From positions 1 to 64,000 of the forward strand of contig NZ_MWQY01000009.1 of assembly GCF_002087085.1 (NCBI RefSeq): DNA of 64,000 nucleotides, in the 5' to 3' direction. This document shows, one piece after another, positions 1-64,000 of the stretch. A program made the translations under genes and the position numbers. The notes below the pieces were generated by a model. It was given only the letters and a program-made list of their open reading frames with translations, ran no database searches and had not been told where the DNA came from. Within the stretch, counting starts at the first letter, position 1. Every line of letters starts with the position of its first letter.

Positions 1-41
1 CCCTCCAGAGCTCATCACCCCGTCGCTTCAGCGTGATCGCA

Positions 42-70
42 GTTATATCACTACAGCCTCTTTATGTCAA
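42..70 (-). promoter_or_regulatory. sigma70-type promoter (P2-like) transcribing out of the left edge
   Basis: Minus strand TTGACA (70-65), 17 nt, TATAAC (47-42), preceded by TGa (extended -10). Confidence 0.7.
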
Positions 71-219
71 GCCGGTTTTTACCGGATTTCCTTGAAAAAG
101 CTGTTGATGATTCCGCTGCAACAGCAGAACCGTATCAGTGTCAGGTTCGAAAAATCTTGAAGAAAATCGACTCTGTTGACTGGTTCTGAAGATGTTCCCT
201 TTTGGCGGGAACGAAGGTA

Positions 220-248
220 AATATAGTTAAAACCTGTATTATTGTCAA
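220..248 (-). promoter_or_regulatory. sigma70-type promoter (P1-like), tandem with the promoter at 42-70
   Basis: Minus strand TTGACA (248-243), 17 nt, TATATT (225-220). Confidence 0.75.
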
Positions 249-256
249 GCACTAAT

Positions 257-1051
257 TCAGGCTCTTTTTGAAACTGACAGGATAATTCCGGCGGCTTCTG
301 CAAATCCCTCTCCATGTGATTTGTTGGTAACAAAGGAGGGCGGGTTTTTCATCAGGGTCAGGAAAGGTTCAATATTCCTGACCCCGCAGGCCAGAGGAAA
401 AAATGAGAACATTGGCTCATCATTGGGAGAATCTCCGCAAAAAAAGACACGTTCCTTCTGATCCTGCTCCGTCAATTTGTAATGAGTAGCCAGCAGCTCC
501 CTGGCCATATCCAGCTTGCTGTAGTCGCCGAACCAGGTGTTCACGTGAATGGAGCTGATTTTTGCTGTCGCACCCTTCGATTCACACAACTCCTTTATCC
601 TGACCGCCGTCTCCATGCCGAAGCGTGGAGGATCCTCCGCAAAATCCAGGGCCAGGTCGAACCAGCGAAAAGACTGGTCTCTTGCCACCTTAAGGCCGGG
701 AATCTCTTCCAGAACAAAATCACGGATATCCTTCAGCCTTTTTTGTACATCATCCCCGGCTACCGACCTGTGCATGATCAAATCATATCCGAATTGAGTC
801 CGAAGCATGACAAAGGCACCGTTCTCTCCAACCACCGCATCCACAGGCCATTGCCTGATGATCATATCACACCAGCCGGCGGGTCTTCCGGTAACCGGAA
901 CAATCCTTAACCCGGCACGGTACAGGGACCACAGGGCTTCGTAAGCCTGGGGCAGCAGAAAACCGTCCCGGGTTAGGGTGTCGTCAATATCGCAGAGTAT
1001 AAAGTCTATCCGGGAGGCGCTGCTCTCCGGAAGGGCCTGTATCGACTGCAC
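257..1051 (-). CDS. HAD-IIB family hydrolase
   Basis: Motif I CDIDDTLT, motif II VTGR, motif IV GDSPNDEPMF; GTG start. Confidence 0.85.
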   Translation of the reverse strand: MQSIQALPESSASRIDFILCDIDDTLTRDGFLLPQAYEALWSLYRAGLRIVPVTGRPAGWCDMIIRQWPVDAVVGENGAFVMLRTQFGYDLIMHRSVAGDDVQKRLKDIRDFVLEEIPGLKVARDQSFRWFDLALDFAEDPPRFGMETAVRIKELCESKGATAKISSIHVNTWFGDYSKLDMARELLATHYKLTEQDQKERVFFCGDSPNDEPMFSFFPLACGVRNIEPFLTLMKNPPSFVTNKSHGEGFAEAAGIILSVSKRA

Positions 1052-1054
1052 CCC

Positions 1055-1645
1055 TTACTCCTGAAAGGAATCCCGCAATACCGGCACAGCAGCCTTTAAA
1101 TAGGTAATAAAGGAAGCTACCGATGCCACCGCAGCCATAATGAATACCGCCAGGGTAACCCTTTCAAACAGATGCAGGTAGGATGAGAACAGGTTCAGCC
1201 TGAAGGCGGAAACAGTCACCAGACCCAGAACTCCGGCAATCGCGTATGTAACGGCCTTGAGTTTTCCCCAGACACTGGCTGCCATGGCAACACCTTTTCG
1301 AATAAGCACCATTCGCAAAAAAGTAATGGAGAACTCCCTGTAGAGCAGTACAGCGAGGATTACCACCGGCATGATTCCCGCAGCGGTAAAACAGATAAAA
1401 TAGGTTATGCGGCTCAGAACATCCGCAAAAGGGTCCAATACCTTTCCCAGGTCCGAAACCAGGTTGTACTTTCGCGCGATATAACCGTCCAGAACATCGG
1501 AGCTCTCAATCAGCAGGTAAAGCAGCCAGACAATAATAGTGCCGGGAAGCGTCATTGCACTGATCCAGTCGGGTGCAAGAAAAAAAAGCAGGAAAAGCGG
1601 TGTAATTACAATCCGCAAAACAGTCAGTTTATTCGGCAGGTTCAT
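1055..1645 (-). CDS. pgsA: CDP-diacylglycerol--glycerol-3-phosphate 3-phosphatidyltransferase
   Basis: MNLPNKLTVLRI N-terminus and the CDP-alcohol phosphotransferase motif DVLDGYIARKYNLVSDLGKVLDPFAD. Confidence 0.9.
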   Translation of the reverse strand: MNLPNKLTVLRIVITPLFLLFFLAPDWISAMTLPGTIIVWLLYLLIESSDVLDGYIARKYNLVSDLGKVLDPFADVLSRITYFICFTAAGIMPVVILAVLLYREFSITFLRMVLIRKGVAMAASVWGKLKAVTYAIAGVLGLVTVSAFRLNLFSSYLHLFERVTLAVFIMAAVASVASFITYLKAAVPVLRDSFQE

Positions 1646-1651
1646 ACCGAA

Positions 1652-1680
1652 ACCCTATAGCGCGGAGATTGCCTTGTCAA
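1652..1680 (-). promoter_or_regulatory. sigma70 promoter of pgsA (leaderless geometry)
   Basis: TTGACA-17-TAGGGT, then 6 nt to the ATG at 1645; no Shine-Dalgarno. Confidence 0.6.
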
Positions 1681-1731
1681 TAAGAGCGGCATGAGACTTC
1701 CGTTTAAATCAGAGGAAGAAAATGAAGGATC

Positions 1732-2022
1732 TTACACTGCATGAAAATCAAATTCCTGCAACAACGCAATGTATCGTTTATTTCTCGCAAATCGATAAAG
1801 GACCTTGTAGCCCTGGGAGACCTTCTTTCGCAGAATCGACCGCAATGCGCGGTCCATTTCACGGGCCGATTCATAGAGATAGACCTTCTCTCTTCCTGCG
1901 TTCGGCTCCCTGCCCCACACTACTGTGAGAGCATATTCGGTAAAAAGGTTTCCCTGGCGATCATGAACCGAGTAGTACCAGAAACTCCCTTTTGCATCTT
2001 CTTTAAAAAAGGTAATTATCAT
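1732..2022 (-). CDS. stand-alone WGR-domain protein
   Basis: YYSVHDRQGNLFTEYALTVVWGRE...RKKVSQGY matches the WGR pattern; start taken at ATG 2022. Confidence 0.75.
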   Translation of the reverse strand: MIITFFKEDAKGSFWYYSVHDRQGNLFTEYALTVVWGREPNAGREKVYLYESAREMDRALRSILRKKVSQGYKVLYRFARNKRYIALLQEFDFHAV

Positions 2023-2079
2023 GCAGTCCAAGTATCGGACTATTTTGCAGGAAATAATAGGGGGCTTGTCCGCTTTTTT

Positions 2080-2817
2080 TCAGTATCCTTCTTCTGAATG
2101 GAAAAAGACGGAATCTATGGTATAGGATTGAAGTAGATGGATATTGAAAAAACCCTTTGAGAGGTTCGCTCTGTGCCAGATGCCCAGGTCTCCCATCAAG
2201 TGAGAGAGAACCTCTGACAGGTCTAAAACAGGCCTGTCTTCCTGAAACTCAGAAAGAGAGACCTCCTCGCCCGCTTCGGTTACAAGGCCTCTCGCATACA
2301 GATACTCCCGCCGGGGCCATGGTACATACGGAGTCAGGCTGATCGATTCTCCCTCAATGGAAAAACTTTCTCCTTCAATTTCGATCAGTTGCGCCTTACC
2401 CCGATGACTCAGTTCCAGCACGCTTCCGGTATCGGTAAACCTGAGAACCGAGATCCGCAGGGGATACTCATGCACAGGTATTCCCGGTTCATTCTGTATC
2501 TGAAGGTATACCAGCAGATAAAGAGCTCCGAAAACCAGCAGAACCGGAGGAAATGATGCAAAAGGAAAACGTCCGATGAGAAATCCGATTACAGCAGCAC
2601 CGGTAAAGGGCAGCAGGAGAAGAACAGGAGCGGAAAGAAAATCCGGCGATACAACTATTCCTGAGCTGAAGGCCGTCAGTGCTACACTGAGAAAAAGAGC
2701 GAAACCGGTACCGCCGCTTTTGTCTTTAGAGAGTCTTTTAAAAAGGTACCCCAGGGAACAGCCCGCCGCCAGGCCTGAAAGATAGACCCAGAAAAAGGGG
2801 TTCCTCAGCAATTCCAC
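2080..2817 (-). CDS. hypothetical membrane protein (about 4 N-terminal TM helices plus a soluble C-terminal domain)
   Basis: GTG start after GGAGG/GAGG; hydrophobic N-terminal half; co-oriented with the M32 gene. Confidence 0.65.
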   Translation of the reverse strand: MELLRNPFFWVYLSGLAAGCSLGYLFKRLSKDKSGGTGFALFLSVALTAFSSGIVVSPDFLSAPVLLLLPFTGAAVIGFLIGRFPFASFPPVLLVFGALYLLVYLQIQNEPGIPVHEYPLRISVLRFTDTGSVLELSHRGKAQLIEIEGESFSIEGESISLTPYVPWPRREYLYARGLVTEAGEEVSLSEFQEDRPVLDLSEVLSHLMGDLGIWHRANLSKGFFNIHLLQSYTIDSVFFHSEEGY

Positions 2818-2838
2818 CTCTGGTCCTCCAGATCTGAA

Positions 2839-4353
2839 TCAGAATCCGTAAATCCCCCGATACTTGTTCTCCAGATAGTCCTGAAGAAAATCAGGCTTCA
2901 AGTCTTCTCCGCTTACTTCCCTGCACAGTTCCCCGGCAGTTTTTGATGCGCCATGACGATGTATTGAATCCCGGAGCCAGTTTCGAAGAACCGGGAAATC
3001 ACCGTTCCTGATTAAAGTATCGGTATCATGTACCGTATTCTCAAAGGCGGCCCAGAACTGGGCACCGTACAGATTTCCCAGAGCATAGGTGGGAAAATAT
3101 CCGATAGCTCCCATGGACCAGTGTATGTCCTGGAGTTCTCCCTCTGCACTTGTCTCCGGTTCTATCCCGAGAAGATCTCTGGAGGCCTCCCGCCAGGCGC
3201 CGGTAAGATCATCCACCTTCAAGTCTCCCCTTACCAGGGCCAGTTCGAGCCTGAAACGCAGGATAATATGGAGGCCGTAGGTTACCTCATCCGCATCTAT
3301 TCGGATATGGGTGGGAGAAACCCTGTTGATTCCCCGATAAAACGTATCCAGCCCGACATCTTTAAACTGGGAGGGAAAATACTCCCTGGCGAGGGGCAGG
3401 TAGTGTTCCCAGAAGGCCCGGCTGCGCCCGACCACGTTCTCCCAGGTACGGGACTGGCTTTCATGAATCCCCAGGGACGTTCCGGTGGCCAGGATATTTC
3501 CCGTTATTTCTTCATCAAAACCCTGCTCATACAGAGCATGTCCCGTTTCGTGAATAAGACCGAACAGCCCGGTCCCGAAGTATTCCTCCCGAAAGCGGCC
3601 GGTTATGCGCACGTCCCGGGCACCCAGGGTTGTGGTAAAGGGATGAGCGGTTTCGTCGATTCGGCCCCCGGAAAAATCAAATCCCAGCTCTTTTACAATC
3701 TGACGGGCAAATTTCCGCTGTTTTTCCAGGCTGAAGGACTGATAGAGGAATGCGTCGTCAACCTGGGGTCTTTCTGATATCCGGGAAGCGAGACCCTTTA
3801 AAGAGGATTCCAGACCGGAAAAAACCCGGGAGATCTCCGATGTGGTCATCCATGGTTCGTACTCATCCAGGAGCGCATCATAGGGATGATCCTGGTACCC
3901 CACGGCCTGGGCCTTCTCCACTACCAGGGAGAGAACTTTTTCCAGATACGGCTTAAAGAGGGCAAAATCGTTTTTTCCCCTCGCCTCAGCCCAGGCAGCC
4001 TGCCCCGCACTGGTGGCCCGGGCAATGGCTTCTACAAGGGTCGAGGGAATCCGGATCTGCCGTGTATATGCACGATAGAGCTCCCGCAGATAGGCTCCGT
4101 CCCGGGTATCCGCCCCGGCTGAACCCCAGGGTGCGTCATCACTGCAACCGCAGGCTGCAAGAAGTTCTCCAACCCTTGGGGAGGTAAGTTTTTTATGTGC
4201 CAGGGATTGCAGCAGAGCCAGCTGTTCTCCCCTCTCCGGCAGGGCCGCCGGGGGAATATAGGTTTCCTGGTCCCAGGCAAGGATCGCCGAGGATTCGTTC
4301 AAAAGCTGATACTCCCGGGTCATGCCTTTCAGTTCGCCGATATAATCCCTCAT
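2839..4353 (-). CDS. carboxypeptidase, peptidase family M32
   Basis: HETGH zinc motif plus HPF, HESQ, IRIDAD, QDIHW and GYFPTYALG motifs. Confidence 0.93.
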   Translation of the reverse strand: MRDYIGELKGMTREYQLLNESSAILAWDQETYIPPAALPERGEQLALLQSLAHKKLTSPRVGELLAACGCSDDAPWGSAGADTRDGAYLRELYRAYTRQIRIPSTLVEAIARATSAGQAAWAEARGKNDFALFKPYLEKVLSLVVEKAQAVGYQDHPYDALLDEYEPWMTTSEISRVFSGLESSLKGLASRISERPQVDDAFLYQSFSLEKQRKFARQIVKELGFDFSGGRIDETAHPFTTTLGARDVRITGRFREEYFGTGLFGLIHETGHALYEQGFDEEITGNILATGTSLGIHESQSRTWENVVGRSRAFWEHYLPLAREYFPSQFKDVGLDTFYRGINRVSPTHIRIDADEVTYGLHIILRFRLELALVRGDLKVDDLTGAWREASRDLLGIEPETSAEGELQDIHWSMGAIGYFPTYALGNLYGAQFWAAFENTVHDTDTLIRNGDFPVLRNWLRDSIHRHGASKTAGELCREVSGEDLKPDFLQDYLENKYRGIYGF

Positions 4354-4362
4354 GCCAGGCCC

Positions 4363-6138
4363 CTAGAGTTCCTTTTTGTCAGAAATAACCGAGTTTGTCC
4401 TGGCTATAAAGTCATTAAGGGGTATTCCGTTCTCCTGTTTTCCGCTTCTGAAGCGTACAGATACAGCCCCGGCTTCGGCCTCTTTTTCTCCCAGAATCAG
4501 CATGTAGGGAATCTTGTCCTGCTGGGCGTTTCGAATCTTGGCATTCAGCCTGTCATCACTGTCGTCAAGATCGACCCGGAATCCTGCCTCCTTGAGTTGC
4601 CTGTAGACAGTGTCGGCATACTCTTCAAAGGCGGCGGCCACGGGGATAACCATAATCTGGGTCGGGGCAAGCCAGACCGGAAAAGCCCCGCCGTAGTGTT
4701 CTATCAGTACGCCGAAAAATCGTTCAAGAGATCCCAGCAGGGCACGGTGCACCATGTAGGGACGTTTCTCGGCACCGGACTTGTCGGTGTAGGTCATGTT
4801 AAAACGTTCAGGTTCGTTGAAATCGAACTGAACCGTTGAAAGCTGCCAGGAGCGGCCCAGGGCATCCTTGATCTTAAGGTCGATCTTGGGTCCGTAGAAG
4901 GCTCCTCCCCCTTCATCCACCTCATACTCCAGCCCCTCTGCTTCAATGGCTTTTCTGAGGGATTCTTCCGCCAGCTTCCACTGATCGGGATCTCCCACGG
5001 CCTTCTCGGGCATGGTTGAAAGGTAGGCCTGAATATCCTTGAATCCGAAGGACCTGAGCATATGGAGAGAAAAGCGCAGTACTTCGAGGATTTCGTCCTC
5101 CACCTGCTCGGGGGTACAGAAAATATGCGCATCGTCCTGGGTAAATCCACGAACCCGCAAGAGCCCGTGGAGGGTTCCCGACTTTTCATAGCGATAGACC
5201 GTTCCCAGCTCCGCCCAGCGGAAGGGCAGCTCCCGGTAGGAGTGCTTGTTGGTCTTGTAGATCATTATATGAAAAGGGCAGTTCATGGGCTTGGCATAAT
5301 AGTTGGCCTTATCCATGATCATCTCGGGGTACATGCCTTCGGCGTAGAAATCCAGGTGTCCGGAGGTTTCCCAGAGCCAGGATTTACCCACATGGGGGGT
5401 AAAGAGGAACTCATAGCCGTTTTTGCGATGCTCGTCCCGCCAGAAATCTTCGATGGCCACCCGGATGCGAGCCCCTTTGGGATGCCAGTACACGAGTCCG
5501 GGCCCCGCCTCTTCATGGGTGCTGAAGAGATCCAGTTCCCGTCCGACCTTCCGGTGGTCCCGCTTTTCCAGCTCCTCCAGCTGCTGAAGATAAAGCCTCA
5601 GGTCCTTGGGATTGGTCCAGGCGGTTCCATAGATACGCTGCAGCATGGGACGCTTTTCGTCTCCCCTCCAGTAGGCACCTGCAATGGAGAGGAGCTTGAA
5701 ACTTTGAGGATTCAGCTTCGAGGTGCTCTCCACATGAGGCCCCCGGCACAGGTCGGTAAAATCCCCCTGGCTGTAGATCGAGATCTCCTCGCCCTCCGGC
5801 AGTTCGTTGATAAGCTCTACCTTGTAGGGCTGGTCGGCAAATCGCTCCAGGGCGTCCTCCCTGGTTATAACCCTTCTCTCAAAGGAAAGTCCCTTCCTGA
5901 TGATCTCCTGCATGCGCAGGGTAATATCTTCCAGGTCCTCCTCTTTCAGGGAACGGGGAAGATCAAAATCGTAATAAAAACCGTTCTCTATGGCCGGCCC
6001 GATGGCGACCTTTCCGTCCGGAAACATCTGCAGCACCGCCTCGGCCATTACATGGGCCATGGAGTGGCGTATCCGGTGAAGTTTCTCCTCTTTGGCGTCT
6101 GCCTTGGATTCTGCCGCTTTGATATCCTCTTTGCTCAT
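4363..6138 (-). CDS. thrS: threonine--tRNA ligase (short form without the N-terminal TGS domain)
   Basis: RHSMAHVMAEAV, DLCRGPHV, RDHRKVG, KPMNCP, RGFTQDDAH, HRALLGSLERF; start at ATG 6138 after GAGGT. Confidence 0.97.
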   Translation of the reverse strand: MSKEDIKAAESKADAKEEKLHRIRHSMAHVMAEAVLQMFPDGKVAIGPAIENGFYYDFDLPRSLKEEDLEDITLRMQEIIRKGLSFERRVITREDALERFADQPYKVELINELPEGEEISIYSQGDFTDLCRGPHVESTSKLNPQSFKLLSIAGAYWRGDEKRPMLQRIYGTAWTNPKDLRLYLQQLEELEKRDHRKVGRELDLFSTHEEAGPGLVYWHPKGARIRVAIEDFWRDEHRKNGYEFLFTPHVGKSWLWETSGHLDFYAEGMYPEMIMDKANYYAKPMNCPFHIMIYKTNKHSYRELPFRWAELGTVYRYEKSGTLHGLLRVRGFTQDDAHIFCTPEQVEDEILEVLRFSLHMLRSFGFKDIQAYLSTMPEKAVGDPDQWKLAEESLRKAIEAEGLEYEVDEGGGAFYGPKIDLKIKDALGRSWQLSTVQFDFNEPERFNMTYTDKSGAEKRPYMVHRALLGSLERFFGVLIEHYGGAFPVWLAPTQIMVIPVAAAFEEYADTVYRQLKEAGFRVDLDDSDDRLNAKIRNAQQDKIPYMLILGEKEAEAGAVSVRFRSGKQENGIPLNDFIARTNSVISDKKEL

Positions 6139-6325
6139 TGAAGCACCTCGCTTTATCCTGTTGGTTCTTTTGGGCATCTCTGAAAACTATTCTTTTTCCC
6201 ACATTCTGCGTCGTCAAGATTTCCCGCGGTCCTCACCACTTGTTATCACAAGAGTTTGCGGGCGCTACAAAACCTTTCCTCCCTGACTATGAAAAAAATA
6301 CCACGCTTTCAGAGGTTCCCAATAT

Positions 6326-6682
6326 ACAAAAAGCCTTCAGGGCTCATCCCACCCACGACCCCTGATACGGTCGTACAGGTAAGGACGAAGGCCTGAAGGC
6401 TCTCCGCGGTTCCACCTTACTTCGCCGTTGGCAGTCTATTTTCCTTTTACGGGTACGACTGACGGCGCCCTCAATTCTTCCCTTTTCCCGCTCTTCAGAG
6501 CGGAAGGCATCACCCTACGGCGGAAGTTTCTCCGGCACAGCTTAATGGGAGACAGTCTCCGTTCAGCCTGCAGCTCGGAAGGGGTTTTCTCCCCGGACGG
6601 AACAGGCGGCTTCCAGCCATCTACCAAACGGCCGCCCTCTCTGGTGATCCGCACCCGAAGATACTCGTCTTCGTCACAGCTT
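6326..6682 (-). promoter_or_regulatory. T-box riboswitch (Thr specifier ACC) with intrinsic terminator, upstream of thrS
   Basis: Minus strand GCTGTGA..GAAGA..AGTA (6680-6662), AGAGAG box (6642-6637), GCTGGAA (6617-6611), GAAA-ACC specifier (6585-6583), T-box AAGGTGGAACCGCG (6418-6405); antiterminator GTAAGG/CCTTAC; terminator AGCCTTCAGG/CCTGAAGGCT followed by TTTT. Confidence 0.9.
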
Positions 6683-6690
6683 TATATTAT

Positions 6691-6719
6691 TAGATACTAA
6701 AAAGAGCCCCCCCTGTCAA
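6691..6719 (-). promoter_or_regulatory. sigma70 promoter for the T-box/thrS transcript
   Basis: TTGACA (6719-6714), 17 nt, TATCTA, just upstream of the T-box 5' end. Confidence 0.55.
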
Positions 6720-7489
6720 CCATAAACCGGTGTCCTGCCCCTGTACCCCATGCGAAGACTGATGGATCTGGCAGTTTCCATGACAAGCCGGGCATTACGC
6801 TCGGTTACATCAGCCTCCGTATAGGACAGGTCCCAGGAGGTACTTACGGCGGCAATAACCATATTCCGGTAGTCCAGGATGGGGGCGGAGACGCATTTCA
6901 TCCCCAGCTCCACCTCTTCATTATCGATGGAGTACCCCCTCTCCCGGGAGATATGAATCTCCCGTATCAGGGATTCCACGTCGGTGATGGTATTGTCTGT
7001 GAACCGGCTCATGGCAGCGGGGTCGACGATCTCCCGTATCTCGTCATCAGAGCAGCCGGTTAGCAGAGATTTTCCCAGAGCCGTACAATACAGGGGGCGT
7101 CGCTGTCCTATAAAACAGTAGTCCCGTATCTCGTTGTGCTTTTCCGTCTTGTCGATATAGACCACCTCACCGTCCTGCTGTATCGCCAGAAAAACCACCT
7201 GCCCGGTCTGCTGCATCAGTTTTCGAAGGTAAACCTGAGCCTCGGTCTTAAGCTCGAGACTGTTGAGCAGGCCGCTGCACAGCTCGATAAAGGCGAGCCC
7301 CAGACGGTAGACATTCGGAGATTCGCTCTTTTCAATGTAGTTACGGTCCCTGAGCACCTTCAGCAGACGATGCACCGTGCTCTTGGGCAGATCGATCTTT
7401 TCGCTGATCTCGGTAAGAGAGAGTCCGCTTTCAAAATGCGACAGCAACTCAAGGATATCAAAGGTACGGTCGATGGATTGTACGCTCAT
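6716..7489 (-). CDS. IclR-family transcriptional regulator (KdgR-like)
   Basis: SVQSIDRTFDILELL...LPKSTVHRLL HTH and GYSIDNEE...CVSAPI effector domain; start ATG 7489 after GGAAGGAG; last gene of the kdu operon. Confidence 0.9.
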   Translation of the reverse strand: MSVQSIDRTFDILELLSHFESGLSLTEISEKIDLPKSTVHRLLKVLRDRNYIEKSESPNVYRLGLAFIELCSGLLNSLELKTEAQVYLRKLMQQTGQVVFLAIQQDGEVVYIDKTEKHNEIRDYCFIGQRRPLYCTALGKSLLTGCSDDEIREIVDPAAMSRFTDNTITDVESLIREIHISRERGYSIDNEEVELGMKCVSAPILDYRNMVIAAVSTSWDLSYTEADVTERNARLVMETARSISLRMGYRGRTPVYG

Positions 7490-7559
7490 GTTAGGTGTTA
7501 CTCCTTCCGGGTCTGACAATCAACCCATCAACCATACAACTTTTTGAAATCTTTTTCAT

Positions 7560-8318
7560 CTATCGGGCCAGCCAACCACCGTCGACTGCAATGGTATAGC
7601 CCTGAATGTAATCCGAAGCCGGCGACGCCAGAAATACAACCGGTCCCTGCAGGTCTTCCGGAAGCCCCCAGCGTCCCGCGGGTATACGTCCCAGTATTTC
7701 CGCACTCCGCTCTTTGTCTGCGCGGAGAGGTGCCGTGTTGTTTGTGGCCATATAACCGGGGGCAAGGGCATTCACATTGATATTGTACTTTGCCCATTCG
7801 TTGGCCATCAGACGGGTTATTCCCATAACCCCGCTTTTACTCGCGGTATAGGAAGGAACCCTGATACCTCCCTGAAACGAAAGCATGGATGCAATGTTTA
7901 TGATCTTGCCGCCCTGTTTCTGTTTGATGAACTGCCGGGCCGCGGCCTGGCTCATGAAAAAGACCGTTTTGACGTTGATGTTCATGACATCATCCCAGTC
8001 CTTCTCGCTGAAATTTATCGAGTCCTCCCGCCGTATAATGCCTGCATTGTTGACAAGAATATCGATTCTGCCGAATTCTTTGACCGCCTTCTCAATAATT
8101 CCATCTATCGGTTCAATACTCATCAGGTCGGCTTTGATTTCCAGGTATCTCCTTCCTGATTTATCAACAAGAGCGGCGGTCTCCTGGGATTCAACATAAT
8201 CCACACCTACAATATCAGCCCCTGCGGCTGCCAGCCCCAGGGCCATTCCCTGACCAAGTCCGGTGGATGCACCGGTTACGATTGCAACTTTTCCACTGAG
8301 ATCAAATGACAGGCTCAC
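7560..8318 (-). CDS. kduD: 2-dehydro-3-deoxy-D-gluconate 5-dehydrogenase
   Basis: SDR TGASTGLG, NIASMLSFQGGIRVPSYTASK, C-terminal VDGGWLAR; adjacent to kduI. Confidence 0.95.
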   Translation of the reverse strand: MSLSFDLSGKVAIVTGASTGLGQGMALGLAAAGADIVGVDYVESQETAALVDKSGRRYLEIKADLMSIEPIDGIIEKAVKEFGRIDILVNNAGIIRREDSINFSEKDWDDVMNINVKTVFFMSQAAARQFIKQKQGGKIINIASMLSFQGGIRVPSYTASKSGVMGITRLMANEWAKYNINVNALAPGYMATNNTAPLRADKERSAEILGRIPAGRWGLPEDLQGPVVFLASPASDYIQGYTIAVDGGWLAR

Positions 8319-8336
8319 CTTTCTTCTCCTTGTTCC

Positions 8337-9167
8337 TTATTTGAGAGCTTCCATGGCTATATGGTCCATATCCGTGAATGTCTGGTTTTCGCCAACCATG
8401 CCCCAGATAAAAGCGTAGCGTCCGGTTCCGACGCCGGAATGGATCGACCAGCTGGGCATTATAAGCGCCTCCTTGTTTTTAACGATAATGTGCCTGGTTT
8501 CGGAGGGTTCCCCGATAAAATGGAATACCCGCGTGTTTTCCTCCATACCGAAGTAGAGATACACCTCCATTCGACGATCATGGGTATGGGCGGGCATGGT
8601 GTTCCAGATGGAGCCCTCTTTAAGCAGGGTCATCCCCATTACCAGCTGACAGCTCGCCACCACATCGGGATGCACATACTGGTGAATGGTCCGCTCATTC
8701 GATTCTTCCCGGGACCCGAGATTGACCTCTTTGGCATCCTTCAGGGTGATTATCCTGGAAGGACATGATTTGTGGGCCGGAGCGCTGTTGATATAAAAAT
8801 TCGCAGGATTATCGGAGGATCCGCTTTCGAAGCGGACCTCTTTCGTTCCCGCCCCAAGATAGAGCCCGTCCCGGGGGCCGAGCTTATAGGTCGTCTCTTC
8901 CGTGACGATTCTGCCCGGTCCCCCGATGTTGATGATCCCCGCCTCCCTTCGCTGGAAAAAGAAATCAGCCCCGAGTTCACTTCCCGCTTCAAGAGAAAGT
9001 GCCTCGTTGAGGGGTACCGCACTTCCGGCTATTATTCTGTCCACATGACTGTAGGTAAGGCGGATCTCTCCGGGGGCAAACAGGTCATCGATCAGAAAAT
9101 GCCTGCGCAGAGCCGATGTATCAAAGGTCTTCCCGTGTTCGGGATGTACTGCATAACGAACATCCAT
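8337..9167 (-). CDS. kduI: 4-deoxy-L-threo-5-hexosulose-uronate ketol-isomerase
   Basis: YSHVDR, WNTMPAHTHDRRMEVYLYF, PSWSIHSGVGT, GENQTFTDMD. Confidence 0.96.
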   Translation of the reverse strand: MDVRYAVHPEHGKTFDTSALRRHFLIDDLFAPGEIRLTYSHVDRIIAGSAVPLNEALSLEAGSELGADFFFQRREAGIINIGGPGRIVTEETTYKLGPRDGLYLGAGTKEVRFESGSSDNPANFYINSAPAHKSCPSRIITLKDAKEVNLGSREESNERTIHQYVHPDVVASCQLVMGMTLLKEGSIWNTMPAHTHDRRMEVYLYFGMEENTRVFHFIGEPSETRHIIVKNKEALIMPSWSIHSGVGTGRYAFIWGMVGENQTFTDMDHIAMEALK

Positions 9168-9188
9168 TGTGTTCTCCTTGTAGAGTTA

Positions 9189-10466
9189 TTATTTCATCAA
9201 TAATTCCGGCAGCCACAGAGTTAACTGGGGAACAAAGCTGATGAGCAAAAGGGTTATCAAATTGGCCGCCAGAAACGGCATTGCACCATAGAAGATTTTT
9301 CCGATACGCAGCCCCGATATGGCAGAAGCAACATTGAGACACATTCCCACAGGCGGTGTAACAAGACCGACTGCCAGTCCGGAGATCAGAAGGACCCCGA
9401 ACTGCACGGGATTCATTCCGAAGCTCTGCACTATGGGCAGCAGTACCGGGGTCAGCAGAAGAATTGCGGGACTCACATCGATGAAGGTCCCTGAAACAAG
9501 GATTACCAGGTTTACAGCTATTATGATCCAGACCCCCGGCATATTCAGCTGGCTGATGAACATGGACAACTGCTGGGGTACATGCTCGATGGCAAGAATC
9601 CAGATATAGAGCTTTGACAGGGCAATTATTATCATGACATTGGCGCTTGTCATGATGGCATCCTTCATGAGTTTCGGGATTTTTTTGATCTTCAGGGTTC
9701 TGAATATTACGGTCCCCACGACAAAGGCATACAGAACACCTATTCCTGCGGATTCGGTGGCGGTGGCGATACCGAAAACCACGGAGCCGATCACAAAAAG
9801 GGGCATTATCAGGGCCAGGATCGCCCTGTTAAAGGTCTCGATCTTCTTTTTCTTATCAAGACTGAACTCCTCCCTGGGGAATTTCCTGAAGGAAGAAATT
9901 CCAACGGTTATAACCAGCATCAGAATGCCGATCATGAGCCCTGGAAACAGGCTTCCCAGGAAGAGCCGTCCAACGGACTCCTCGGCGGCCAGAGCATACA
10001 CGACCATCGGCACACTGGGGGGAATAATCATTCCCATGGTGGAGGAGGCAACGGTTATGCCGCTTGCAAATTCAGGAGAGTATCCCTTGTTCTCCATCTC
10101 CGGAATAAGAACGGCTCCGATGGATGCGGTATCGGATACTGAAGATCCGGAAATACCGCCGAAAATCATACTGGCCAGAACATTAACCAGTCCCAGACCA
10201 CCCCTGAGGCGTCCGACAAAGAGCAGGGAAAAATCGATAAGCCTGCGGGTAATACCTCCCTCGTTCATGAGAAAACCCATCAGACAGAAAAGGGGCAGGG
10301 CTATCATTGTATAGGAGTTCATCCCCGCGAACAGGCGCTGGGGCAGTATGGCAATCAGTTCCGGATGAATGAGAATAAAATAGAGGAAGGAAGAAATTCC
10401 CAGGGAATAGGCTATGGGAACACCGATAACAAGAAGAATCAGCAGGCTGATAAGGAGAACACTCAT
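9189..10466 (-). CDS. TRAP transporter large permease (DctM)
   Basis: FGGISGSSVSD, IIPPSVP and GLVTPPVG motifs; about 12 TM helices. Confidence 0.93.
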   Translation of the reverse strand: MSVLLISLLILLVIGVPIAYSLGISSFLYFILIHPELIAILPQRLFAGMNSYTMIALPLFCLMGFLMNEGGITRRLIDFSLLFVGRLRGGLGLVNVLASMIFGGISGSSVSDTASIGAVLIPEMENKGYSPEFASGITVASSTMGMIIPPSVPMVVYALAAEESVGRLFLGSLFPGLMIGILMLVITVGISSFRKFPREEFSLDKKKKIETFNRAILALIMPLFVIGSVVFGIATATESAGIGVLYAFVVGTVIFRTLKIKKIPKLMKDAIMTSANVMIIIALSKLYIWILAIEHVPQQLSMFISQLNMPGVWIIIAVNLVILVSGTFIDVSPAILLLTPVLLPIVQSFGMNPVQFGVLLISGLAVGLVTPPVGMCLNVASAISGLRIGKIFYGAMPFLAANLITLLLISFVPQLTLWLPELLMK

Positions 10467-10960
10467 GCTTCCTCTCCCTTTGCGGAATCATGAAACCGCC
10501 ATATTTTGTATATATCGTAAGCACAGTACAGTACTGCCAGGGAACAGCCGATGGGGACGCTGATCATCGCCACCCAGGACGGCAGCCTCAGTACCGGAGA
10601 AGCCGCGTCGCCGACCTTGGCAATCCAGGGAAAACTCAGGCGTAACAGGACGACATTGATTAACAGAACAAGAAGCAGAGAAAAGGTATCAACCACGGCC
10701 CGGGAAAACGGCGGCAGCTGATCGACAAAGTAGGTCACTTTGATATGGCTCCGCTTTCCCAGGGAGACCGCAGCGCCCAGCGCAGTAGTATAGATAAAGA
10801 GAAACTCCATGAGCTCATTACCTCCGACTATGGAGGTATTGAAAAGGTATCGCAGGATCACAAGCAGAATTGTCAAAAGCAGAATCAATCCGAAAAAGGC
10901 TGTGACAACAGCCTCCAGGAAAGAACTGATCTGTTTTTCAACGGCGGTTATTCCTTTCAT
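10463..10960 (-). CDS. TRAP transporter small permease (DctQ)
   Basis: 4 TM helices, VILRY and HIKV motifs; lies between DctP and DctM. Confidence 0.9.
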   Translation of the reverse strand: MKGITAVEKQISSFLEAVVTAFFGLILLLTILLVILRYLFNTSIVGGNELMEFLFIYTTALGAAVSLGKRSHIKVTYFVDQLPPFSRAVVDTFSLLLVLLINVVLLRLSFPWIAKVGDAASPVLRLPSWVAMISVPIGCSLAVLYCAYDIYKIWRFHDSAKGEEA

Positions 10961-11000
10961 AGATATTCAAACCTCGAAAACGAAATCGCTTTGATATGCC

Positions 11001-11028
11001 GCATCCCCGGACACAGGTCCGGAGATGC
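11001..11028 (-). other. intercistronic stem-loop after dctP (probable mRNA-stabilising or attenuating hairpin)
   Basis: GCATCCCCGGAC / GTCCGGAGATGC inverted repeat between dctP and dctQ. Confidence 0.5.
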
Positions 11029-11042
11029 AGCGGTTTTGTGAT

Positions 11043-12062
11043 TTACTTATTTGCTATTGCAAGAACTTCGTTGATCTCGTCCCAGGTAAAAAGCCCTTCA
11101 TCCACATAGCCCTGCCATACCGGCTTGACAGCTTTTACGAAGCCTTCCCGGGCAGCGGAATCGATTTCGTTTACTTCCAGTTTTTCCTGCAGAACCAGGT
11201 AATAGTCCTTTTCGGAACTCAGCCACAGTTCGTTGGAATAGTCCATGGTGGCCTCTGCAACGGAATCGAATACTGCTTTCAGATCTTCGGGCAGGGACTT
11301 ATACCAGTCCGGATTCACATAGAAGGGATCGGGATGCACCTGCCAGTTGACAACTGAGAGATAGCGCTGGGGTTCATAGAACTTCATGTCCACGGTGTTG
11401 GAAAAGGGGTTTTCCTGTCCGTCGACCACACCGGTTTTCAGGGCCATATAGGTTTCGGTGTAGGCAACCTGCTGAGGGTTTGCACCAATAGCTTTAAAGG
11501 TTTTGATGGTCATATCTATGGGAGGCGTCCTCATCTTGAGGCCGCGAACATCCTCTACAGTTCTGATGGGGCGTTTGCTGTTGGTAATGTTTCTGAATCC
11601 TCCGGCTACACCGGTTGCGGGTATATAGAGCCCGTTCTCCATGGCGCTTTCGTTGACTTTGGCTCCAAAATCACTGTTCATAACCTTGAGAACCTGATCG
11701 ATATTTTCGAACATAAAGGGCAGGGTATAAATCAGATACATGCCGCTGGCCCTCTCAAAAAGTCCGCCCCGGCATCCCTGAATAGTGCCGATTTTTACCT
11801 GGTCAAGAACTTCAGCTTCAGTTCCGAGGACGCCGCCGGTATACAGCTCAACCTTTATACGTCCATTACTGGCTTTTTCCAGCTTGTCCTTGAAAAAGAA
11901 CATGGACTGACTTCGGGGGTGGGAATCTGATTGTGAATTGGAATATTTAAAGACATAGGTTTTTTCAGCAGCAGCGCTTTCACTCTCCTTTTGACCTTCC
12001 GCCATCAGTACGACGGAAAACACCAGACTCAGCACACAGACGAACAGAACAATTTTTTTCAT
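11043..12062 (-). CDS. TRAP transporter substrate-binding protein (DctP), probably for uronates or unsaturated uronates
   Basis: GLKMRT, ALKTGVVDGQENP; signal peptide ending AEGQKE; operon with kduID. Confidence 0.92.
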   Translation of the reverse strand: MKKIVLFVCVLSLVFSVVLMAEGQKESESAAAEKTYVFKYSNSQSDSHPRSQSMFFFKDKLEKASNGRIKVELYTGGVLGTEAEVLDQVKIGTIQGCRGGLFERASGMYLIYTLPFMFENIDQVLKVMNSDFGAKVNESAMENGLYIPATGVAGGFRNITNSKRPIRTVEDVRGLKMRTPPIDMTIKTFKAIGANPQQVAYTETYMALKTGVVDGQENPFSNTVDMKFYEPQRYLSVVNWQVHPDPFYVNPDWYKSLPEDLKAVFDSVAEATMDYSNELWLSSEKDYYLVLQEKLEVNEIDSAAREGFVKAVKPVWQGYVDEGLFTWDEINEVLAIANK

Positions 12063-12085
12063 CTCTTCTCTCCTTTGGATTTATG

Positions 12086-12154
12086 TTCCATTATGTGATA
12101 CATACATTCCACATCGTGGACTTCTCATTATACTATAATGAGACTTAGTGTCAA
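12086..12154 (-). promoter_or_regulatory. promoter and operators of the TRAP-kdu operon
   Basis: TTGACA (12154-12149)-16-TATAAT (12132-12127); perfect palindrome TCTCATTATA-C-TATAATGAGA (12123-12143); TCCAC-ATC-GTGGA (12108-12120) and related TTCCATTATGTGATA (12086-12100). Confidence 0.7.
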
Positions 12155-12219
12155 GAAAAAAAGAGAAAATAACTGAAGTCAGGATTATAAAGAGGAGGTT
12201 CCGGTAAGATCAGGAATTA

Positions 12220-13725
12220 TCAGGCACCTGTCTGTAAAGCGATCCTGAGCCCGTCAACCGCGGAACTCATAATGCCTCCGGCAGAACCGCTGCCTTCACC
12301 GGCGATATAGAGCCCCGGAATGCCGAGAACTTCTCCTGAATCACTGCGCAGGATTTTCAGAGCGGCGGAACTTGTCGTTTCGAGGCCCAGAATAAGACCG
12401 GTATCAAAACCCCTGATCTGCCGGGCAAAGCGGGATATCCCGTCGGAAAGATCCTGCAGAAGCCATTCGGGGTAGAGCTGCCGATAGTCCAGAGGAACTA
12501 CAGGAAAAGGAAAACTCGATTGCGGCAGAGAGCTGTAGAGCCGGCCCCCGGGGAGTCCCGGCGGAAGGGTCCCGGGAACCTGATATGCCCCAAGATGCTC
12601 AAAGGCCCGGGCTTCCAGAGCTTCAAGACTGTCCAGCACCGCCATGGGAGTATCGGCTTTCGGGAAGATTTCCTCAGGCTTAACAGCTGCCAGGACCGCT
12701 GCGTTGGACCAGGGGCTGCTGCGCTCATACATGGACACCCCGTTTACGATGTTGAGCCCTTCCCTCCAGGCCGCAGGAACCACAAAACCACCGGGGCACA
12801 TACAGAAGGTGTAGATTCCCCGTCCCGACTCCGCTTTCGCCGCCAAACGATACTCGGCAGCCTTGAGGCCCGGGACCGACTCCCTCCCCCACTGGGCACG
12901 GTTGATCAGTTCCCGGGGATGTTCGATCCTGAAGCCCAGGGAAAAGCCCTTGCTCTGAAACCCGGCGCCCCGGGCATAGAGTCTGCGGAAGAGGGGAAAC
13001 GCCGAATGCCCCGGGGCCAGAAGGGTGTAATCCGCGGGGAACTCATCAGTATCGGTTCTTACCCCCGAACAGCGGCCCCTGTGCATGAGCAGGTCGACAA
13101 CACGCTGTCGGAAGCGCACATCCACGCCCCTCTCCAGCAGATCCTGTCGCCCCTGCTGTACCAGGGTAAAGAGATTGTTGCTTCCAATGTGCGGATGAGC
13201 CATCCAGAGGATCTCCTCCGGGGCACCGTACTGCACGTAGCGGAGGCGGATATACTCCCGCTCCATGGATATATGTTTGGTACGGCTTGTCAGTTTTCCG
13301 TCAGAGAAGGTCCCCGCCCCGCCCTCTCCGAAGGCGTAATTCGATCTGTCCAGAAGGGGTCCGCCCTTCTCAAAGGAGAGGATATCTCCGCGGCGCTCCC
13401 GGGCCGGGGGGCCCTGTTCCAGCAGGGTAACGGAGAAACCTGCACGATTCAGAATATCAGCAGCAAAGAACCCGGCGGGGCCGGAGCCCACCACCACGGC
13501 CCTTCCCCGCCCCTGACGGCGCGCCACAGGAAGAAGATGCTCCGGGGAGGGAGATACAGGAAGGACACCGGTTGAAATCCGGTATTTCCAGAAGAGCTTC
13601 GGCTTCCTGCGGGCGTCCAGGCTCTGCCTGAGGATGCGGTAGGGTCCGGTTCCGAACCTTTGTCGTATTGTACGGTCGAGGTCCTCCCTGGAGGAACCTG
13701 CCGGCAGGCTTATCTCTGTTTCCAT
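12220..13725 (-). CDS. uncharacterised FAD/NAD(P)-dependent oxidoreductase (COG2509-like)
   Basis: GSGPAG, FGEGGAGTFSDGKLTSR, YTFCMCPGG, AGEGSGSAGGIMSSAVDG. Confidence 0.88.
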   Translation of the reverse strand: METEISLPAGSSREDLDRTIRQRFGTGPYRILRQSLDARRKPKLFWKYRISTGVLPVSPSPEHLLPVARRQGRGRAVVVGSGPAGFFAADILNRAGFSVTLLEQGPPARERRGDILSFEKGGPLLDRSNYAFGEGGAGTFSDGKLTSRTKHISMEREYIRLRYVQYGAPEEILWMAHPHIGSNNLFTLVQQGRQDLLERGVDVRFRQRVVDLLMHRGRCSGVRTDTDEFPADYTLLAPGHSAFPLFRRLYARGAGFQSKGFSLGFRIEHPRELINRAQWGRESVPGLKAAEYRLAAKAESGRGIYTFCMCPGGFVVPAAWREGLNIVNGVSMYERSSPWSNAAVLAAVKPEEIFPKADTPMAVLDSLEALEARAFEHLGAYQVPGTLPPGLPGGRLYSSLPQSSFPFPVVPLDYRQLYPEWLLQDLSDGISRFARQIRGFDTGLILGLETTSSAALKILRSDSGEVLGIPGLYIAGEGSGSAGGIMSSAVDGLRIALQTGA

Positions 13726-13737
13726 CGGGCACCCCGC

Positions 13738-14499
13738 CTAGAGTAAACCGCGCACCAGTCCGGCGACATTTTCCGATTGCTCCGCGTGGACCCAGTGGCT
13801 GGCACCTTCAAGGGTCTCAATCCGGAAATCGGGAAAACAGCCCTGAAGGAGAGGCAAATCCTCGTCCAGGATATAATCCGATGCACCGCCCCGAATAAAA
13901 AGGACCCTGCCATGGTAGCTTCGGGAGGATTGGGGAAAATCCAGGAGTTTTTCAAGATTATTCTGAATCCCTTCAATGTTGAGCCGCAGGGAAAAGCCGT
14001 CATCTTTTTCGGATACCATATTCTTCAGCAGGAAACGGGCGACCGCCGGATTCCCCAGCCTTTTTATCATCCACTGTTCGGCTTCGGAACGCTGTGTAAA
14101 CTCCCCGAGGGGCAGCTCGGCGAGGGCCCGGACCTCCCGTTCCAGCCGGGGAGGATACCTTTTGGGAGCTATATCCTCAACCACCAGGGCTCGAAGCAGC
14201 TCAGGCCGGGAAAGAGCAAGCTCCATGGCTGTCTTGCCGCCGACGGAATGGCCGAACACCATTGCCGGAGCGATTCCGGTCTCTTCGATAAAAGCAGCCA
14301 GGTCTGCCGCCATCACCTGGTAGCTCATGTCCGGATCATGAAAGGATTCCCCATGGTTCCGCAGATCCGGCGCGTAGACAGTAAAATCGTCGGAAAGTTT
14401 ACGGGAAAGCCCGTGAAAGTTCTCCTTTGAGGCAAAAAGTCCGTGGAGAAGGACCAGCGGAACCTGCCCAGTACCAGACTTTTTATATGCAAGGTTCAC
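13738..14499 (-). CDS. alpha/beta-hydrolase (YbfF-like esterase)
   Basis: HGLF, DLRNHGES, GHSVGG nucleophile elbow, HWVHAE. Confidence 0.88.
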   Translation of the reverse strand: MNLAYKKSGTGQVPLVLLHGLFASKENFHGLSRKLSDDFTVYAPDLRNHGESFHDPDMSYQVMAADLAAFIEETGIAPAMVFGHSVGGKTAMELALSRPELLRALVVEDIAPKRYPPRLEREVRALAELPLGEFTQRSEAEQWMIKRLGNPAVARFLLKNMVSEKDDGFSLRLNIEGIQNNLEKLLDFPQSSRSYHGRVLFIRGGASDYILDEDLPLLQGCFPDFRIETLEGASHWVHAEQSENVAGLVRGLL

Positions 14500-15287
14500 A
14501 AAAAGGCACCCACATTGTCGAGAATAAAGTGGGGACTGTAGGCAAACTCGGCGATTTCATCCCGGGAGGTCACCCCGGACAGAACAAGCAGGGTATCGAT
14601 TTCCGACTCAATCCCCGCAATGATATCAGTATCCATCCGGTCTCCGATGATTATGGACTCTTCCCTGCGGCATCCCAGCTTTTTCAGGGCGTGGCGCATC
14701 ATAAGGGGATTGGGCTTACCCACAAAGTAGGCCTTGGAACCCGTGGCGAGCTCAATGGGAGCAATCAGCGAGCCCGTACCTGGTACAATCCCGACCTCCG
14801 CCGGTCCCGAAACATCCGGATTTGTACCGATCAGACGCGCCCCGTTAAGTACCAGGTTTATGGCTTTCTGCAGGGTATCAAAGGTATAGGAATGGGATTC
14901 ACCCACCACTACATAATCCGGGTTGACGTTGTTCATCGAGAAGCCCGCATCATAAAGAGCATTGATAAGTCCCGCCTCACCGATTACAAAGGCACTGCCA
15001 CCGGGAGACTGGCTTTTTAGAAAAGCGGCGGTAGAGAGGGCGCTGGTATAAAAATGTTCTTCCGAAACATCTATCCCCAGGCGCGCGAGCTTCTGATCGA
15101 GCTCCTTGGGTGAGCGTTCTGATGAGTTGGTAAGAAACAGAAACTGCTTTTTCTCCTGTCTCAGCCAGGCGACGAACTCCCTGGCCCCCGGAAGCAGACG
15201 GTTTCCGTGGTAAAGAACGCCGTCCATGTCGCATATAAAACCCTGCTTGTTCCGGATCGTCTCTATGTCTCTGGTTGTCACGTTCAT
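14496..15287 (-). CDS. HAD-IIA family phosphatase (NagD-like)
   Basis: DMDGVL, LTNSS, GKPNP, GDRMDTDI, VLSGVT. Confidence 0.9.
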   Translation of the reverse strand: MNVTTRDIETIRNKQGFICDMDGVLYHGNRLLPGAREFVAWLRQEKKQFLFLTNSSERSPKELDQKLARLGIDVSEEHFYTSALSTAAFLKSQSPGGSAFVIGEAGLINALYDAGFSMNNVNPDYVVVGESHSYTFDTLQKAINLVLNGARLIGTNPDVSGPAEVGIVPGTGSLIAPIELATGSKAYFVGKPNPLMMRHALKKLGCRREESIIIGDRMDTDIIAGIESEIDTLLVLSGVTSRDEIAEFAYSPHFILDNVGAFL

Positions 15288-16141
15288 TACTTTTCTCCCT
15301 GCAGTTCAAGGATACGGTCCGCTGTTTGATGTATGCTTTCATCCGGAGTGGAAGCTCCTGCGCTTATGCCGACGGTCTTCAGCTCTCCCACCTCTGGCGG
15401 CACGTCACCGGGCCCTTCAACATGCCATGCGGGAATTCCCGTGGACAGGGCAAGTTCGTAGAGTCTGCGTGTATTGGCGCTGTTTTTTCCGCCGATCACC
15501 ACGATGCCGTCCACCTCCTGTGCAAGCTGCCGTACCGCTTCCTGCCGTGACCGGGTAGCGGGACAGATGGAAGTCTCAACCCGGCAGTCCTCCACCCTGG
15601 AACAGATTATTTCGGCGATCTTCCCGTAGATCTCCTCATCGAAGGTGGTTTGTGCAATCAGGGTTACCTTCGTGTTGAGACTCACACTGCGGGCACCCTG
15701 GAGGTCGGCAATAACCTTTGCAGACGCAGGATTGGCAAGAGACCCCGCCACGGCAAGCATTTCACCATGCCCGGCGTCCCCCACCAGAAGGACCTGTCTC
15801 CCCTCTGCCTCTGCCTGACGGGCTTTACGGATTGAAAGAGCAACCTTGGGACAGGTTGCATCCACGATCCAGGCTCCCCGTTCTTCCAGGGAACGTCTGA
15901 CCCCGCCGGGAACCCCATGGGCCCGGATGACGACCCGGTCCCCCCGCTGTGCCTCCGCAGGATCCTTTATGCTGCGGACCCCCCTGGCCTCGTAGGATGC
16001 GACCACCTGGGGATTGTGAATAAGAGGGCCGTAAGTGGCCAGAGGCCCCGATTTATCCTTGTCCAGTTCCTTCTCTATCAGAGCGACCGCCCTGCGGACA
16101 CCCATGCAAAAGCCCATCTCCCGGGCAAAAATTACAGACAT
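15287..16141 (-). CDS. ispH: 4-hydroxy-3-methylbut-2-enyl diphosphate reductase
   Basis: GFCMGVRRA, IHN, RAHG, DATCP, QTT, ICPATRSRQ, SANT, AGASTP. Confidence 0.95.
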   Translation of the reverse strand: MSVIFAREMGFCMGVRRAVALIEKELDKDKSGPLATYGPLIHNPQVVASYEARGVRSIKDPAEAQRGDRVVIRAHGVPGGVRRSLEERGAWIVDATCPKVALSIRKARQAEAEGRQVLLVGDAGHGEMLAVAGSLANPASAKVIADLQGARSVSLNTKVTLIAQTTFDEEIYGKIAEIICSRVEDCRVETSICPATRSRQEAVRQLAQEVDGIVVIGGKNSANTRRLYELALSTGIPAWHVEGPGDVPPEVGELKTVGISAGASTPDESIHQTADRILELQGEK

Positions 16142-16165
16142 ATTTCTTCCTTCCGGCTGTACCGG

Positions 16166-17233
16166 CTATACCGGCTCCTCAGGGTACCTGAAGATCCTGC
16201 CGTCGATACTGCGAATATGATACTCACCGTCATGAAGCCCGGCAATAGCTTCAGCCCCAAGACGCACCTTGCCGCCGCCTCCCGGGAGATCCACAGCGTA
16301 AGCGGGAAGGGCCAGCCCGGAAACCATTGAACTCAGTTCCCGGAAAATACTGAGCCCCCGGGAAAGGGGAACCCGCAGATGCGAGGTTCCGGGAGCCAGA
16401 TCTCCCTGAAAAAGATAGTAGGGTTTTACCCCCGCGGCAACAAGTCCACGGAAAAGCTTTGCCAGAATCTCCGGATCATCATTCACACCCTTGAGAAGCA
16501 CACTCTGGCTCAGCATCGGAATCCCCCGCTTCGCCAGCAGATCGACTGCCGCAAGAAACTCCGGACTGATCTCCGCGGGATGGTTTATATGGATGACCTG
16601 CCATACCCTGGGACCGGAGGAGAGAATCCCGGCGAGAGCGGCGGTAATCCGCGACGGAAGAACCACCGGGATACGGCTGGAAAGCCGAAGAGAACGAACA
16701 CTGCCGGCATTGCCCAGGATCCCGATAATGGAATCAAGCTTCCTGTCCGGCAGCATCAGCGGGTCGCCCCCGGACAGGATCACCTCCCTCACTTCGGGAT
16801 GGCTTTCGAGATAGTCCTTTACAGCCCGGATCTCTTCGTCCCCCAGTACACCCCGGTTCTCCCCGGTAAAACGACGCCGGAAACAGTACCGGCAGTAAAG
16901 GGCGCAGGCATCGGTAAGGAGCACGAGCACCCGGTCCCGGTAACGGTGTATGCAGCGGTGGACGACCTCGTAGGGTTCTTCGTGCAGGGGATCTGGCGTT
17001 TCGTAATCCAGGACCGTCCATTCCTCGCCCCGGGGTATGGCCATACGGCGCAGGGCCCCGGAGAGATCCTTTTTCATGAGTTTGAGGTAATGGGGGGTGA
17101 TACGCAGGGGGAGCCCCGGATTCTCCTTCCCCGACCTGAGCCAGGCCTCTTCTTCGGGGCGGAGGGGGACAGACTCTCTCAGGATCTCAATATTTTCAAT
17201 AGCCTTAACCGGGGTGTTACCAGAATTTCCCAT
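16166..17233 (-). CDS. KamA-family radical SAM enzyme (lysine 2,3-aminomutase / EpmB-like)
   Basis: CALYCRYCFRR, SGGDPL, QSVLLKGVND, PYYLFQ, PLP lysine in PGGGGK; start uncertain (17233 or 17263). Confidence 0.88.
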   Translation of the reverse strand: MGNSGNTPVKAIENIEILRESVPLRPEEEAWLRSGKENPGLPLRITPHYLKLMKKDLSGALRRMAIPRGEEWTVLDYETPDPLHEEPYEVVHRCIHRYRDRVLVLLTDACALYCRYCFRRRFTGENRGVLGDEEIRAVKDYLESHPEVREVILSGGDPLMLPDRKLDSIIGILGNAGSVRSLRLSSRIPVVLPSRITAALAGILSSGPRVWQVIHINHPAEISPEFLAAVDLLAKRGIPMLSQSVLLKGVNDDPEILAKLFRGLVAAGVKPYYLFQGDLAPGTSHLRVPLSRGLSIFRELSSMVSGLALPAYAVDLPGGGGKVRLGAEAIAGLHDGEYHIRSIDGRIFRYPEEPV

Positions 17234-17255
17234 ACCCCCCGGAAGGTACCATGGA

Positions 17256-17284
17256 TTGACCATCCCTTCTACTCCCTGTAGCCT
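17256..17284 (+). promoter_or_regulatory. sigma70 promoter of the patatin gene (leaderless geometry)
   Basis: TTGACC-17-TAGCCT, then 6 nt to the ATG at 17291; no SD. Confidence 0.6.
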
Positions 17285-17290
17285 GTTTCC

Positions 17291-18145
17291 ATGAAATGGG
17301 CACTGGTTCTTTCAGGGGGCGGCGGCACCGGCCTCTCCCATATAGGAGTACTCAAAGGGCTTGAGGCCCTCAGGCTGAAACCGGACCTGATTGCCGGAAC
17401 CTCCATCGGGGCTATCATCGGCGGGGCCTATGCCTGCGGGATGGAGGTTGAAGACTTTGAAGAGCTTCTGAGGGATTTCAACATCTTCCATTATCTGGAA
17501 GGACGCAGTTTTCAGCTGAACATCGGGGCGGTAACCCGTTTCCTCCAGGCCCAGGAGGCGGTCAACCGCATGCTTATGAGCCGGGGAGCCGACGGGGGTT
17601 CAAAAATCCTGAAACTCCTCCACCGCATTACAAACAATGCGACTTTCTCGGATACCCGGATTCCGTTTTACTGTAATGCCGTCGATCTGAGAAGCGGCAG
17701 GGAGATCCTGATGCACCGTGGATCGGTGGCAGAGGCGATACGCGCGTCCATGGCTTTTCCCGGGGTATTTACCCCGGTGGAGCGGGACAAGCTGCTGCTC
17801 TGCGACGGTGCGGTGGCGGATAACCTGCCGGTCTGGATTCCCCGAAGTCTTGGAATAAAACGGGTCATCGCGGTAAACGTGACCCCCAGACGGACAGCGA
17901 CAAAGGAGGATATCGCCAACGGCTTCTCCATATTCCTGCGGGCCTTTACCATTGCCTGTTACGGCCAGACCAGGACCCCCAAAGACACACCCTCCCTGGA
18001 ACTTGTCCCGGGCAATACTGACCGCCCCTTTGATTTTTCATCTCCCGGGGAGTTAATCCGCATAGGTTACGAAACTGTGGTGGAACAGAAAAAGAAGATC
18101 CTTGGTATCACCACGCCCTGGTATCGGAGCCTGACCCGGGGATAA
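17291..18145 (+). CDS. patatin-like phospholipase
   Basis: LSGGGG, GTSIG, ASMAFPG and DGA catalytic motifs. Confidence 0.92.
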   Translation: MKWALVLSGGGGTGLSHIGVLKGLEALRLKPDLIAGTSIGAIIGGAYACGMEVEDFEELLRDFNIFHYLEGRSFQLNIGAVTRFLQAQEAVNRMLMSRGADGGSKILKLLHRITNNATFSDTRIPFYCNAVDLRSGREILMHRGSVAEAIRASMAFPGVFTPVERDKLLLCDGAVADNLPVWIPRSLGIKRVIAVNVTPRRTATKEDIANGFSIFLRAFTIACYGQTRTPKDTPSLELVPGNTDRPFDFSSPGELIRIGYETVVEQKKKILGITTPWYRSLTRG

Positions 18146-18187
18146 AAAAAGCTCCTGCTTCGGAACTGCCTTCCGCTGCAGGAGCTT
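18144..18187. terminator. intrinsic terminator between the convergent patatin and SPOR genes
   Basis: AAGCTCCTGC...GCAGGAGCTT stem with an A-tract on the left (U-tract for the minus strand). Confidence 0.65.
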
Positions 18188-18209
18188 GTACACAGATGAA
18201 ACCGAAAAC

Positions 18210-18881
18210 CTATAAGGTTTTCTCCACATACACCTCGAAAATCTGGCTTCCTTCGAAGCTGGAGATGTTCTTCACGTAGGAGAGGAACTTTTCCGCCTCG
18301 GCTTTATGTCTGTACGGCCCGATGCGGACCCGGAAATACTCTGTTCCGTTAATATTTCTGGTAAAGATTACCGAGTCAAATTCCTTTTCCTTCAGACTCT
18401 CCCTGGCCCGCTCCGCGCTGGACCGCTGGGTGAAGGAACCGGCCTGTATCCAGTATTCCGTTACCCGTACCGTTTTAGGGGGAGCGGGTTTTACAGGAGC
18501 CGGAGCTGGCCGGGGGGCCCGTACGACCTCCTGGGGTTCAGGGGCGGGCTTTGTCTCCGGAACCTGAGCCGAAGCTTCCACGCTTCCTGTTTCACCTTTC
18601 GTCGGTTCTGCCGACGCGGGTTCCGGCTCTGCGTCTTCCGTTACGCCGATAACAAAGCTCGTTTCCTCCTGTGCCGGTTCCTCAGGCTCGAGGGCGAGAG
18701 GCTTATCGCCGTTTTTCAGATGCTCGGTTACATCGAATATGTCTTCATCTACCGCTGCAATACCCTGATCGGCCACAGAACTCTCTGCCGGGGGAACAAA
18801 TAAGATAAACGCCGCGGCGACAACAACCAGGAAACCCGTTGCCAGGGCGAATACTATCCATAAAAGTTTCTGCTGTTCCAT
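18210..18881 (-). CDS. SPOR-domain membrane protein (FtsN/DedD-like architecture)
   Basis: N-terminal TM helix, Pro/Glu-rich linker, YWIQAGSF...YFRVRIGPY. Confidence 0.88.
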   Translation of the reverse strand: MEQQKLLWIVFALATGFLVVVAAAFILFVPPAESSVADQGIAAVDEDIFDVTEHLKNGDKPLALEPEEPAQEETSFVIGVTEDAEPEPASAEPTKGETGSVEASAQVPETKPAPEPQEVVRAPRPAPAPVKPAPPKTVRVTEYWIQAGSFTQRSSAERARESLKEKEFDSVIFTRNINGTEYFRVRIGPYRHKAEAEKFLSYVKNISSFEGSQIFEVYVEKTL

Positions 18882-18901
18882 TATCTGTATCTCCGTATCT
18901 G

Positions 18902-19456
18902 CTACAACAGGTCAAGAATACGGCGCTCAAACCTGCGCCGGTTGCCATTGTTAGCTACTCTAGATATATCGACATTTTCGCCGACTTTTTGAGGATACAA
19001 TTTGCGCTGGGAACGAAGTCTTCGAATGAACCCGCAGGGAGTAAGGGAATCCCGGCGCCGGGCGCGCAGAAAACGCACAGGAAGGGACGCGGTAATCCAC
19101 AGGACCTTGTCGCAGAAGCTGTGCAGTCCCATGGGAAAAAGCAGCGCCGCGTTTATGACTCCGTCTTTCCCTTCCCGCCTCAGGGAATCCACCCGGCGCC
19201 CGACCTCGTCTATCATCCAGGGATGAACAATCGCTTCCAGACGCCTGAGCTGCTCCGCATCGCTGAAAACGATTCTGCCCAGTTCCCTTCGGTCCGTTGT
19301 ACCAAAGGCTTCTTCAACCTCCCGCGCCATACGCTCTCGAGCGTAATGCCCCAGGGAATCCACATCGATCTCTTCATATCCCCTGCTCCGGAGGATCTCC
19401 GCCGCCAGGCTTTTTCCGGCACAGTAAAGACCCGCGACCCCGACGATCCTGCTCAA
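18902..19456 (-). CDS. coaE: dephospho-CoA kinase
   Basis: GLYCAGKS P-loop, DVDSLGH, DRRELGRIVF, LEAIVHP; overlaps the polA stop. Confidence 0.9.
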   Translation of the reverse strand: MSRIVGVAGLYCAGKSLAAEILRSRGYEEIDVDSLGHYARERMAREVEEAFGTTDRRELGRIVFSDAEQLRRLEAIVHPWMIDEVGRRVDSLRREGKDGVINAALLFPMGLHSFCDKVLWITASLPVRFLRARRRDSLTPCGFIRRLRSQRKLYPQKVGENVDISRVANNGNRRRFERRILDLL

Positions 19457-22149
19457 TGGACGGCACCCCAGCTGTCGCCGTCCTCGATGCTCACCTTAAG
19501 GGGTACCGAAAGCTCAACAGCCGTCTGCATGGTATGAACGACAAGCTCCGAGACCCTCACGACTTCGTCCTCCGGGGCCTCCAGAATCAGTTCGTCATGG
19601 ACCTGGAGCAGCAGTTTTGTCCGGTACCCGCCCTCCATCAGGGCCATGTCGAGCTTGATCATGGCTGTCTTTACAATATCCGCCGCTGATCCCTGCACCG
19701 GCGTATTCACGGCAATCCGCTCTGCGCCGCTCTTTTCCGTCCTGTTGCGGCTGGTAATTCCCGGAACAAAACGCCGGTGTCCCATGAGGGTCCGCACATA
19801 ACCGCTTTTCTCGGTCTCGCTGACGGTGGCGTCTATAAACTCCCTCACCTTCGGATACTGGGCAAAATAGGCTTCTATAAAATGTGCGGCATCCGAGCGG
19901 GAAATGCGGAGCTCATTGGAAAGCCGGAAAGGGCTCATTCCGTAGATAACCCCGAAGTTGATGGTTTTAGCCACCCGGCGCTGATCCGGACTGACCTCCG
20001 CTTCATCCACACCGAAAATCAGAGCCGCGGTCTGGCGGTGGATATCCGTCCCCTTTTCAAAGGCCCTGCTCAGAGTCTCATCCCCCGAAAGATGGGCAAA
20101 AACGGCAAGCTCGATCTGAGCATAGTCGGCGCTGATAAAGCGGCACCCCTTGCGAGGAATAAAGGCGCTCCGGATGGCCCTGCCTGCCTCATCCCTGACG
20201 GGGATATTCTGCAGGTTGGGGTTCTTGCTGGCCAGACGTCCCGTGGCGGTACCGGTCTGTTGAAAACTGGTATGGATGCGTCCGGTGTGGGGGTTAATCT
20301 CCTTTGGAAGGGTATCCACGTAGGTGGACTTGAGCTTTGCCAGCCCCCGGTGCTTCAGAATAAGCTCCGGGACAGGATCCTCCTCGGCGAGCTGTTCAAG
20401 AACGGAGGTGTCCGTGGAGTATCCGGTCTTCGTCTTTTTTACAGGATTCAGTTTCCGTTCCTCGAACAGGATCTCCTGCAGCTGCTTGGTGGAGTTGATA
20501 TTGAACTCCCTGCCGCAGAGGTCCCAAATCTCTTTTTGAATCCCGTCCAGGGCTTTGGCAAGCTCCTTTCCATAGCGTTCCAGGGATTTTCCGTCCAGTC
20601 CGATTCCGGCATACTCCATCTCTGCGAGGACCCGGGTCAGCGGCATTTCAAGATCTCGAAAGGTCCGGGCAAGATCTTCCTCCTCGAGCCGGGGTTTCAG
20701 GTATTCGTAGAGCCGGAAGGTAATGTCCGCATCCTCCGCGGCATAGGCAGTCGCCTCCTTGAGGGGAACATCCTTGAACTCTTTTCCCTTGGGAACCACA
20801 TCGTCAAAATGGATGGTCCTGTACTGCAGCAGCCGTTCAGCGAGGGCGTCCATCCCGAAGGTATTGGCGGTGGAATCGAGGAGCCATGCTGCAACCATGG
20901 TGTCGAACAGCTTGGCCTGTATATCTTCTATTCCCCAGCGTTTGAGGACCTTGTAATCGTACTTCAGGTTCTGACCGACCCAGGTACAGTCCGGGTTCTT
21001 GAGGATCTCCGCGATCATACGCCGAACTCCCTCTTCCTCGAGGGTTTCGGTCCCCTCGCAGATCAGGGGAATATACCAGGCCTGCCCGGCCTCCAGAGCA
21101 ATGGAGACTCCCACGGGACGGGCCTTCATGGGATCCAGAGAGTCGGTTTCCACATCCAGGGCAAAGAGCTTCGCCTCGAGAAGAGCTTTTTTCAGCCGAT
21201 CCAGTTCATCCGCAGCAAGCAGGGAAATATATTCTGCATTTTCTCCGGAATAGCTGTCCTCTTTCTTCTCCGCCCGAACCTCCTTTGCCGTCCCCAGCTG
21301 TTCGGCAAGACTGCTTGCCCCCTCTCTCAGGAAGAGCCGAATTACCTGCTCCTTATCGTAATCTCCCAGAACGAGCTCTTCTGGGGGAGGAAGCTCCTGA
21401 ACATCGGTTTTGAGGGTGATCAGCTCCCGGCTTAAAAAAGCGTTCTCCCGCTCCTGCTGCAGTTTCTCCTGCTGCCCGGGACTCAGTTGATCGAGGTTCT
21501 CATAGATTCCTTCCAGGCTTCCGAACCTGCGGATCAGGTCCACCGCGCCCTTGGGGCCGATACCCTTTACCCCCGGAACATTGTCCGACTGGTCCCCCAC
21601 GAGGGAGAGGTAGTCCAGGATCTGTTCCGGGGCAACACCGAATTTTTCGGAAACTTCCTCCGGACCGACTTCGGCATAGCCGCCGCTTTTATCCGGAATC
21701 ATGGCACTCACGCTCTTTCCCACCAGCTGCATCAGATCCTTGTCTCCGGTAATGATGACGCAGGGCCAGCCTTCCGAAGCTGCCCGGGACGCATAGGTGG
21801 CGATGATATCATCAGCCTCCACCCCATCCTGTCTCAGCTGAGGGAATTTCATGGCCTTGAGAATCTCCTCGATTACAGGAACCTGGGCATGGAGATCCTC
21901 GGGAGCCTTTTCCCTGGTGGCCTTGTAGGCCGGATATTTTACATGGCGAAAGGTCGGCGTCATGGAATCGAACACCACCGCCAGGGATTCCGGGGAATAC
22001 TGCTGCATAATGCTCAGGAGGGTACGGAAAAAGCCGAAAACCGCAGAACTGTTCCGCCCCTGGGGATTAAACAGGGGTTTGCGGATAAAGGCAAAATAGG
22101 AACGGTAAATAAGGGCGTATCCGTCTACAAGATAGAGTTTTTTTGACAT
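19453..22149 (-). CDS. polA: DNA polymerase I
   Basis: 5'-3' exonuclease (LVDG, EADD, GDKD), DVETDS 3'-5' exonuclease, ADYAQIEL, KTINFGVIYG, QVHDEL. Confidence 0.98.
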   Translation of the reverse strand: MSKKLYLVDGYALIYRSYFAFIRKPLFNPQGRNSSAVFGFFRTLLSIMQQYSPESLAVVFDSMTPTFRHVKYPAYKATREKAPEDLHAQVPVIEEILKAMKFPQLRQDGVEADDIIATYASRAASEGWPCVIITGDKDLMQLVGKSVSAMIPDKSGGYAEVGPEEVSEKFGVAPEQILDYLSLVGDQSDNVPGVKGIGPKGAVDLIRRFGSLEGIYENLDQLSPGQQEKLQQERENAFLSRELITLKTDVQELPPPEELVLGDYDKEQVIRLFLREGASSLAEQLGTAKEVRAEKKEDSYSGENAEYISLLAADELDRLKKALLEAKLFALDVETDSLDPMKARPVGVSIALEAGQAWYIPLICEGTETLEEEGVRRMIAEILKNPDCTWVGQNLKYDYKVLKRWGIEDIQAKLFDTMVAAWLLDSTANTFGMDALAERLLQYRTIHFDDVVPKGKEFKDVPLKEATAYAAEDADITFRLYEYLKPRLEEEDLARTFRDLEMPLTRVLAEMEYAGIGLDGKSLERYGKELAKALDGIQKEIWDLCGREFNINSTKQLQEILFEERKLNPVKKTKTGYSTDTSVLEQLAEEDPVPELILKHRGLAKLKSTYVDTLPKEINPHTGRIHTSFQQTGTATGRLASKNPNLQNIPVRDEAGRAIRSAFIPRKGCRFISADYAQIELAVFAHLSGDETLSRAFEKGTDIHRQTAALIFGVDEAEVSPDQRRVAKTINFGVIYGMSPFRLSNELRISRSDAAHFIEAYFAQYPKVREFIDATVSETEKSGYVRTLMGHRRFVPGITSRNRTEKSGAERIAVNTPVQGSAADIVKTAMIKLDMALMEGGYRTKLLLQVHDELILEAPEDEVVRVSELVVHTMQTAVELSVPLKVSIEDGDSWGAVH

Positions 22150-22185
22150 AGAGAGCTCCTCCGTGCGGATCGTGCCGCAGGGCGG

Positions 22186-22599
22186 TCAGCACGATATATC
22201 TAAAAAAGTAGTGTTTTCATCGTACAGGCGCCTGGGACGTGGAGGGAGGGTACCCTTTTCGAGGCGCCCCTGCAAGAGGTTTTTCTTTTGGGAGATCCGG
22301 TCCTGAAGCGTCCGCTGCCGGCGTGTTACATCCCGGATCTCCTGTTCCAGTTGTCCATCGGGAAGATTCAGGCCTGTCCAGACCTTTAAAGAGGCTGCAA
22401 AGCGCCGGAACAACTCACGCTCCAGTTTCAGGTGTTCGGCGAAAACCGCAGGAAGATCTTTCTCGAGGTCGGCGGACAGAAACGTAAGAACCCGCCGGTA
22501 TTCCGATGCTGTCTGCAGCACCCGTTCCTTGAGCTCCGCCGCGTACGGGTGATTCTTACCCTGCGATATTGACGCCGCGGTAGCTGCTGGCATTTTCAT
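22186..22599 (-). CDS. hypothetical helical protein downstream of fliS (possible FlgN/FliT-like flagellar chaperone)
   Basis: All-alpha composition, C-terminal FLDISC, overlaps the fliS end; start uncertain; function inferred from position only. Confidence 0.5.
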   Translation of the reverse strand: MKMPAATAASISQGKNHPYAAELKERVLQTASEYRRVLTFLSADLEKDLPAVFAEHLKLERELFRRFAASLKVWTGLNLPDGQLEQEIRDVTRRQRTLQDRISQKKNLLQGRLEKGTLPPRPRRLYDENTTFLDISC

Positions 22600-22990
22600 C
22601 CATGGAGGTATTGGCATTGGCGGATATCTGCTGCCAGGCATTGCGTAACTCAGCCATCAGTTTCCGTACCGGTTTAAGGATCTCCGGTTTTTTGCGGATG
22701 TTGGCATCCAGAAGCTGCTGGTTAAAGTAGAAGTAGATATTATTCAGGTTCCTGGCTATATCGCCGCCCTTCTCAAAATCCAGGGATACCGTCAGTTCTG
22801 TAACCATATCCTGGGCACGGATAATGGCGTTATTGACCCTGTCAAGACGTTTATCTCCCTGCTCCATCAGCTCTATGGCAGTATCTATCTGCCGCAGGGC
22901 TTCGTCATAGAGCATTATCACAAGCTTTACGGGACTTGCGGTCTTGATATTGGTCTCTTTGTATGCATTCAGTGGGTTTGCTGAACTCAA
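22556..22990 (-). CDS. fliS: flagellin export chaperone FliS
   Basis: AYKETNIKTASPVKLVIMLYDEA, SLDFEKGGDIARNL, ELRNAW; TTG start at 22990 after GGAGG. Confidence 0.93.
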   Translation of the reverse strand: MSSANPLNAYKETNIKTASPVKLVIMLYDEALRQIDTAIELMEQGDKRLDRVNNAIIRAQDMVTELTVSLDFEKGGDIARNLNNIYFYFNQQLLDANIRKKPEILKPVRKLMAELRNAWQQISANANTSMDENASSYRGVNIAG

Positions 22991-23024
22991 AGCACTCCCC
23001 CCTCCCTGGTAATTATCAGTTATA

Positions 23025-23052
23025 GTATCGACGGAGGCAACTGTAATCTTGA
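23025..23052 (-). promoter_or_regulatory. putative sigma28 promoter of fliS
   Basis: TCAA-N16-GTCGATAC upstream of a late flagellar gene. Confidence 0.55.
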
Positions 23053-23079
23053 GCCGTCCGTCGACCATCCAGGAGGTAT

Positions 23080-25356
23080 CTACCTGGCATGTTCCATCAA
23101 TTCGCTGACCGGAACCAGTGTATACCCCAAGGATATCAGTTCGTCAATCAAGATATCAAGGGAATTAAAGAGATAATCCTCCCTCTCCGGATGAGTTTTG
23201 CCAATCCTCACCGGAATTATTGATCCCGGCTTCTTCTGCCGCAGGATTCTCTCCAGGATATCCGCCGCAGGAGCGTAGAGTTCTGCAAGGCGCCCGGAGC
23301 TGCAGGGGGTAATCCAGTCCAGAGGATCGACATCCCTGCCCACATAAGTATAGTTCATCTCCCTGGAGGCTTCAATTATATCGCTGTTTATAAAATAATA
23401 TGGAGCATGCCACAAAAGGGAGAGCTCATCCCCGGTTATTTTAAAGTAATCGTCCTCATTGCGGGCGAGTCCTCGCTTGATGAACTCCTTGTCCACGTCA
23501 AAACGGCTGTCAGTCATATCGAAGTAGGCATAAAACAGAGACCCCACTTCGTGACCGGAGGCGGAAATTTCGCGTACCGCGTCGGGATGCCGGCGCATGA
23601 ACTCCCCGTTAACAAAAAAGGTTCCCCGGATACCATAGTCCTTAAGGGTATGCAGAACCCGGGTAAGCCCTTCAATAGAGTCTATGGCATTGAAGACAAG
23701 AGAGACCTCACGGCGCCGGATCCGGGACCCATGGGTAAAGTTGGTGAAATCGACCGGGTCCTCCCTGTTCGGGAAGACATCGTAGCGCTTTTCAGGATAC
23801 CGGAAGAGGGTTTCCGTAACCAGACCCCGCAGATCCCGCACCATTACAGTGTTACGATAAGCCCCGCCTGTTCTGTCTTCCACATAAACACGGTAGTTGT
23901 CCGTCGCCACATTGACCGGGACCAGTTCGTCATCACCGGCGCTTATCCAGGTATCGCCAACCCGGTCCAGGGAGCTGCCGTCATGGCTAAGAACGCGAAT
24001 GGCGCCCTCGGGAGAAAAACCGGCGGCATCATGCTGGGAGAGGGAAATGAGAGAGGAACTTCTTTCCTCGAGATCGTACAGTCTGGTTTCATATGCACCG
24101 GCTATAATCAGCTGGGAGTCGCTGCGCCACAGAACATGGAGGGGGCGATTATAGCTTACCGACTGGATTATGTTGAAGGAGTAGTAGTTCCGGATTTCAA
24201 CCCGGTCCGCAAGAATCAGGGAACACATCTCCCCTCTTGGAGAAAGAACCAGGTTCTCCACTCCATCGATATCGACCCGGCTGAAGCGGGTCTCACCCGC
24301 CGGGAGATTGAGCCGGAACAGCTGTGACTGATCACTGCCTTTTACCAGGCCATCGGTTAGCAGGGTGACGATATCGCCGGAGGACCAGAGAACCTTCCTG
24401 ACCATGGAGTTCCGGGGCAGATAAAGATACGGCAGGGTAGTGGCATCCCCTGTACTGATATAGTCATCGGGGGAGAGGGGATACAGGAAGATATTCTGTC
24501 CCCCCTTGTTCAGAAGAATCCTGGAACCATCGGGAGATATCCAGAAAGCGTCGAAGACCGGGTCAAACTCAAAGGGAATTTTTCCGGCAATGTGGCCGAC
24601 TTCAAAAAGACCGGTATAAATGGAACGGGTAAAGAATTCGGGGCTCAAAACCTGATATACAAGGTTTCCCGTAACATAGTACAGATCGCTCTGCCCGGCC
24701 CAGCGGATACTGGACAGGCCTCCCTTTCCCAGGGCCCGAAAGCTCTCATCTATAACCCGGTCTCCCATCAGCTGGTCCATGGAAAAATAATAGAGATATC
24801 CCCCCTTCTGATACACAAAAAAACGGGAATTCGGGGCCCAGGAGGCGTTGGGACTGTCCAGGACCATCTCCACCGCCGGAGAGATCAGGAACTCCTTTTC
24901 CTGGCCCACATGATACAGCATCAGATCCGCATACCCATGGCTTGTCGCAGAAAGATAGAGAAGATAACGGCCGTCCGGGGAAGCACTGAGGGTATTGATC
25001 TTGCCCGTCTGTATTTCCGTACCATTTACAAAGGCGTTGAAGGTACTGAGGGGACGCATAGTATTCAGGGAGTCGTCGCTGCGGAACACCCCGAAACGGT
25101 TTTGGATCTGCAGTTTCTCTCCTCCGTTTATCAGGGCTGTCTGTTCCGGAAAAAAGGTGAGTTGTCCCATGTTCCCGGAGGAAAGATCGGCCTGAAAAAG
25201 GGTGGAATAACTGCCGAAACTCGGAGAAGCGGCATTTGCCTTGAACAGCAGAATGTCATCTGAGGAGAGCCGGAGATCCGAGAAACGTACTTGTCCTGAC
25301 AAGGGTGCCGTGAGGACCGACAGGATAAGCAGAATAAAGGAATACCTGTACTTCAT
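23080..25356 (-). CDS. secreted protein with beta-propeller-like region and C-terminal NodB/CE4 polysaccharide-deacetylase-like domain
   Basis: Signal peptide; SPDG repeats; TFFVNG...GHEVGS, WHAPY, DPLDW, PGSII. Confidence 0.75.
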   Translation of the reverse strand: MKYRYSFILLILSVLTAPLSGQVRFSDLRLSSDDILLFKANAASPSFGSYSTLFQADLSSGNMGQLTFFPEQTALINGGEKLQIQNRFGVFRSDDSLNTMRPLSTFNAFVNGTEIQTGKINTLSASPDGRYLLYLSATSHGYADLMLYHVGQEKEFLISPAVEMVLDSPNASWAPNSRFFVYQKGGYLYYFSMDQLMGDRVIDESFRALGKGGLSSIRWAGQSDLYYVTGNLVYQVLSPEFFTRSIYTGLFEVGHIAGKIPFEFDPVFDAFWISPDGSRILLNKGGQNIFLYPLSPDDYISTGDATTLPYLYLPRNSMVRKVLWSSGDIVTLLTDGLVKGSDQSQLFRLNLPAGETRFSRVDIDGVENLVLSPRGEMCSLILADRVEIRNYYSFNIIQSVSYNRPLHVLWRSDSQLIIAGAYETRLYDLEERSSSLISLSQHDAAGFSPEGAIRVLSHDGSSLDRVGDTWISAGDDELVPVNVATDNYRVYVEDRTGGAYRNTVMVRDLRGLVTETLFRYPEKRYDVFPNREDPVDFTNFTHGSRIRRREVSLVFNAIDSIEGLTRVLHTLKDYGIRGTFFVNGEFMRRHPDAVREISASGHEVGSLFYAYFDMTDSRFDVDKEFIKRGLARNEDDYFKITGDELSLLWHAPYYFINSDIIEASREMNYTYVGRDVDPLDWITPCSSGRLAELYAPAADILERILRQKKPGSIIPVRIGKTHPEREDYLFNSLDILIDELISLGYTLVPVSELMEHAR

Positions 25357-25391
25357 ATCCTTTTCATTGTCGGCATACGCATGCCAAATCG

Positions 25392-26690
25392 TTACAGCAG
25401 TTCCGCCGCCAGTTCCGCCAGGGCGCTGCGCTCCGATTTATCCAGGGTTACATGGCCAAAGAGTGCCTGCCCCTTCAGGGTCTCCACCAGGTAGGTCAGT
25501 CCGTTGGAGCTTGAATCCAGGTAGGGACTGTCAATCTGGTAAGGATCCCCCGTCAACACCACCTTGGTCCCCTCCCCGGCCCGGCTGACGATGGTCTTGA
25601 TCTCATGGGGCGAGAGGTTCTGGGCCTCGTCGATGATGATATACTGATCCGGCAGAGACCTTCCGCGGATATAGGTAAGGGCCTCCAGTTCCAGCAGGTT
25701 GTTATTGAGAAGAGAATCCACGCTTTTGATGTTCTGTTTTTTATAAACCGAAAGAATATACTCCAGGTTATCGAAAAGCGGCTGCATCCAGTGGGACAGC
25801 TTCTCGTTTTTGGCCCCCGGCAGGTACCCGATGTCTTTTCCCATGGGTATCACCGGCCGGCTTACCAGGACCCGTTTATAGGCATTCTGCTCCAGCACCT
25901 GAGAAAGCCCGGCGGCGATGGCAAGCAGGGTTTTACCCGTTCCCGCCTTGCCGACCAGACTTACGAGACGGATTTCCGGGTCCTGCAGCAGTTCAAGGGC
26001 CATCCGCTGCTTCTCGTTCAGCGGAACTACACCGCTGACGGCTTCCATCTCACCAAGAATAGCCTGTACCATGCCGTCCCGATACCGGCCGAGAACCCGG
26101 GTCTCCGTTTTGGGATGCCCCGCCAGAACAAACTCGTTGGTAAAGAGTTTCTGTTCCAGGGAAACGGCTTCACCCCGCTGCAGCTGGTCGAGAATCTCCA
26201 CGGAGGTCTCGAGCTCCCGCCATCCCGGGTAGAGTTCCATGATATTGACCTTCTGGCGCTCATAATCCACGGCCTTGAGCCCCAGGGCAGTAGCCTTTAC
26301 CCTGGCGTTTATGTCCTTGGAAACGAAAAAGACCTTTTTCCCTTCACTCTTCAGGGACATTGCGGTGAGAAGGATTTTATTGTCCACCTTTTCCCGGCTC
26401 AGGTCGGCGGGGATTTTACTCGCCTGGGCAAAGGAGACCCTCAGCAGTATCCCGTCCCCGACTTTGGCTCCCTTGTTCAGATCTCCGTGCTTTCCCACCT
26501 CATCCAGAAAGCGGATGGCCTGACGGGCGTTGCGCCCTTTTTCATCACTGAAGGTTTTCAGCTTGTCCAGCTCTTCCAGGACCCAGAGGGGAACAACCAC
26601 TTCGTTATCGCGAAACGAGAGAATGCAGTCCGGTTTATGGATGAACACGTTGGTATCAAGTACAAAGGTCTTCATTTCGTCCCTGGCCAT
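25392..26690 (-). CDS. PIN + PhoH-like ATPase (PhoH2/YlaK type)
   Basis: VLDTNV PIN motif, SKDINARVKA, GKAGTGKT, GYLPG, YIRGRS, DEAQN; start ATG 26690 after GAAGGAG. Confidence 0.92.
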   Translation of the reverse strand: MARDEMKTFVLDTNVFIHKPDCILSFRDNEVVVPLWVLEELDKLKTFSDEKGRNARQAIRFLDEVGKHGDLNKGAKVGDGILLRVSFAQASKIPADLSREKVDNKILLTAMSLKSEGKKVFFVSKDINARVKATALGLKAVDYERQKVNIMELYPGWRELETSVEILDQLQRGEAVSLEQKLFTNEFVLAGHPKTETRVLGRYRDGMVQAILGEMEAVSGVVPLNEKQRMALELLQDPEIRLVSLVGKAGTGKTLLAIAAGLSQVLEQNAYKRVLVSRPVIPMGKDIGYLPGAKNEKLSHWMQPLFDNLEYILSVYKKQNIKSVDSLLNNNLLELEALTYIRGRSLPDQYIIIDEAQNLSPHEIKTIVSRAGEGTKVVLTGDPYQIDSPYLDSSSNGLTYLVETLKGQALFGHVTLDKSERSALAELAAELL

Positions 26691-26712
26691 GGGAACTCCT
26701 TCACTGTTGTCT

Positions 26713-27756
26713 TTACAGCCCCTGAGCTGCCGTACGCACCCACTCTTCAATCGCCGTATAATGCATATCGAAGGCCTCAAGTTTACCGGCGATTTCAACG
26801 AGACACAGATCCTTTCCGTCAGGAATGATCGCCAGAGCGTAGACATACTCCTCCTGCCCGTAGGGAAGCAGCCAGCGCAGCATAAAACCCCGCTTTCCGC
26901 TGTTCCCAAGCCGTATGCCGTCTCCCCGCTGCTCATAGCCCGATTCCACCAGATACTTTGTGACTGCCGACTGCCAGAAGCTGAGATCCATGGAGGGTTC
27001 GGGCCTCACCTCCCTTACCCGTATCCGGACCCCGTCGGGGGATACCGCACGAAAAAGCCGGGAATCCCGGTAGACGGAAAAACCTTCGGGTCCCTCATTA
27101 ACCGGGGCAAAACGGGGCAGCCAGGTAAATCGCCGTTTCTGCGGCTCGTCCTCCATAAAGCTGTAAAAATCGAGGCTGTTTATCCAGGTAAAACTGGAAA
27201 ACTTTCCGTTGTCAGGAAAATGCCCCTGACTCCGCAGATTCAGACGGACAGCGGCAAAGCGGATGTTGTTCTTCAGCTGGGAAATTCTTGCTCGCAGACT
27301 TTCGATTTCACTGATCAGATCGCGAATCTCCCGCTCTATGGCCAGGGTACCGGAAAAATCAGCTCCGCCAAGAAGCTCAAGATTCCGGGACAGAACCTCC
27401 TCCCGGGATGAAAGGGAAGCTTCAGTCCTCTGCAGTTCTTCGCTGAGGTCGGAGGCGATCAGCGTATATTCCTGAAGCTCTTCACCGAATCCTTTGAGCC
27501 TCTCCTGTATTCCCTCAAGCAGGCCGAAGGGCAGACGCCCCTCCACGTATTCTCCGTGACGGGCGGTAAAGTATCCGCCGGAGGACTCAAACCATTCCAC
27601 GATACGGTCCCCCGCAGCATCAGAATCATAGACCACCAGACGTGCTTCCACATGGTATGAAACGGAAGCCGTGTCCTCACTCTCGGCGAAGGATACAGTG
27701 GACAGGATACCGCACAGAACGAAAAGGATGCCCCACAGTCGTGTTCTTACCGTCAC
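26713..27756 (-). CDS. DUF4349-like secreted protein
   Basis: Signal peptide; DLSEELQRTEASL...LAIEREI...IESLRARISQLKNNIRFAAVRLNL coiled-coil pattern. Confidence 0.7.
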   Translation of the reverse strand: MTVRTRLWGILFVLCGILSTVSFAESEDTASVSYHVEARLVVYDSDAAGDRIVEWFESSGGYFTARHGEYVEGRLPFGLLEGIQERLKGFGEELQEYTLIASDLSEELQRTEASLSSREEVLSRNLELLGGADFSGTLAIEREIRDLISEIESLRARISQLKNNIRFAAVRLNLRSQGHFPDNGKFSSFTWINSLDFYSFMEDEPQKRRFTWLPRFAPVNEGPEGFSVYRDSRLFRAVSPDGVRIRVREVRPEPSMDLSFWQSAVTKYLVESGYEQRGDGIRLGNSGKRGFMLRWLLPYGQEEYVYALAIIPDGKDLCLVEIAGKLEAFDMHYTAIEEWVRTAAQGL

Positions 27757-28916
27757 GGCAGCACCTCCATAAGCGCGGCATGGAAGCTTTCCATCAGGGA
27801 AGGAGAGTCGCTTTCAGGAAAAACCCCTTCCGCAATATAGAGCTCACCTTTACGGGGAACCGCGTAAACCTCGTACCGGAACCCCGGACTGCCGGGGATA
27901 CGGCAGCTTACGCCGTAGATCGGCTCATTTCCGGCCAGTTCCATGGGGACAAGCTCCGCAAACAGGGGTGTCAGGTAGTAGAGCATGCTCTTCTGCCAGA
28001 ACATGGCATCCCCGTCGGGTTCATTCGGGATGCTCCCGAGTCGAACGATGGAGCCCCCGGCGCCCTCGGCATAGAAGGCCTCCCCCTGAGGCGGATCCTT
28101 AAAGACCGCGAAATCGGCCCCCAGATCGAGGGGAAGCCTTTTGGCCAGCCGCGGCAGGGTGACAGCAAAGGGATCCAGCTCCCTCATCCAGGAAAAAGGA
28201 ATCCGTTCCCGGGCCTCCCCCTGAGAGGCGGTACGGGATTTCAGGGCAATACTGACCCTGGAGAAGGCAATTCTGGACCGGAGAGTCATCAGCTGTGCCT
28301 CCTGGGCTTCGATGGTTTCGGTCAGACGCCTGATTTCCCGGAGAATCTTAAGACGCTCCTCCGTATCTTCCGCCCTTTCCAGAAGCAGATACAGTCTCTC
28401 CCTGGCCTCTGTGGCCAGACGAAGCCGGGTCTCCGTATCAGCGAGGCGATCGGTTACGTCGAAGGCATCGATTCGTTTGTCCAGAACCTTGCCCACGGAT
28501 TCCAGATCCCGGAGGAATCCGAGAAATCCCGCCGCCGGGACCCTGACGATGATACTGTCCGGGTAGATACCGTCGATCCGACCATCAAGCTCCTTTGCCA
28601 TGGACTCAATTCTCTTTAAAGCCTCATCAGTTCTGGTAACCTCCAGCTCGACGGAAGCAGAGTATATTCTCTGACGTGAGGCTGGTGTGGGTTCAGGGGC
28701 TTGTGCGGCATTGGAAAAGGAGACCGCCATAGAGTCAGAGGCGGCTTCAGGCATCGGGGCGCTTCGGCCTGCGGCCTTTTCCATGAGGGGGGCTTCAAAC
28801 TCCGCCTGGAACGTATCCTGAGGGGGTGAAGCCACGCAGGAAGCAAACAGCAGCACAGAAAGGATAAAACATGCGGACAGGAATATCCGCATGTTCAGGG
28901 GATTCGCTTTTATCAT
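27753..28916 (-). CDS. DUF4349-like lipoprotein
   Basis: Lipobox LFASC; RQRIYSASVELEV, VRVPA, DVTDRLADTETRL, RIAFSRVSI. Confidence 0.78.
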   Translation of the reverse strand: MIKANPLNMRIFLSACFILSVLLFASCVASPPQDTFQAEFEAPLMEKAAGRSAPMPEAASDSMAVSFSNAAQAPEPTPASRQRIYSASVELEVTRTDEALKRIESMAKELDGRIDGIYPDSIIVRVPAAGFLGFLRDLESVGKVLDKRIDAFDVTDRLADTETRLRLATEARERLYLLLERAEDTEERLKILREIRRLTETIEAQEAQLMTLRSRIAFSRVSIALKSRTASQGEARERIPFSWMRELDPFAVTLPRLAKRLPLDLGADFAVFKDPPQGEAFYAEGAGGSIVRLGSIPNEPDGDAMFWQKSMLYYLTPLFAELVPMELAGNEPIYGVSCRIPGSPGFRYEVYAVPRKGELYIAEGVFPESDSPSLMESFHAALMEVLP

Positions 28917-28922
28917 GTTTCA

Positions 28923-28951
28923 ACTATATCTCATAATACCTGATATTTGAA
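28923..28951 (-). promoter_or_regulatory. sigma70 promoter of the DUF4349 operon (leaderless geometry)
   Basis: TTCAAA-17-TATAGT, then 6 nt to the ATG at 28916. Confidence 0.55.
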
Positions 28952-28959
28952 CAGTCTCC

Positions 28960-29172
28960 TCAGGCGTTCTTTTCGAGGCGGGACCTCTCCTTCATGGCTT
29001 CCTTGACCGCTTCGGCTGTAATAAATCCCTTACGCACCGCAATGCGTCCGAAGGCTTCATAATCGTCCTCGTCCAGGTTTTTCTGTTCTTCCGCCACAGC
29101 CCGCTCTTCTTCCACTGAGAGCAGTCCTCTGGCAACCAGAAACTTTCCTATGGGTACTCTTTTTTTCTTCAT
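28960..29172 (-). CDS. 70-aa protein made of two MshEN-like repeats
   Basis: PIGKFLVARGLLSVEEERAVAEEQ and AFGRIAVRKGFITAEAVKEAMKER resemble RLGxxLxxxGxIxxxxLxxxLxxQ; SD AAAGGAG. Confidence 0.65.
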   Translation of the reverse strand: MKKKRVPIGKFLVARGLLSVEEERAVAEEQKNLDEDDYEAFGRIAVRKGFITAEAVKEAMKERSRLEKNA

Positions 29173-29224
29173 ACTAACCGCTCCTTTACGCATTCCGCGT
29201 ATTTTTTCAACCTTTATGGTTTGA

Positions 29225-29252
29225 TTGTCGTCAGCTTGCCGGTTCCGGTTGA
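29225..29252 (-). promoter_or_regulatory. putative sigma28 promoter of the MshEN-like gene
   Basis: TCAA-N16-GACGACAA, same geometry as upstream of fliS. Confidence 0.45.
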
Positions 29253-29297
29253 TACCACCCCTTGAGGTGTGCCGGAGTTACCATCTATAGTACAGCA

Positions 29298-31436
29298 ATG
29301 CAAATGCTTTCTGTCCGTGCAATCCCCCTGCCCCATTGCGAAGATCTCCTTTCTGCAGAGATCAGCCGGATGGGAATCACCGTTACCGCTTCCGGACCCC
29401 GGGGTGTGGAGTTCTCCGCGGCATTCGAACCAGTCTACCGACTCCTAATGGAGAATCGTAGCGCAACTCGCATTATAATTCCAGTTTCGTCCTTTACTAT
29501 AGATACTGCCGATGAGCTCTACGGGCAAATTCGGAATATCCCCTGGGAGGATCATATCTCCCTGGATTCAAGCTTCCGCATTGACGGAAACGTAAAAAGC
29601 AGCCTTTTCCGGCATACAAATTTTCCGGTTCTGAAGATCAAGGACGCCATAGTCGACCGCCTGAGAGAAATCTTCGGGAGCCGCCCGGACGTGGATACCG
29701 ACAAACCCGGCACCATCCTGGCTGTCCGTATCCATCATCAGGAGGTGGATATATCCGTTGACATCGGCGGCGGGAGCCTTCATCGACGGGGTTACCGCGG
29801 GAAAGGAATCCCCGCCCCCTTACGGGAGAACCTGGCAGCGGCCGTTCTCTACCGGGCGGGCTGGCCTGAAACAGCGGCATCGGGAGGCGGATTCTACGAT
29901 CCCTTCTGCGGAAGCGGCACCCTCTGCATAGAAGCGGCCATGATGGCGGGGGGAATCGTTCCCGGTCCCCTGCGTCCCGATCAGGGAGGACTGGGCTGGC
30001 GTCAGCACGACCGGGAGCTTCTGGAAAGACTCCGAAAAGAATACCTTCTGTCAAACAGGGAGGCCTGCAACAGGCTGGCAAAGTCCCCTGTCTCCATTGA
30101 AGGCAGCGACATAGACCCGGCAGCCGTCAGCATCGCCCGAAAAAGCGTCCTGCGTGCCGGGCTCGAGGGAATCGTGCATATTCACGAATGTCCGGTTCAC
30201 AAAGCCTCTCCCCGACGGGGAACCGTGCCGGGACTGATCGCGACCAATCCCCCCTACGGCGAACGACTGGAGACGAGTACCCAGGCGGAGATCATCTATA
30301 CGGATCTGGGACTCAGCGCCCGCCGCGCTTTTCCGGGCTGGAGGATATCCTTCCTCTCTCCGGACAAGGAGCTGGGCCTCGCCACAGGCATACAGGCTGA
30401 AAAGGTGCACAAGCTTGCCAACGGACCGATCCCGGTACAGCTTGTCCACGCGAAAATTGAAGAGTACAGCCCCTCCCAGGGCACACAGATGTTCATGAAC
30501 CGGCTCAGGAAGAACCGTAAGGCCCTGAAACGCTATATAGCTGATGGCCCGGTCAGCTGCTACCGCCTCTACGACAAGGACATGCCGGAATACGCCTTTG
30601 CCGTGGATATCTATGAAGAAAAGTGGTGCCATCTGCAGGAATACGCCGCCCCGGCCCAGATTGAAGACCGGGCAGTCCGACGCCGTCGCAGGGAGGCAGT
30701 TGAAGGGCTTATACAGTATCTGGACATCGGTTCGGAGGGGATATTCCTGAAGGAACGTCGGAAACTCGGCGTCAGCGATCGTTACGGACGGCAGAATCCC
30801 TCGGACACTGGGAGCGGACGCCTGATCTGCCGTGAAGGGGATCTTCGTTTCTTCGTCAATTTTTCCGAATACCTGGATACCGGTCTCTTTCTCGACAGCC
30901 GGGAGCTGCGACGGATTATCCGCGACCTTTCGAAGGGGAAACGTTTTTTGAACCTATTCGCCTACACCTGCAGCGCCACTGTAGCAGCCGCCGCGGGAGG
31001 GGCTGAATCCAGCCTGAGCGTGGATGCCTCTTCCCGTTACCTCCAATGGGGACAGGACAACCTTCGTCTCAACCGCATGGATACGGGAAAACACCGCATA
31101 CGGCAGGCGGACAGCATCGATTTCCTCCGTTCCGCCGCCAGAGGGAAAGAACGCTTCGATCTGGCCTATATCGATCCTCCCACCTACTCGAATTCCAAGG
31201 ACCGGCGGCGGGACTTTGATGTGCAGAGAGATCACAGGGAACTCATTGATCTGACGTCGAAAATCATGCGCCCCGGGGGAACGATTATCTTCTGTACCAA
31301 CTTCAGCCGCTTTGAACCGGATGCGGAACTTTTTGACCGGTATAAGGTGGAAGAACTCAGCTCAAAAAGCATACCCCCGGATTTTTCCCGGCGCAGCAGG
31401 ATTCATCGGTCCTTCCGAATCGACATTTCTGCATAA
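29298..31436 (+). CDS. rlmKL: bifunctional 23S rRNA m2G2445/m7G2069 methyltransferase
   Basis: THUMP domain, LHRRGYR, APLRENLAAA, DPFCGSGT, NPPYGERL, YRLYD, YLDTGLFLD, DPPTYSNSK; start ATG 29298. Confidence 0.93.
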   Translation: MQMLSVRAIPLPHCEDLLSAEISRMGITVTASGPRGVEFSAAFEPVYRLLMENRSATRIIIPVSSFTIDTADELYGQIRNIPWEDHISLDSSFRIDGNVKSSLFRHTNFPVLKIKDAIVDRLREIFGSRPDVDTDKPGTILAVRIHHQEVDISVDIGGGSLHRRGYRGKGIPAPLRENLAAAVLYRAGWPETAASGGGFYDPFCGSGTLCIEAAMMAGGIVPGPLRPDQGGLGWRQHDRELLERLRKEYLLSNREACNRLAKSPVSIEGSDIDPAAVSIARKSVLRAGLEGIVHIHECPVHKASPRRGTVPGLIATNPPYGERLETSTQAEIIYTDLGLSARRAFPGWRISFLSPDKELGLATGIQAEKVHKLANGPIPVQLVHAKIEEYSPSQGTQMFMNRLRKNRKALKRYIADGPVSCYRLYDKDMPEYAFAVDIYEEKWCHLQEYAAPAQIEDRAVRRRRREAVEGLIQYLDIGSEGIFLKERRKLGVSDRYGRQNPSDTGSGRLICREGDLRFFVNFSEYLDTGLFLDSRELRRIIRDLSKGKRFLNLFAYTCSATVAAAAGGAESSLSVDASSRYLQWGQDNLRLNRMDTGKHRIRQADSIDFLRSAARGKERFDLAYIDPPTYSNSKDRRRDFDVQRDHRELIDLTSKIMRPGGTIIFCTNFSRFEPDAELFDRYKVEELSSKSIPPDFSRRSRIHRSFRIDISA

Positions 31437-31492
31437 GACTGGCGTTCAGAATCCTTGCACAGATTCTGCATGGAGAGTAGGATAAGGAAAGT

Positions 31493-32260
31493 ATGAAAGA
31501 GAACAACTTGGAAAAGCTCGCGGTGCTTATCGATGCCGACAATGCTCAGGCTTCGATTATCGACGGGCTCCTGGCGGAGATTGCCAAATACGGGACCGCC
31601 AGCGTAAAAAGGATATACGGCGACTGGACAAGCCAGAAACTGCGAAGCTGGAAGGAGACCCTTCTGGATTATTCCATTCAACCTATACAGCAGTTTAGCT
31701 ACACCACCGGCAAAAACGCTACGGATTCGGCCATGATCATCGACGCCATGGATCTGCTGTACACCGGAGACATTGACGGTTTCTGTATAGTCTCCTCGGA
31801 TTCGGACTATACCAAGCTCTGCGCCCGATTACGGGAAGCAGGTAAAACGGTATACGGCTTTGGAGAAAAGAAGACTCCCAAGCCTTTCGTTGCCGCGGTC
31901 GACAAATTTATCTACACAGAGATACTCCGGGAATACTCCGAGGAGGAAGAGGATGACGAGGAGACCAGCAACAAGCGGCGGATGACCATAAACGAACTGC
32001 GCCAGGACTCCAAACTTGTCCATATTCTGCGAACGGCAGTGGAAGCCTCGGCCGACGATTCCGGATGGGCCTACCTGGGGAACATCGGCCAGAACATAGC
32101 CAAGAAAACCCCGGACTTTGACCCCAGAAACTACGGTTTCAAGAAACTGAGTGATCTTATAACAGCCACCAATCTTTTTGAAATAGAAGAGAAGGTTCAG
32201 AACAACGCCCCGGGTAAACAGATTTACTTCAGAAGGGCTCCGCGGAAAAAGCGTAAATAG
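31493..32260 (+). CDS. NYN (LabA/DUF88) domain protein with C-terminal OST-HTH/LOTUS domain
   Basis: LIDADN, YGDW, GKNATD, DAMD, SSDSDY, and C-terminal PDFDPRNYGFKKLSDL. Confidence 0.9.
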   Translation: MKENNLEKLAVLIDADNAQASIIDGLLAEIAKYGTASVKRIYGDWTSQKLRSWKETLLDYSIQPIQQFSYTTGKNATDSAMIIDAMDLLYTGDIDGFCIVSSDSDYTKLCARLREAGKTVYGFGEKKTPKPFVAAVDKFIYTEILREYSEEEEDDEETSNKRRMTINELRQDSKLVHILRTAVEASADDSGWAYLGNIGQNIAKKTPDFDPRNYGFKKLSDLITATNLFEIEEKVQNNAPGKQIYFRRAPRKKRK

Positions 32261-32275
32261 GATCTTGATGGTCTG

Positions 32276-32304
32276 AAAAAAATAAGCCGGTCGAACGACC
32301 GGCT
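32276..32304 (-). terminator. intrinsic terminator of the small membrane protein gene (may also serve NYN)
   Basis: Minus strand AGCCGGTCG-TT-CGACCGGCT followed by TATTTTTTT. Confidence 0.7.
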
Positions 32305-32435
32305 CAGGCTCCTTCTTTCTGATCCTCCAGGGGATCTTTCTCTTCGCTGTTCCATCTGAAGAGTCCAAGGAAAATACATCCGAAAATACTTCCAAATAAA
32401 ATCATGTATCCCACAGAAAACGCTGCATCGAGCAT
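32304..32435 (-). CDS. small single-pass membrane protein (43 aa), not in the ORF track
   Basis: MLDAAFSVGYMILFGSIFGCIFLGLFRWNSEEKDPLEDQKEGA; SD AGGGAG 8 nt upstream; terminator immediately after the stop; alternative ATG at 32441. Confidence 0.7.
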   Translation of the reverse strand: MLDAAFSVGYMILFGSIFGCIFLGLFRWNSEEKDPLEDQKEGA

Positions 32436-32638
32436 TAACATTTCTCCCTGGTCTTTTTCGCTGAATAGAGCATATCACACTTTATGGAAATTACAAAAGA
32501 TGTTCATGTGGATATATTGTGAATAATGTGTTGATACCTGAACGGGCGTGTAGTTTTCGTTGTTTCCACTTGCCCATGAATAGAAGGAGGGGTAGACTGT
32601 TTCCTGACAAAGACTCTGCTGTAAAGTGAGGAATTTTC

Positions 32639-33832
32639 ATGAAAATCGTCTTTGCTACCGACACCTATTGGCCACGATGCAACGGGGCGACCGTCTCCAT
32701 AGACGCATTTAAACGGGAATTCGAAAAGATGGGCCATGAAGTTCACATCATCGCCCCGGAATATCCAAACATGAAAAACACCTCCGATCCAGGCATTCAT
32801 CGGTTCAAATCCTTCCAGTTTATCTTCAGCCCGGAGGACCGTCTGGTCTGGAAAACTGAGCGATGGAAGATTTTCCGGCTCCTTAAAAGTATTCAGCCCG
32901 ATATCATTCATTGCCAGACCGAGTTTGACCTTTCCATGATGGTCCTGAAATACGGACATAAACGGAATATTCCGGTGGTCTTTACCTGTCATACCTACTG
33001 GGAAGAGTATATCAACCTCTACCTCCCTTTCCCCGACAAGATCGGGCGCCAGGTGGCCCGGAGCATGCAGCGCACAGCCCTGAAGTCCGTGGACCGGGTT
33101 ATAACCCCTACCGAACCGATGAAGCAGGTACTGCTCTCCTACGGGATAAAAAAGCAGATTGACGTGCTTCCCACGGGAGTTCCGGAAGAGGAGTTCGGGA
33201 ATGTGGACCGGGAAGAGACCAGAAAAAACTCCTTTCTTTTTGCGGATTATCCCTTTTTGAAGGACCATCCGATTCTGCTGTACGTAGGGAGGGTCACCAG
33301 GGAAAAGAATATGGATTTTATTCTGGATCATTTCAGGATAATCCAGGAAACCCATCCCGAAACACGCCTCGTGATTACCGGAGGAGGCCCATATCTGGCG
33401 GATCTGAAGAAGCGGGCGGTCAGAGAAAACCTGAGCGACAGGATAGCCTTTACCGGCTATGTGCCAAGGGACCGGGTAAAAGAACTCTACGCTCTGGCAA
33501 ATGTTTTCGTTTTTGCTTCGAAAACGGAGACCCAGGGTCTGGTAACAATAGAAGCCATGATGAGCGGAACACCTGTGGTGGCCATCGGAGAAATGGGAAC
33601 CAGGATTGTGATGAACGGCGACAACGGCGGTTTTATGGTGCCCGAGGATCTCCAGCTCTTTTCCGCCAGGGTTCGGGAGCTGCTGGACGATCCGGATTTA
33701 TGGAAGCGAAAATCCCTGGAAGCCAGGGAGTATTCCAGAAACTGGAGCAGCCGCAGCATGGCAGAAACCCTGAACGCAATTTATCTTGAGCTGATCGAAA
33801 AGAAACGTGAAGAGCAGGCTCGAACACCTTGA
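32639..33832 (+). CDS. GT4 glycosyltransferase (monoglycosyldiacylglycerol synthase-like)
   Basis: TDTYWPRCNG, HTYWEEY, YVGRVTREKN, FASKTETQGLVTIEAM. Confidence 0.88.
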   Translation: MKIVFATDTYWPRCNGATVSIDAFKREFEKMGHEVHIIAPEYPNMKNTSDPGIHRFKSFQFIFSPEDRLVWKTERWKIFRLLKSIQPDIIHCQTEFDLSMMVLKYGHKRNIPVVFTCHTYWEEYINLYLPFPDKIGRQVARSMQRTALKSVDRVITPTEPMKQVLLSYGIKKQIDVLPTGVPEEEFGNVDREETRKNSFLFADYPFLKDHPILLYVGRVTREKNMDFILDHFRIIQETHPETRLVITGGGPYLADLKKRAVRENLSDRIAFTGYVPRDRVKELYALANVFVFASKTETQGLVTIEAMMSGTPVVAIGEMGTRIVMNGDNGGFMVPEDLQLFSARVRELLDDPDLWKRKSLEAREYSRNWSSRSMAETLNAIYLELIEKKREEQARTP

Positions 33833-33863
33833 CAGACCGGAGGTAAGGCCGGAGAGTAGGAGT

Positions 33864-34745
33864 ATGGACAAGCTTCGTAAATGGCTGGATACCTCCCTGC
33901 CTGATGTTGTCAGCCAGATCGAGAAGAGTATCAACTCGGAATACCATCTGGAAGACGACGATTCCCTGTCGATTACCGCCCGGGACGAGATATACCGAAT
34001 TCTGGATACCCTTCATTCCGTACTTTTTCCAGGTCGCTATGGGGTCCGCTGTCCCGCCACCGGCGAAGACCTCCACTTTTTCCTGCACACCTCCCTTCTG
34101 GAGGCAGCTGCCCTCCTGAAGCAGCATCTGAACAGGATTTTCTCCAGGGAGACCAAGGACGAGGACCAGCGGGAAGAGCGGGTAACCCGGGTTATATCCA
34201 CCCTCTTTCAGGATCTTCCGTCGATTCGGGGACAGCTTATCGACGACATCCGCTCCGCCTACGACGGAGACCCGGCGGCGGCTTCCTTTGATGAGATTGT
34301 CCTGAGTTACCCCTTTATCGAGGCCATAGCGACACACCGCGTGGCACACTGTCTCTACCGACAGAAGGTCCCGATTATTCCGAGAATCATGAGCGAACGG
34401 GCTCATTCAAAAACCGGGATAGATATTCATCCCGGAGCCCGGATCGAACCCGGGTTTTTTATCGACCACGGCACGGGTGTTGTAATCGGAGAAACCTGTA
34501 CCATCGGCCGGAATGTAAAAATCTACCAGGGGGTTACCCTGGGGGCCCTTTCTCCCTTCGACAAGGACGGCACGCCTAAAAGAGGTCTGAAGCGTCATCC
34601 GGATATTGAGGACGACGTCATTATCTACGCCAACGCTACCATTCTGGGCGGTAAAACCGTCATCGGCAAGGGCTCGGTTATTGGGGGAAACACATGGATT
34701 GTAAGCTCCGTAGCTCCAGGTTCAGTTATCTACAATAAGGAATGA
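33864..34745 (+). CDS. cysE: serine O-acetyltransferase (EpsC-type)
   Basis: GDPAA, TGIDIHPGA, FIDHGTGVVIGET, YQGVTLG, KRHP; start ATG 33864. Confidence 0.92.
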   Translation: MDKLRKWLDTSLPDVVSQIEKSINSEYHLEDDDSLSITARDEIYRILDTLHSVLFPGRYGVRCPATGEDLHFFLHTSLLEAAALLKQHLNRIFSRETKDEDQREERVTRVISTLFQDLPSIRGQLIDDIRSAYDGDPAAASFDEIVLSYPFIEAIATHRVAHCLYRQKVPIIPRIMSERAHSKTGIDIHPGARIEPGFFIDHGTGVVIGETCTIGRNVKIYQGVTLGALSPFDKDGTPKRGLKRHPDIEDDVIIYANATILGGKTVIGKGSVIGGNTWIVSSVAPGSVIYNKE

Positions 34746-34756
34746 CACAATCTTTA

Positions 34757-34833
34757 TACCTACATTTATGTATATATAAACATAATTACCTACATTTTTG
34801 TAGCTAAAGAAAATAACAGATACATTCCTGAGG
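34757..34833 (+). promoter_or_regulatory. putative enhancer (upstream activator) sites for the amtB sigma54 promoter
   Basis: TACATTTATGTA (34761), TACATTTTTGTA (34791) and degenerate TACATTCCTGAG (34821), exactly 30 bp apart. Confidence 0.6.
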
Positions 34834-34921
34834 GCCGGATAAGCTTAGTCTTCATAAACCGTCTCCTGTTAATTATTTGTGCAGCAAAGACTTATTTGTT
34901 GACACCCAATCCAGGCAAAAC

Positions 34922-34938
34922 TTGGCATGTCTCCTGCA
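34922..34938 (+). promoter_or_regulatory. sigma54 (-24/-12) promoter of amtB-glnK
   Basis: TTGGCATG-TCTC-CTGCA with GG-N10-GC spacing. Confidence 0.75.
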
Positions 34939-34979
34939 TTAACAAAGATGAATTGAACACATCCTTTGTGGAGGAGTCT

Positions 34980-36335
34980 ATGAAACGAATCTTCGTAATT
35001 GTTGTCCTGCTTGCCCTGGCTTCCATATCCGTGGTTGCCGATGAGCTAAGCGACACCCTCGCCCTGTACAGCGATGCCTTTGACATGATCTGGCTGATAC
35101 TGTCCGCGGCTCTTGTATTTTTCATGCAGGCAGGTTTTGCCATGGTCGAAACAGGATTGACCCGGGCAAAAAACGCCTCGAACATTCTCATGAAAAACCT
35201 GATGGATTTTTCAGCCGGTGCTGTTGTCTTCTGGGCCCTCGGCTGGGGACTCATGTACGGCGCCGACGCCCTGGGCGGATTTCTGGGGAGTGACGGCTTC
35301 TTCCTCGCCTACACCGCCGAGTCAATGGAAGGCTACGGTGTATCCGACATGTCCGCCATATTCAGGGACTGGATGTTCCAGGTCGTCTTTGCCGCCACTG
35401 CCGCGACAATCGTCTCCGGGGCCATGGCGGAGCGGACCAAGTTTTCCGCTTACCTTGTCTATTCGGTATTTATCTCGGGCCTGCTCTATCCCATCTCCGG
35501 ACACTGGATATGGGGCGGCGGCTGGCTCGCGGAGCTCGGGTTCCACGATTTTGCAGGGTCCACCGTAGTACACTCGGTAGGCGCCTGGGCCGCCCTCGCC
35601 GGGGCCATTGTTCTCGGTCCCCGGATCGGAAAATACGTCAAGGTCGGCGACAAGGTGAATGTCAGGGCCATTCCCGGGCACAATATGCCCCTGGCTGCCC
35701 TGGGTGTATTCATACTCTGGTTTGGATGGTACGGCTTTAACGCCGGTTCCACCCTCTCCGGGACGGACCTGTCCATAGCAGCGGTCGCAACAACCACGAC
35801 CCTGGCGGCTTCTGCGGGAGCCATTCTGGCCATGACAACTTCCTGGATCTGGTTCGGTAAACCCGATCCCTCCATGTCACTGAACGGCGCCCTGGCGGGA
35901 CTGGTTGGAATAACCGCTCCCACGGGGGTAACGACTCCCGGAGCAGCCATTCTGATCGGCGCGATTGCGGGTATACTGGTTGTCGCCAGCGTGGAGTTTA
36001 TCGACAAGGTGCTGCATATTGATGATCCGGTGGGTGCCATTTCCGTCCACGGGGTCTGCGGAGCCTGGGGCACCATGGCGGTGGGGCTCTTCTCCAGTAA
36101 CCCCGACGTTGGTCTGGGCCTGTTTTACGGCGGAGGGTTCTCCCTTCTCGGCGTACAGCTGCTTGGAATCGCGGCCGTTTTCGCCTGGGCCTTTCTGGGT
36201 GCCCTGCTGCTGTTCACGATAATCAGGGTGAGCATTGGCCTAAGGGTAAGCGAAAAGGAAGAGATGCAGGGCCTGGATATCGGCGAGCATGGAACTGAGT
36301 CCTATTCGGGCTTCCAGATTTTTCAGAACATGTAA
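34980..36335 (+). CDS. amtB: ammonium transporter
   Basis: [58 protein letters not shown]; start ATG 34980 after GGAGGAG. Confidence 0.96.
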
Positions 36336-36346
36336 GGAGGTTGGGG

Positions 36347-36688
36347 ATGAAGTTAATTATTGCGTACATTCAGCCCGACAAACTGAACGAAGTAAAGCAG
36401 GAGCTCTATCGTGCGGAAGTCTACAAGATGTCCGTAACCAACGCCCTGGGATGCGGGCAGCAGATGGGTTTTACCGAAACATACCGCGGAGTGGCGATAG
36501 AGGTAAACCTGCTCAAGAAGGTCCGGATCGAGATTGCCGTCAATGATGATTTTGTGAAGAAAACCGTCGACGCCATCATCAAGGGGGCCAAAACAGGGAA
36601 CATTGGAGACGGTAAGATCTTTATTGTACCCCTGGAAGAGACAATACGCATCAGAAGCGGAGAGACCGGTTCTGATGCCATAGGATAA
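36347..36688 (+). CDS. glnK: P-II nitrogen regulatory protein
   Basis: T-loop [31 protein letters not shown]; follows amtB. Confidence 0.92.
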
Positions 36689-36716
36689 AGAAAGAGTATT
36701 TAAAAAACCATGCCAT

Positions 36717-36743
36717 GCCCGCCTCTTGCAGGCGGGCTTTTCT
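36717..36743 (+). terminator. intrinsic terminator after glnK
   Basis: GCCCGCCT...AGGCGGGC followed by TTTTCT. Confidence 0.75.
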
Positions 36744-36788
36744 TACTGTGCCCTTCCGTAAGAACAGTATTTTCGGTAATGTGAAGAA

Positions 36789-39700
36789 ATGAACTTCCTT
36801 GAACGAATAGAAAAGGGCCCTGTCATCTTCGACGGAGCTATGGGGACACAGATACAGAACCTGAACTTGAGTGATACAGACTGGGACAACAAACCCGGCT
36901 GCAGCGAAATCCTGAACCTGACGCTTCCTGATACCATAGAAGAGATACACCGCCGTTATCTCGAGGCCGGGGCGGATGTTATAGAAACCAATTCCTTCGG
37001 CGGGAACAGGATTGTCCTGGCGGAATACGGTCTCGAGGATCGGATTGTCGAGATAAACCGCGCCGCTGCCCGGATTGCACGAAGGGCGGCGGATGCATAT
37101 TCAGACCAGGAGAAACCGCGCTACGTTGCAGGTTCCATGGGCCCGGGAACAAGGCTCCCCTCCCTGGGGCAGATCAGCTTTGATGAGCTCTATGATTCCT
37201 ACCGGCTCCAGGTCCAGGGCCTCATAGAGGGGGGCGTGGACCTTCTCATAATCGAAACCTGCCAGGACCTGCTCCAGATCAAGGCCGCCCTCATCGCGGC
37301 CCTTGACCAGCGCACCGATATGGGGGTCTCCACCCCCGTGGGAGTCTCTGTTACCATCGAGACCACCGGCACACTGCTGATCGGCTCCAGTATCGGAGCG
37401 GTCATTACAGCCCTCTCCCCCTTCCCTCTGGCCTTTCTGGGACTCAACTGCGCCACCGGCCCTGACAGAATGCGAAGCTATATTCACGAAGCCTCGAGGC
37501 TCTTCCCGGGACCGGTATTCGTCATGCCCAACGCCGGCATGCCGGAAAACCGGGGCGGACAGACGGTCTATACCCTGGAACCTGCGGACTTTGCCCGTCC
37601 TCTGGCGGAAATGGTCGGTTCCGAGGGAGCAGCAATCATCGGCGGCTGCTGCGGGACGGATCCTTCCTACATTGCCCAGCTCTCCCGGCAGATCGCCTCC
37701 ATTACACCTGCAGCCAGAACAATCCAGCCCATGGAAGCAGTCAGCTCCCTCTTTACAGAAAAGGAGCTTACCCAGGAACCGGCACCCTTCCTCATTGGAG
37801 AGCGCACCAACACAAACGGCTCGAGGCTGTTCCGGAACAAACTTCTAAAAGAAGACTGGGACGGGATTCTCGACGTCGCCCGGGAACAGGCCGCCTCGGG
37901 AGCCCATGCTCTGGACCTGTGTGTCGCCTACACCGGACGTGATGAGATCCGGGACATGAAAGAAGCCCTGTCAAGGATAGTAACCCAGGTCGATCTGCCC
38001 CTGGTCATAGACTCCACCTCTCCTCAGGTTATTGAAGAGGCCCTCAAGATGATCGGGGGCAAGTCCATCATCAACTCCATTAACCTGGAGGACGGCGAGG
38101 AGCGGGCCAGGAAGATTTGCCGCCTTGCCAAACGCTACGGTTCGGCCCTGATTGCCCTGACCATTGACGAAAAGGGAATGGCCAAAGAGGCTTCCAGAAA
38201 AGAGGAGATAGCGAAGCGCATCTACAGAATGGCTGTTGAAGAGGAGGGAATTCCCGCCAGGGATCTGCTCTTCGATACCCTCACCTTCACCCTCGGCAGC
38301 GGAGACGAGAGCCTGCGTACTGCCGGAACAGAGACCATGGAAGGAATCCGCAGGGTAAAGAAAAGCTGCCCCGGGTCGCGCACCGTACTGGGAGTCAGCA
38401 ATATCTCCTTCGGACTCTCCCCCTACTCCCGGGAGGTTTTGAACTCGCTCTTCCTGGACGAGGCAATACAGGCGGGTCTGGATGCCGCCATTGTAAATGT
38501 GCGTAAGATCATGCCCTTGAGCTCCATTCCGGAGGATGAGAAAAGGCAGGCCCTGGACCTTATATATAACCGGGGCAAAGATCCGCTTTTCGGATTCATC
38601 CGTTTCTTTGAAGGCAAAGAGGGCAAGGTACGAGAGGAACTCGACGACTCCCAGGGAACCCCGGAGGAACGGCTCTCCCGAAGGCTTATCGGCGGAAGCA
38701 AATCCGGTATCGAAGAGCTTCTTCAGGAACTCATGAAGCAGATGTCCCCGACGGATATCATAAACACCCTTCTTATTCCCGCCATGAAGGAGGTCGGCCA
38801 GCTCTTCGGTTCCGGGAAAATGCAGCTCCCCTTCGTACTGCAGTCCGCTGAAGTCATGAAGAAGGCAGTATCATACCTGGAACCCTTTATGGAGAAGACC
38901 GAAGCCCAGGCCTCCCTGCAGATAGTACTTGCAACCGTCAGGGGAGATGTCCACGACATAGGCAAAAACCTGGTGGACATTATCCTCAGCAACAACGGCT
39001 ACGTGGTCCATAACCTGGGGATAAAATGCGAAATCGAGACCATCATCCGGAAGGTGGAAGAAACCGGTGCCCAGGCCGTGGGCTTGAGCGGGCTTCTTGT
39101 CAAATCAACGGCCATTATGAAGGAGTATCTGGAAGAGATGGAACGCCGGGGAATCCACGTTCCCGTTCTGCTGGGAGGAGCGGCCCTTACCCGGGACTAT
39201 GTAGCCAATGACTGCGTACCCGCTCTTTCTGCCCCGGTTGTCTACTGTCCGGATGCCTTCGCCGGTCTGGCAGCCATGAACAGTCTCAAGGAGGGCAGCC
39301 TGCTCTCCACAAAGGCAGCAAAAAGGGCCGCACCTCTGAAACGGACAGCTTCGCCGGAGGCAAAAGACGCCCCGCTCCAAAAGGTGGCCATACCGAAAGC
39401 CCCCTTTTACGGTTCCCGGACGGTTACGGAGATTCCCCTCGAGGAGATCTACCCACTCCTGACGGAACAGGTCCTTTTCCGGGGACGCTGGGGGTACCGA
39501 AGAGGTACTTTATCGGCGGAAGAATACGAGGAACTTCTTCGAGGGGAGGTACGCCCGCTGTTTGAACAGCTGAAGGAGAAGGGAATCAGGGAAGGCCTTT
39601 TCGAACCCAAAGTGGTGTACGGTTACTACCCTTGCTACAGCCACGGCAACGACGTCGTTATACTCAATCCGGAAACAGAAAAGGAGGTGGGACGCTTCAG

Positions 39701-40178
39701 CTTTCCGCGGCAGACCGAGCCTCCCCACCAGTGTGTGGCGGACTATTTCCGATCCCGTGAGGAGGGGCCGGACATCATAGCCCTGCAGGTGGTAACCATC
39801 GGGGAGAAGGCTCACCGGAAGTCGCAGGAACTGTACGACGCGGACGCATATAAAGAGTATCTGCTGTTTCACGGCTTGTCCGTGGAACTGGCGGAAGCCC
39901 TTGCGGAATACTGGCACCGCCAGGTCCGTCTTGAACTGGGTATCGCCGGGGAAGACGGATCCGGAATCGATGCCTTTGTCGTTCAGGAATACCGGGGATC
40001 CCGCTACTCCTTCGGATATCCGGCATGTCCGGACATGAAGGGCAACGAACTGATCTTTGATCTCCTTACTCCCGAAAAAATCGGCGTAAGCTTGAGCGGA
40101 GAGGGACAGATGGTTCCGGAACAGACGACCTCGGCGTTTATTGTCCATCATCCGCAGGCAAAGTATTTCAAGATATAA
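36789..40178 (+). CDS. metH: cobalamin-dependent methionine synthase
   Basis: [35 protein letters not shown]12 motif, [11 protein letters not shown] activation domain. Confidence 0.97.
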
Positions 40179-40189
40179 GGGAGGAAAAG

Positions 40190-40348
40190 ATGACCAGGTA
40201 CATCTGCACCAACTGCGGTTACATTTATGACCCGGAACTCGGCGACGACACCCAGGGAATCCCTCCGGGAACTCCCTTTGAGGATCTGCCGGAGGACTGG
40301 ACCTGCCCCATCTGCTACGTGGGAAAAGAACTTTTTGATCCGGTATAG
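40190..40348 (+). CDS. rubredoxin (52 aa), not in the ORF track
   Basis: [60 protein letters not shown]. Confidence 0.93.
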
Positions 40349-40366
40349 AGGGAAGATATAAAAATA

Positions 40367-40389
40367 CCCCTGGGCCGACGGACCAGGGG
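40367..40389. terminator. hairpin between the convergent rubredoxin genes
   Basis: CCCCTGG...CCAGGGG with an A-tract on the left. Confidence 0.55.
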
Positions 40390-40413
40390 CTGTCTGATAC
40401 GATTCAGAGGAAT

Positions 40414-40575
40414 CTACTCCTCGGGAGAAAAATCTTCCTTGCCTACTCCGCAAACAGGACAGGTCCAGTCATCGGGGAGGTCTTCGAAAGCCGTTCCGGG
40501 TTTGATTCCATTATCGGGGTCACCTTCTGCGGGATCGTAGATATAACCGCAGGCATCACATACATATCGCTTCAC
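40414..40575 (-). CDS. rubredoxin
   Basis: [12 protein letters not shown]...[13 protein letters not shown] start at 40575 after AAGGAG. Confidence 0.95.
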
Positions 40576-40591
40576 ATCAGACTCCTTATTC

Positions 40592-40966
40592 TCAGGATTT
40601 CCATAATCCGTGAACATTGCAGTGCTCACGGGCACTTACATTATCGGCGCTAATGCAGAAATTTGCAACCGGTTCATCACCTGGTTTCAGGTACTGAATA
40701 TAGGAAACACCGTCTGCAATGAGCTCAATCCACTGGATATGATGCTCTTCGGTCATCGGGTGTATTGTACTGCCTACGGTTACCTTGAAACCGTCGGCGG
40801 TCTTTTCAATTACCGGAACATGCTTCTCCGTCGTCTTGTCGGCGGTCTTTTCCTCCAGCAGGGTCATAGGCTCCCCGCAGCAGACCAGCTCGCCTACACT
40901 GCCATAGAGTACTTCCACGATGTTTCCGCATTGCTCACATTTGTACACTTCCATTCTTTTAGCCAT
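40592..40966 (-). CDS. dfx: desulfoferrodoxin (2Fe superoxide reductase)
   Basis: YKCEQCGN...[34 protein letters not shown]. Confidence 0.95.
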
Positions 40967-41035
40967 AGGAATCCTCCGTTCTATTATATCTCTGCTCCGG
41001 CCTTGTCTGAACCGGAGCTGAAAACCAGAGTTACG

Positions 41036-41431
41036 TTATTTATCCTCAGCAGAGCATTCAGCGCAGACACCTTCCAGTACAAGAGTTCCGCCATTTATGT
41101 TCACGCTTTTAAGAGACTCGGAATCTATAATTTCCGTCCATGCCGGAGAAGTCCCGTTCTTCCACTTCAAATCCGAAACCTGACGGCAATGGGTGCAGAA
41201 AAAATGGGGATGTATTGCCGGATTCGGGTCGAAATGGGCATGATCACCACCGACCTCCAGACGCTGAATGATCCCCTTGTTTGCCAGTACATCAAGGTTC
41301 CGGTATACAGTTCCGAGACTTATGCGGGGAAGAATCTGCCGTACTTCCGAGTAAATAGTGTCAGCACCCGGATGATCGGTATGAGTATGCAGCTGTTCCA
41401 GTATTACCTTTCGTTGTATGGTAGTTCTCAT
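41036..41431 (-). CDS. Fur-family repressor, probably PerR-like
   Basis: TIQRKVIL, HPGAD, SLGTVYRNL, HPHFFCTHC, GVCAEC; heads the dfx-rubredoxin unit. Confidence 0.88.
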   Translation of the reverse strand: MRTTIQRKVILEQLHTHTDHPGADTIYSEVRQILPRISLGTVYRNLDVLANKGIIQRLEVGGDHAHFDPNPAIHPHFFCTHCRQVSDLKWKNGTSPAWTEIIDSESLKSVNINGGTLVLEGVCAECSAEDK

Positions 41432-41452
41432 GATTAATCAGCGCCTTAACAG

Positions 41453-41499
41453 GTAGGAATTGTTATTGACAATATAGGAAGAAACAGCGGATCTGTCAA
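41453..41499 (-). promoter_or_regulatory. promoter of the fur/perR-dfx-rd unit with a possible Fur/PerR box
   Basis: TTGACA-17-TATATT on the minus strand, followed by an imperfect 7-1-7 element TAGGAAT-T-GTTATTG (41453-41468). Confidence 0.55.
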
Positions 41500-41531
41500 A
41501 TCTATTTTTACTTTTTCAGCGGATTATCAGA

Positions 41532-42182
41532 TTATTTTACCGAATACTCCACAGAGATGATCCCCGACAGATCAAGCTCCCGTTCCGATTCAGTACCGTC
41601 ATTGAGAAGGCTTATGCCGACCAGTATCCCCGGAAGGTCTCTGTTCATACGTATGTCCCTTATCAGGCAGTTTACGGAAAGCGTTTTTTCTCCGTTGAAG
41701 AAATCAACCTGCACTGGACGGGAACTGAGCCAGGCCTCACCTATTCGCTCCAGCTGTTCCCAGTATGCAGGATTAACCTCCTTGTCCTCCGCGTCGAGGC
41801 AATCGGAGGCGCTGTCGAGTTGCTTTCCCAGGGCGGGAGAAAATGTTTTGACGAAAGAGGAGAGTTTTCTGATTGCCGCAGCCCCTTCGGGGAAGCGATA
41901 GAGAGAGTTTTCAGCAAAGTATCTGAGGCCAAGATAAAAGCTTAAACCTTCAAGGAGTCCTATATGTCCCAGTCGGGTGGATTGGGAAGACTTGATTCCT
42001 ACCCGAAAATCCTGTTCCCACAGGGGAATACGGGCGCTCAACTCGTCGATATAACGTCCAGCCGTAGCCCGGTGCACGCCAAGCCGTCTGGCGATTTCCG
42101 CCCTCCTCAGTCCCTCGGGATGAGAAAGCAGAAGAAGTTCCAGCTGGTTCAGTCGTTCACTTTTGTTGCCTGCATATTTCAT
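41532..42182 (-). CDS. HTH + degenerate WYL-like transcriptional regulator lacking the WCX domain
   Basis: SERLNQLELLLLSHPEGLRRAEIARRLGVHRATAGRYIDEL winged HTH; helical linker; LERIGEAWLSSRPVQVDF...RELDLSGIISVE WYL-like ends; start taken at ATG 42182. Confidence 0.7.
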   Translation of the reverse strand: MKYAGNKSERLNQLELLLLSHPEGLRRAEIARRLGVHRATAGRYIDELSARIPLWEQDFRVGIKSSQSTRLGHIGLLEGLSFYLGLRYFAENSLYRFPEGAAAIRKLSSFVKTFSPALGKQLDSASDCLDAEDKEVNPAYWEQLERIGEAWLSSRPVQVDFFNGEKTLSVNCLIRDIRMNRDLPGILVGISLLNDGTESERELDLSGIISVEYSVK

Positions 42183-42341
42183 CTCCAAGTCCTTGTCATG
42201 TAGCTGAAAGTTCTCCTCACACAAGTGTCTTTATAACAGTTCAGTGTTGCAGCCACCGCAACAAAGACAAATAAATTACAATTTTTTAGTATTTTGAGTT
42301 ATTTGATAAGTATAACAGTATTACAGCAACTAGTAAAGATA

Positions 42342-42368
42342 ACTATTCCCCGTAGCCCGGGGAATAGT
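42342..42368 (-). terminator. terminator hairpin closing the nqr-like operon
   Basis: ACTATTCCCCG-N5-CGGGGAATAGT perfect 11-bp stem, followed by TATCTTT on the minus strand. Confidence 0.65.
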
Positions 42369-42405
42369 CAGAACATAAAAGGTAAAGAAAGGAGATAAAA
42401 AGAGA

Positions 42406-42876
42406 TCAGGCTTCCTCGCGAGAGACCTCGAGAACTTCAACCAGCGCTTCTGGATCGAGCCGGAAGGCAAAGCCTTTTCCCTCGTAAAAACCATGCTCCC
42501 GGATAAGATGGATATGCAGATCAGAGTACGAGATCTCCCTGCCGTGCTTTTCATTACGCACCGTCGTGGTGGTCTTCTCAAAAAGCCCTTGATCCTCGAA
42601 AGGGCATGGCAGTTTTCCCCTGACCGAATCGACCCGCACAAGAATTCCGGGTTCTACGGTTACAAATTCTCCCAGACCCTTTGCACCACCGTCCCGAAGG
42701 AACTGCATCCTGTTGGCTATAGCCTCATGGCTGACGTCCAGACGCTGGACTGCAGCTTCATCTTCTATGATTATATCCAGCAGGTGTCTCTGGTCCCTGC
42801 CCAGGAAACCTTCAAGAGTCAGTACCCCGGGAGCCATGTTTGCCTGGGCCCGCTTCATTTGCTGGGTTTGCTTCAT
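42406..42876 (-). CDS. uncharacterised soluble protein, last gene of the nqr-like operon
   Basis: Strong SD AAGGAGGAG; motifs GFLGRD, RGKLPCPF, HIHLIREHGFYEG, FRLDP; no family recognised. Confidence 0.75.
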   Translation of the reverse strand: MKQTQQMKRAQANMAPGVLTLEGFLGRDQRHLLDIIIEDEAAVQRLDVSHEAIANRMQFLRDGGAKGLGEFVTVEPGILVRVDSVRGKLPCPFEDQGLFEKTTTTVRNEKHGREISYSDLHIHLIREHGFYEGKGFAFRLDPEALVEVLEVSREEA

Positions 42877-42917
42877 GTTTTCGCTCCTCCTTAAATTCCG
42901 AATAGTAAAACAGCAAA

Positions 42918-44027
42918 TCAGCCGAACTTGTCAAAATAGATAAGATCTTCGGGAACACCGTTTTTCGTGAGGACATTCACGCAGGCGTCGATCATTCCCG
43001 GGCTGCCGCAGAGGTAACCTTCCACATTTTCCCCGCTCTCCATATGGCGGTCCAGCACGTCCGTGATGAGTCCGACCTCACCTTCCCATTCGTCTTCCGG
43101 TTCAGGCTCCGAGAGGGCGGGAATGAACTGAAAGTTGGGCAGTTTCTTTTCAAGTTCCCGCATTTCATCTATCAGGAACAGGTCCTTTTTGGTTCGGGCG
43201 CCGAAAAAGTAGCGCACCCTGCGGTTTATCCCCTTGTCGAGCATATCCAGCAGAATTGCCTTTATGGGGGCCATACCCGAACCGCCGGCGATGCAGACGA
43301 CCTCGCGCTCTGTATCCCGCAGGAAGAAATCCCCGTAGGGACCATTGATGGTTACCTGGTCCCCCTCTTTCAGATACTTATGCACATAGGTGGTACAGAT
43401 CCCGTTGGGGACCAGACGGATCTCGAGTTCAATCTCTCCGGTACTCGAAGGCGGAGAGGACATTGAATAGGCCCGGTAGACAGGTTCATCGGTGAGTTCG
43501 TACTCCGGCACCTGAAACTGGATAAACTGACCGGCGACCATGTCTATGGTGTCCGGATCATTCAGGGTAAGGGTAACTTCCTTGATATCGTGAGTAAGAT
43601 CCCGGATGCGCTTGACGGTTGTTGCATACTCCTTGACGTTGAAGAGTTCTTCCGGAATCCGGATCCGCATATCCTGCTTTACCTTGAGCTGGCAGGAAAG
43701 ACGGACGTTCTTTTCCCGTTCCTCTTCGCTTATCCAGGGCAGCTCGGTGGGAAGATACTGCCCGGCTCCCTCTTCTACAACGACCTTGCACAGTCCACAG
43801 GATCCCCGCCCGCCGCAGGCGGAGGGAATAAAGACCTCCTGTTCCATAAGAGTGCCCAGAAGGGGTTTTCCGCCGCGGACGGTGTATTCGTGATCGTCGT
43901 TGATAGTCAGTTTTACCTCGCCGTAATTCGCGATTGTCGCATCGGCAATAACCATCAACAGGGCAAGGAAAGCGGAAATGGCAGAGACGGCTCCAATACT
44001 GATCAAAAATGCCGACAGGGGAAACAT
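42918..44027 (-). CDS. NqrF-like membrane-anchored 2Fe-2S/FAD/NADH oxidoreductase
   Basis: N-terminal TM helix; SACGGRGSCGLC...RLSCQ; RAYS; IAGGSGMAP; YLCGSPGM; C-terminal FDKFG. Confidence 0.88.
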   Translation of the reverse strand: MFPLSAFLISIGAVSAISAFLALLMVIADATIANYGEVKLTINDDHEYTVRGGKPLLGTLMEQEVFIPSACGGRGSCGLCKVVVEEGAGQYLPTELPWISEEEREKNVRLSCQLKVKQDMRIRIPEELFNVKEYATTVKRIRDLTHDIKEVTLTLNDPDTIDMVAGQFIQFQVPEYELTDEPVYRAYSMSSPPSSTGEIELEIRLVPNGICTTYVHKYLKEGDQVTINGPYGDFFLRDTEREVVCIAGGSGMAPIKAILLDMLDKGINRRVRYFFGARTKKDLFLIDEMRELEKKLPNFQFIPALSEPEPEDEWEGEVGLITDVLDRHMESGENVEGYLCGSPGMIDACVNVLTKNGVPEDLIYFDKFG

Positions 44028-44037
44028 AGGGCCTCCT

Positions 44038-44631
44038 TTAGTTGATGTTGATCATGCCGGTAAAGCCCATGAAGGCCAGAGCCATCATGCCGGTGATAAT
44101 CAGGGTGATTCCGGCCCCCTCCATTCCCCGGGGGACCTTTGCCTTGGCCAGCTTCTGCCGGATTCCGGCCATTGCCATTATGGCGAGCCACCAGCCGAGC
44201 CCCGACCCGAGCCCGTAGAAGAAGCTGGACAGCAGGGTGTACTCCCGGATCACCATGAAGAGACTTACTCCCAGAATCGCGCAGTTAACGGTAATGAGGG
44301 GAAGAAAGATACCCAGCGCAGCGTACAGGGGCTCCGAGACCCGCTCGATTATCATCTCCACCAGCTGTACAAAGGCCGCGATGACGATGATGAATACGAT
44401 AAAACGCAGATAGGTGAGTCCCAGGGGATCCAGAATGAAGTAATAGACCAGATAATTCAGCAGACTGGTAGAGGCCATGACAAAGGTCACCGCCGTCCCC
44501 AGCCCCAGGGAGGTCTTTATTTCCCGGGAAACGCTCAGGAATGAGCACATTCCCAGATAATTTGTAAGAAGTATATTATTGGTAAAAATGGCGCCAAAGA
44601 ATATTGCCATTGCCATACCCCAGTCCATCAT
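44038..44631 (-). CDS. NqrE/RnfA-family membrane subunit
   Basis: NNILLTNYLGMCSFL, LGIFLPLITVNCAILG, MALAFMGF. Confidence 0.92.
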   Translation of the reverse strand: MMDWGMAMAIFFGAIFTNNILLTNYLGMCSFLSVSREIKTSLGLGTAVTFVMASTSLLNYLVYYFILDPLGLTYLRFIVFIIVIAAFVQLVEMIIERVSEPLYAALGIFLPLITVNCAILGVSLFMVIREYTLLSSFFYGLGSGLGWWLAIMAMAGIRQKLAKAKVPRGMEGAGITLIITGMMALAFMGFTGMININ

Positions 44632-45245
44632 GCTTTGGCCTCCTCTTTTTCTTTCAGAAATACCCCTTTAACGACCCAGATAAAGATCGCCAGCATAAAA
44701 AAGGCACCAGGGGGCATAACCATGATCGCCCAGTTTGTCCACCAGTCTCCCATTACCTGAAAACCGAAAATGGTACCCGAACCCATGAGCTCCCGGAAAA
44801 AGGCAATGACCAGGAGTACATAGGAGTAGCCGATACCCGATGCCACTCCGTCAATCAGGGAGATTCCCGGGGGATTGTTCAGGGCAAAAGCTTCGGCGCG
44901 GCCCATGATAATACAGTTGGTTATGATCAGGCCGACATAGGGCCCGAGCTGACGGGAGATATCCGGCAGATAGGCCTTCAGCACAATATCCACAATAATC
45001 ACATAGGAAGCGATAATCAGGGTCTCCGCCATCATGCGTACCCGGCCTGGTATTTTCTTCCGCAGCAGGGATACGGTAAATCCCGAAAGGGTGGTAGTAA
45101 ACAGCACTCCCAGGCTCATTACCAGGGTATTTCGGAAGTTATTGGTAACCGCCAGGGTTGAACATATTCCCAGAATCTGGGCAAATACGGGGTTATCAGC
45201 GCCTATGGCGCCGACGAATACTTTCTTGGCCTGTCCTCTGGCCAT
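44628..45245 (-). CDS. NqrD/RnfE-family membrane subunit
   Basis: NPVFAQILGICSTLAVT, GLIITNCIIMGRAEAFA, RELMGSG, PPGAF. Confidence 0.92.
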   Translation of the reverse strand: MARGQAKKVFVGAIGADNPVFAQILGICSTLAVTNNFRNTLVMSLGVLFTTTLSGFTVSLLRKKIPGRVRMMAETLIIASYVIIVDIVLKAYLPDISRQLGPYVGLIITNCIIMGRAEAFALNNPPGISLIDGVASGIGYSYVLLVIAFFRELMGSGTIFGFQVMGDWWTNWAIMVMPPGAFFMLAIFIWVVKGVFLKEKEEAKA

Positions 45246-45850
45246 CAGCGCACCTCCTTCAGCAGTGCAGCCGCTTCTTCAGGGCTGTCGTTAACCATGT
45301 CCCGGACATAATTTGAGGTATAGGTTGCTCCGGTAATGGCATTGACCTCATTGGGACCGGTATTTTCCGCATCCTCCCTGACAAGGGAAAAGGGCGGAGA
45401 TTTCTGCCGGAACTGGGTCTTGAACCATTCTTCTTCGATACGGGCTCCGAGTCCGGGGGTCTCATTCTGTTTAATGAAGTCTATACCTGTCATGGTCTTG
45501 AGATCTGCATCAAAACCGATCAGGGCCTCAATCTCTCCCCAGAGACCAGGTCCGGTGACGCGAAAAGCGTAGGCCTGGCCTCCGTCGATCTCAAAAACGC
45601 CGGGTTTACCGTCCACCATGTATTCCTTTACATGCTCGGAGTAGACCTGGTTTATCTGATTGTTGCTTTCCGGGACCTGGATACCCGCACTGAAAAGCAC
45701 TGCCTTCTTCAGGAATATGGTCTCGTTCTCCTCCACCAGAGAAGCGGTCTGCAGGTAGATACCCGAGATAGCCGAGATAAAAACCACGGTGAGAAATACC
45801 ATAAAGAGAATGGGATAGACTCTTTCCTTGAAAAACGATACCTCCTGCAT
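45245..45850 (-). CDS. NqrC/RnfG-family covalent FMN-binding subunit
   Basis: N-terminal TM helix, GPGLWG, ETPGLGARI, flavinylation motif ITGATYTS. Confidence 0.9.
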   Translation of the reverse strand: MQEVSFFKERVYPILFMVFLTVVFISAISGIYLQTASLVEENETIFLKKAVLFSAGIQVPESNNQINQVYSEHVKEYMVDGKPGVFEIDGGQAYAFRVTGPGLWGEIEALIGFDADLKTMTGIDFIKQNETPGLGARIEEEWFKTQFRQKSPPFSLVREDAENTGPNEVNAITGATYTSNYVRDMVNDSPEEAAALLKEVR

Positions 45851-46818
45851 TACGCTGCTCCTTCTGCTTTGGCCTTCTTCCGCTTCCGGGTTTCAACTAT
45901 TGTATAGTTTAGAAGGGGGGCAAACATGTTGGCAAGAAGAATGGCGAAGGTGATTCCCTCCGGCCAGATGGAAAAGGTACGTATAAGAACTGTGAGAATC
46001 CCGATAAAAGCCCCGTAAATCCAACGGCCCAGGTTGGTTGTCTGCGCCGACGAAACGGGGTCGGTCGCCATGTACATCATTCCATAGAGAATACTGCCGG
46101 CGAACAGCGCGTAGTGGGGAGGAATGGCCCCCTCGACCCCGGAGAAGAAGAGGATGCTCTGCATGCCAAGAAAACCGAGAATCCCCGGCACCACAATATG
46201 CCAGGAGGCAGTCTTCTGTATCATCAGAATCAGACCGGTTATTATGATCAGCACAGCGGAGGTTTCTCCCAGAGACCCGGCGGTGGAACCGATGAAAAGA
46301 TCCATAAAGGGGACTGCTTTTCCCGCTGCAAGATCAATCAGCGGTGTAGCCTGGGATACCGTATCGACCGCAGGCTGCCAGGCGACAAAGCCTCCAAGGG
46401 CTCCTCCTACGGGCTGCACAAAGCGTGAGGAGAGGTGATATCCGAAGCTTGCGTAGATAAACGCCCTGCCGGAAATCGCGGGATTGAATACATTGCGCCC
46501 GAAACCGCCGAAAACCATCTTTCCGAAGATTACTCCGAAGGCTATGCCCACCCCGGCAATCCAGAAAGGGATTGTGGGGGGAAGGGAGAGGGCAAAAAGG
46601 AAGTTGGTCACAAAGACCGCAGAAGAGACCTTCTGCTTCCCTCCCCTGACAAAGATGTACTCCGATAGAAAACCAACAACATTTACAAACGCCAGAATCG
46701 CAAGGGATCGCCAGCCGTAAAAATAGACCGAAGCGATCACCAGCGGTATCAGGGCATAGACAACCTTGAGCATTATCGGCTGCTTCTGAATAACGCTATT
46801 TATTTTTGCCATATTCAT
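45850..46818 (-). CDS. NqrB/RnfD-family membrane subunit (short, RnfD-sized)
   Basis: GKMVFGGFGRNVFNPA, SQATPL flavinylation site, GSLGETS, MATDPVS, ILLANMFAP. Confidence 0.92.
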   Translation of the reverse strand: MNMAKINSVIQKQPIMLKVVYALIPLVIASVYFYGWRSLAILAFVNVVGFLSEYIFVRGGKQKVSSAVFVTNFLFALSLPPTIPFWIAGVGIAFGVIFGKMVFGGFGRNVFNPAISGRAFIYASFGYHLSSRFVQPVGGALGGFVAWQPAVDTVSQATPLIDLAAGKAVPFMDLFIGSTAGSLGETSAVLIIITGLILMIQKTASWHIVVPGILGFLGMQSILFFSGVEGAIPPHYALFAGSILYGMMYMATDPVSSAQTTNLGRWIYGAFIGILTVLIRTFSIWPEGITFAILLANMFAPLLNYTIVETRKRKKAKAEGAA

Positions 46819-46824
46819 CCCTTT

Positions 46825-46852
46825 ACTATATAAGACTGCTGAGAAATGTCAA
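46825..46852 (-). promoter_or_regulatory. sigma70 promoter of the nqr-like operon
   Basis: TTGACA-16-TATAGT, 6 nt before the ATG at 46818. Confidence 0.65.
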
Positions 46853-47054
46853 TTTAAAGCTATCGACTGCTTCAATATAGATGTTCCTAAAGTTTAACGT
46901 CAAAGAAAAAAGAGAATTTCCCAAGGAGAATTTTTATTAGTACCTTAACGATGAAAGATGTTTGCCGGTAAGACCAATTCTTACTATTTTCATCAGGTTA
47001 TATGCGGCCGGTCCGGCATCTTTCGGAAAACATGCCAGAAAACAGGAGAGTAGA

Positions 47055-47495
47055 ATGACAAAATCGGCTTTTATGCAGGAACTTGAAAACATGCTGGATA
47101 TCGCAAAGACTGCGGTCCTTGCAACGGTCAGCGCAGACGGGTCGCCGGCAATGCGCTGGATGACGCCCTCGGTAATTCGCGGTCGTGCCGGGGCCCTCTA
47201 TGCGGTCACCTCCCGCACCTTCGCAAAAAGCGAACATCTGGCAAAAAACGCACAGGTTCAGTGGCTGCTGCAGAGCAAATCCCTGGACAAAATCATTACC
47301 GTCAACGGCAAGGTCAACATAATCGAAAACTCAGCCATGAAAGCGGAGGTCCTTGAAGCTATCGGGCCACGGCTCCCGGTTTTCTGGCGTGTCAATCCGG
47401 ATCCCGCGAATCTGGTGGTACTGGAAACAGTTGTGACAGAGGGCACCGTATTCATTCCCATGCGGGGCGAAAAGGATACGGTAAAATTCAATTAA
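47055..47495 (+). CDS. pyridoxamine-5'-phosphate-oxidase-like split-barrel flavin-binding protein
   Basis: AVLATVSADGSPAMRWM, TSRTFAKSEHLAKNAQV; start ATG 47055 after AGGAG. Confidence 0.78.
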   Translation: MTKSAFMQELENMLDIAKTAVLATVSADGSPAMRWMTPSVIRGRAGALYAVTSRTFAKSEHLAKNAQVQWLLQSKSLDKIITVNGKVNIIENSAMKAEVLEAIGPRLPVFWRVNPDPANLVVLETVVTEGTVFIPMRGEKDTVKFN

Positions 47496-47509
47496 GCCAA
47501 GGAGGCTCC

Positions 47510-48490
47510 ATGAGTCTGGTAAAAAAATACGGAAAAGAGACGACCCTTTCCCTGCTTCAAAGCATGCTTTTGATGCGACGCTTCGAAGAAAAAGCGGGTC
47601 AGATGTACGGTCTGCGAAAAATCGGCGGCTTCTGTCACCTGTATATCGGCCAGGAAGCAGTTGCTGCGGGGACAATCGGAGCACTGGATTTAAAAAGTGA
47701 TTATATCATAGGCGGCTACCGCGACCATGGCCACGCCCTCGCAGTGGGGATGGACCCCAAGGCGATCATGGCGGAGCTCTACGGCAAGGCCACGGGCTGT
47801 TCAAAGGGCAAAGGCGGCTCCATGCACATGTATTCCGCGGAAAAGCATATGCTCGGAGGAAACGGGATTGTGGGCAGCCAGATTCCCGTCGGCACAGGGG
47901 TAGCCTGGAAAATCAAGTACATGGAAGAAAATGGAGTGGTCCTCTGCTATTTCGGCGACGGGGCCATACACCAGGGCGCGTTTCACGAAAGCCTCAACCT
48001 TGCAAAGATCCACGACCTGCCCATCATCTACATAGTGGAGAACAACCAGTACGGCATGGGCACCGATTTCAAGCGGGTCTCCGCGGTTCATGATCTGGCT
48101 CAGATGGGTTATGCCTACGATATACCCGGCAAGCAGCTTAACGGTATGCAGGTCATGGAGGTCTATGATGAGTTTGTAAACGCCGTCAAAAGCATCCGGG
48201 AAAAACCCCATCCCCTTTTCTACGAAATCAAGACCTATCGCTACCGGGGACATTCCATGAGCGATCCGGCGAAGTACCGAACACCCGAGGAACTTGAAGA
48301 ATACAAACAGCAGGACCCGATATCCATACTCCTCAAACAGATGCAGGAAGAAAAACTCATCACCGAGAAGGAGTACAAGAAGATGGACAACGATATCAAG
48401 GCTATCTGCGACGAGGCGGTGGATTTTGCGGAAAAGAGTCCCGAACCCGAGCTTTCCGCGCTTTACGAAGACGTCTTCGCTGAAGCATGA
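47510..48490 (+). CDS. pdhA: pyruvate dehydrogenase E1 alpha
   Basis: GFCHLYIGQEA, YRDHG, GKGGSMH, GDGA TPP motif, TYRYRGHSMSDP. Confidence 0.96.
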   Translation: MSLVKKYGKETTLSLLQSMLLMRRFEEKAGQMYGLRKIGGFCHLYIGQEAVAAGTIGALDLKSDYIIGGYRDHGHALAVGMDPKAIMAELYGKATGCSKGKGGSMHMYSAEKHMLGGNGIVGSQIPVGTGVAWKIKYMEENGVVLCYFGDGAIHQGAFHESLNLAKIHDLPIIYIVENNQYGMGTDFKRVSAVHDLAQMGYAYDIPGKQLNGMQVMEVYDEFVNAVKSIREKPHPLFYEIKTYRYRGHSMSDPAKYRTPEELEEYKQQDPISILLKQMQEEKLITEKEYKKMDNDIKAICDEAVDFAEKSPEPELSALYEDVFAEA

Positions 48491-48530
48491 CCGGGAAACA
48501 TCTACCACCGCATACAAGGAGGAGGCGAAA

Positions 48531-49514
48531 ATGCCGGTAATTACATTCAGAGAAGCATTACGACAAGCCATGGACGAGGAGATGGCCCGGGACGATCGGG
48601 TCTTTCTGCTGGGAGAAGAAGTCGCCCAGTACAACGGCGCCTACAAGGTAACCCAGGGCTTGTGGGAAAAATACGGAGATAAACGTGTCGTCGACACGCC
48701 GATAACCGAGGAAGGCTTTACCGGCCTCGGGGTAGGTGCAGCCATGGTGGGGCTACGGCCCATTGTTGAGTGGATGACCTTAAATTTTGCCCTGATGGCC
48801 TATGACCAGGTGGTATCCAATGCCGCCAAAACGCGATATATGTCCGGCGGTCAGTTCAAACTGCCTATGGTCATGCGGGGCCCCAATGGTCCGGCTGAAT
48901 ATCTGGCCGCCCAGCACTCCCAGGCGCTTCAGTCCATATTTGCCCATATTCCCGGGCTCAAGGTTGTATCTCCCTCTACCCCCTACGACGCCAAGGGCCT
49001 GTTGAAAACCTCGATCAGGGACGACAACCCGGTAATCTTTCTCGAAGGAGAACTGATGTATGCCTGGAAGGGAGAAGTGCCCGAGGAGGAGTACCTGATA
49101 CCCCTGGGAAAGGCTGATGTAAAGCGGGAAGGCAGCGACGTTAGCCTCGTGAGTTACGGAAAGCCGATGCGGGTAACCCTGGAGGCGGCGGAGAAACTCG
49201 AAAAGGAAGGAATAAATGCGGAGGTAATCGATCTTCGCAGCATAAAACCCCTCGACGAGGAAGCCGTTTACGCTTCGGTACGCAAGACCCACTGCTGTGT
49301 GATTGTCGAGGAGTCCTGGCCCTTCGCGTCGGTGGGTTCCCACCTTGGATGGCTGATTTCCAGGAATGCCTTTGATTATCTGGACGCCCCGGTTGAGATG
49401 GTGGCCTCGGAGGAGGTCCCCATGCCCTACAACCATAAGCTTGAGCTCGCAGTACAACCCCAGGTACCGAAGATTGTCGCCGCCGCCAAAAAGGTCCTCT
49501 ACCTGGACAACTGA
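48531..49514 (+). CDS. pdhB: pyruvate dehydrogenase E1 beta
   Basis: FREALRQAMDEEM, GAYKVT, DTPITE, AAQHSQ, IDLRSIKPLD; start ATG 48531 after AGGAGGAGG. Confidence 0.96.
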   Translation: MPVITFREALRQAMDEEMARDDRVFLLGEEVAQYNGAYKVTQGLWEKYGDKRVVDTPITEEGFTGLGVGAAMVGLRPIVEWMTLNFALMAYDQVVSNAAKTRYMSGGQFKLPMVMRGPNGPAEYLAAQHSQALQSIFAHIPGLKVVSPSTPYDAKGLLKTSIRDDNPVIFLEGELMYAWKGEVPEEEYLIPLGKADVKREGSDVSLVSYGKPMRVTLEAAEKLEKEGINAEVIDLRSIKPLDEEAVYASVRKTHCCVIVEESWPFASVGSHLGWLISRNAFDYLDAPVEMVASEEVPMPYNHKLELAVQPQVPKIVAAAKKVLYLDN

Positions 49515-49539
49515 ATAGAAATATAGGAGAAGCTAGAGT

Positions 49540-50841
49540 ATGGCAGAACAAATATTGATGCTGGCCCTCTCCCCCACCATGGAAGAGGGAACCATAGCAA
49601 CGTGGAAAAAAAAGGAAGGCGACAAGGTATCAGAGGGAGATATAATCTGTGAGGTCGAGACCGACAAGGCGACCATGGATTACGAAAGCATACAGGAAGG
49701 GGTGCTCCTTAAAATCCTCGTCCCTGAAGGTGAAGACGCCGCTGTCGGTGTTCCCATAGCCATTATCGGGGAGGAGGGAGAAGATATCTCCGCCCTCGAA
49801 AAAGAGGCTTCTGAAACCGCCAAGGAGGCGGAAAAAGAAGAGGAAGCTGCCGGGGCCTCCGCGTCAGAAGAAAAGCCTGAAGCGAAGAAAGATAAACAGG
49901 AGAAGCCTGAAACTGCAGAAGACAAGACAGAAAAGGAGAGAGCAGACAAGCCCGCCGCAAAAAAGGAAGCGGTCACCACCGACGGATGGGTAAAAGCATC
50001 TCCCCTGGCCAGGGAGATAGCCCGGCAGAGGGGAATCGATATTGCTGCAATCGAGGGAAGCGGTCCCGGGGGCCGGGTCGTTAAAAAGGACGTCGAGTCT
50101 GCCCCGACCAGAGCCGGACGACCGGCAGCCTCTGGATTTGCACCGGCCCGGGCGGCAGGAGAGGACCGCACGGTCAAGGTCTCCAAAATGCGCAAGGCCA
50201 TTGCCGGCCGTCTGGCGGAATCAAAGTTCACCGCACCCCACTTCTACCTGAATGTCTCGGTCAGGGGCGAAGCCCTTATGGAGGCCAGAAACAGGATCAA
50301 TAAATCCCTCCAGGAAAAGATATCCGTAAACGCCTTTATCATGAAGCTGGCTGCGGAAGCGCTCAGGCGTCACCCCCGGGTTAACGCGGCCTGGGAGGGC
50401 GATACCATCAGGGAGTTCGGATCCGTTGACATAGGATTGGCGGTGGCCCTGGATGACGGGCTGATAACCCCTGTGGTACGAAACTGCGGAAACAAGGGAA
50501 TCGTCGAAATCGACGGCGAACTGAAGGAACTGATCCCCAGGGCTCAGGAAGGAAAACTCGCACCCGAAGAATACAGCGGAGCGGGATTCTCTGTCAGCAA
50601 CCTGGGTTCCTTCGGTATCGAGGAGTTTACCGCGATCATCAACCCCCCGGGATCGGCAATCCTTGCCGTGGGCACCCTGAACAAGGTTCCGGTGGTCCAG
50701 GAAGACGGGAGTCTCGGAACGGGGCTTGTCATGAAGTTTACCCTCTCCTGCGACCACAGGGTAGTCGACGGGGCGGAGGGTGCACGCTTTATGGCGACCC
50801 TCAAAAACAACTTTGAAAACCCCATGTCGGCTCTTCTCTAG
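49540..50841 (+). CDS. pdhC: dihydrolipoamide acetyltransferase E2
   Basis: Lipoyl domain EVETDKATM, ASPLAR E3-binding domain, DHRVVDG catalytic motif. Confidence 0.96.
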   Translation: MAEQILMLALSPTMEEGTIATWKKKEGDKVSEGDIICEVETDKATMDYESIQEGVLLKILVPEGEDAAVGVPIAIIGEEGEDISALEKEASETAKEAEKEEEAAGASASEEKPEAKKDKQEKPETAEDKTEKERADKPAAKKEAVTTDGWVKASPLAREIARQRGIDIAAIEGSGPGGRVVKKDVESAPTRAGRPAASGFAPARAAGEDRTVKVSKMRKAIAGRLAESKFTAPHFYLNVSVRGEALMEARNRINKSLQEKISVNAFIMKLAAEALRRHPRVNAAWEGDTIREFGSVDIGLAVALDDGLITPVVRNCGNKGIVEIDGELKELIPRAQEGKLAPEEYSGAGFSVSNLGSFGIEEFTAIINPPGSAILAVGTLNKVPVVQEDGSLGTGLVMKFTLSCDHRVVDGAEGARFMATLKNNFENPMSALL

Positions 50842-50948
50842 GGAGTGAAGAGATGAAAAAGCGAAAGAACGGGTCCCCGGGCTTTCGCGCCAGGCAGAGC
50901 GGAGCCGGAGGCAGCATGCCGATGGCGACCGTAAGAAAGGAGTACTGA

Positions 50949-52352
50949 ATGAGCGAAATAAGCACTGATCTTGCGATTCTCGGTGCGGGCCCCGGCGGTT
51001 ATGTGGCCGCCATACGGGCCGCCCAGCTGGGTCTCAAGGTAACGATAATAGAAAAGGAAAAGCTCGGAGGGGTCTGCCTTAACATAGGCTGCATTCCTTC
51101 CAAGGCTCTGATTCATCAGGCGGAGATCTTCAGACATGCCAGAGAAGCGGAAGCCCTGGGCATAAAGCTGGACCTCTCGGGCTTTGATTACGGCAGGGTC
51201 TTCAAGAAATCCAGGTCCGCCGCGGACCGGCTCTCCAAGGGCGTCGGTTTCCTGATGAAAAAGAACGAAATTCAGGTAGTTAACGGTACGGGGACTATAC
51301 TGGAGCCGGGCCTTATTGAGGTTACCGGAGCTGAGAACAAGAAAACACAGGTAAAGGCAAAAAACATAATCATAGCCACCGGCTCCCGACCACGCTCCAT
51401 TCCGGGCTTCGATTTTAATGAGAAAACAGTTCTCTCATCCACCGGCGCCCTGATGCTGGAGGAGTTGCCGAAGCGGCTGGTTATTCTTGGTGCCGGTGCC
51501 ATAGGCTGCGAGTTCGCCCATATAATGAGCAGCTTCGGTACGGAGGTTACCCTGGTGGAGATGCTGGACCAGATTCTCCCTGCAGAGGACCCGGATGCAT
51601 CCAAAGTCCTGGCGGCGGACTTCAAGAAACGGAAGATAGCTATCCACGTAAAAACAAGGGCCCTGGGATATAAAGAGACGAAAGAGGGACTCAGCATAGA
51701 GCTTGAAGGACCGGAGGGTAAGAAAAACACCATCACGGCTGATAAATTGCTTGTGGTAACTGGCAGAGTGCCCAACACCGGAGAGATCGGGCTTGAAAAC
51801 CTTGGAATAGCTTCGGAGAAGGGATTCATTCCCGTTGGCGATTTCTACCAGACCACCGTACCCCATGTTTATGCCATCGGGGATGTCGTATCGACTCCCC
51901 TGCTTGCCCACGTGGCCAGCAAGGAGGGAGAAATCGCCGTGGAACATATTGCAGGGCACTCTCCCGCTCCCGGGATCGATCCGAACCTCATTCCATCCGC
52001 CGTCTATACGGAACCGGAGATCGCCAGCTTCGGACTTACCAAAGACAAGGCCATACTGAAAGGTTTTTCCGCAGCTGAAACCAGCTTTCCCTACCGGGGA
52101 GCGGGAAAAGCGGTGGCCACCGAAGCGGCAGAAGGGATGGTGAAGATAGTCTACGATACGGGATCAAAGGAGATTCTTGGAGCCCATATCACCGGCAGCA
52201 GGGCAACGGAGATACTGCATGAGGTACTTCTGGCTAAATCATCTGAACTGCTGCCGGAGGACGTTGCTTCCATGATCCATGCCCACCCGACTCTGTCGGA
52301 AACGGTAATGGAATCAATGAAGATGATAGAAGGGGCTGCCATACATATTTAG
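50949..52352 (+). CDS. lpdA: dihydrolipoamide dehydrogenase E3
   Basis: GAGPGGY, GGVCLNIGCIPSK, GAGAIG, HAHPTLSE. Confidence 0.96.
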   Translation: MSEISTDLAILGAGPGGYVAAIRAAQLGLKVTIIEKEKLGGVCLNIGCIPSKALIHQAEIFRHAREAEALGIKLDLSGFDYGRVFKKSRSAADRLSKGVGFLMKKNEIQVVNGTGTILEPGLIEVTGAENKKTQVKAKNIIIATGSRPRSIPGFDFNEKTVLSSTGALMLEELPKRLVILGAGAIGCEFAHIMSSFGTEVTLVEMLDQILPAEDPDASKVLAADFKKRKIAIHVKTRALGYKETKEGLSIELEGPEGKKNTITADKLLVVTGRVPNTGEIGLENLGIASEKGFIPVGDFYQTTVPHVYAIGDVVSTPLLAHVASKEGEIAVEHIAGHSPAPGIDPNLIPSAVYTEPEIASFGLTKDKAILKGFSAAETSFPYRGAGKAVATEAAEGMVKIVYDTGSKEILGAHITGSRATEILHEVLLAKSSELLPEDVASMIHAHPTLSETVMESMKMIEGAAIHI

Positions 52353-52415
52353 TGGTCCCCGGGGAACTACTTTAGTATATTGATAAGGATTATAAATCAG
52401 TATAAGGAGATAATT

Positions 52416-52922
52416 ATGGAACGATCTGTTTCAACCATGCACGGAAACGCAATAACCCTGGTAGGTCAGGAACTGAAAGTCGGAGACAAGGCGCCGGATT
52501 TTACTGTCCTGGATAATGAACTGATGCCGAAATCCCTGAGTGACTACGCCGGGAAAAAGAAGCTCATCAGCGTCGTGCCCTCCCTGGACACAGGCGTGTG
52601 CGATGCCCAGACCCGCAGATTCAACGAGGAGGCGTCGAAACTTGGCGCTGATGTTGTAATTCTCACCATCAGTATGGACCTGCCTTTTGCCCAGAAGCGC
52701 TGGTGCGGTGCAGCCGGGGTGGATCAGGTAATAACCCTTTCGGACCATCGGGACGCGGATTTCGGACAGCGCTACGGTATGCTGATCAAGGAACTCAGGC
52801 TGTTGAACCGCGGTATTTTCGTTGTTGATGAAAACGACGTCATACGCTACATTGAAACAGTAAAAGAGAATACAAATCACCCCGACTATGATGCCGCGCT
52901 GAAGGCTCTTAAAGCATTATAG
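52416..52922 (+). CDS. tpx: thiol peroxidase
   Basis: [27 protein letters not shown]; start ATG 52416 after AAGGAG. Confidence 0.95.
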
Positions 52923-52963
52923 GTCTCTCCCTGGAAGGAGAGTTCCGGGGAAAAGAGGGATCA

Positions 52964-54160
52964 ATGATTGCGACGAGCTTACGTGATAATGTCTATGCAA
53001 TAACAGTTAACGATCGGACCACAGACCTTTTCGAAGGTCTGTGGCCCATCAGTCAGGAGGGGGTTTCCTACAACTCCTATCTGATTCAGGACGAAAAGAC
53101 GGCCCTGATCGATCTGACCAAGGAGTTCAAAACCGATGAGCTCTTTGACAATGTGGGGATGATCAAGTCCCTGAAAGAGATTGATTACCTTGTGGTCAAT
53201 CATATGGAACCGGACCACACCGGAGCAATGAAAGCCCTCAACCGTCTTAATCCGGATATAACCATCCTCTGCACCCCCAAGGCACGTCCCATGATAGAAA
53301 ACTATTACGGGATTACCGAGAACGTGCGGGAGGTATCCGACGGAGAGGAGATCTCCCTGGGTAAAAAGACCCTGAAGTTCTTCCATACCCCCTTTGTTCA
53401 CTGGCCGGAAACCATGATGACCTATCTGGTGGAGGAGAAAATCCTCTTCTCCTGCGACGGTTTCGGCGGTTACGGAGCTCTTACAGGGGCGATATTCGAT
53501 GACCAGATACGGGACCTGGATTTCTATATCAAGGAGTCCCTGCGCTACTATACGAATATTGTCGCCAAGTTTACAAAGCCTGTCCTCAATGCCATAGAAA
53601 AACTGGCTGACTATCCCATCGAGATTATAGCCCCTTCCCACGGCCTGATATGGCGGGGGAATCCCGGTAAAATCGTGGAACTCTATCAGAAGTGGTCCGA
53701 ATACGGAAAGGGGGATAACGAAAAAGGCGTTACCCTGCTGTACGGGACCATGTATGGAAATACCGAGACCATGATGAACCACGTAGCCAGGGGACTCGGT
53801 TCCGAGGGTGTCCCGGTCGATATCTTCGATGTCGCCCGTACCCATATGAGCTATATCCTTCCCTCCCTCTGGGTGAACCGGGGAGTCATTATCGGGGCCC
53901 CGACCTACGAGGGAAGCCTTTACCCCGCCATGTCCCTGGCTCTGGAGGAGGCATCGATTAAACGCGTATTAAACAAAAAAGCGGCCTATTTCGGCAGCTT
54001 CGGCTGGTCCGGCGGGGCCCTGCGGCAAATACAGAAGATGGTTGAACCCCTGAAATGGGAAATCCTGGACACCCTGGAGTTTCCCGGCGGTCCCACCGAC
54101 AAGGAGCTGGAAAAAGCCTTTGAGTTCGGCGCCGCCTTTGGCCGCAGCATCAAGGCCTGA
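52964..54160 (+). CDS. fprA: flavodiiron protein (FprA, A-type flavoprotein; O2/NO reductase)
   Basis: YNSYLI, NHMEPDH, HWPE, SCDGFG, PSHG, TMYGNT, GSFGWSG. Confidence 0.93.
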   Translation: MIATSLRDNVYAITVNDRTTDLFEGLWPISQEGVSYNSYLIQDEKTALIDLTKEFKTDELFDNVGMIKSLKEIDYLVVNHMEPDHTGAMKALNRLNPDITILCTPKARPMIENYYGITENVREVSDGEEISLGKKTLKFFHTPFVHWPETMMTYLVEEKILFSCDGFGGYGALTGAIFDDQIRDLDFYIKESLRYYTNIVAKFTKPVLNAIEKLADYPIEIIAPSHGLIWRGNPGKIVELYQKWSEYGKGDNEKGVTLLYGTMYGNTETMMNHVARGLGSEGVPVDIFDVARTHMSYILPSLWVNRGVIIGAPTYEGSLYPAMSLALEEASIKRVLNKKAAYFGSFGWSGGALRQIQKMVEPLKWEILDTLEFPGGPTDKELEKAFEFGAAFGRSIKA

Positions 54161-54181
54161 TCAGATCAGTCTGAAGAATAT

Positions 54182-54217
54182 AAAACTGCCGGGATAATAA
54201 TTCCGGCAGTCTTTTTT
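54182..54217. terminator. bidirectional terminator between fprA and the DUF190 gene
   Basis: ACTGCCGG...CCGGCAGT flanked by AAAA and CTTTTTT. Confidence 0.75.
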
Positions 54218-54228
54218 ATAGGGCTCCC

Positions 54229-54570
54229 TTATGTACCCCCGCTGTGGCGATACAGGAGAACCTCCAGGTTCTCCAGGGTTACCATTCCGTTATCGACCAT
54301 CGAGTCGATAAGCGGCAAAAAGGCTTCGATCTTTTCGGGGGTGTCCACAATTTCGACAATAACCGGAAGATCTTCCGAGAGTCTCAGGATTTTAGCCGTA
54401 TGAATGCGGCTCTTTTTTCCAAACCCCATCAGCCCCTTGACAACAGTTGCACCGGCAAGGCCCTGCCGCCGCGCCTCACGGACGATTGCCTCGTAGAGGG
54501 GGCGATGATCGTGACGGTCAGCTTCACCAATATAGATTCGAAGCATCTTTGCATCCCCGGATAATTCCAT
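54229..54570 (-). CDS. DUF190 (PII-like) protein
   Basis: LRIYIGEAD, GLAGATV, IHTAKILRLSEDLPVIVEIVD; follows crcB. Confidence 0.92.
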   Translation of the reverse strand: MELSGDAKMLRIYIGEADRHDHRPLYEAIVREARRQGLAGATVVKGLMGFGKKSRIHTAKILRLSEDLPVIVEIVDTPEKIEAFLPLIDSMVDNGMVTLENLEVLLYRHSGGT

Positions 54571-54582
54571 TGAAGCTCCTCC

Positions 54583-54960
54583 TTATATTAATCGTCCTAT
54601 CATCAGACCAAGAAAAAAAGCGGCTATTCCGCTTGTTACCTGAAACAGAACATTGCCGAAGCCTGCAAGCAGCTGCGAGTCGGCAAACAAAAGACCGGTT
54701 TCCGAAATGAAGGTGGAGAAGGTCGTAAAGGCTCCCATGAAGCCACCGAGAATGATGATACGCAGTTCAGGGCTGACAAGATTGCGTTCCCCCGACGCCG
54801 ACCAGATAATCCCGAAAAGCAGGCTTCCGAGGATATTTACCACCGCGGTTCCCCAGGGAAAGGAACTGCCCAGCCACCTGTAGACCAGTCCGCTGAGGCC
54901 GTATCGTGCCAGTGTGCCGCAGGCGCCCGCGGCGGCCAGCCAGAATAGTTTTTCAATCAT
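54583..54960 (-). CDS. crcB: fluoride channel Fluc/CrcB
   Basis: GTLARY, FPWGTAVVNILGS, GFMGAFTTFSTF; start ATG 54960. Confidence 0.93.
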   Translation of the reverse strand: MIEKLFWLAAAGACGTLARYGLSGLVYRWLGSSFPWGTAVVNILGSLLFGIIWSASGERNLVSPELRIIILGGFMGAFTTFSTFISETGLLFADSQLLAGFGNVLFQVTSGIAAFFLGLMIGRLI

Positions 54961-55007
54961 TATACCGTCCTGTTTCCCCTCAGCGACTATAGCATGGGGG
55001 AGGATAT

Positions 55008-55035
55008 AAAAAAACCGCCCCGCGGAACGGGGCGG
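55008..55035 (-). terminator. intrinsic terminator of the hydrogenase operon
   Basis: Minus strand CCGCCCCG-TTCCG-CGGGGCGG followed by TTTTTTT. Confidence 0.85.
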
Positions 55036-55053
55036 CATGTGGACTGTTCTTTT

Positions 55054-56796
55054 CTATTTTCGGTAGAGCGGACGGGGGGTGTAATTCGTGTGGAGCAGTT
55101 CGTGGGCCTTCTTGCTGAGAGGCTTGCCGAGGAACTCCTTGTAGATCTGCTTAATCTCCGGGTTCTGGTGGGAACAGCGGATAACGGATTTTTCGTCATC
55201 GGCATACATACCGGCAATCCTTTTCTCACGTACATCGTCGGTTGTGTTGTAGGGCTGTCCGCCACCGGCGATACATCCGCCCCGGCAGGCCATTACCTCG
55301 ATAAAATGGTAGGGAGGCTCTTTTCCCTTCTCCCGGGCATCCTGAATCTCCCGCATAACATCCCGCACATTGGCCATTCCGTGGGCGACAGCCACACGGA
55401 CCTTTGTACCGTCGATGTCCACTTCACCGCGACGGACACCTTCCATACCGCGTACGGCATTGACCTTAACATCCTCCAGCTCTTTCCCGGTAACCAGGTT
55501 GTAGGCGGTTCGGATGGCTGCTTCCATAACGCCACCGGTGTTTCCAAAGATGGTACCGGCACCGGAGTAGCGTCCGATGGGAGAATCGGCTGCTTCATCG
55601 GGAAGGGAGTTAAAGTCGATGCCCAGGGCTTTAATAAGACGTGCAAGTTCCCGGGTGGTAAGTACAAGGTCCACGTCCTGCTGGCCCGAGGAGTACATCT
55701 TTTCGCAGCGGGTAATCTCGAACTTCTTGGCGGTGCAGGGCATGATCGCTGCAGAGAAGATATTCTCAGGCTTGATGCCCGCCCGGTCAGCGTAATAGGT
55801 CTTGGTTATTGCTCCCTGCATCATCATGGGACTCTTGGCGGTTGAGAAGTGGGGAATCATATCCGGGAAATACTTCTCCATATAGTCGGTCCAGGCAGGG
55901 CAGCAGCTGGTTATCTGGGGCAGAGTTCCCCCCTCGGTCAGGCGCTTTACGAGCTCGGTACCCTCTTCCATGATGGTCAGGTCTGCGGAAAAGTTGGTAT
56001 CAAAAACCGCATCCACACCCATCATACGCAGGGCTGCATAAATCTTGCCGGTACTGATGGTACCGGGCGCCATGCCAAAAGCCTCTCCGATGGCAACCCG
56101 CACTGCCGGGGCAATCTGGACCGCGACATGTTTTTCCGGATCCCGTATTGCCCTCATAAGGGTGCGGGTCTCATCTTTTTCGTAAATGGCGCCTACGGGA
56201 CAATGAGCTGAACACTGGCCGCACTTGATACAGGGTGTTTCATTCAGCAGAACATCCCCCGCTCCAGCCATACGGGTTCCATCCCCGCGGCCGATGAACT
56301 CCAGAGCCCATACGTCCTGCATCTGCTGGCATACGTTTACACAGCGTCCGCATTTGATGCATTTTTCGGGGTTAAGAATTATCGACGGGGTTGAATCGTC
56401 CAGGGGAATCTCGGGAACCCGGTGTTCAAAGGGAACATCCCGGATACCGAAGTCCGCAGCCAGGGTCTGGAGTTCACAGTTGCCGTTTCTCGGACAACTC
56501 AGGCAGTCGTTGGGATGGGTGGACATGATCAGCTGGATCACGGTGCGCCGGATCTCGTAGAGCTCCGGATCATGGGTTATTATCTTCATTCCATCCTGGA
56601 CCTGGGTGGCACAGGCTCTGAAGAGTTTCGGGGATCCCTCAACCTTGACAACACATATTCCACAGGCTGCCCAGGCGGGGAGGTCGGCATGATAGCAGAG
56701 GGTTGGAATCTTGATTCCCACCAATTTAGCCGCTTTAAGAAGGGTCGTTCCTTTTGCAACCTCAAGGGGCAAGCCGTTAACCGTTATATTTACCAT
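55054..56796 (-). CDS. [FeFe]-hydrogenase catalytic subunit, group A3 (HydA/HndD-like)
   Basis: H-cluster motifs TSCCPAW, MPCTAKKFE, EVMACRGGCIAGGGQP; N-terminal 2Fe-2S, His-ligated 4Fe-4S and 2x4Fe-4S domains. Confidence 0.96.
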   Translation of the reverse strand: MVNITVNGLPLEVAKGTTLLKAAKLVGIKIPTLCYHADLPAWAACGICVVKVEGSPKLFRACATQVQDGMKIITHDPELYEIRRTVIQLIMSTHPNDCLSCPRNGNCELQTLAADFGIRDVPFEHRVPEIPLDDSTPSIILNPEKCIKCGRCVNVCQQMQDVWALEFIGRGDGTRMAGAGDVLLNETPCIKCGQCSAHCPVGAIYEKDETRTLMRAIRDPEKHVAVQIAPAVRVAIGEAFGMAPGTISTGKIYAALRMMGVDAVFDTNFSADLTIMEEGTELVKRLTEGGTLPQITSCCPAWTDYMEKYFPDMIPHFSTAKSPMMMQGAITKTYYADRAGIKPENIFSAAIMPCTAKKFEITRCEKMYSSGQQDVDLVLTTRELARLIKALGIDFNSLPDEAADSPIGRYSGAGTIFGNTGGVMEAAIRTAYNLVTGKELEDVKVNAVRGMEGVRRGEVDIDGTKVRVAVAHGMANVRDVMREIQDAREKGKEPPYHFIEVMACRGGCIAGGGQPYNTTDDVREKRIAGMYADDEKSVIRCSHQNPEIKQIYKEFLGKPLSKKAHELLHTNYTPRPLYRK

Positions 56797-56829
56797 AGTA
56801 CTGTTCTTCTCCTTATTCTCACCGGGTTC

Positions 56830-58617
56830 CTAGACCTTCAGCACCGCATCGAATTTACAAACCGTGTAACATTCGCCGCATTTTATGCACTGACTCTGAT
56901 CAATTTCGTGGGGCGCACGCTTTTCTCCACTGATACAGTTAACCGGACAGCGTCGGGCGCACAGACCACAGCCGATACACTTCTCGGGATTAATCTCGAA
57001 ACGCATCAGCTGCTTACACTTCCCGGCGGGACATTTTTTGTCTTCGATGTGGGCCTTGTATTCATCGATAAAATACTTGATGGTCGACAGGGTCGGGTTT
57101 GGAGCCGTCTGACCCAGTCCGCAGAGGGATGCCCGCTTCATGGCGGCCCCGATTGTTTCCAGCTTTTCGAGGTCCTCCATCTCTCCCTGTCCCTTGGTTA
57201 TCTTGTCGAGGATGTCATACATGGTCTTGCCGCCGACCCGGCAGGGAGCGCACTTACCGCAGGACTCATCCACACAGAAACCGAGGTAGAACTTGGCGAC
57301 GTCCACCATACAGTCGTCCTCATCCATGACGATGAGACCGCCGGACCCCATCATGGAACCAAGTTTGATCAGGTTGTCGTAATCGATGGGAGTGTCCAGG
57401 AAATCATCCTTGAGCACACCCCCGGAGGGTCCGCCGGTCTGGGCGGCCTTGAACTTCTTGCCGTCCTTTATACCACCGCCGATATCGAAGATGATCTCCC
57501 GCAGGGTGGTACCCATTGGTACTTCCACCAGACCGGAGTTGTTGATTTTTCCCGTAAGGGCAAAAACCTTGGTTCCGGTGGAACCTTCGGTACCTATTTT
57601 GGAGAACCACTCACCTCCCCTGGTTATTATAACCGGGATATTGGCCCAGGTCTCAACATTGTTGATTACCGTGGGCTTGCCCCAGATACCCTGAACTGCG
57701 GGAAAAGGAGGCCTGACTCTCGGCATACCCCGTTCTCCCTCGAGGGAAGCGATCAGGGCGGTTTCTTCACCGCAGACAAAGGCTCCGGCACCGAGGCGAA
57801 TCTCTATATCGAAATTGAAACCGCTCCCCAGTATGTCATCACCCAGCAGATTCATATCCCGCGCCTGCTGCATGGCGGTTTTGAGGCGCTTGATCGCCAG
57901 GGGATACTCGGCACGGATGTAGATATATCCCTTGCTGGCACCGACGGTCCGACCGGCAATGGTCATGGCCTCGAGAATGGAGTGAGGGTCTCCCTCGAGG
58001 GTCGAACGGTCCATGTAGGCACCGGGATCGCCTTCATCGGCGTTACAGGCGATATACTTTTCGCTCTCATCCACATCCTTGGTGAACTTCCACTTCATCC
58101 AGGTGGGAAAGCCGGCGCCGCCGCGTCCCCGGAGTTTGGACTTTTTCAGTTCCTCCAGGACATCCTCGGGGCTCATTTCGAAAAGAACCTTCTCCAGGGC
58201 GGCATACCCGTCCCGGGCAATGTATTCGTTTATATCATCGGGGTTGATGAATCCGCAGTTCCTTAAAACGATACGGAACTGCTTCTGATAAAATTCGATA
58301 TCCTCGAGGCCGGTACGGCTCATGCTCAGGGACTTGTCATAGAGCAGCCGGGGGACCTCGCGGCCTTTTACAAGGTGTTCAGCGACGATCTCTTTGGCGT
58401 CGTCCGGTTTTACCTGCACGTAAAAGGATTCGTCGGGAAGAACTTTAACGATGGGGCCCTGTTCACAAAAACCGAAACATCCGGTCTTGAGAATCTGGAC
58501 TTCTTCGCGGATTCCAGCCTTTTCAGCTTCGTGGATAAGGTTCCTGAAGATATCATCGGCCTTCGCGGACTCGCATCCGGTACCACCGCAGACAAGTACA
58601 TAATGTTTGAAGCTCAT
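56830..58617 (-). CDS. hydrogenase diaphorase subunit (HydB/HndC, NuoF-like)
   Basis: RGRGGAGFP, NADEGDPGAYMDR, FVCGEETAL, ESCGKCAPCRVG, C-terminal 2x4Fe-4S. Confidence 0.95.
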   Translation of the reverse strand: MSFKHYVLVCGGTGCESAKADDIFRNLIHEAEKAGIREEVQILKTGCFGFCEQGPIVKVLPDESFYVQVKPDDAKEIVAEHLVKGREVPRLLYDKSLSMSRTGLEDIEFYQKQFRIVLRNCGFINPDDINEYIARDGYAALEKVLFEMSPEDVLEELKKSKLRGRGGAGFPTWMKWKFTKDVDESEKYIACNADEGDPGAYMDRSTLEGDPHSILEAMTIAGRTVGASKGYIYIRAEYPLAIKRLKTAMQQARDMNLLGDDILGSGFNFDIEIRLGAGAFVCGEETALIASLEGERGMPRVRPPFPAVQGIWGKPTVINNVETWANIPVIITRGGEWFSKIGTEGSTGTKVFALTGKINNSGLVEVPMGTTLREIIFDIGGGIKDGKKFKAAQTGGPSGGVLKDDFLDTPIDYDNLIKLGSMMGSGGLIVMDEDDCMVDVAKFYLGFCVDESCGKCAPCRVGGKTMYDILDKITKGQGEMEDLEKLETIGAAMKRASLCGLGQTAPNPTLSTIKYFIDEYKAHIEDKKCPAGKCKQLMRFEINPEKCIGCGLCARRCPVNCISGEKRAPHEIDQSQCIKCGECYTVCKFDAVLKV

Positions 58618-58618
58618 C

Positions 58619-59011
58619 CTACTTTTCCCCCTTCTCGATGATGTCGACGGCGGGCCGGTCGTAGATATGATCGTTCACCAGCTCATGTGCCATTATATGT
58701 TTGTGAACAATCTTGCGGGCCACCTCGTCATTCACATTCCCGTATATCACCGTCGGCATGCCGGGCATCAGAACTTCCACCGTCGGTTCTGCGTGGCAGA
58801 GCCCCAGACAGCCGGTCTGCTTGACGACAACGTCGGTCAGATTATTCTCTTCCAGTTCATTCAAAAAGGCTTCGTGGGTTTTTCGGGCTCCGGCGGCAAT
58901 ACCGCAGGTTCCTCCACCCACAACAATCTGGATGCTTTTTCCGGAAACATCCCGCCTGTCCATCTCTCTCTTTTTTTGCTCCCGCAGGGCGCGCAGCTCT
59001 TCCAAAGTCAT
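58619..59011 (-). CDS. thioredoxin-like ferredoxin subunit (HydD/HndB-like)
   Basis: GTCGIAAGA, TGCLGLCHAEPTVEV. Confidence 0.88.
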   Translation of the reverse strand: MTLEELRALREQKKREMDRRDVSGKSIQIVVGGGTCGIAAGARKTHEAFLNELEENNLTDVVVKQTGCLGLCHAEPTVEVLMPGMPTVIYGNVNDEVARKIVHKHIMAHELVNDHIYDRPAVDIIEKGEK

Positions 59012-59022
59012 GGTACCGCTCC

Positions 59023-59586
59023 TTATTTCTCTTTACCTTGTATCTCTTCTTCATGGGACGCCATATATCGGCGAACCAGGTTCTGGGAGGCAACACTTTC
59101 CAGCTCTCCCAGAGCATCTGTCAGTTCCGATCGTGTAATCCGGTAACTCCGCTCTCCTGAGCTGTCAAGTACACGGTGCAGCAGAACCGCTTCGTACTCC
59201 GTCGGTTTCAGTACAGCCCCGGCGAATGTTTCCGCCAGGTCTCCGACCGGGGGGGTATCGATATTATCAGCAGGAAAGGAGAAGAAAACCTCCGTGCCCT
59301 TTCCAGGTACTGACTCAATCCTGAAATCCCCGCCGCACTGTTCAGCCGCATGTATCAGAAAGGGAATTCCCAACCCGACCTTTCGTCCGGGGTGCTTTAT
59401 TCCATCGGTGAAATAGGGATCCCGAATCCGGGACAACAGTTCCCTGTCCATTCCTGTGCCGTTGTCCCGCAGGGTGACCGAAATCTCCTCATTCGATTCA
59501 AGGATCTCAACCTCAACCAGGTTTGCGCCTGCTTCGAGGGAATTATCCACCAGATCGATGATAAAATCACCGACGGAAAAATGCAT
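59023..59586 (-). CDS. stand-alone HATPase_c (GHKL) protein within the hydrogenase operon
   Basis: DLVDNSLEAGA (N box), DNGTGM (G1), DPYFT (F), VGLGIP (G2), HIDTPP-like NIDTPPVGD; no HisKA or sensor domain. Confidence 0.85.
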   Translation of the reverse strand: MHFSVGDFIIDLVDNSLEAGANLVEVEILESNEEISVTLRDNGTGMDRELLSRIRDPYFTDGIKHPGRKVGLGIPFLIHAAEQCGGDFRIESVPGKGTEVFFSFPADNIDTPPVGDLAETFAGAVLKPTEYEAVLLHRVLDSSGERSYRITRSELTDALGELESVASQNLVRRYMASHEEEIQGKEK

Positions 59587-60071
59587 CAGGTATTCCGGAA
59601 CTGGGCAATAACGTCGGGCAGGACGTCCTTTGTTACCTTACCGAAAACCTCTTCCCCTACAACCATTACCGGTGCGAGTCCGCAACAGCCGACACAGCGT
59701 ACAGCCTCGATGGAGAATTCCCCGTCGTCGGTAACCTGGTTCACCCCTATTCCAAGGAGGTTTTCCAGTTCCTGCAGCAGATCTTCTCCGCCTTTCAGGT
59801 AGCATGCCGTTCCCATACATACCTGAATATTGTGCCGCCCCGGTTTATTCAGCTTGAAAAAATGATAAAAGGTAACGACACCATAGATTTTCGCCAAAGG
59901 AACATCCAGCAGTTCCGCGACCTTCATGGCCGCCTGTCGCGGGATATACCCGAACTCTTCCTGTACTCTGTGCAGGATCATAATCAGGTTCCCGGGTTTT
60001 TCTTTCCATTCCTCGATAAACTTCAACAGTTCGGAGGAGAACTGGATATCCGCCACCATTTGAGTAGACAT
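59586..60071 (-). CDS. hydrogenase 2Fe-2S subunit (HydC/HndA, NuoE-like)
   Basis: YGVVTFY, VCMGTACYLKG, RCVGCCGLAPV; start ATG 60071 after GGAGG. Confidence 0.93.
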   Translation of the reverse strand: MSTQMVADIQFSSELLKFIEEWKEKPGNLIMILHRVQEEFGYIPRQAAMKVAELLDVPLAKIYGVVTFYHFFKLNKPGRHNIQVCMGTACYLKGGEDLLQELENLLGIGVNQVTDDGEFSIEAVRCVGCCGLAPVMVVGEEVFGKVTKDVLPDVIAQFRNT

Positions 60072-60236
60072 GCAACCTCCCTTATCATACAATTGCAGTA
60101 TTAGCCTAGCCGCCTGCAGTGTATCGGGAAGCGGCTGTTGTGACAAGTATTTGTTGTCCCGGAGGAATGAAATATTGCGAAATTTGTAGAAATAATCTTG
60201 TCTAAAATACTAATTTTAAGTAACTTAGCGCAGTTT

Positions 60237-60254
60237 ATGTGAACGATTTCACTT
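60237..60254. promoter_or_regulatory. putative Rex operator
   Basis: ATGTGAA-CGAT-TTCACTT versus the consensus TTGTGAA-N4-TTCACAA; in the hyd/rex divergent region. Confidence 0.65.
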
Positions 60255-60269
60255 TATTGAGAAGGTAAC

Positions 60270-60926
60270 ATGAATAAAGAACTTATATTGAGACTGACAA
60301 AATACAAACGGATACTGAGTAAACTGAAAGCCCTCGGACTGGAACGGGTTTTTTCCAACAACCTGGGAGATGCAATCGGCGTATCCCCGGCTCTGGTACG
60401 GAAAGATTTTTCCAATCTCAATCTCCCCGGCAACAAACGGGGGGGGTATAATATAGATGAACTGACCGAAAGGCTGGACCGTGTTCTGGGATACGATGAG
60501 AACCAGAACGTTATAATCGTCGGCTGCGGTCGCATAGGCACTGCACTGATGCGTTTCGATGAGTTCCATCACGAAGGCATCCGAATCAAGGCGGGCTTTG
60601 ATGCCTCCCCTGAGAACGTGGACAACTCCACAGAAATTCCAGTATATCCTCTGGAGAAACTACCCGAGTTTGTAAAGGAAAATGACATCCGGGTTGGAAT
60701 CATCGCCGTACCCGACAGCGCGGCATCCCAGGTCTTCGATCTGATGGTATCCGCGGGAATCAAGGGCATCCTCAACTTCGCCGCGGTCGAGCTGAAATGC
60801 GCCGGCGGTGACAAGGACTGCCCGGCAAACTGTACGGTCCACAACGTCAACATCGGTCTGGAAATCGAACATCTCTTTTACCAGCTCAATCTGACCGAAT
60901 CCGGCATCGGCTGTGAGGACACCTGA
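60270..60926 (+). CDS. rex: redox-sensing transcriptional repressor Rex
   Basis: RLTKYKRIL, VRKDFS, GYNIDEL, GCGRIGTAL, GIIAVP, GIKGILNFA. Confidence 0.9.
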   Translation: MNKELILRLTKYKRILSKLKALGLERVFSNNLGDAIGVSPALVRKDFSNLNLPGNKRGGYNIDELTERLDRVLGYDENQNVIIVGCGRIGTALMRFDEFHHEGIRIKAGFDASPENVDNSTEIPVYPLEKLPEFVKENDIRVGIIAVPDSAASQVFDLMVSAGIKGILNFAAVELKCAGGDKDCPANCTVHNVNIGLEIEHLFYQLNLTESGIGCEDT

Positions 60927-60941
60927 GACGGGATATTCCCT

Positions 60942-61817
60942 GTGGAAACTCTTCAGATCTATCTGATTGCTGCCATAACAGCGGCCTGTCTGCTTGCCCT
61001 GCTCTCCCTTGTTCTTCTTATACAGATCAGGACACGTAAGCGGGAGACAGCCATGCCGGCGGAACTGATAAGCAGGATGGACCGAATCGACTCAATAGCC
61101 CGGGAGATGGAGACCCTGACCCGGGCTTTTCTTGTTCCCAGGACCAGGGGCGGTATGGGAGAGCAGCTGCTTGAAGATCTGCTCAAGGCATGGCTTCCTC
61201 CCCAGTATATTCTGCTTCAGCACCGTTTCAATAACGGAACCCGGGTGGACGCGGCGGTCAGGGTCGGCGACAGGATAGTCTCCATCGATGCAAAGTTCCC
61301 TTACGAGAGTATCGCTCCGCTTCTGGATAGGGAGACCGGCGGCCAGAACAGAACAAGAACCGGAGAACTGCGAAAGATATTCTGCGGATATGTGGATGAT
61401 ATCGCCGCAAAGTATATCCGTCCCGAAGAAAAAACCTTCCATTTTGCCCTTCTGTATATTCCGTCGGAGAACCTCTACTACCGGGCCTTTATAGAAAACC
61501 AGAACGGACTTATGGACTATGCCCTGAAAAAGAGCGTGGTTCCCGTAAGTCCCGGGAGCCTGTTTATCTACCTTCAGACCATCGCCGTGGGACTCAAGGG
61601 TTTCGCCCTTTCCCGGCACCAGCAAGAACTGATGGAGAGCCTCTATATGCTGCAGCGGGACTTCCGCTCCTTTGCGAAGAGCTATACCGTAACAGGGACC
61701 CAGCTGAGAAACGCGGCAAAAAACTTCGAGGATTCCCTGGGATCTTTTATTCGCCTGGAAACGACCCTGGAGCGGCTGGTGGAAAAAGGTCCGGAAAAGA
61801 GTCAGGACGAGACCTGA
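60942..61817 (+). CDS. rmuC: RmuC-family protein (short form)
   Basis: N-terminal TM helix, RGGMGEQLLE, VDAAV, IDAKFP, DIAAKYI, YIPSE, VSP. Confidence 0.85.
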   Translation: METLQIYLIAAITAACLLALLSLVLLIQIRTRKRETAMPAELISRMDRIDSIAREMETLTRAFLVPRTRGGMGEQLLEDLLKAWLPPQYILLQHRFNNGTRVDAAVRVGDRIVSIDAKFPYESIAPLLDRETGGQNRTRTGELRKIFCGYVDDIAAKYIRPEEKTFHFALLYIPSENLYYRAFIENQNGLMDYALKKSVVPVSPGSLFIYLQTIAVGLKGFALSRHQQELMESLYMLQRDFRSFAKSYTVTGTQLRNAAKNFEDSLGSFIRLETTLERLVEKGPEKSQDET

Positions 61818-61830
61818 TTCTTTGCTGTCT

Positions 61831-62853
61831 TTATCGCCTTTCCAACACAAGAAGCAGGGGCAGATGGTCAGAGTAACCCCTCATGGTTTTTCCACTGTAT
61901 GCAAGCGGAGTCCCGTACTCGTTCAACAGCATCGGATCGTCGACCAGAATGCACCCGGCAACATCCCAGCCTGAACCGTCTGAAAGGCTCCGGTTCCAAA
62001 AAAAGTGATCGATCCTCTCCCAGGTGCCGCCGTAAAAATAGCTCCCCCCTTCCGGTATTTCCGACCAGAAGGCGTAAAAATCCTGAGCAGCAGCTGATTC
62101 CCCCCCAACACAAATCACGGGAGGAGCAACGCAGTCCTCCTGTGTCCCCAGAGCGGTCGGATATTCCCGCCCCGTCTCCCAGGGGTCTTCGTTAAAGTCT
62201 CCGGCAAAGAGAATGTTAATACCCGCGAAGTCCCTGTTCAGTTCCTCTGTCCGGCGCTGCAGCAGCAGGGCGGAGCGGAGGCGCTGTGGTTCGGTCGCTT
62301 CGGCTCCTCCAAGGCGGGATTTCCAGTGGTTGTTCATGAGTACGATTCTCTCTCCCCGTTCATCGCCCTCCGGATTAAGCCATATCTCGAGAATATTGCG
62401 CTCGGAGTCGCTCCCGCCGGGGCGATGAACCAGCAGCTTTTCCACCGGAATCCGGGAGAGCAGGCCGGTCTGAACAGCAGCGCCCTGGGCCCGGGGGGCG
62501 GCATGGAAATCGTAGCCCCCCAGGGGGAGAAAATCCCGGGACAGCCGTTCCAGGGTTCCGCTGTTCTCCACCTCCTGGAGAAGGAGAATATCGGGCTCCT
62601 CCGGGGCTTTCTGAATCGCCGCAGCCAGGGCGGCGAGCTTTCCAAGGTAGGTCTCGTTGGTCCATTCCCCCGAAGAGGGATCGTATTCGGGGTATTCTCC
62701 GCCCTGCCGGACGTCATCGAAGAGGTTCTGACAATTATAACTTAAAATAACGAGCCGGTTGTCGCCGTTTCCAAAAGGATCCATGGGACAACCGGCGCAT
62801 CCGGTAAGTACGAAGATAATCAACACTGAAGCCCGGCGGATATTCCTTTTCAC
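61831..62853 (-). CDS. endonuclease/exonuclease/phosphatase-family lipoprotein
   Basis: Lipobox LTGC, SYNCQNLFD, LQEVE, NHWKS, GDFN, IDH, SDHLP. Confidence 0.9.
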   Translation of the reverse strand: MKRNIRRASVLIIFVLTGCAGCPMDPFGNGDNRLVILSYNCQNLFDDVRQGGEYPEYDPSSGEWTNETYLGKLAALAAAIQKAPEEPDILLLQEVENSGTLERLSRDFLPLGGYDFHAAPRAQGAAVQTGLLSRIPVEKLLVHRPGGSDSERNILEIWLNPEGDERGERIVLMNNHWKSRLGGAEATEPQRLRSALLLQRRTEELNRDFAGINILFAGDFNEDPWETGREYPTALGTQEDCVAPPVICVGGESAAAQDFYAFWSEIPEGGSYFYGGTWERIDHFFWNRSLSDGSGWDVAGCILVDDPMLLNEYGTPLAYSGKTMRGYSDHLPLLLVLERR

Positions 62854-62904
62854 AGAGGCACCTCCACAGGGAAGAACCGCGGAAAAGCCCCGGCGCTTCA
62901 GGAA

Positions 62905-63861
62905 TCAGCGCATTTTCTTTACATATTCGTCAACGGCCGCAACCTCGTCCAGGCCGCCTGCTTCAGGTGTAAAGGTAGTTCCGGTAATACCTTCATAGGC
63001 GCCCACATAACGACGGGCCGTCTCGATACGGACCTCATCGGGGATCTCCGGAGCTTCTCCGTCTCCCATGAATCCCTTGTCCATGAGCCACTGACGAAGG
63101 TACTCCTTATCCAGCTTGTGGGGGTCCTTTCCCGCCCTGAACTGCTGATCATAGGAGTCGGCAAACCAGAAACGGCTTGAATCAGGGGTATGGACCTCGT
63201 CCACCAGGTACACCTGTCCGTTCAGGATACCGAATTCGTACTTTGTGTCCACCAGGATCAGCCCCTGACGGGCACAGTCGTCGGTTCCACGTCGGAAAAG
63301 AGCAATCGCCGCCTTCTGGACGGTGTCCCATACGGCGGGATCAACCAGCCCCTGACGCAGGATCTCCTCGGAAGAGATCGGTTCATCATGCAGTCCCTGT
63401 TCAGCCTTCGTGGAAGGGGTAATAAGGGGTGTTTCAAAGCGCTGGTTCATCTGCATACCCGAAGGCAGGGCGATCCCGGAGACGGGCTTGCCGGCCTTGT
63501 AATCCCGCCAGGCGGAACCGGTCAGGTATCCCCGGACAACGACCTCCACCGGGAGCATCTCGCATTTCCGTACCGCCACGGTTCGGGGGGTAACGCTCTC
63601 GATTATATGGTTGGGCAGGATGTCTTCGGTTCGGGAAAACCAGTGCAGCGCGACCTTGTTCAGGACCTCGCCCTTGCAGGGAATAGTGGACAAAACCCGG
63701 TCGAAGGCGGAGATGCGGTCCGATGTGGAGATAACCAGGGTGTCGCCAAGATCGATGATATCCCGGACCTTTCCGCTGAATACCCTGCTTCCGCAGGGCA
63801 GGGTTTCCGGAAGCCCCTGAAAGGTCCGCTTGATCTCTTTTTCCAGAAAAGAATAGGCCAT
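62905..63861 (-). CDS. purC: phosphoribosylaminoimidazole-succinocarboxamide synthase
   Basis: GKVRD, SDRISAFD, EVVVRGYLTGS, TPSTKA, DTKYEFG, DEVHTPDSSRFW, DKEYLRQW; start ATG 63861. Confidence 0.96.
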   Translation of the reverse strand: MAYSFLEKEIKRTFQGLPETLPCGSRVFSGKVRDIIDLGDTLVISTSDRISAFDRVLSTIPCKGEVLNKVALHWFSRTEDILPNHIIESVTPRTVAVRKCEMLPVEVVVRGYLTGSAWRDYKAGKPVSGIALPSGMQMNQRFETPLITPSTKAEQGLHDEPISSEEILRQGLVDPAVWDTVQKAAIALFRRGTDDCARQGLILVDTKYEFGILNGQVYLVDEVHTPDSSRFWFADSYDQQFRAGKDPHKLDKEYLRQWLMDKGFMGDGEAPEIPDEVRIETARRYVGAYEGITGTTFTPEAGGLDEVAAVDEYVKKMR

Positions 63862-63862
63862 A

Positions 63863-64000
63863 TTATTCCCCCAGTTCGGAACGGTTTGAGACAATCCGCT
63901 TGATCAGGCCGTAGTCTTCAGCCTCAGCGGCATTCATCCAGTAATCCCTGTCCGTATCCTTTTCAACCTTTGAGATATCCTGACCGGTCTCATCAGAGAT
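63863..64000 (-). CDS. clpP: ATP-dependent Clp protease proteolytic subunit, 3' end only (truncated by the window edge)
   Basis: ISDETGQDISKVEKDTDRDYWMNAAEAEDYGLIKRIV...stop; not in the ORF track. Confidence 0.88.
   Translation of the reverse strand: MSDETGQDISKVEKDTDRDYWMNAAEAEDYGLIKRIVSNRSELGE

Follow-up and report, generated by a model that had tools for sequence, protein, structure and literature searches.

An NqrA-less NQR-like operon with a conserved sixth gene and a probable link to rubredoxin in an anaerobic spirochaete

Gene organization of the locus

The window analyzed here is a stretch of 64,000 nucleotides from the genome (97% complete) of an anaerobic spirochaete, and some 14 kb of it combines an NQR-like operon with pdh and O2-defence genes. 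All the genes that a sequence-only reading had named in this region proved real by Pfam and NCBIfam profile matches, and two genes absent from that reading, orf156 and an HTH-domain gene, lie between nqrF and perR. Promoter and terminator scans divide the 14 kb into four predicted transcription units: nqrBCDEF-orf156, perR-dfx-rd, PNPOx-pdhABC-lpd-tpx-fprA, and the tail of a metH unit.

The two rubredoxin genes, both with Pfam matches, are convergent. Rubredoxin 1 (40190-40348, plus strand) is directly 3' of metH and opposite in strand to the other defence genes; because it starts only 11 bp after metH and has metH as a neighbour in 5/5 genus relatives, it is likely, judging from gene order, to be part of the metH unit. 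Rubredoxin 2 (40414-40575, minus strand) is the last gene of perR-dfx-rd and is the likely partner of the NQR-like complex. It follows the genes for desulfoferrodoxin (superoxide reductase; 40592-40966, minus, TIGR00320 over cut-off) and a Fur/PerR-family regulator (41036-41431, minus, Pfam/NCBIfam), the latter with its own predicted promoter at 41499-41471. The HTH-domain gene (41532-42179, minus) keeps its position in the genus and in one other family.

The NQR-like operon is encoded on the minus strand, in the order nqrB-like (45850-46818, 322 aa) and nqrC-like (45245-45850), both by Pfam/NCBIfam, nqrD-like (44628-45245) and nqrE-like (44038-44631), both by NCBIfam, nqrF (42918-44027, TIGR01941 over cut-off) and orf156 (42406-42876), just 3' of which is a predicted intrinsic terminator with a 13-pair stem (42340-42370, minus). 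Two sigma-70-like promoters (11/12 and 10/12) precede nqrB at 46825-46903 (minus), and their -35 cores and most -10 letters are conserved in 6/6 genus sequences, as is a PdhR/FadR-box-like motif (46967-46980, plus) in the nqr-pdh intergenic region. Visual comparison of the two promoter regions, perR and nqrB, in the 6 genus sequences revealed no common element. The divergent plus-strand unit starts with a PNPOx-like split-barrel gene (47055-47495, Pfam), which in the loci of relatives keeps company with pdhA and not with nqr, and continues with pdhA (47510-48490), pdhB (48531-49514), pdhC (49540-50841) and lpdA (50949-52352), all over the NCBIfam PDH cut-offs, the thiol peroxidase gene tpx (52416-52922, NCBIfam) and fprA (52964-54160, Pfam), one of three flavodiiron protein genes in the genome. 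The same scans place a terminator 3' of fprA (54185-54210). Parts of nqr, pdh, tpx/fprA and dfx are represented in metatranscriptome contigs from 4 runs in 2 studies, with one contig joining nqrF to orf156, though such contigs cannot demonstrate transcription or co-induction.

The NQR-like complex and its sixth gene

The complex consists of nqrBCDEF without NqrA, for which TIGR01936 had no match in the genome. NqrB and NqrF have Vibrio cholerae Na+-NQR as their best PDB matches, and in an IQ-TREE tree of B+D+E (41 of 78 rows, used in place of a first FastTree tree with an ambiguous root) the operon is the sister clade of NQR, not of Rnf. By sequence comparison all the cofactor ligands are kept along a path from NADH to FAD and 2Fe-2S in NqrF (membrane helix, 2Fe-2S, FAD and NAD-binding domains), 2Fe-2S between NqrD (C28/C111) and NqrE (C29/C117), FMN in NqrC (motif TGAT, T176), and FMN (T158) and riboflavin in NqrB; an apbE gene is also present in the genome. 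The acidic residues NqrD D132 and NqrE E92 are invariant; their putative equivalence to NqrD D133 and NqrE E95, which with NqrB D397 are linked to Na+ transport, comes from conserved columns. The position of NqrB D397 is Asn (N304) in this genus and Asp in 41/46 NqrB. Ion pumping and energy conservation are predicted properties of the complex.

What has been lost is the quinone site. NqrB is of RnfD length, the N-terminal quinone helices are missing, and the position of V. cholerae G141, a residue with a steric role at the quinone site (PMC10643135), is F50. Glycine was found at this position in 0/46 NqrB and in 0/69 of a larger alignment, and the position is also non-glycine in 2/6 loci classed as canonical NQR. 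Compared with the V. cholerae complex (NqrABCDEF; PDB 7xk3, 8a1t), the NqrB-F homologues occur in identical order with their ligands kept, whereas NqrA is absent, NqrB is ~90 aa shorter, G141 is replaced and orf156 is added; unlike in Na+-NQR, the acceptor is likely not a quinone. Rnf (RnfCDGEAB) has the membrane core in common, and its RnfD, likewise without quinone helices and G141, passes electrons to a soluble Fe-S partner, but here the input is NqrF (NADH) instead of RnfB and the operon lacks RnfC. A separate, full rnf operon lies on another contig.

By its position, orf156 is a fixed member of the operon. It lies directly 3' of nqrF in 49/54 spirochaete genomes, and a survey of 401 genomes gave 52 with an NqrF-like protein, 50 with orf156 and 49 with both; in the Bacillota sample the centre genome alone, of 401, had a match. 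It is absent from three Bacillota loci and from one further genome (G154), and two loci (L107, L108) have orf156 without any nqr gene nearby. The protein belongs to no Pfam family, its model (pLDDT 94.8) has no Foldseek match at E<=0.001 and a best VIA Z of 2.6, which does not by itself prove a new fold, and in the Atlas it matches hypothetical clusters only, one with DUF7919 on 13% of its members. Neither a Cys nor a His is invariant in orf156; a role as metal carrier was therefore rejected, and the protein is no redox carrier in its own right.

Association with rubredoxin

One indication of a partner comes from 22 fusion proteins of ~210 aa (one a 169-aa fragment) that combine orf156 with an entire rubredoxin (PF00301). 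Their pairwise identity is 46-91%, the 21 aligned sequences share all four rubredoxin cysteines without exception, and in 3/3 loci examined the fused gene is behind nqrF. In one of the loci, L099, a single strand carries fprA-nqrB-nqrC-(insert)-nqrD-nqrE-nqrF-orf156::rubredoxin. The fusions form one clade, and thus count as one event. A model of the fusion (pTM 0.72) does not fix the relative placement of the two domains. Singleton fusions of orf156 were also seen, to a rubrerythrin-like protein (P0050), a nitroreductase, an aldo-keto reductase, AhpC and a biotin carboxylase; they may be read-through or assembly chimeras and were not counted. A search for long orf156 fusions found none, which is weak evidence.

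Gene neighbourhood points the same way. In 22/54 spirochaete genomes a rubredoxin gene is found no more than 10 kb from orf156, against 0/53 for rnfC, so the clustering, which the sequence-only reading had allowed might be coincidental, goes beyond coincidence. The linked genomes come from 6/22 families, with 13 having rubredoxin directly behind orf156 on the same strand; the other 16 families lack the linkage, and a single family accounts for 12 of the 22 genomes. Outside the spirochaetes, with L099 left out and L009 refiled, rubredoxin occurs in 5/53 loci and any O2-defence gene in 10/53, the controls being 0/15 Rnf loci and 0/6 canonical NQR loci; 0/15 sampled Verrucomicrobiota loci had rubredoxin nearby. 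The link to PDH also recurs (11/29 genomes in 5 families, against 1 for rnfC). The module suggested by the earlier reading is thus supported in part: fprA linkage is confined to the genus and one genome (6/55), the complete gene set is mostly genus-level, and the entire 14 kb as one module was rejected beyond the genus. Rubredoxin itself is present in 56/57 genomes and a flavodiiron protein in 55/57. Taken together, a link between the complex and rubredoxin is probable.

Proposed electron route and its alternatives

We propose, at a probability of about 0.5, that nqrBCDEF-orf156 is an NqrA-less, quinone-site-less membrane NADH:rubredoxin oxidoreductase and a predicted ion mover. Electrons from NADH would enter at NqrF, travel the membrane core and end on rubredoxin, with an ion translocated across the membrane on the way. 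orf156 would sit on NqrF at the cytoplasmic face, replacing NqrA, and position rubredoxin close to the riboflavin of NqrB, the site from which RnfC draws electrons in Rnf. The step from NADH (-320 mV) to rubredoxin (about -60 to +40 mV) is ~0.3 V and suffices for one ion per electron. Reduced rubredoxin would then serve desulfoferrodoxin, rubrerythrin and FprA, and the genome has rubredoxin, superoxide reductase, flavodiiron protein and rubrerythrin. PDH would be the NADH source once O2 disables pyruvate:ferredoxin oxidoreductase, which the genome also holds. In the clostridial rubredoxin defence, NADH enters through a soluble enzyme without energy conservation; the downstream carriers and terminal enzymes of that system (NROR, PDB 3klj, with rubredoxin and FprA, desulfoferrodoxin or rubrerythrin) are like those here. 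The sequence-only reading had suggested that the membrane complex could be an energy-conserving NADH:rubredoxin (or flavoprotein) reductase; for rubredoxin reduction by the complex, the fusion, the operon headed by fprA, the neighbourhood and the lost quinone site speak for it, while a soluble NROR-like gene and the lack of a shared PerR-type element speak against it.

The electrons might leave earlier. In three loci (L103, L104, L116; 3/15) orf156 is paired with an NqrF without membrane helix and no nqrBCDE lies within 16 kb, so that a non-pumping route is conceivable and, from such gene content, orf156 may pass electrons to rubredoxin directly from NqrF. NqrF and orf156 could then reduce rubredoxin in the cytoplasm, with no ion pumped and with the membrane core serving another acceptor (e.g. 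periplasmic or flavin), an arrangement consistent with orf156 always being behind nqrF and never nqrB, and with the likeness of NqrF to oxygenase reductases such as BenC and MmoC, which reduce soluble partners. However, the full operon keeps the riboflavin site and the two FMN sites by which electrons return to the cytoplasm, and thus needs an acceptor on that side, and in L099 fprA heads the entire operon; we regard the cytoplasmic shortcut as unlikely. It is similarly doubtful that the complex pumps onto a different soluble carrier (flavodoxin, ETF, ferredoxin or a borrowed RnfC), the rubredoxin and defence genes being nearby through shared redox regulation or for clearing flavin-made superoxide, and a soluble NROR-like enzyme reducing rubredoxin. 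The window holds no NROR gene, as had been stated earlier (none in the scanned 36-60 kb, with LpdA the sole full-length PF07992 member in the window), but the possibility of a soluble NROR elsewhere was partly borne out: a 391-aa candidate on another contig (C75:115567-116742), also present in 5/5 genus relatives, has C. acetobutylicum NROR (3klj) as its best PDB match, a weak one (E 8e-29, 104 bits), while it is near ferredoxin reductases in similarity and below all NCBIfam cut-offs. The patchy rubredoxin linkage and the presence of RnfC in 53/57 genomes would fit such a carrier as well. Against this, 34/56 complex-bearing genomes have no NROR-like match at E<=1e-20, visual inspection of the flanks of 14 loci showed no other carrier gene recurring beside the operon, and co-regulation alone can hardly account for a domain fusion.

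An ordinary NADH:menaquinone pump that merely dispenses with a non-catalytic NqrA, its menaquinone made from imported naphthoate, appears very improbable. The genome does carry the late menaquinone genes mqnL (over cut-off) and mqnP-like (a prenyltransferase), along with ubiX, beside an ABC transporter on contig C34, so the organism itself may not be quinone-free. Some UbiA-family gene occurs in 40/57 genomes. Nevertheless, the NqrB quinone helices are gone and G141 is replaced in 46/46, mqnA/D, mqnC and cytochrome bd were not found in the 97% complete genome, and the complex, with orf156, is present in the 17 genomes (85-98% complete) without a UbiA-family gene.

The five-gene, NqrA-less layout is already known, from Pseudothermotoga thermarum, P. 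lettingae and Clostridium ultunense (PMC4148951, PMC5924567) and from Salinispira pacifica (PMC4511686); in the available text of these papers the hosts are fermenters that also have Rnf, and the acceptor has been called unknown in print since 2014. The same text mentions no sixth gene, rubredoxin fusion or acceptor, or lost quinone-site glycine, and holds no biochemistry. S. pacifica reduces O2-containing medium without quinone, oxidase, catalase or a detected NROR, and has PDH, the NQR-like cluster and rubredoxin at nearby locus tags (PMC4511686). The present analysis gives NqrA-less NQR a named candidate acceptor, rubredoxin, that is cheap to test, and a missing subunit, orf156. More tentatively, at somewhat less than even odds, the operon may represent a third Rnf/NQR branch, made up of NADH:rubredoxin oxidoreductases that pump ions and have a dedicated rubredoxin-docking subunit of new fold. 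Fermenters of several phyla that have neither quinones nor cytochromes would thereby respire O2 via rubredoxin and flavodiiron protein, with NADH from PDH. The pared-down pair of NqrF and orf156, if it works as suggested, would constitute a soluble rubredoxin reductase of a new type. If the complex pumps ions, rubredoxin would join NAD+ and quinone as a third output of one membrane core, O2 uptake would be explained in spirochaetes without oxidase or NROR, and O2 scavenging in aerotolerant fermenters would amount to a minimal form of respiration that needs neither quinones nor cytochromes.

Layout of the stretch and its membrane core

The genes that the sequence-only reading had named all proved to be in place, in a genome of 4.2 Mb that is 97% complete, while its interpretation, a quinone-free route from pyruvate through NADH, an ion pump and rubredoxin to O2, is supported in part only. 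The stretch is not a single operon, as it is divided by promoters upstream of nqrB and of perR, by a strong terminator after orf156 and by another after fprA, all predicted by consensus scans. Rubredoxin 1 (window:40190-40348) lies directly behind metH, for cobalamin methionine synthase, here and in five genus relatives, and could serve MetH reactivation. Adjoining the region, window:55054-60926 encodes an FeFe hydrogenase of group A6 that depends on NADH, in a cluster that also includes a histidine-kinase-like gene and a Rex-like regulator. The genome also carries a full rnf operon apart from the nqr operon, apbE, pyruvate:ferredoxin oxidoreductase, three flavodiiron proteins and rubrerythrin; a genome search found no nqrA, and cytochrome bd was not found in this genome.

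Operons of nqrBCDEF without nqrA have been described, with the acceptor given as unknown in PMC4148951 and PMC5924567. When the NqrB (322 aa) of the minus-strand operon (46818-42406) is aligned to that of V. cholerae, the match begins at residue 130 and the N-terminal region is missing. Quinone binding is placed, in PMC10643135, at two N-terminal helices and G141, where any residue but glycine is said to block it. Glycine occupies this column in 0/46 aligned NqrB of the NqrA-less type and, in a wider set, in 0/69 of that type vs 4/6 canonical NQR (loci assigned by subunit length and identity) and 0/16 Rnf. The complex retains the FMN threonines, the riboflavin ligands, the four cysteines of NqrD/E and two acidic residues; the D397 position of NqrB is Asn in this genus and Asp in 41/46. 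In a tree of concatenated B, D and E (IQ-TREE quick search), built on 41 of 78 rows with only 4 from canonical NQR, the NqrA-less operons group together as a single clade (SH-aLRT 98.8) whose sister is canonical NQR. By the defining features of Na+-NQR and of Rnf, the complex is a member of neither.

The sixth gene and rubredoxin

Among 74 loci found with NqrB (15 Rnf, 6 canonical NQR, 53 NqrA-less), orf156 sits right behind nqrF in 41 of the NqrA-less loci, while 9 end too early and 3, from Bacillota, are without it; in two of these, L036:8466-9660 and L051:8418-9608, a gene for encapsulin and one for a ferritin-like cargo protein run divergently from the operon. A sample of 401 Spirochaetota genomes gave an NqrF match in 52 (2 of them weak, about 40%), an orf156 match in 50 and both in 49. 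With 6 genomes of the family added to 51 from that sample, 54 of 57 NqrF-positive genomes have orf156, directly behind nqrF in 49 and on separate contigs in the other 5. The predicted structure of orf156 is a confident fold; the protein matches no Pfam family, and none of its positions is an invariant Cys or His. Several long proteins without a Pfam match (P0001, P0081, P0111, P0139) contain distant orf156 domains as tandem repeats, outside the tested nqr contexts.

A C-terminal rubredoxin domain was seen on two of the best 150 orf156 representatives, and of the 47 proteins from a follow-up search 22 carry the fusion. The fusion proteins group as one clade, including one unfused member, and therefore go back to a single event, whose product is kept across 46-91% identity. 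The fused gene follows nqrF in 3/3 fetched loci; in one, L099, a flavodiiron gene lies 12 bp upstream of nqrB and the fusion closes the operon. One protein, P0050, fuses orf156 to a rubrerythrin/ferritin-like domain, a case that is not replicated. A rubredoxin gene is no more than 10 kb away from orf156 in 22/54 spirochaete genomes vs 0/53 for rnfC, a linkage that spans 6 of 22 families whose kin are non-independent, with both counts depressed by fragmented assemblies. In 13 of the 22 it is directly behind orf156 on the same strand. Outside spirochaetes the linkage is weaker (5/53 loci), and an even sample of Verrucomicrobiota had it in 0/15 loci. A search of the main texts of open-access papers found none that names the sixth gene or rubredoxin as acceptor of the complex. 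We put the probability that rubredoxin is the functional partner of the complex at about 0.7.

Possible competing electron routes

A candidate for a soluble NADH:rubredoxin oxidoreductase (NROR), which could also account for rubredoxin reduction, is present in this genome: it encodes a 391-aa soluble flavoprotein whose best PDB match is the clostridial NROR structure 3klj, with orthologues in 5/5 genus relatives; 34/56 holders of the complex have no match to it (E<=1e-20). Late menaquinone genes stand at L078:7462-11329 (contig C34:85461-89328), where mqnL, ubiX and a gene for an MqnP-like prenyltransferase precede an ABC transporter of the NMT1 type. As mqnA/D and mqnC were not found in the genome, menaquinone may be made here by salvage of an imported precursor. 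A UbiA-family gene is absent from 17/57 holders. A second FeFe hydrogenase adjoins this gene group. An aerotolerant spirochaete that has no quinones, oxidase or catalase, and in which no NROR was detected, is reported to reduce medium that contains O2; PMC4511686 gives its PDH (2176-2179), NQR-like cluster (2184-2188) and rubredoxin (2197) as locus tags, does not link them with one another and proposes NADH oxidase candidates instead.

In 3/15 Verrucomicrobiota loci an anchorless NqrF, with no membrane helix, is paired with orf156 while nqrBCDE is absent within 16 kb (L103:7451-8942; L104:7554-9132; L116:7090-8562); orf156 stands alone in two of the 15. This suggests that NqrF is the partner of orf156, and such pairs allow for rubredoxin reduction without pumping. 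In them the pump may have given rise to a soluble NADH:rubredoxin reductase. For the complex itself, we give an ion-pumping version an even chance.

PDH linkage and the proposed path

A pdhA over the cut-off lies within 12 kb of nqrF in 11/29 genomes, which represent 5 families; 1 genome has it near rnfC. For fprA the same distance holds in 6/55 (five genus members and G124), a count made on 14 matches that were chosen by eye from those listed, either for having the best scores or for sharing a contig with nqrF. No such pdhA occurs in 26/55 genomes outside family f54, and PDH is therefore not required. In all linked loci observed, which span five families, pdhA comes immediately after a PNPOx-like split-barrel gene (window:47055-47495 here).

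A motif at window:46967-46980, in the gap from which nqr and pdh diverge, is present in 6/6 genus sequences; a second, PdhR/FadR-like copy (contig C24, near 25385) stands just before a gene that we take to be pyruvate phosphate dikinase-like. The first matches the rightmost 12 bases of the pdhR operator of E. coli, as given in PMC7660256, and points to a putative pyruvate-sensing control of nqr/pdh rather than PerR. The control proposed would resemble that of E. coli, which is reported to couple PDH to NADH oxidation. The two operators may mark a pyruvate regulon in a spirochaete.

The sequences themselves show the cofactor sites, the place of orf156 in the operon, its fusion to rubredoxin and the gene linkage. 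As we infer the docking, the electron direction, the ion and the physiological role, NADH most likely enters at NqrF, electrons would pass through the membrane core in the manner described for NQR and Rnf (review, PMC12174285) and, from the riboflavin of NqrB, would reach a rubredoxin bound to orf156; this rubredoxin could then feed desulfoferrodoxin, rubrerythrin and FprA. The complex is predicted to work like the Na+-NQR/Rnf core, with a testable candidate acceptor.
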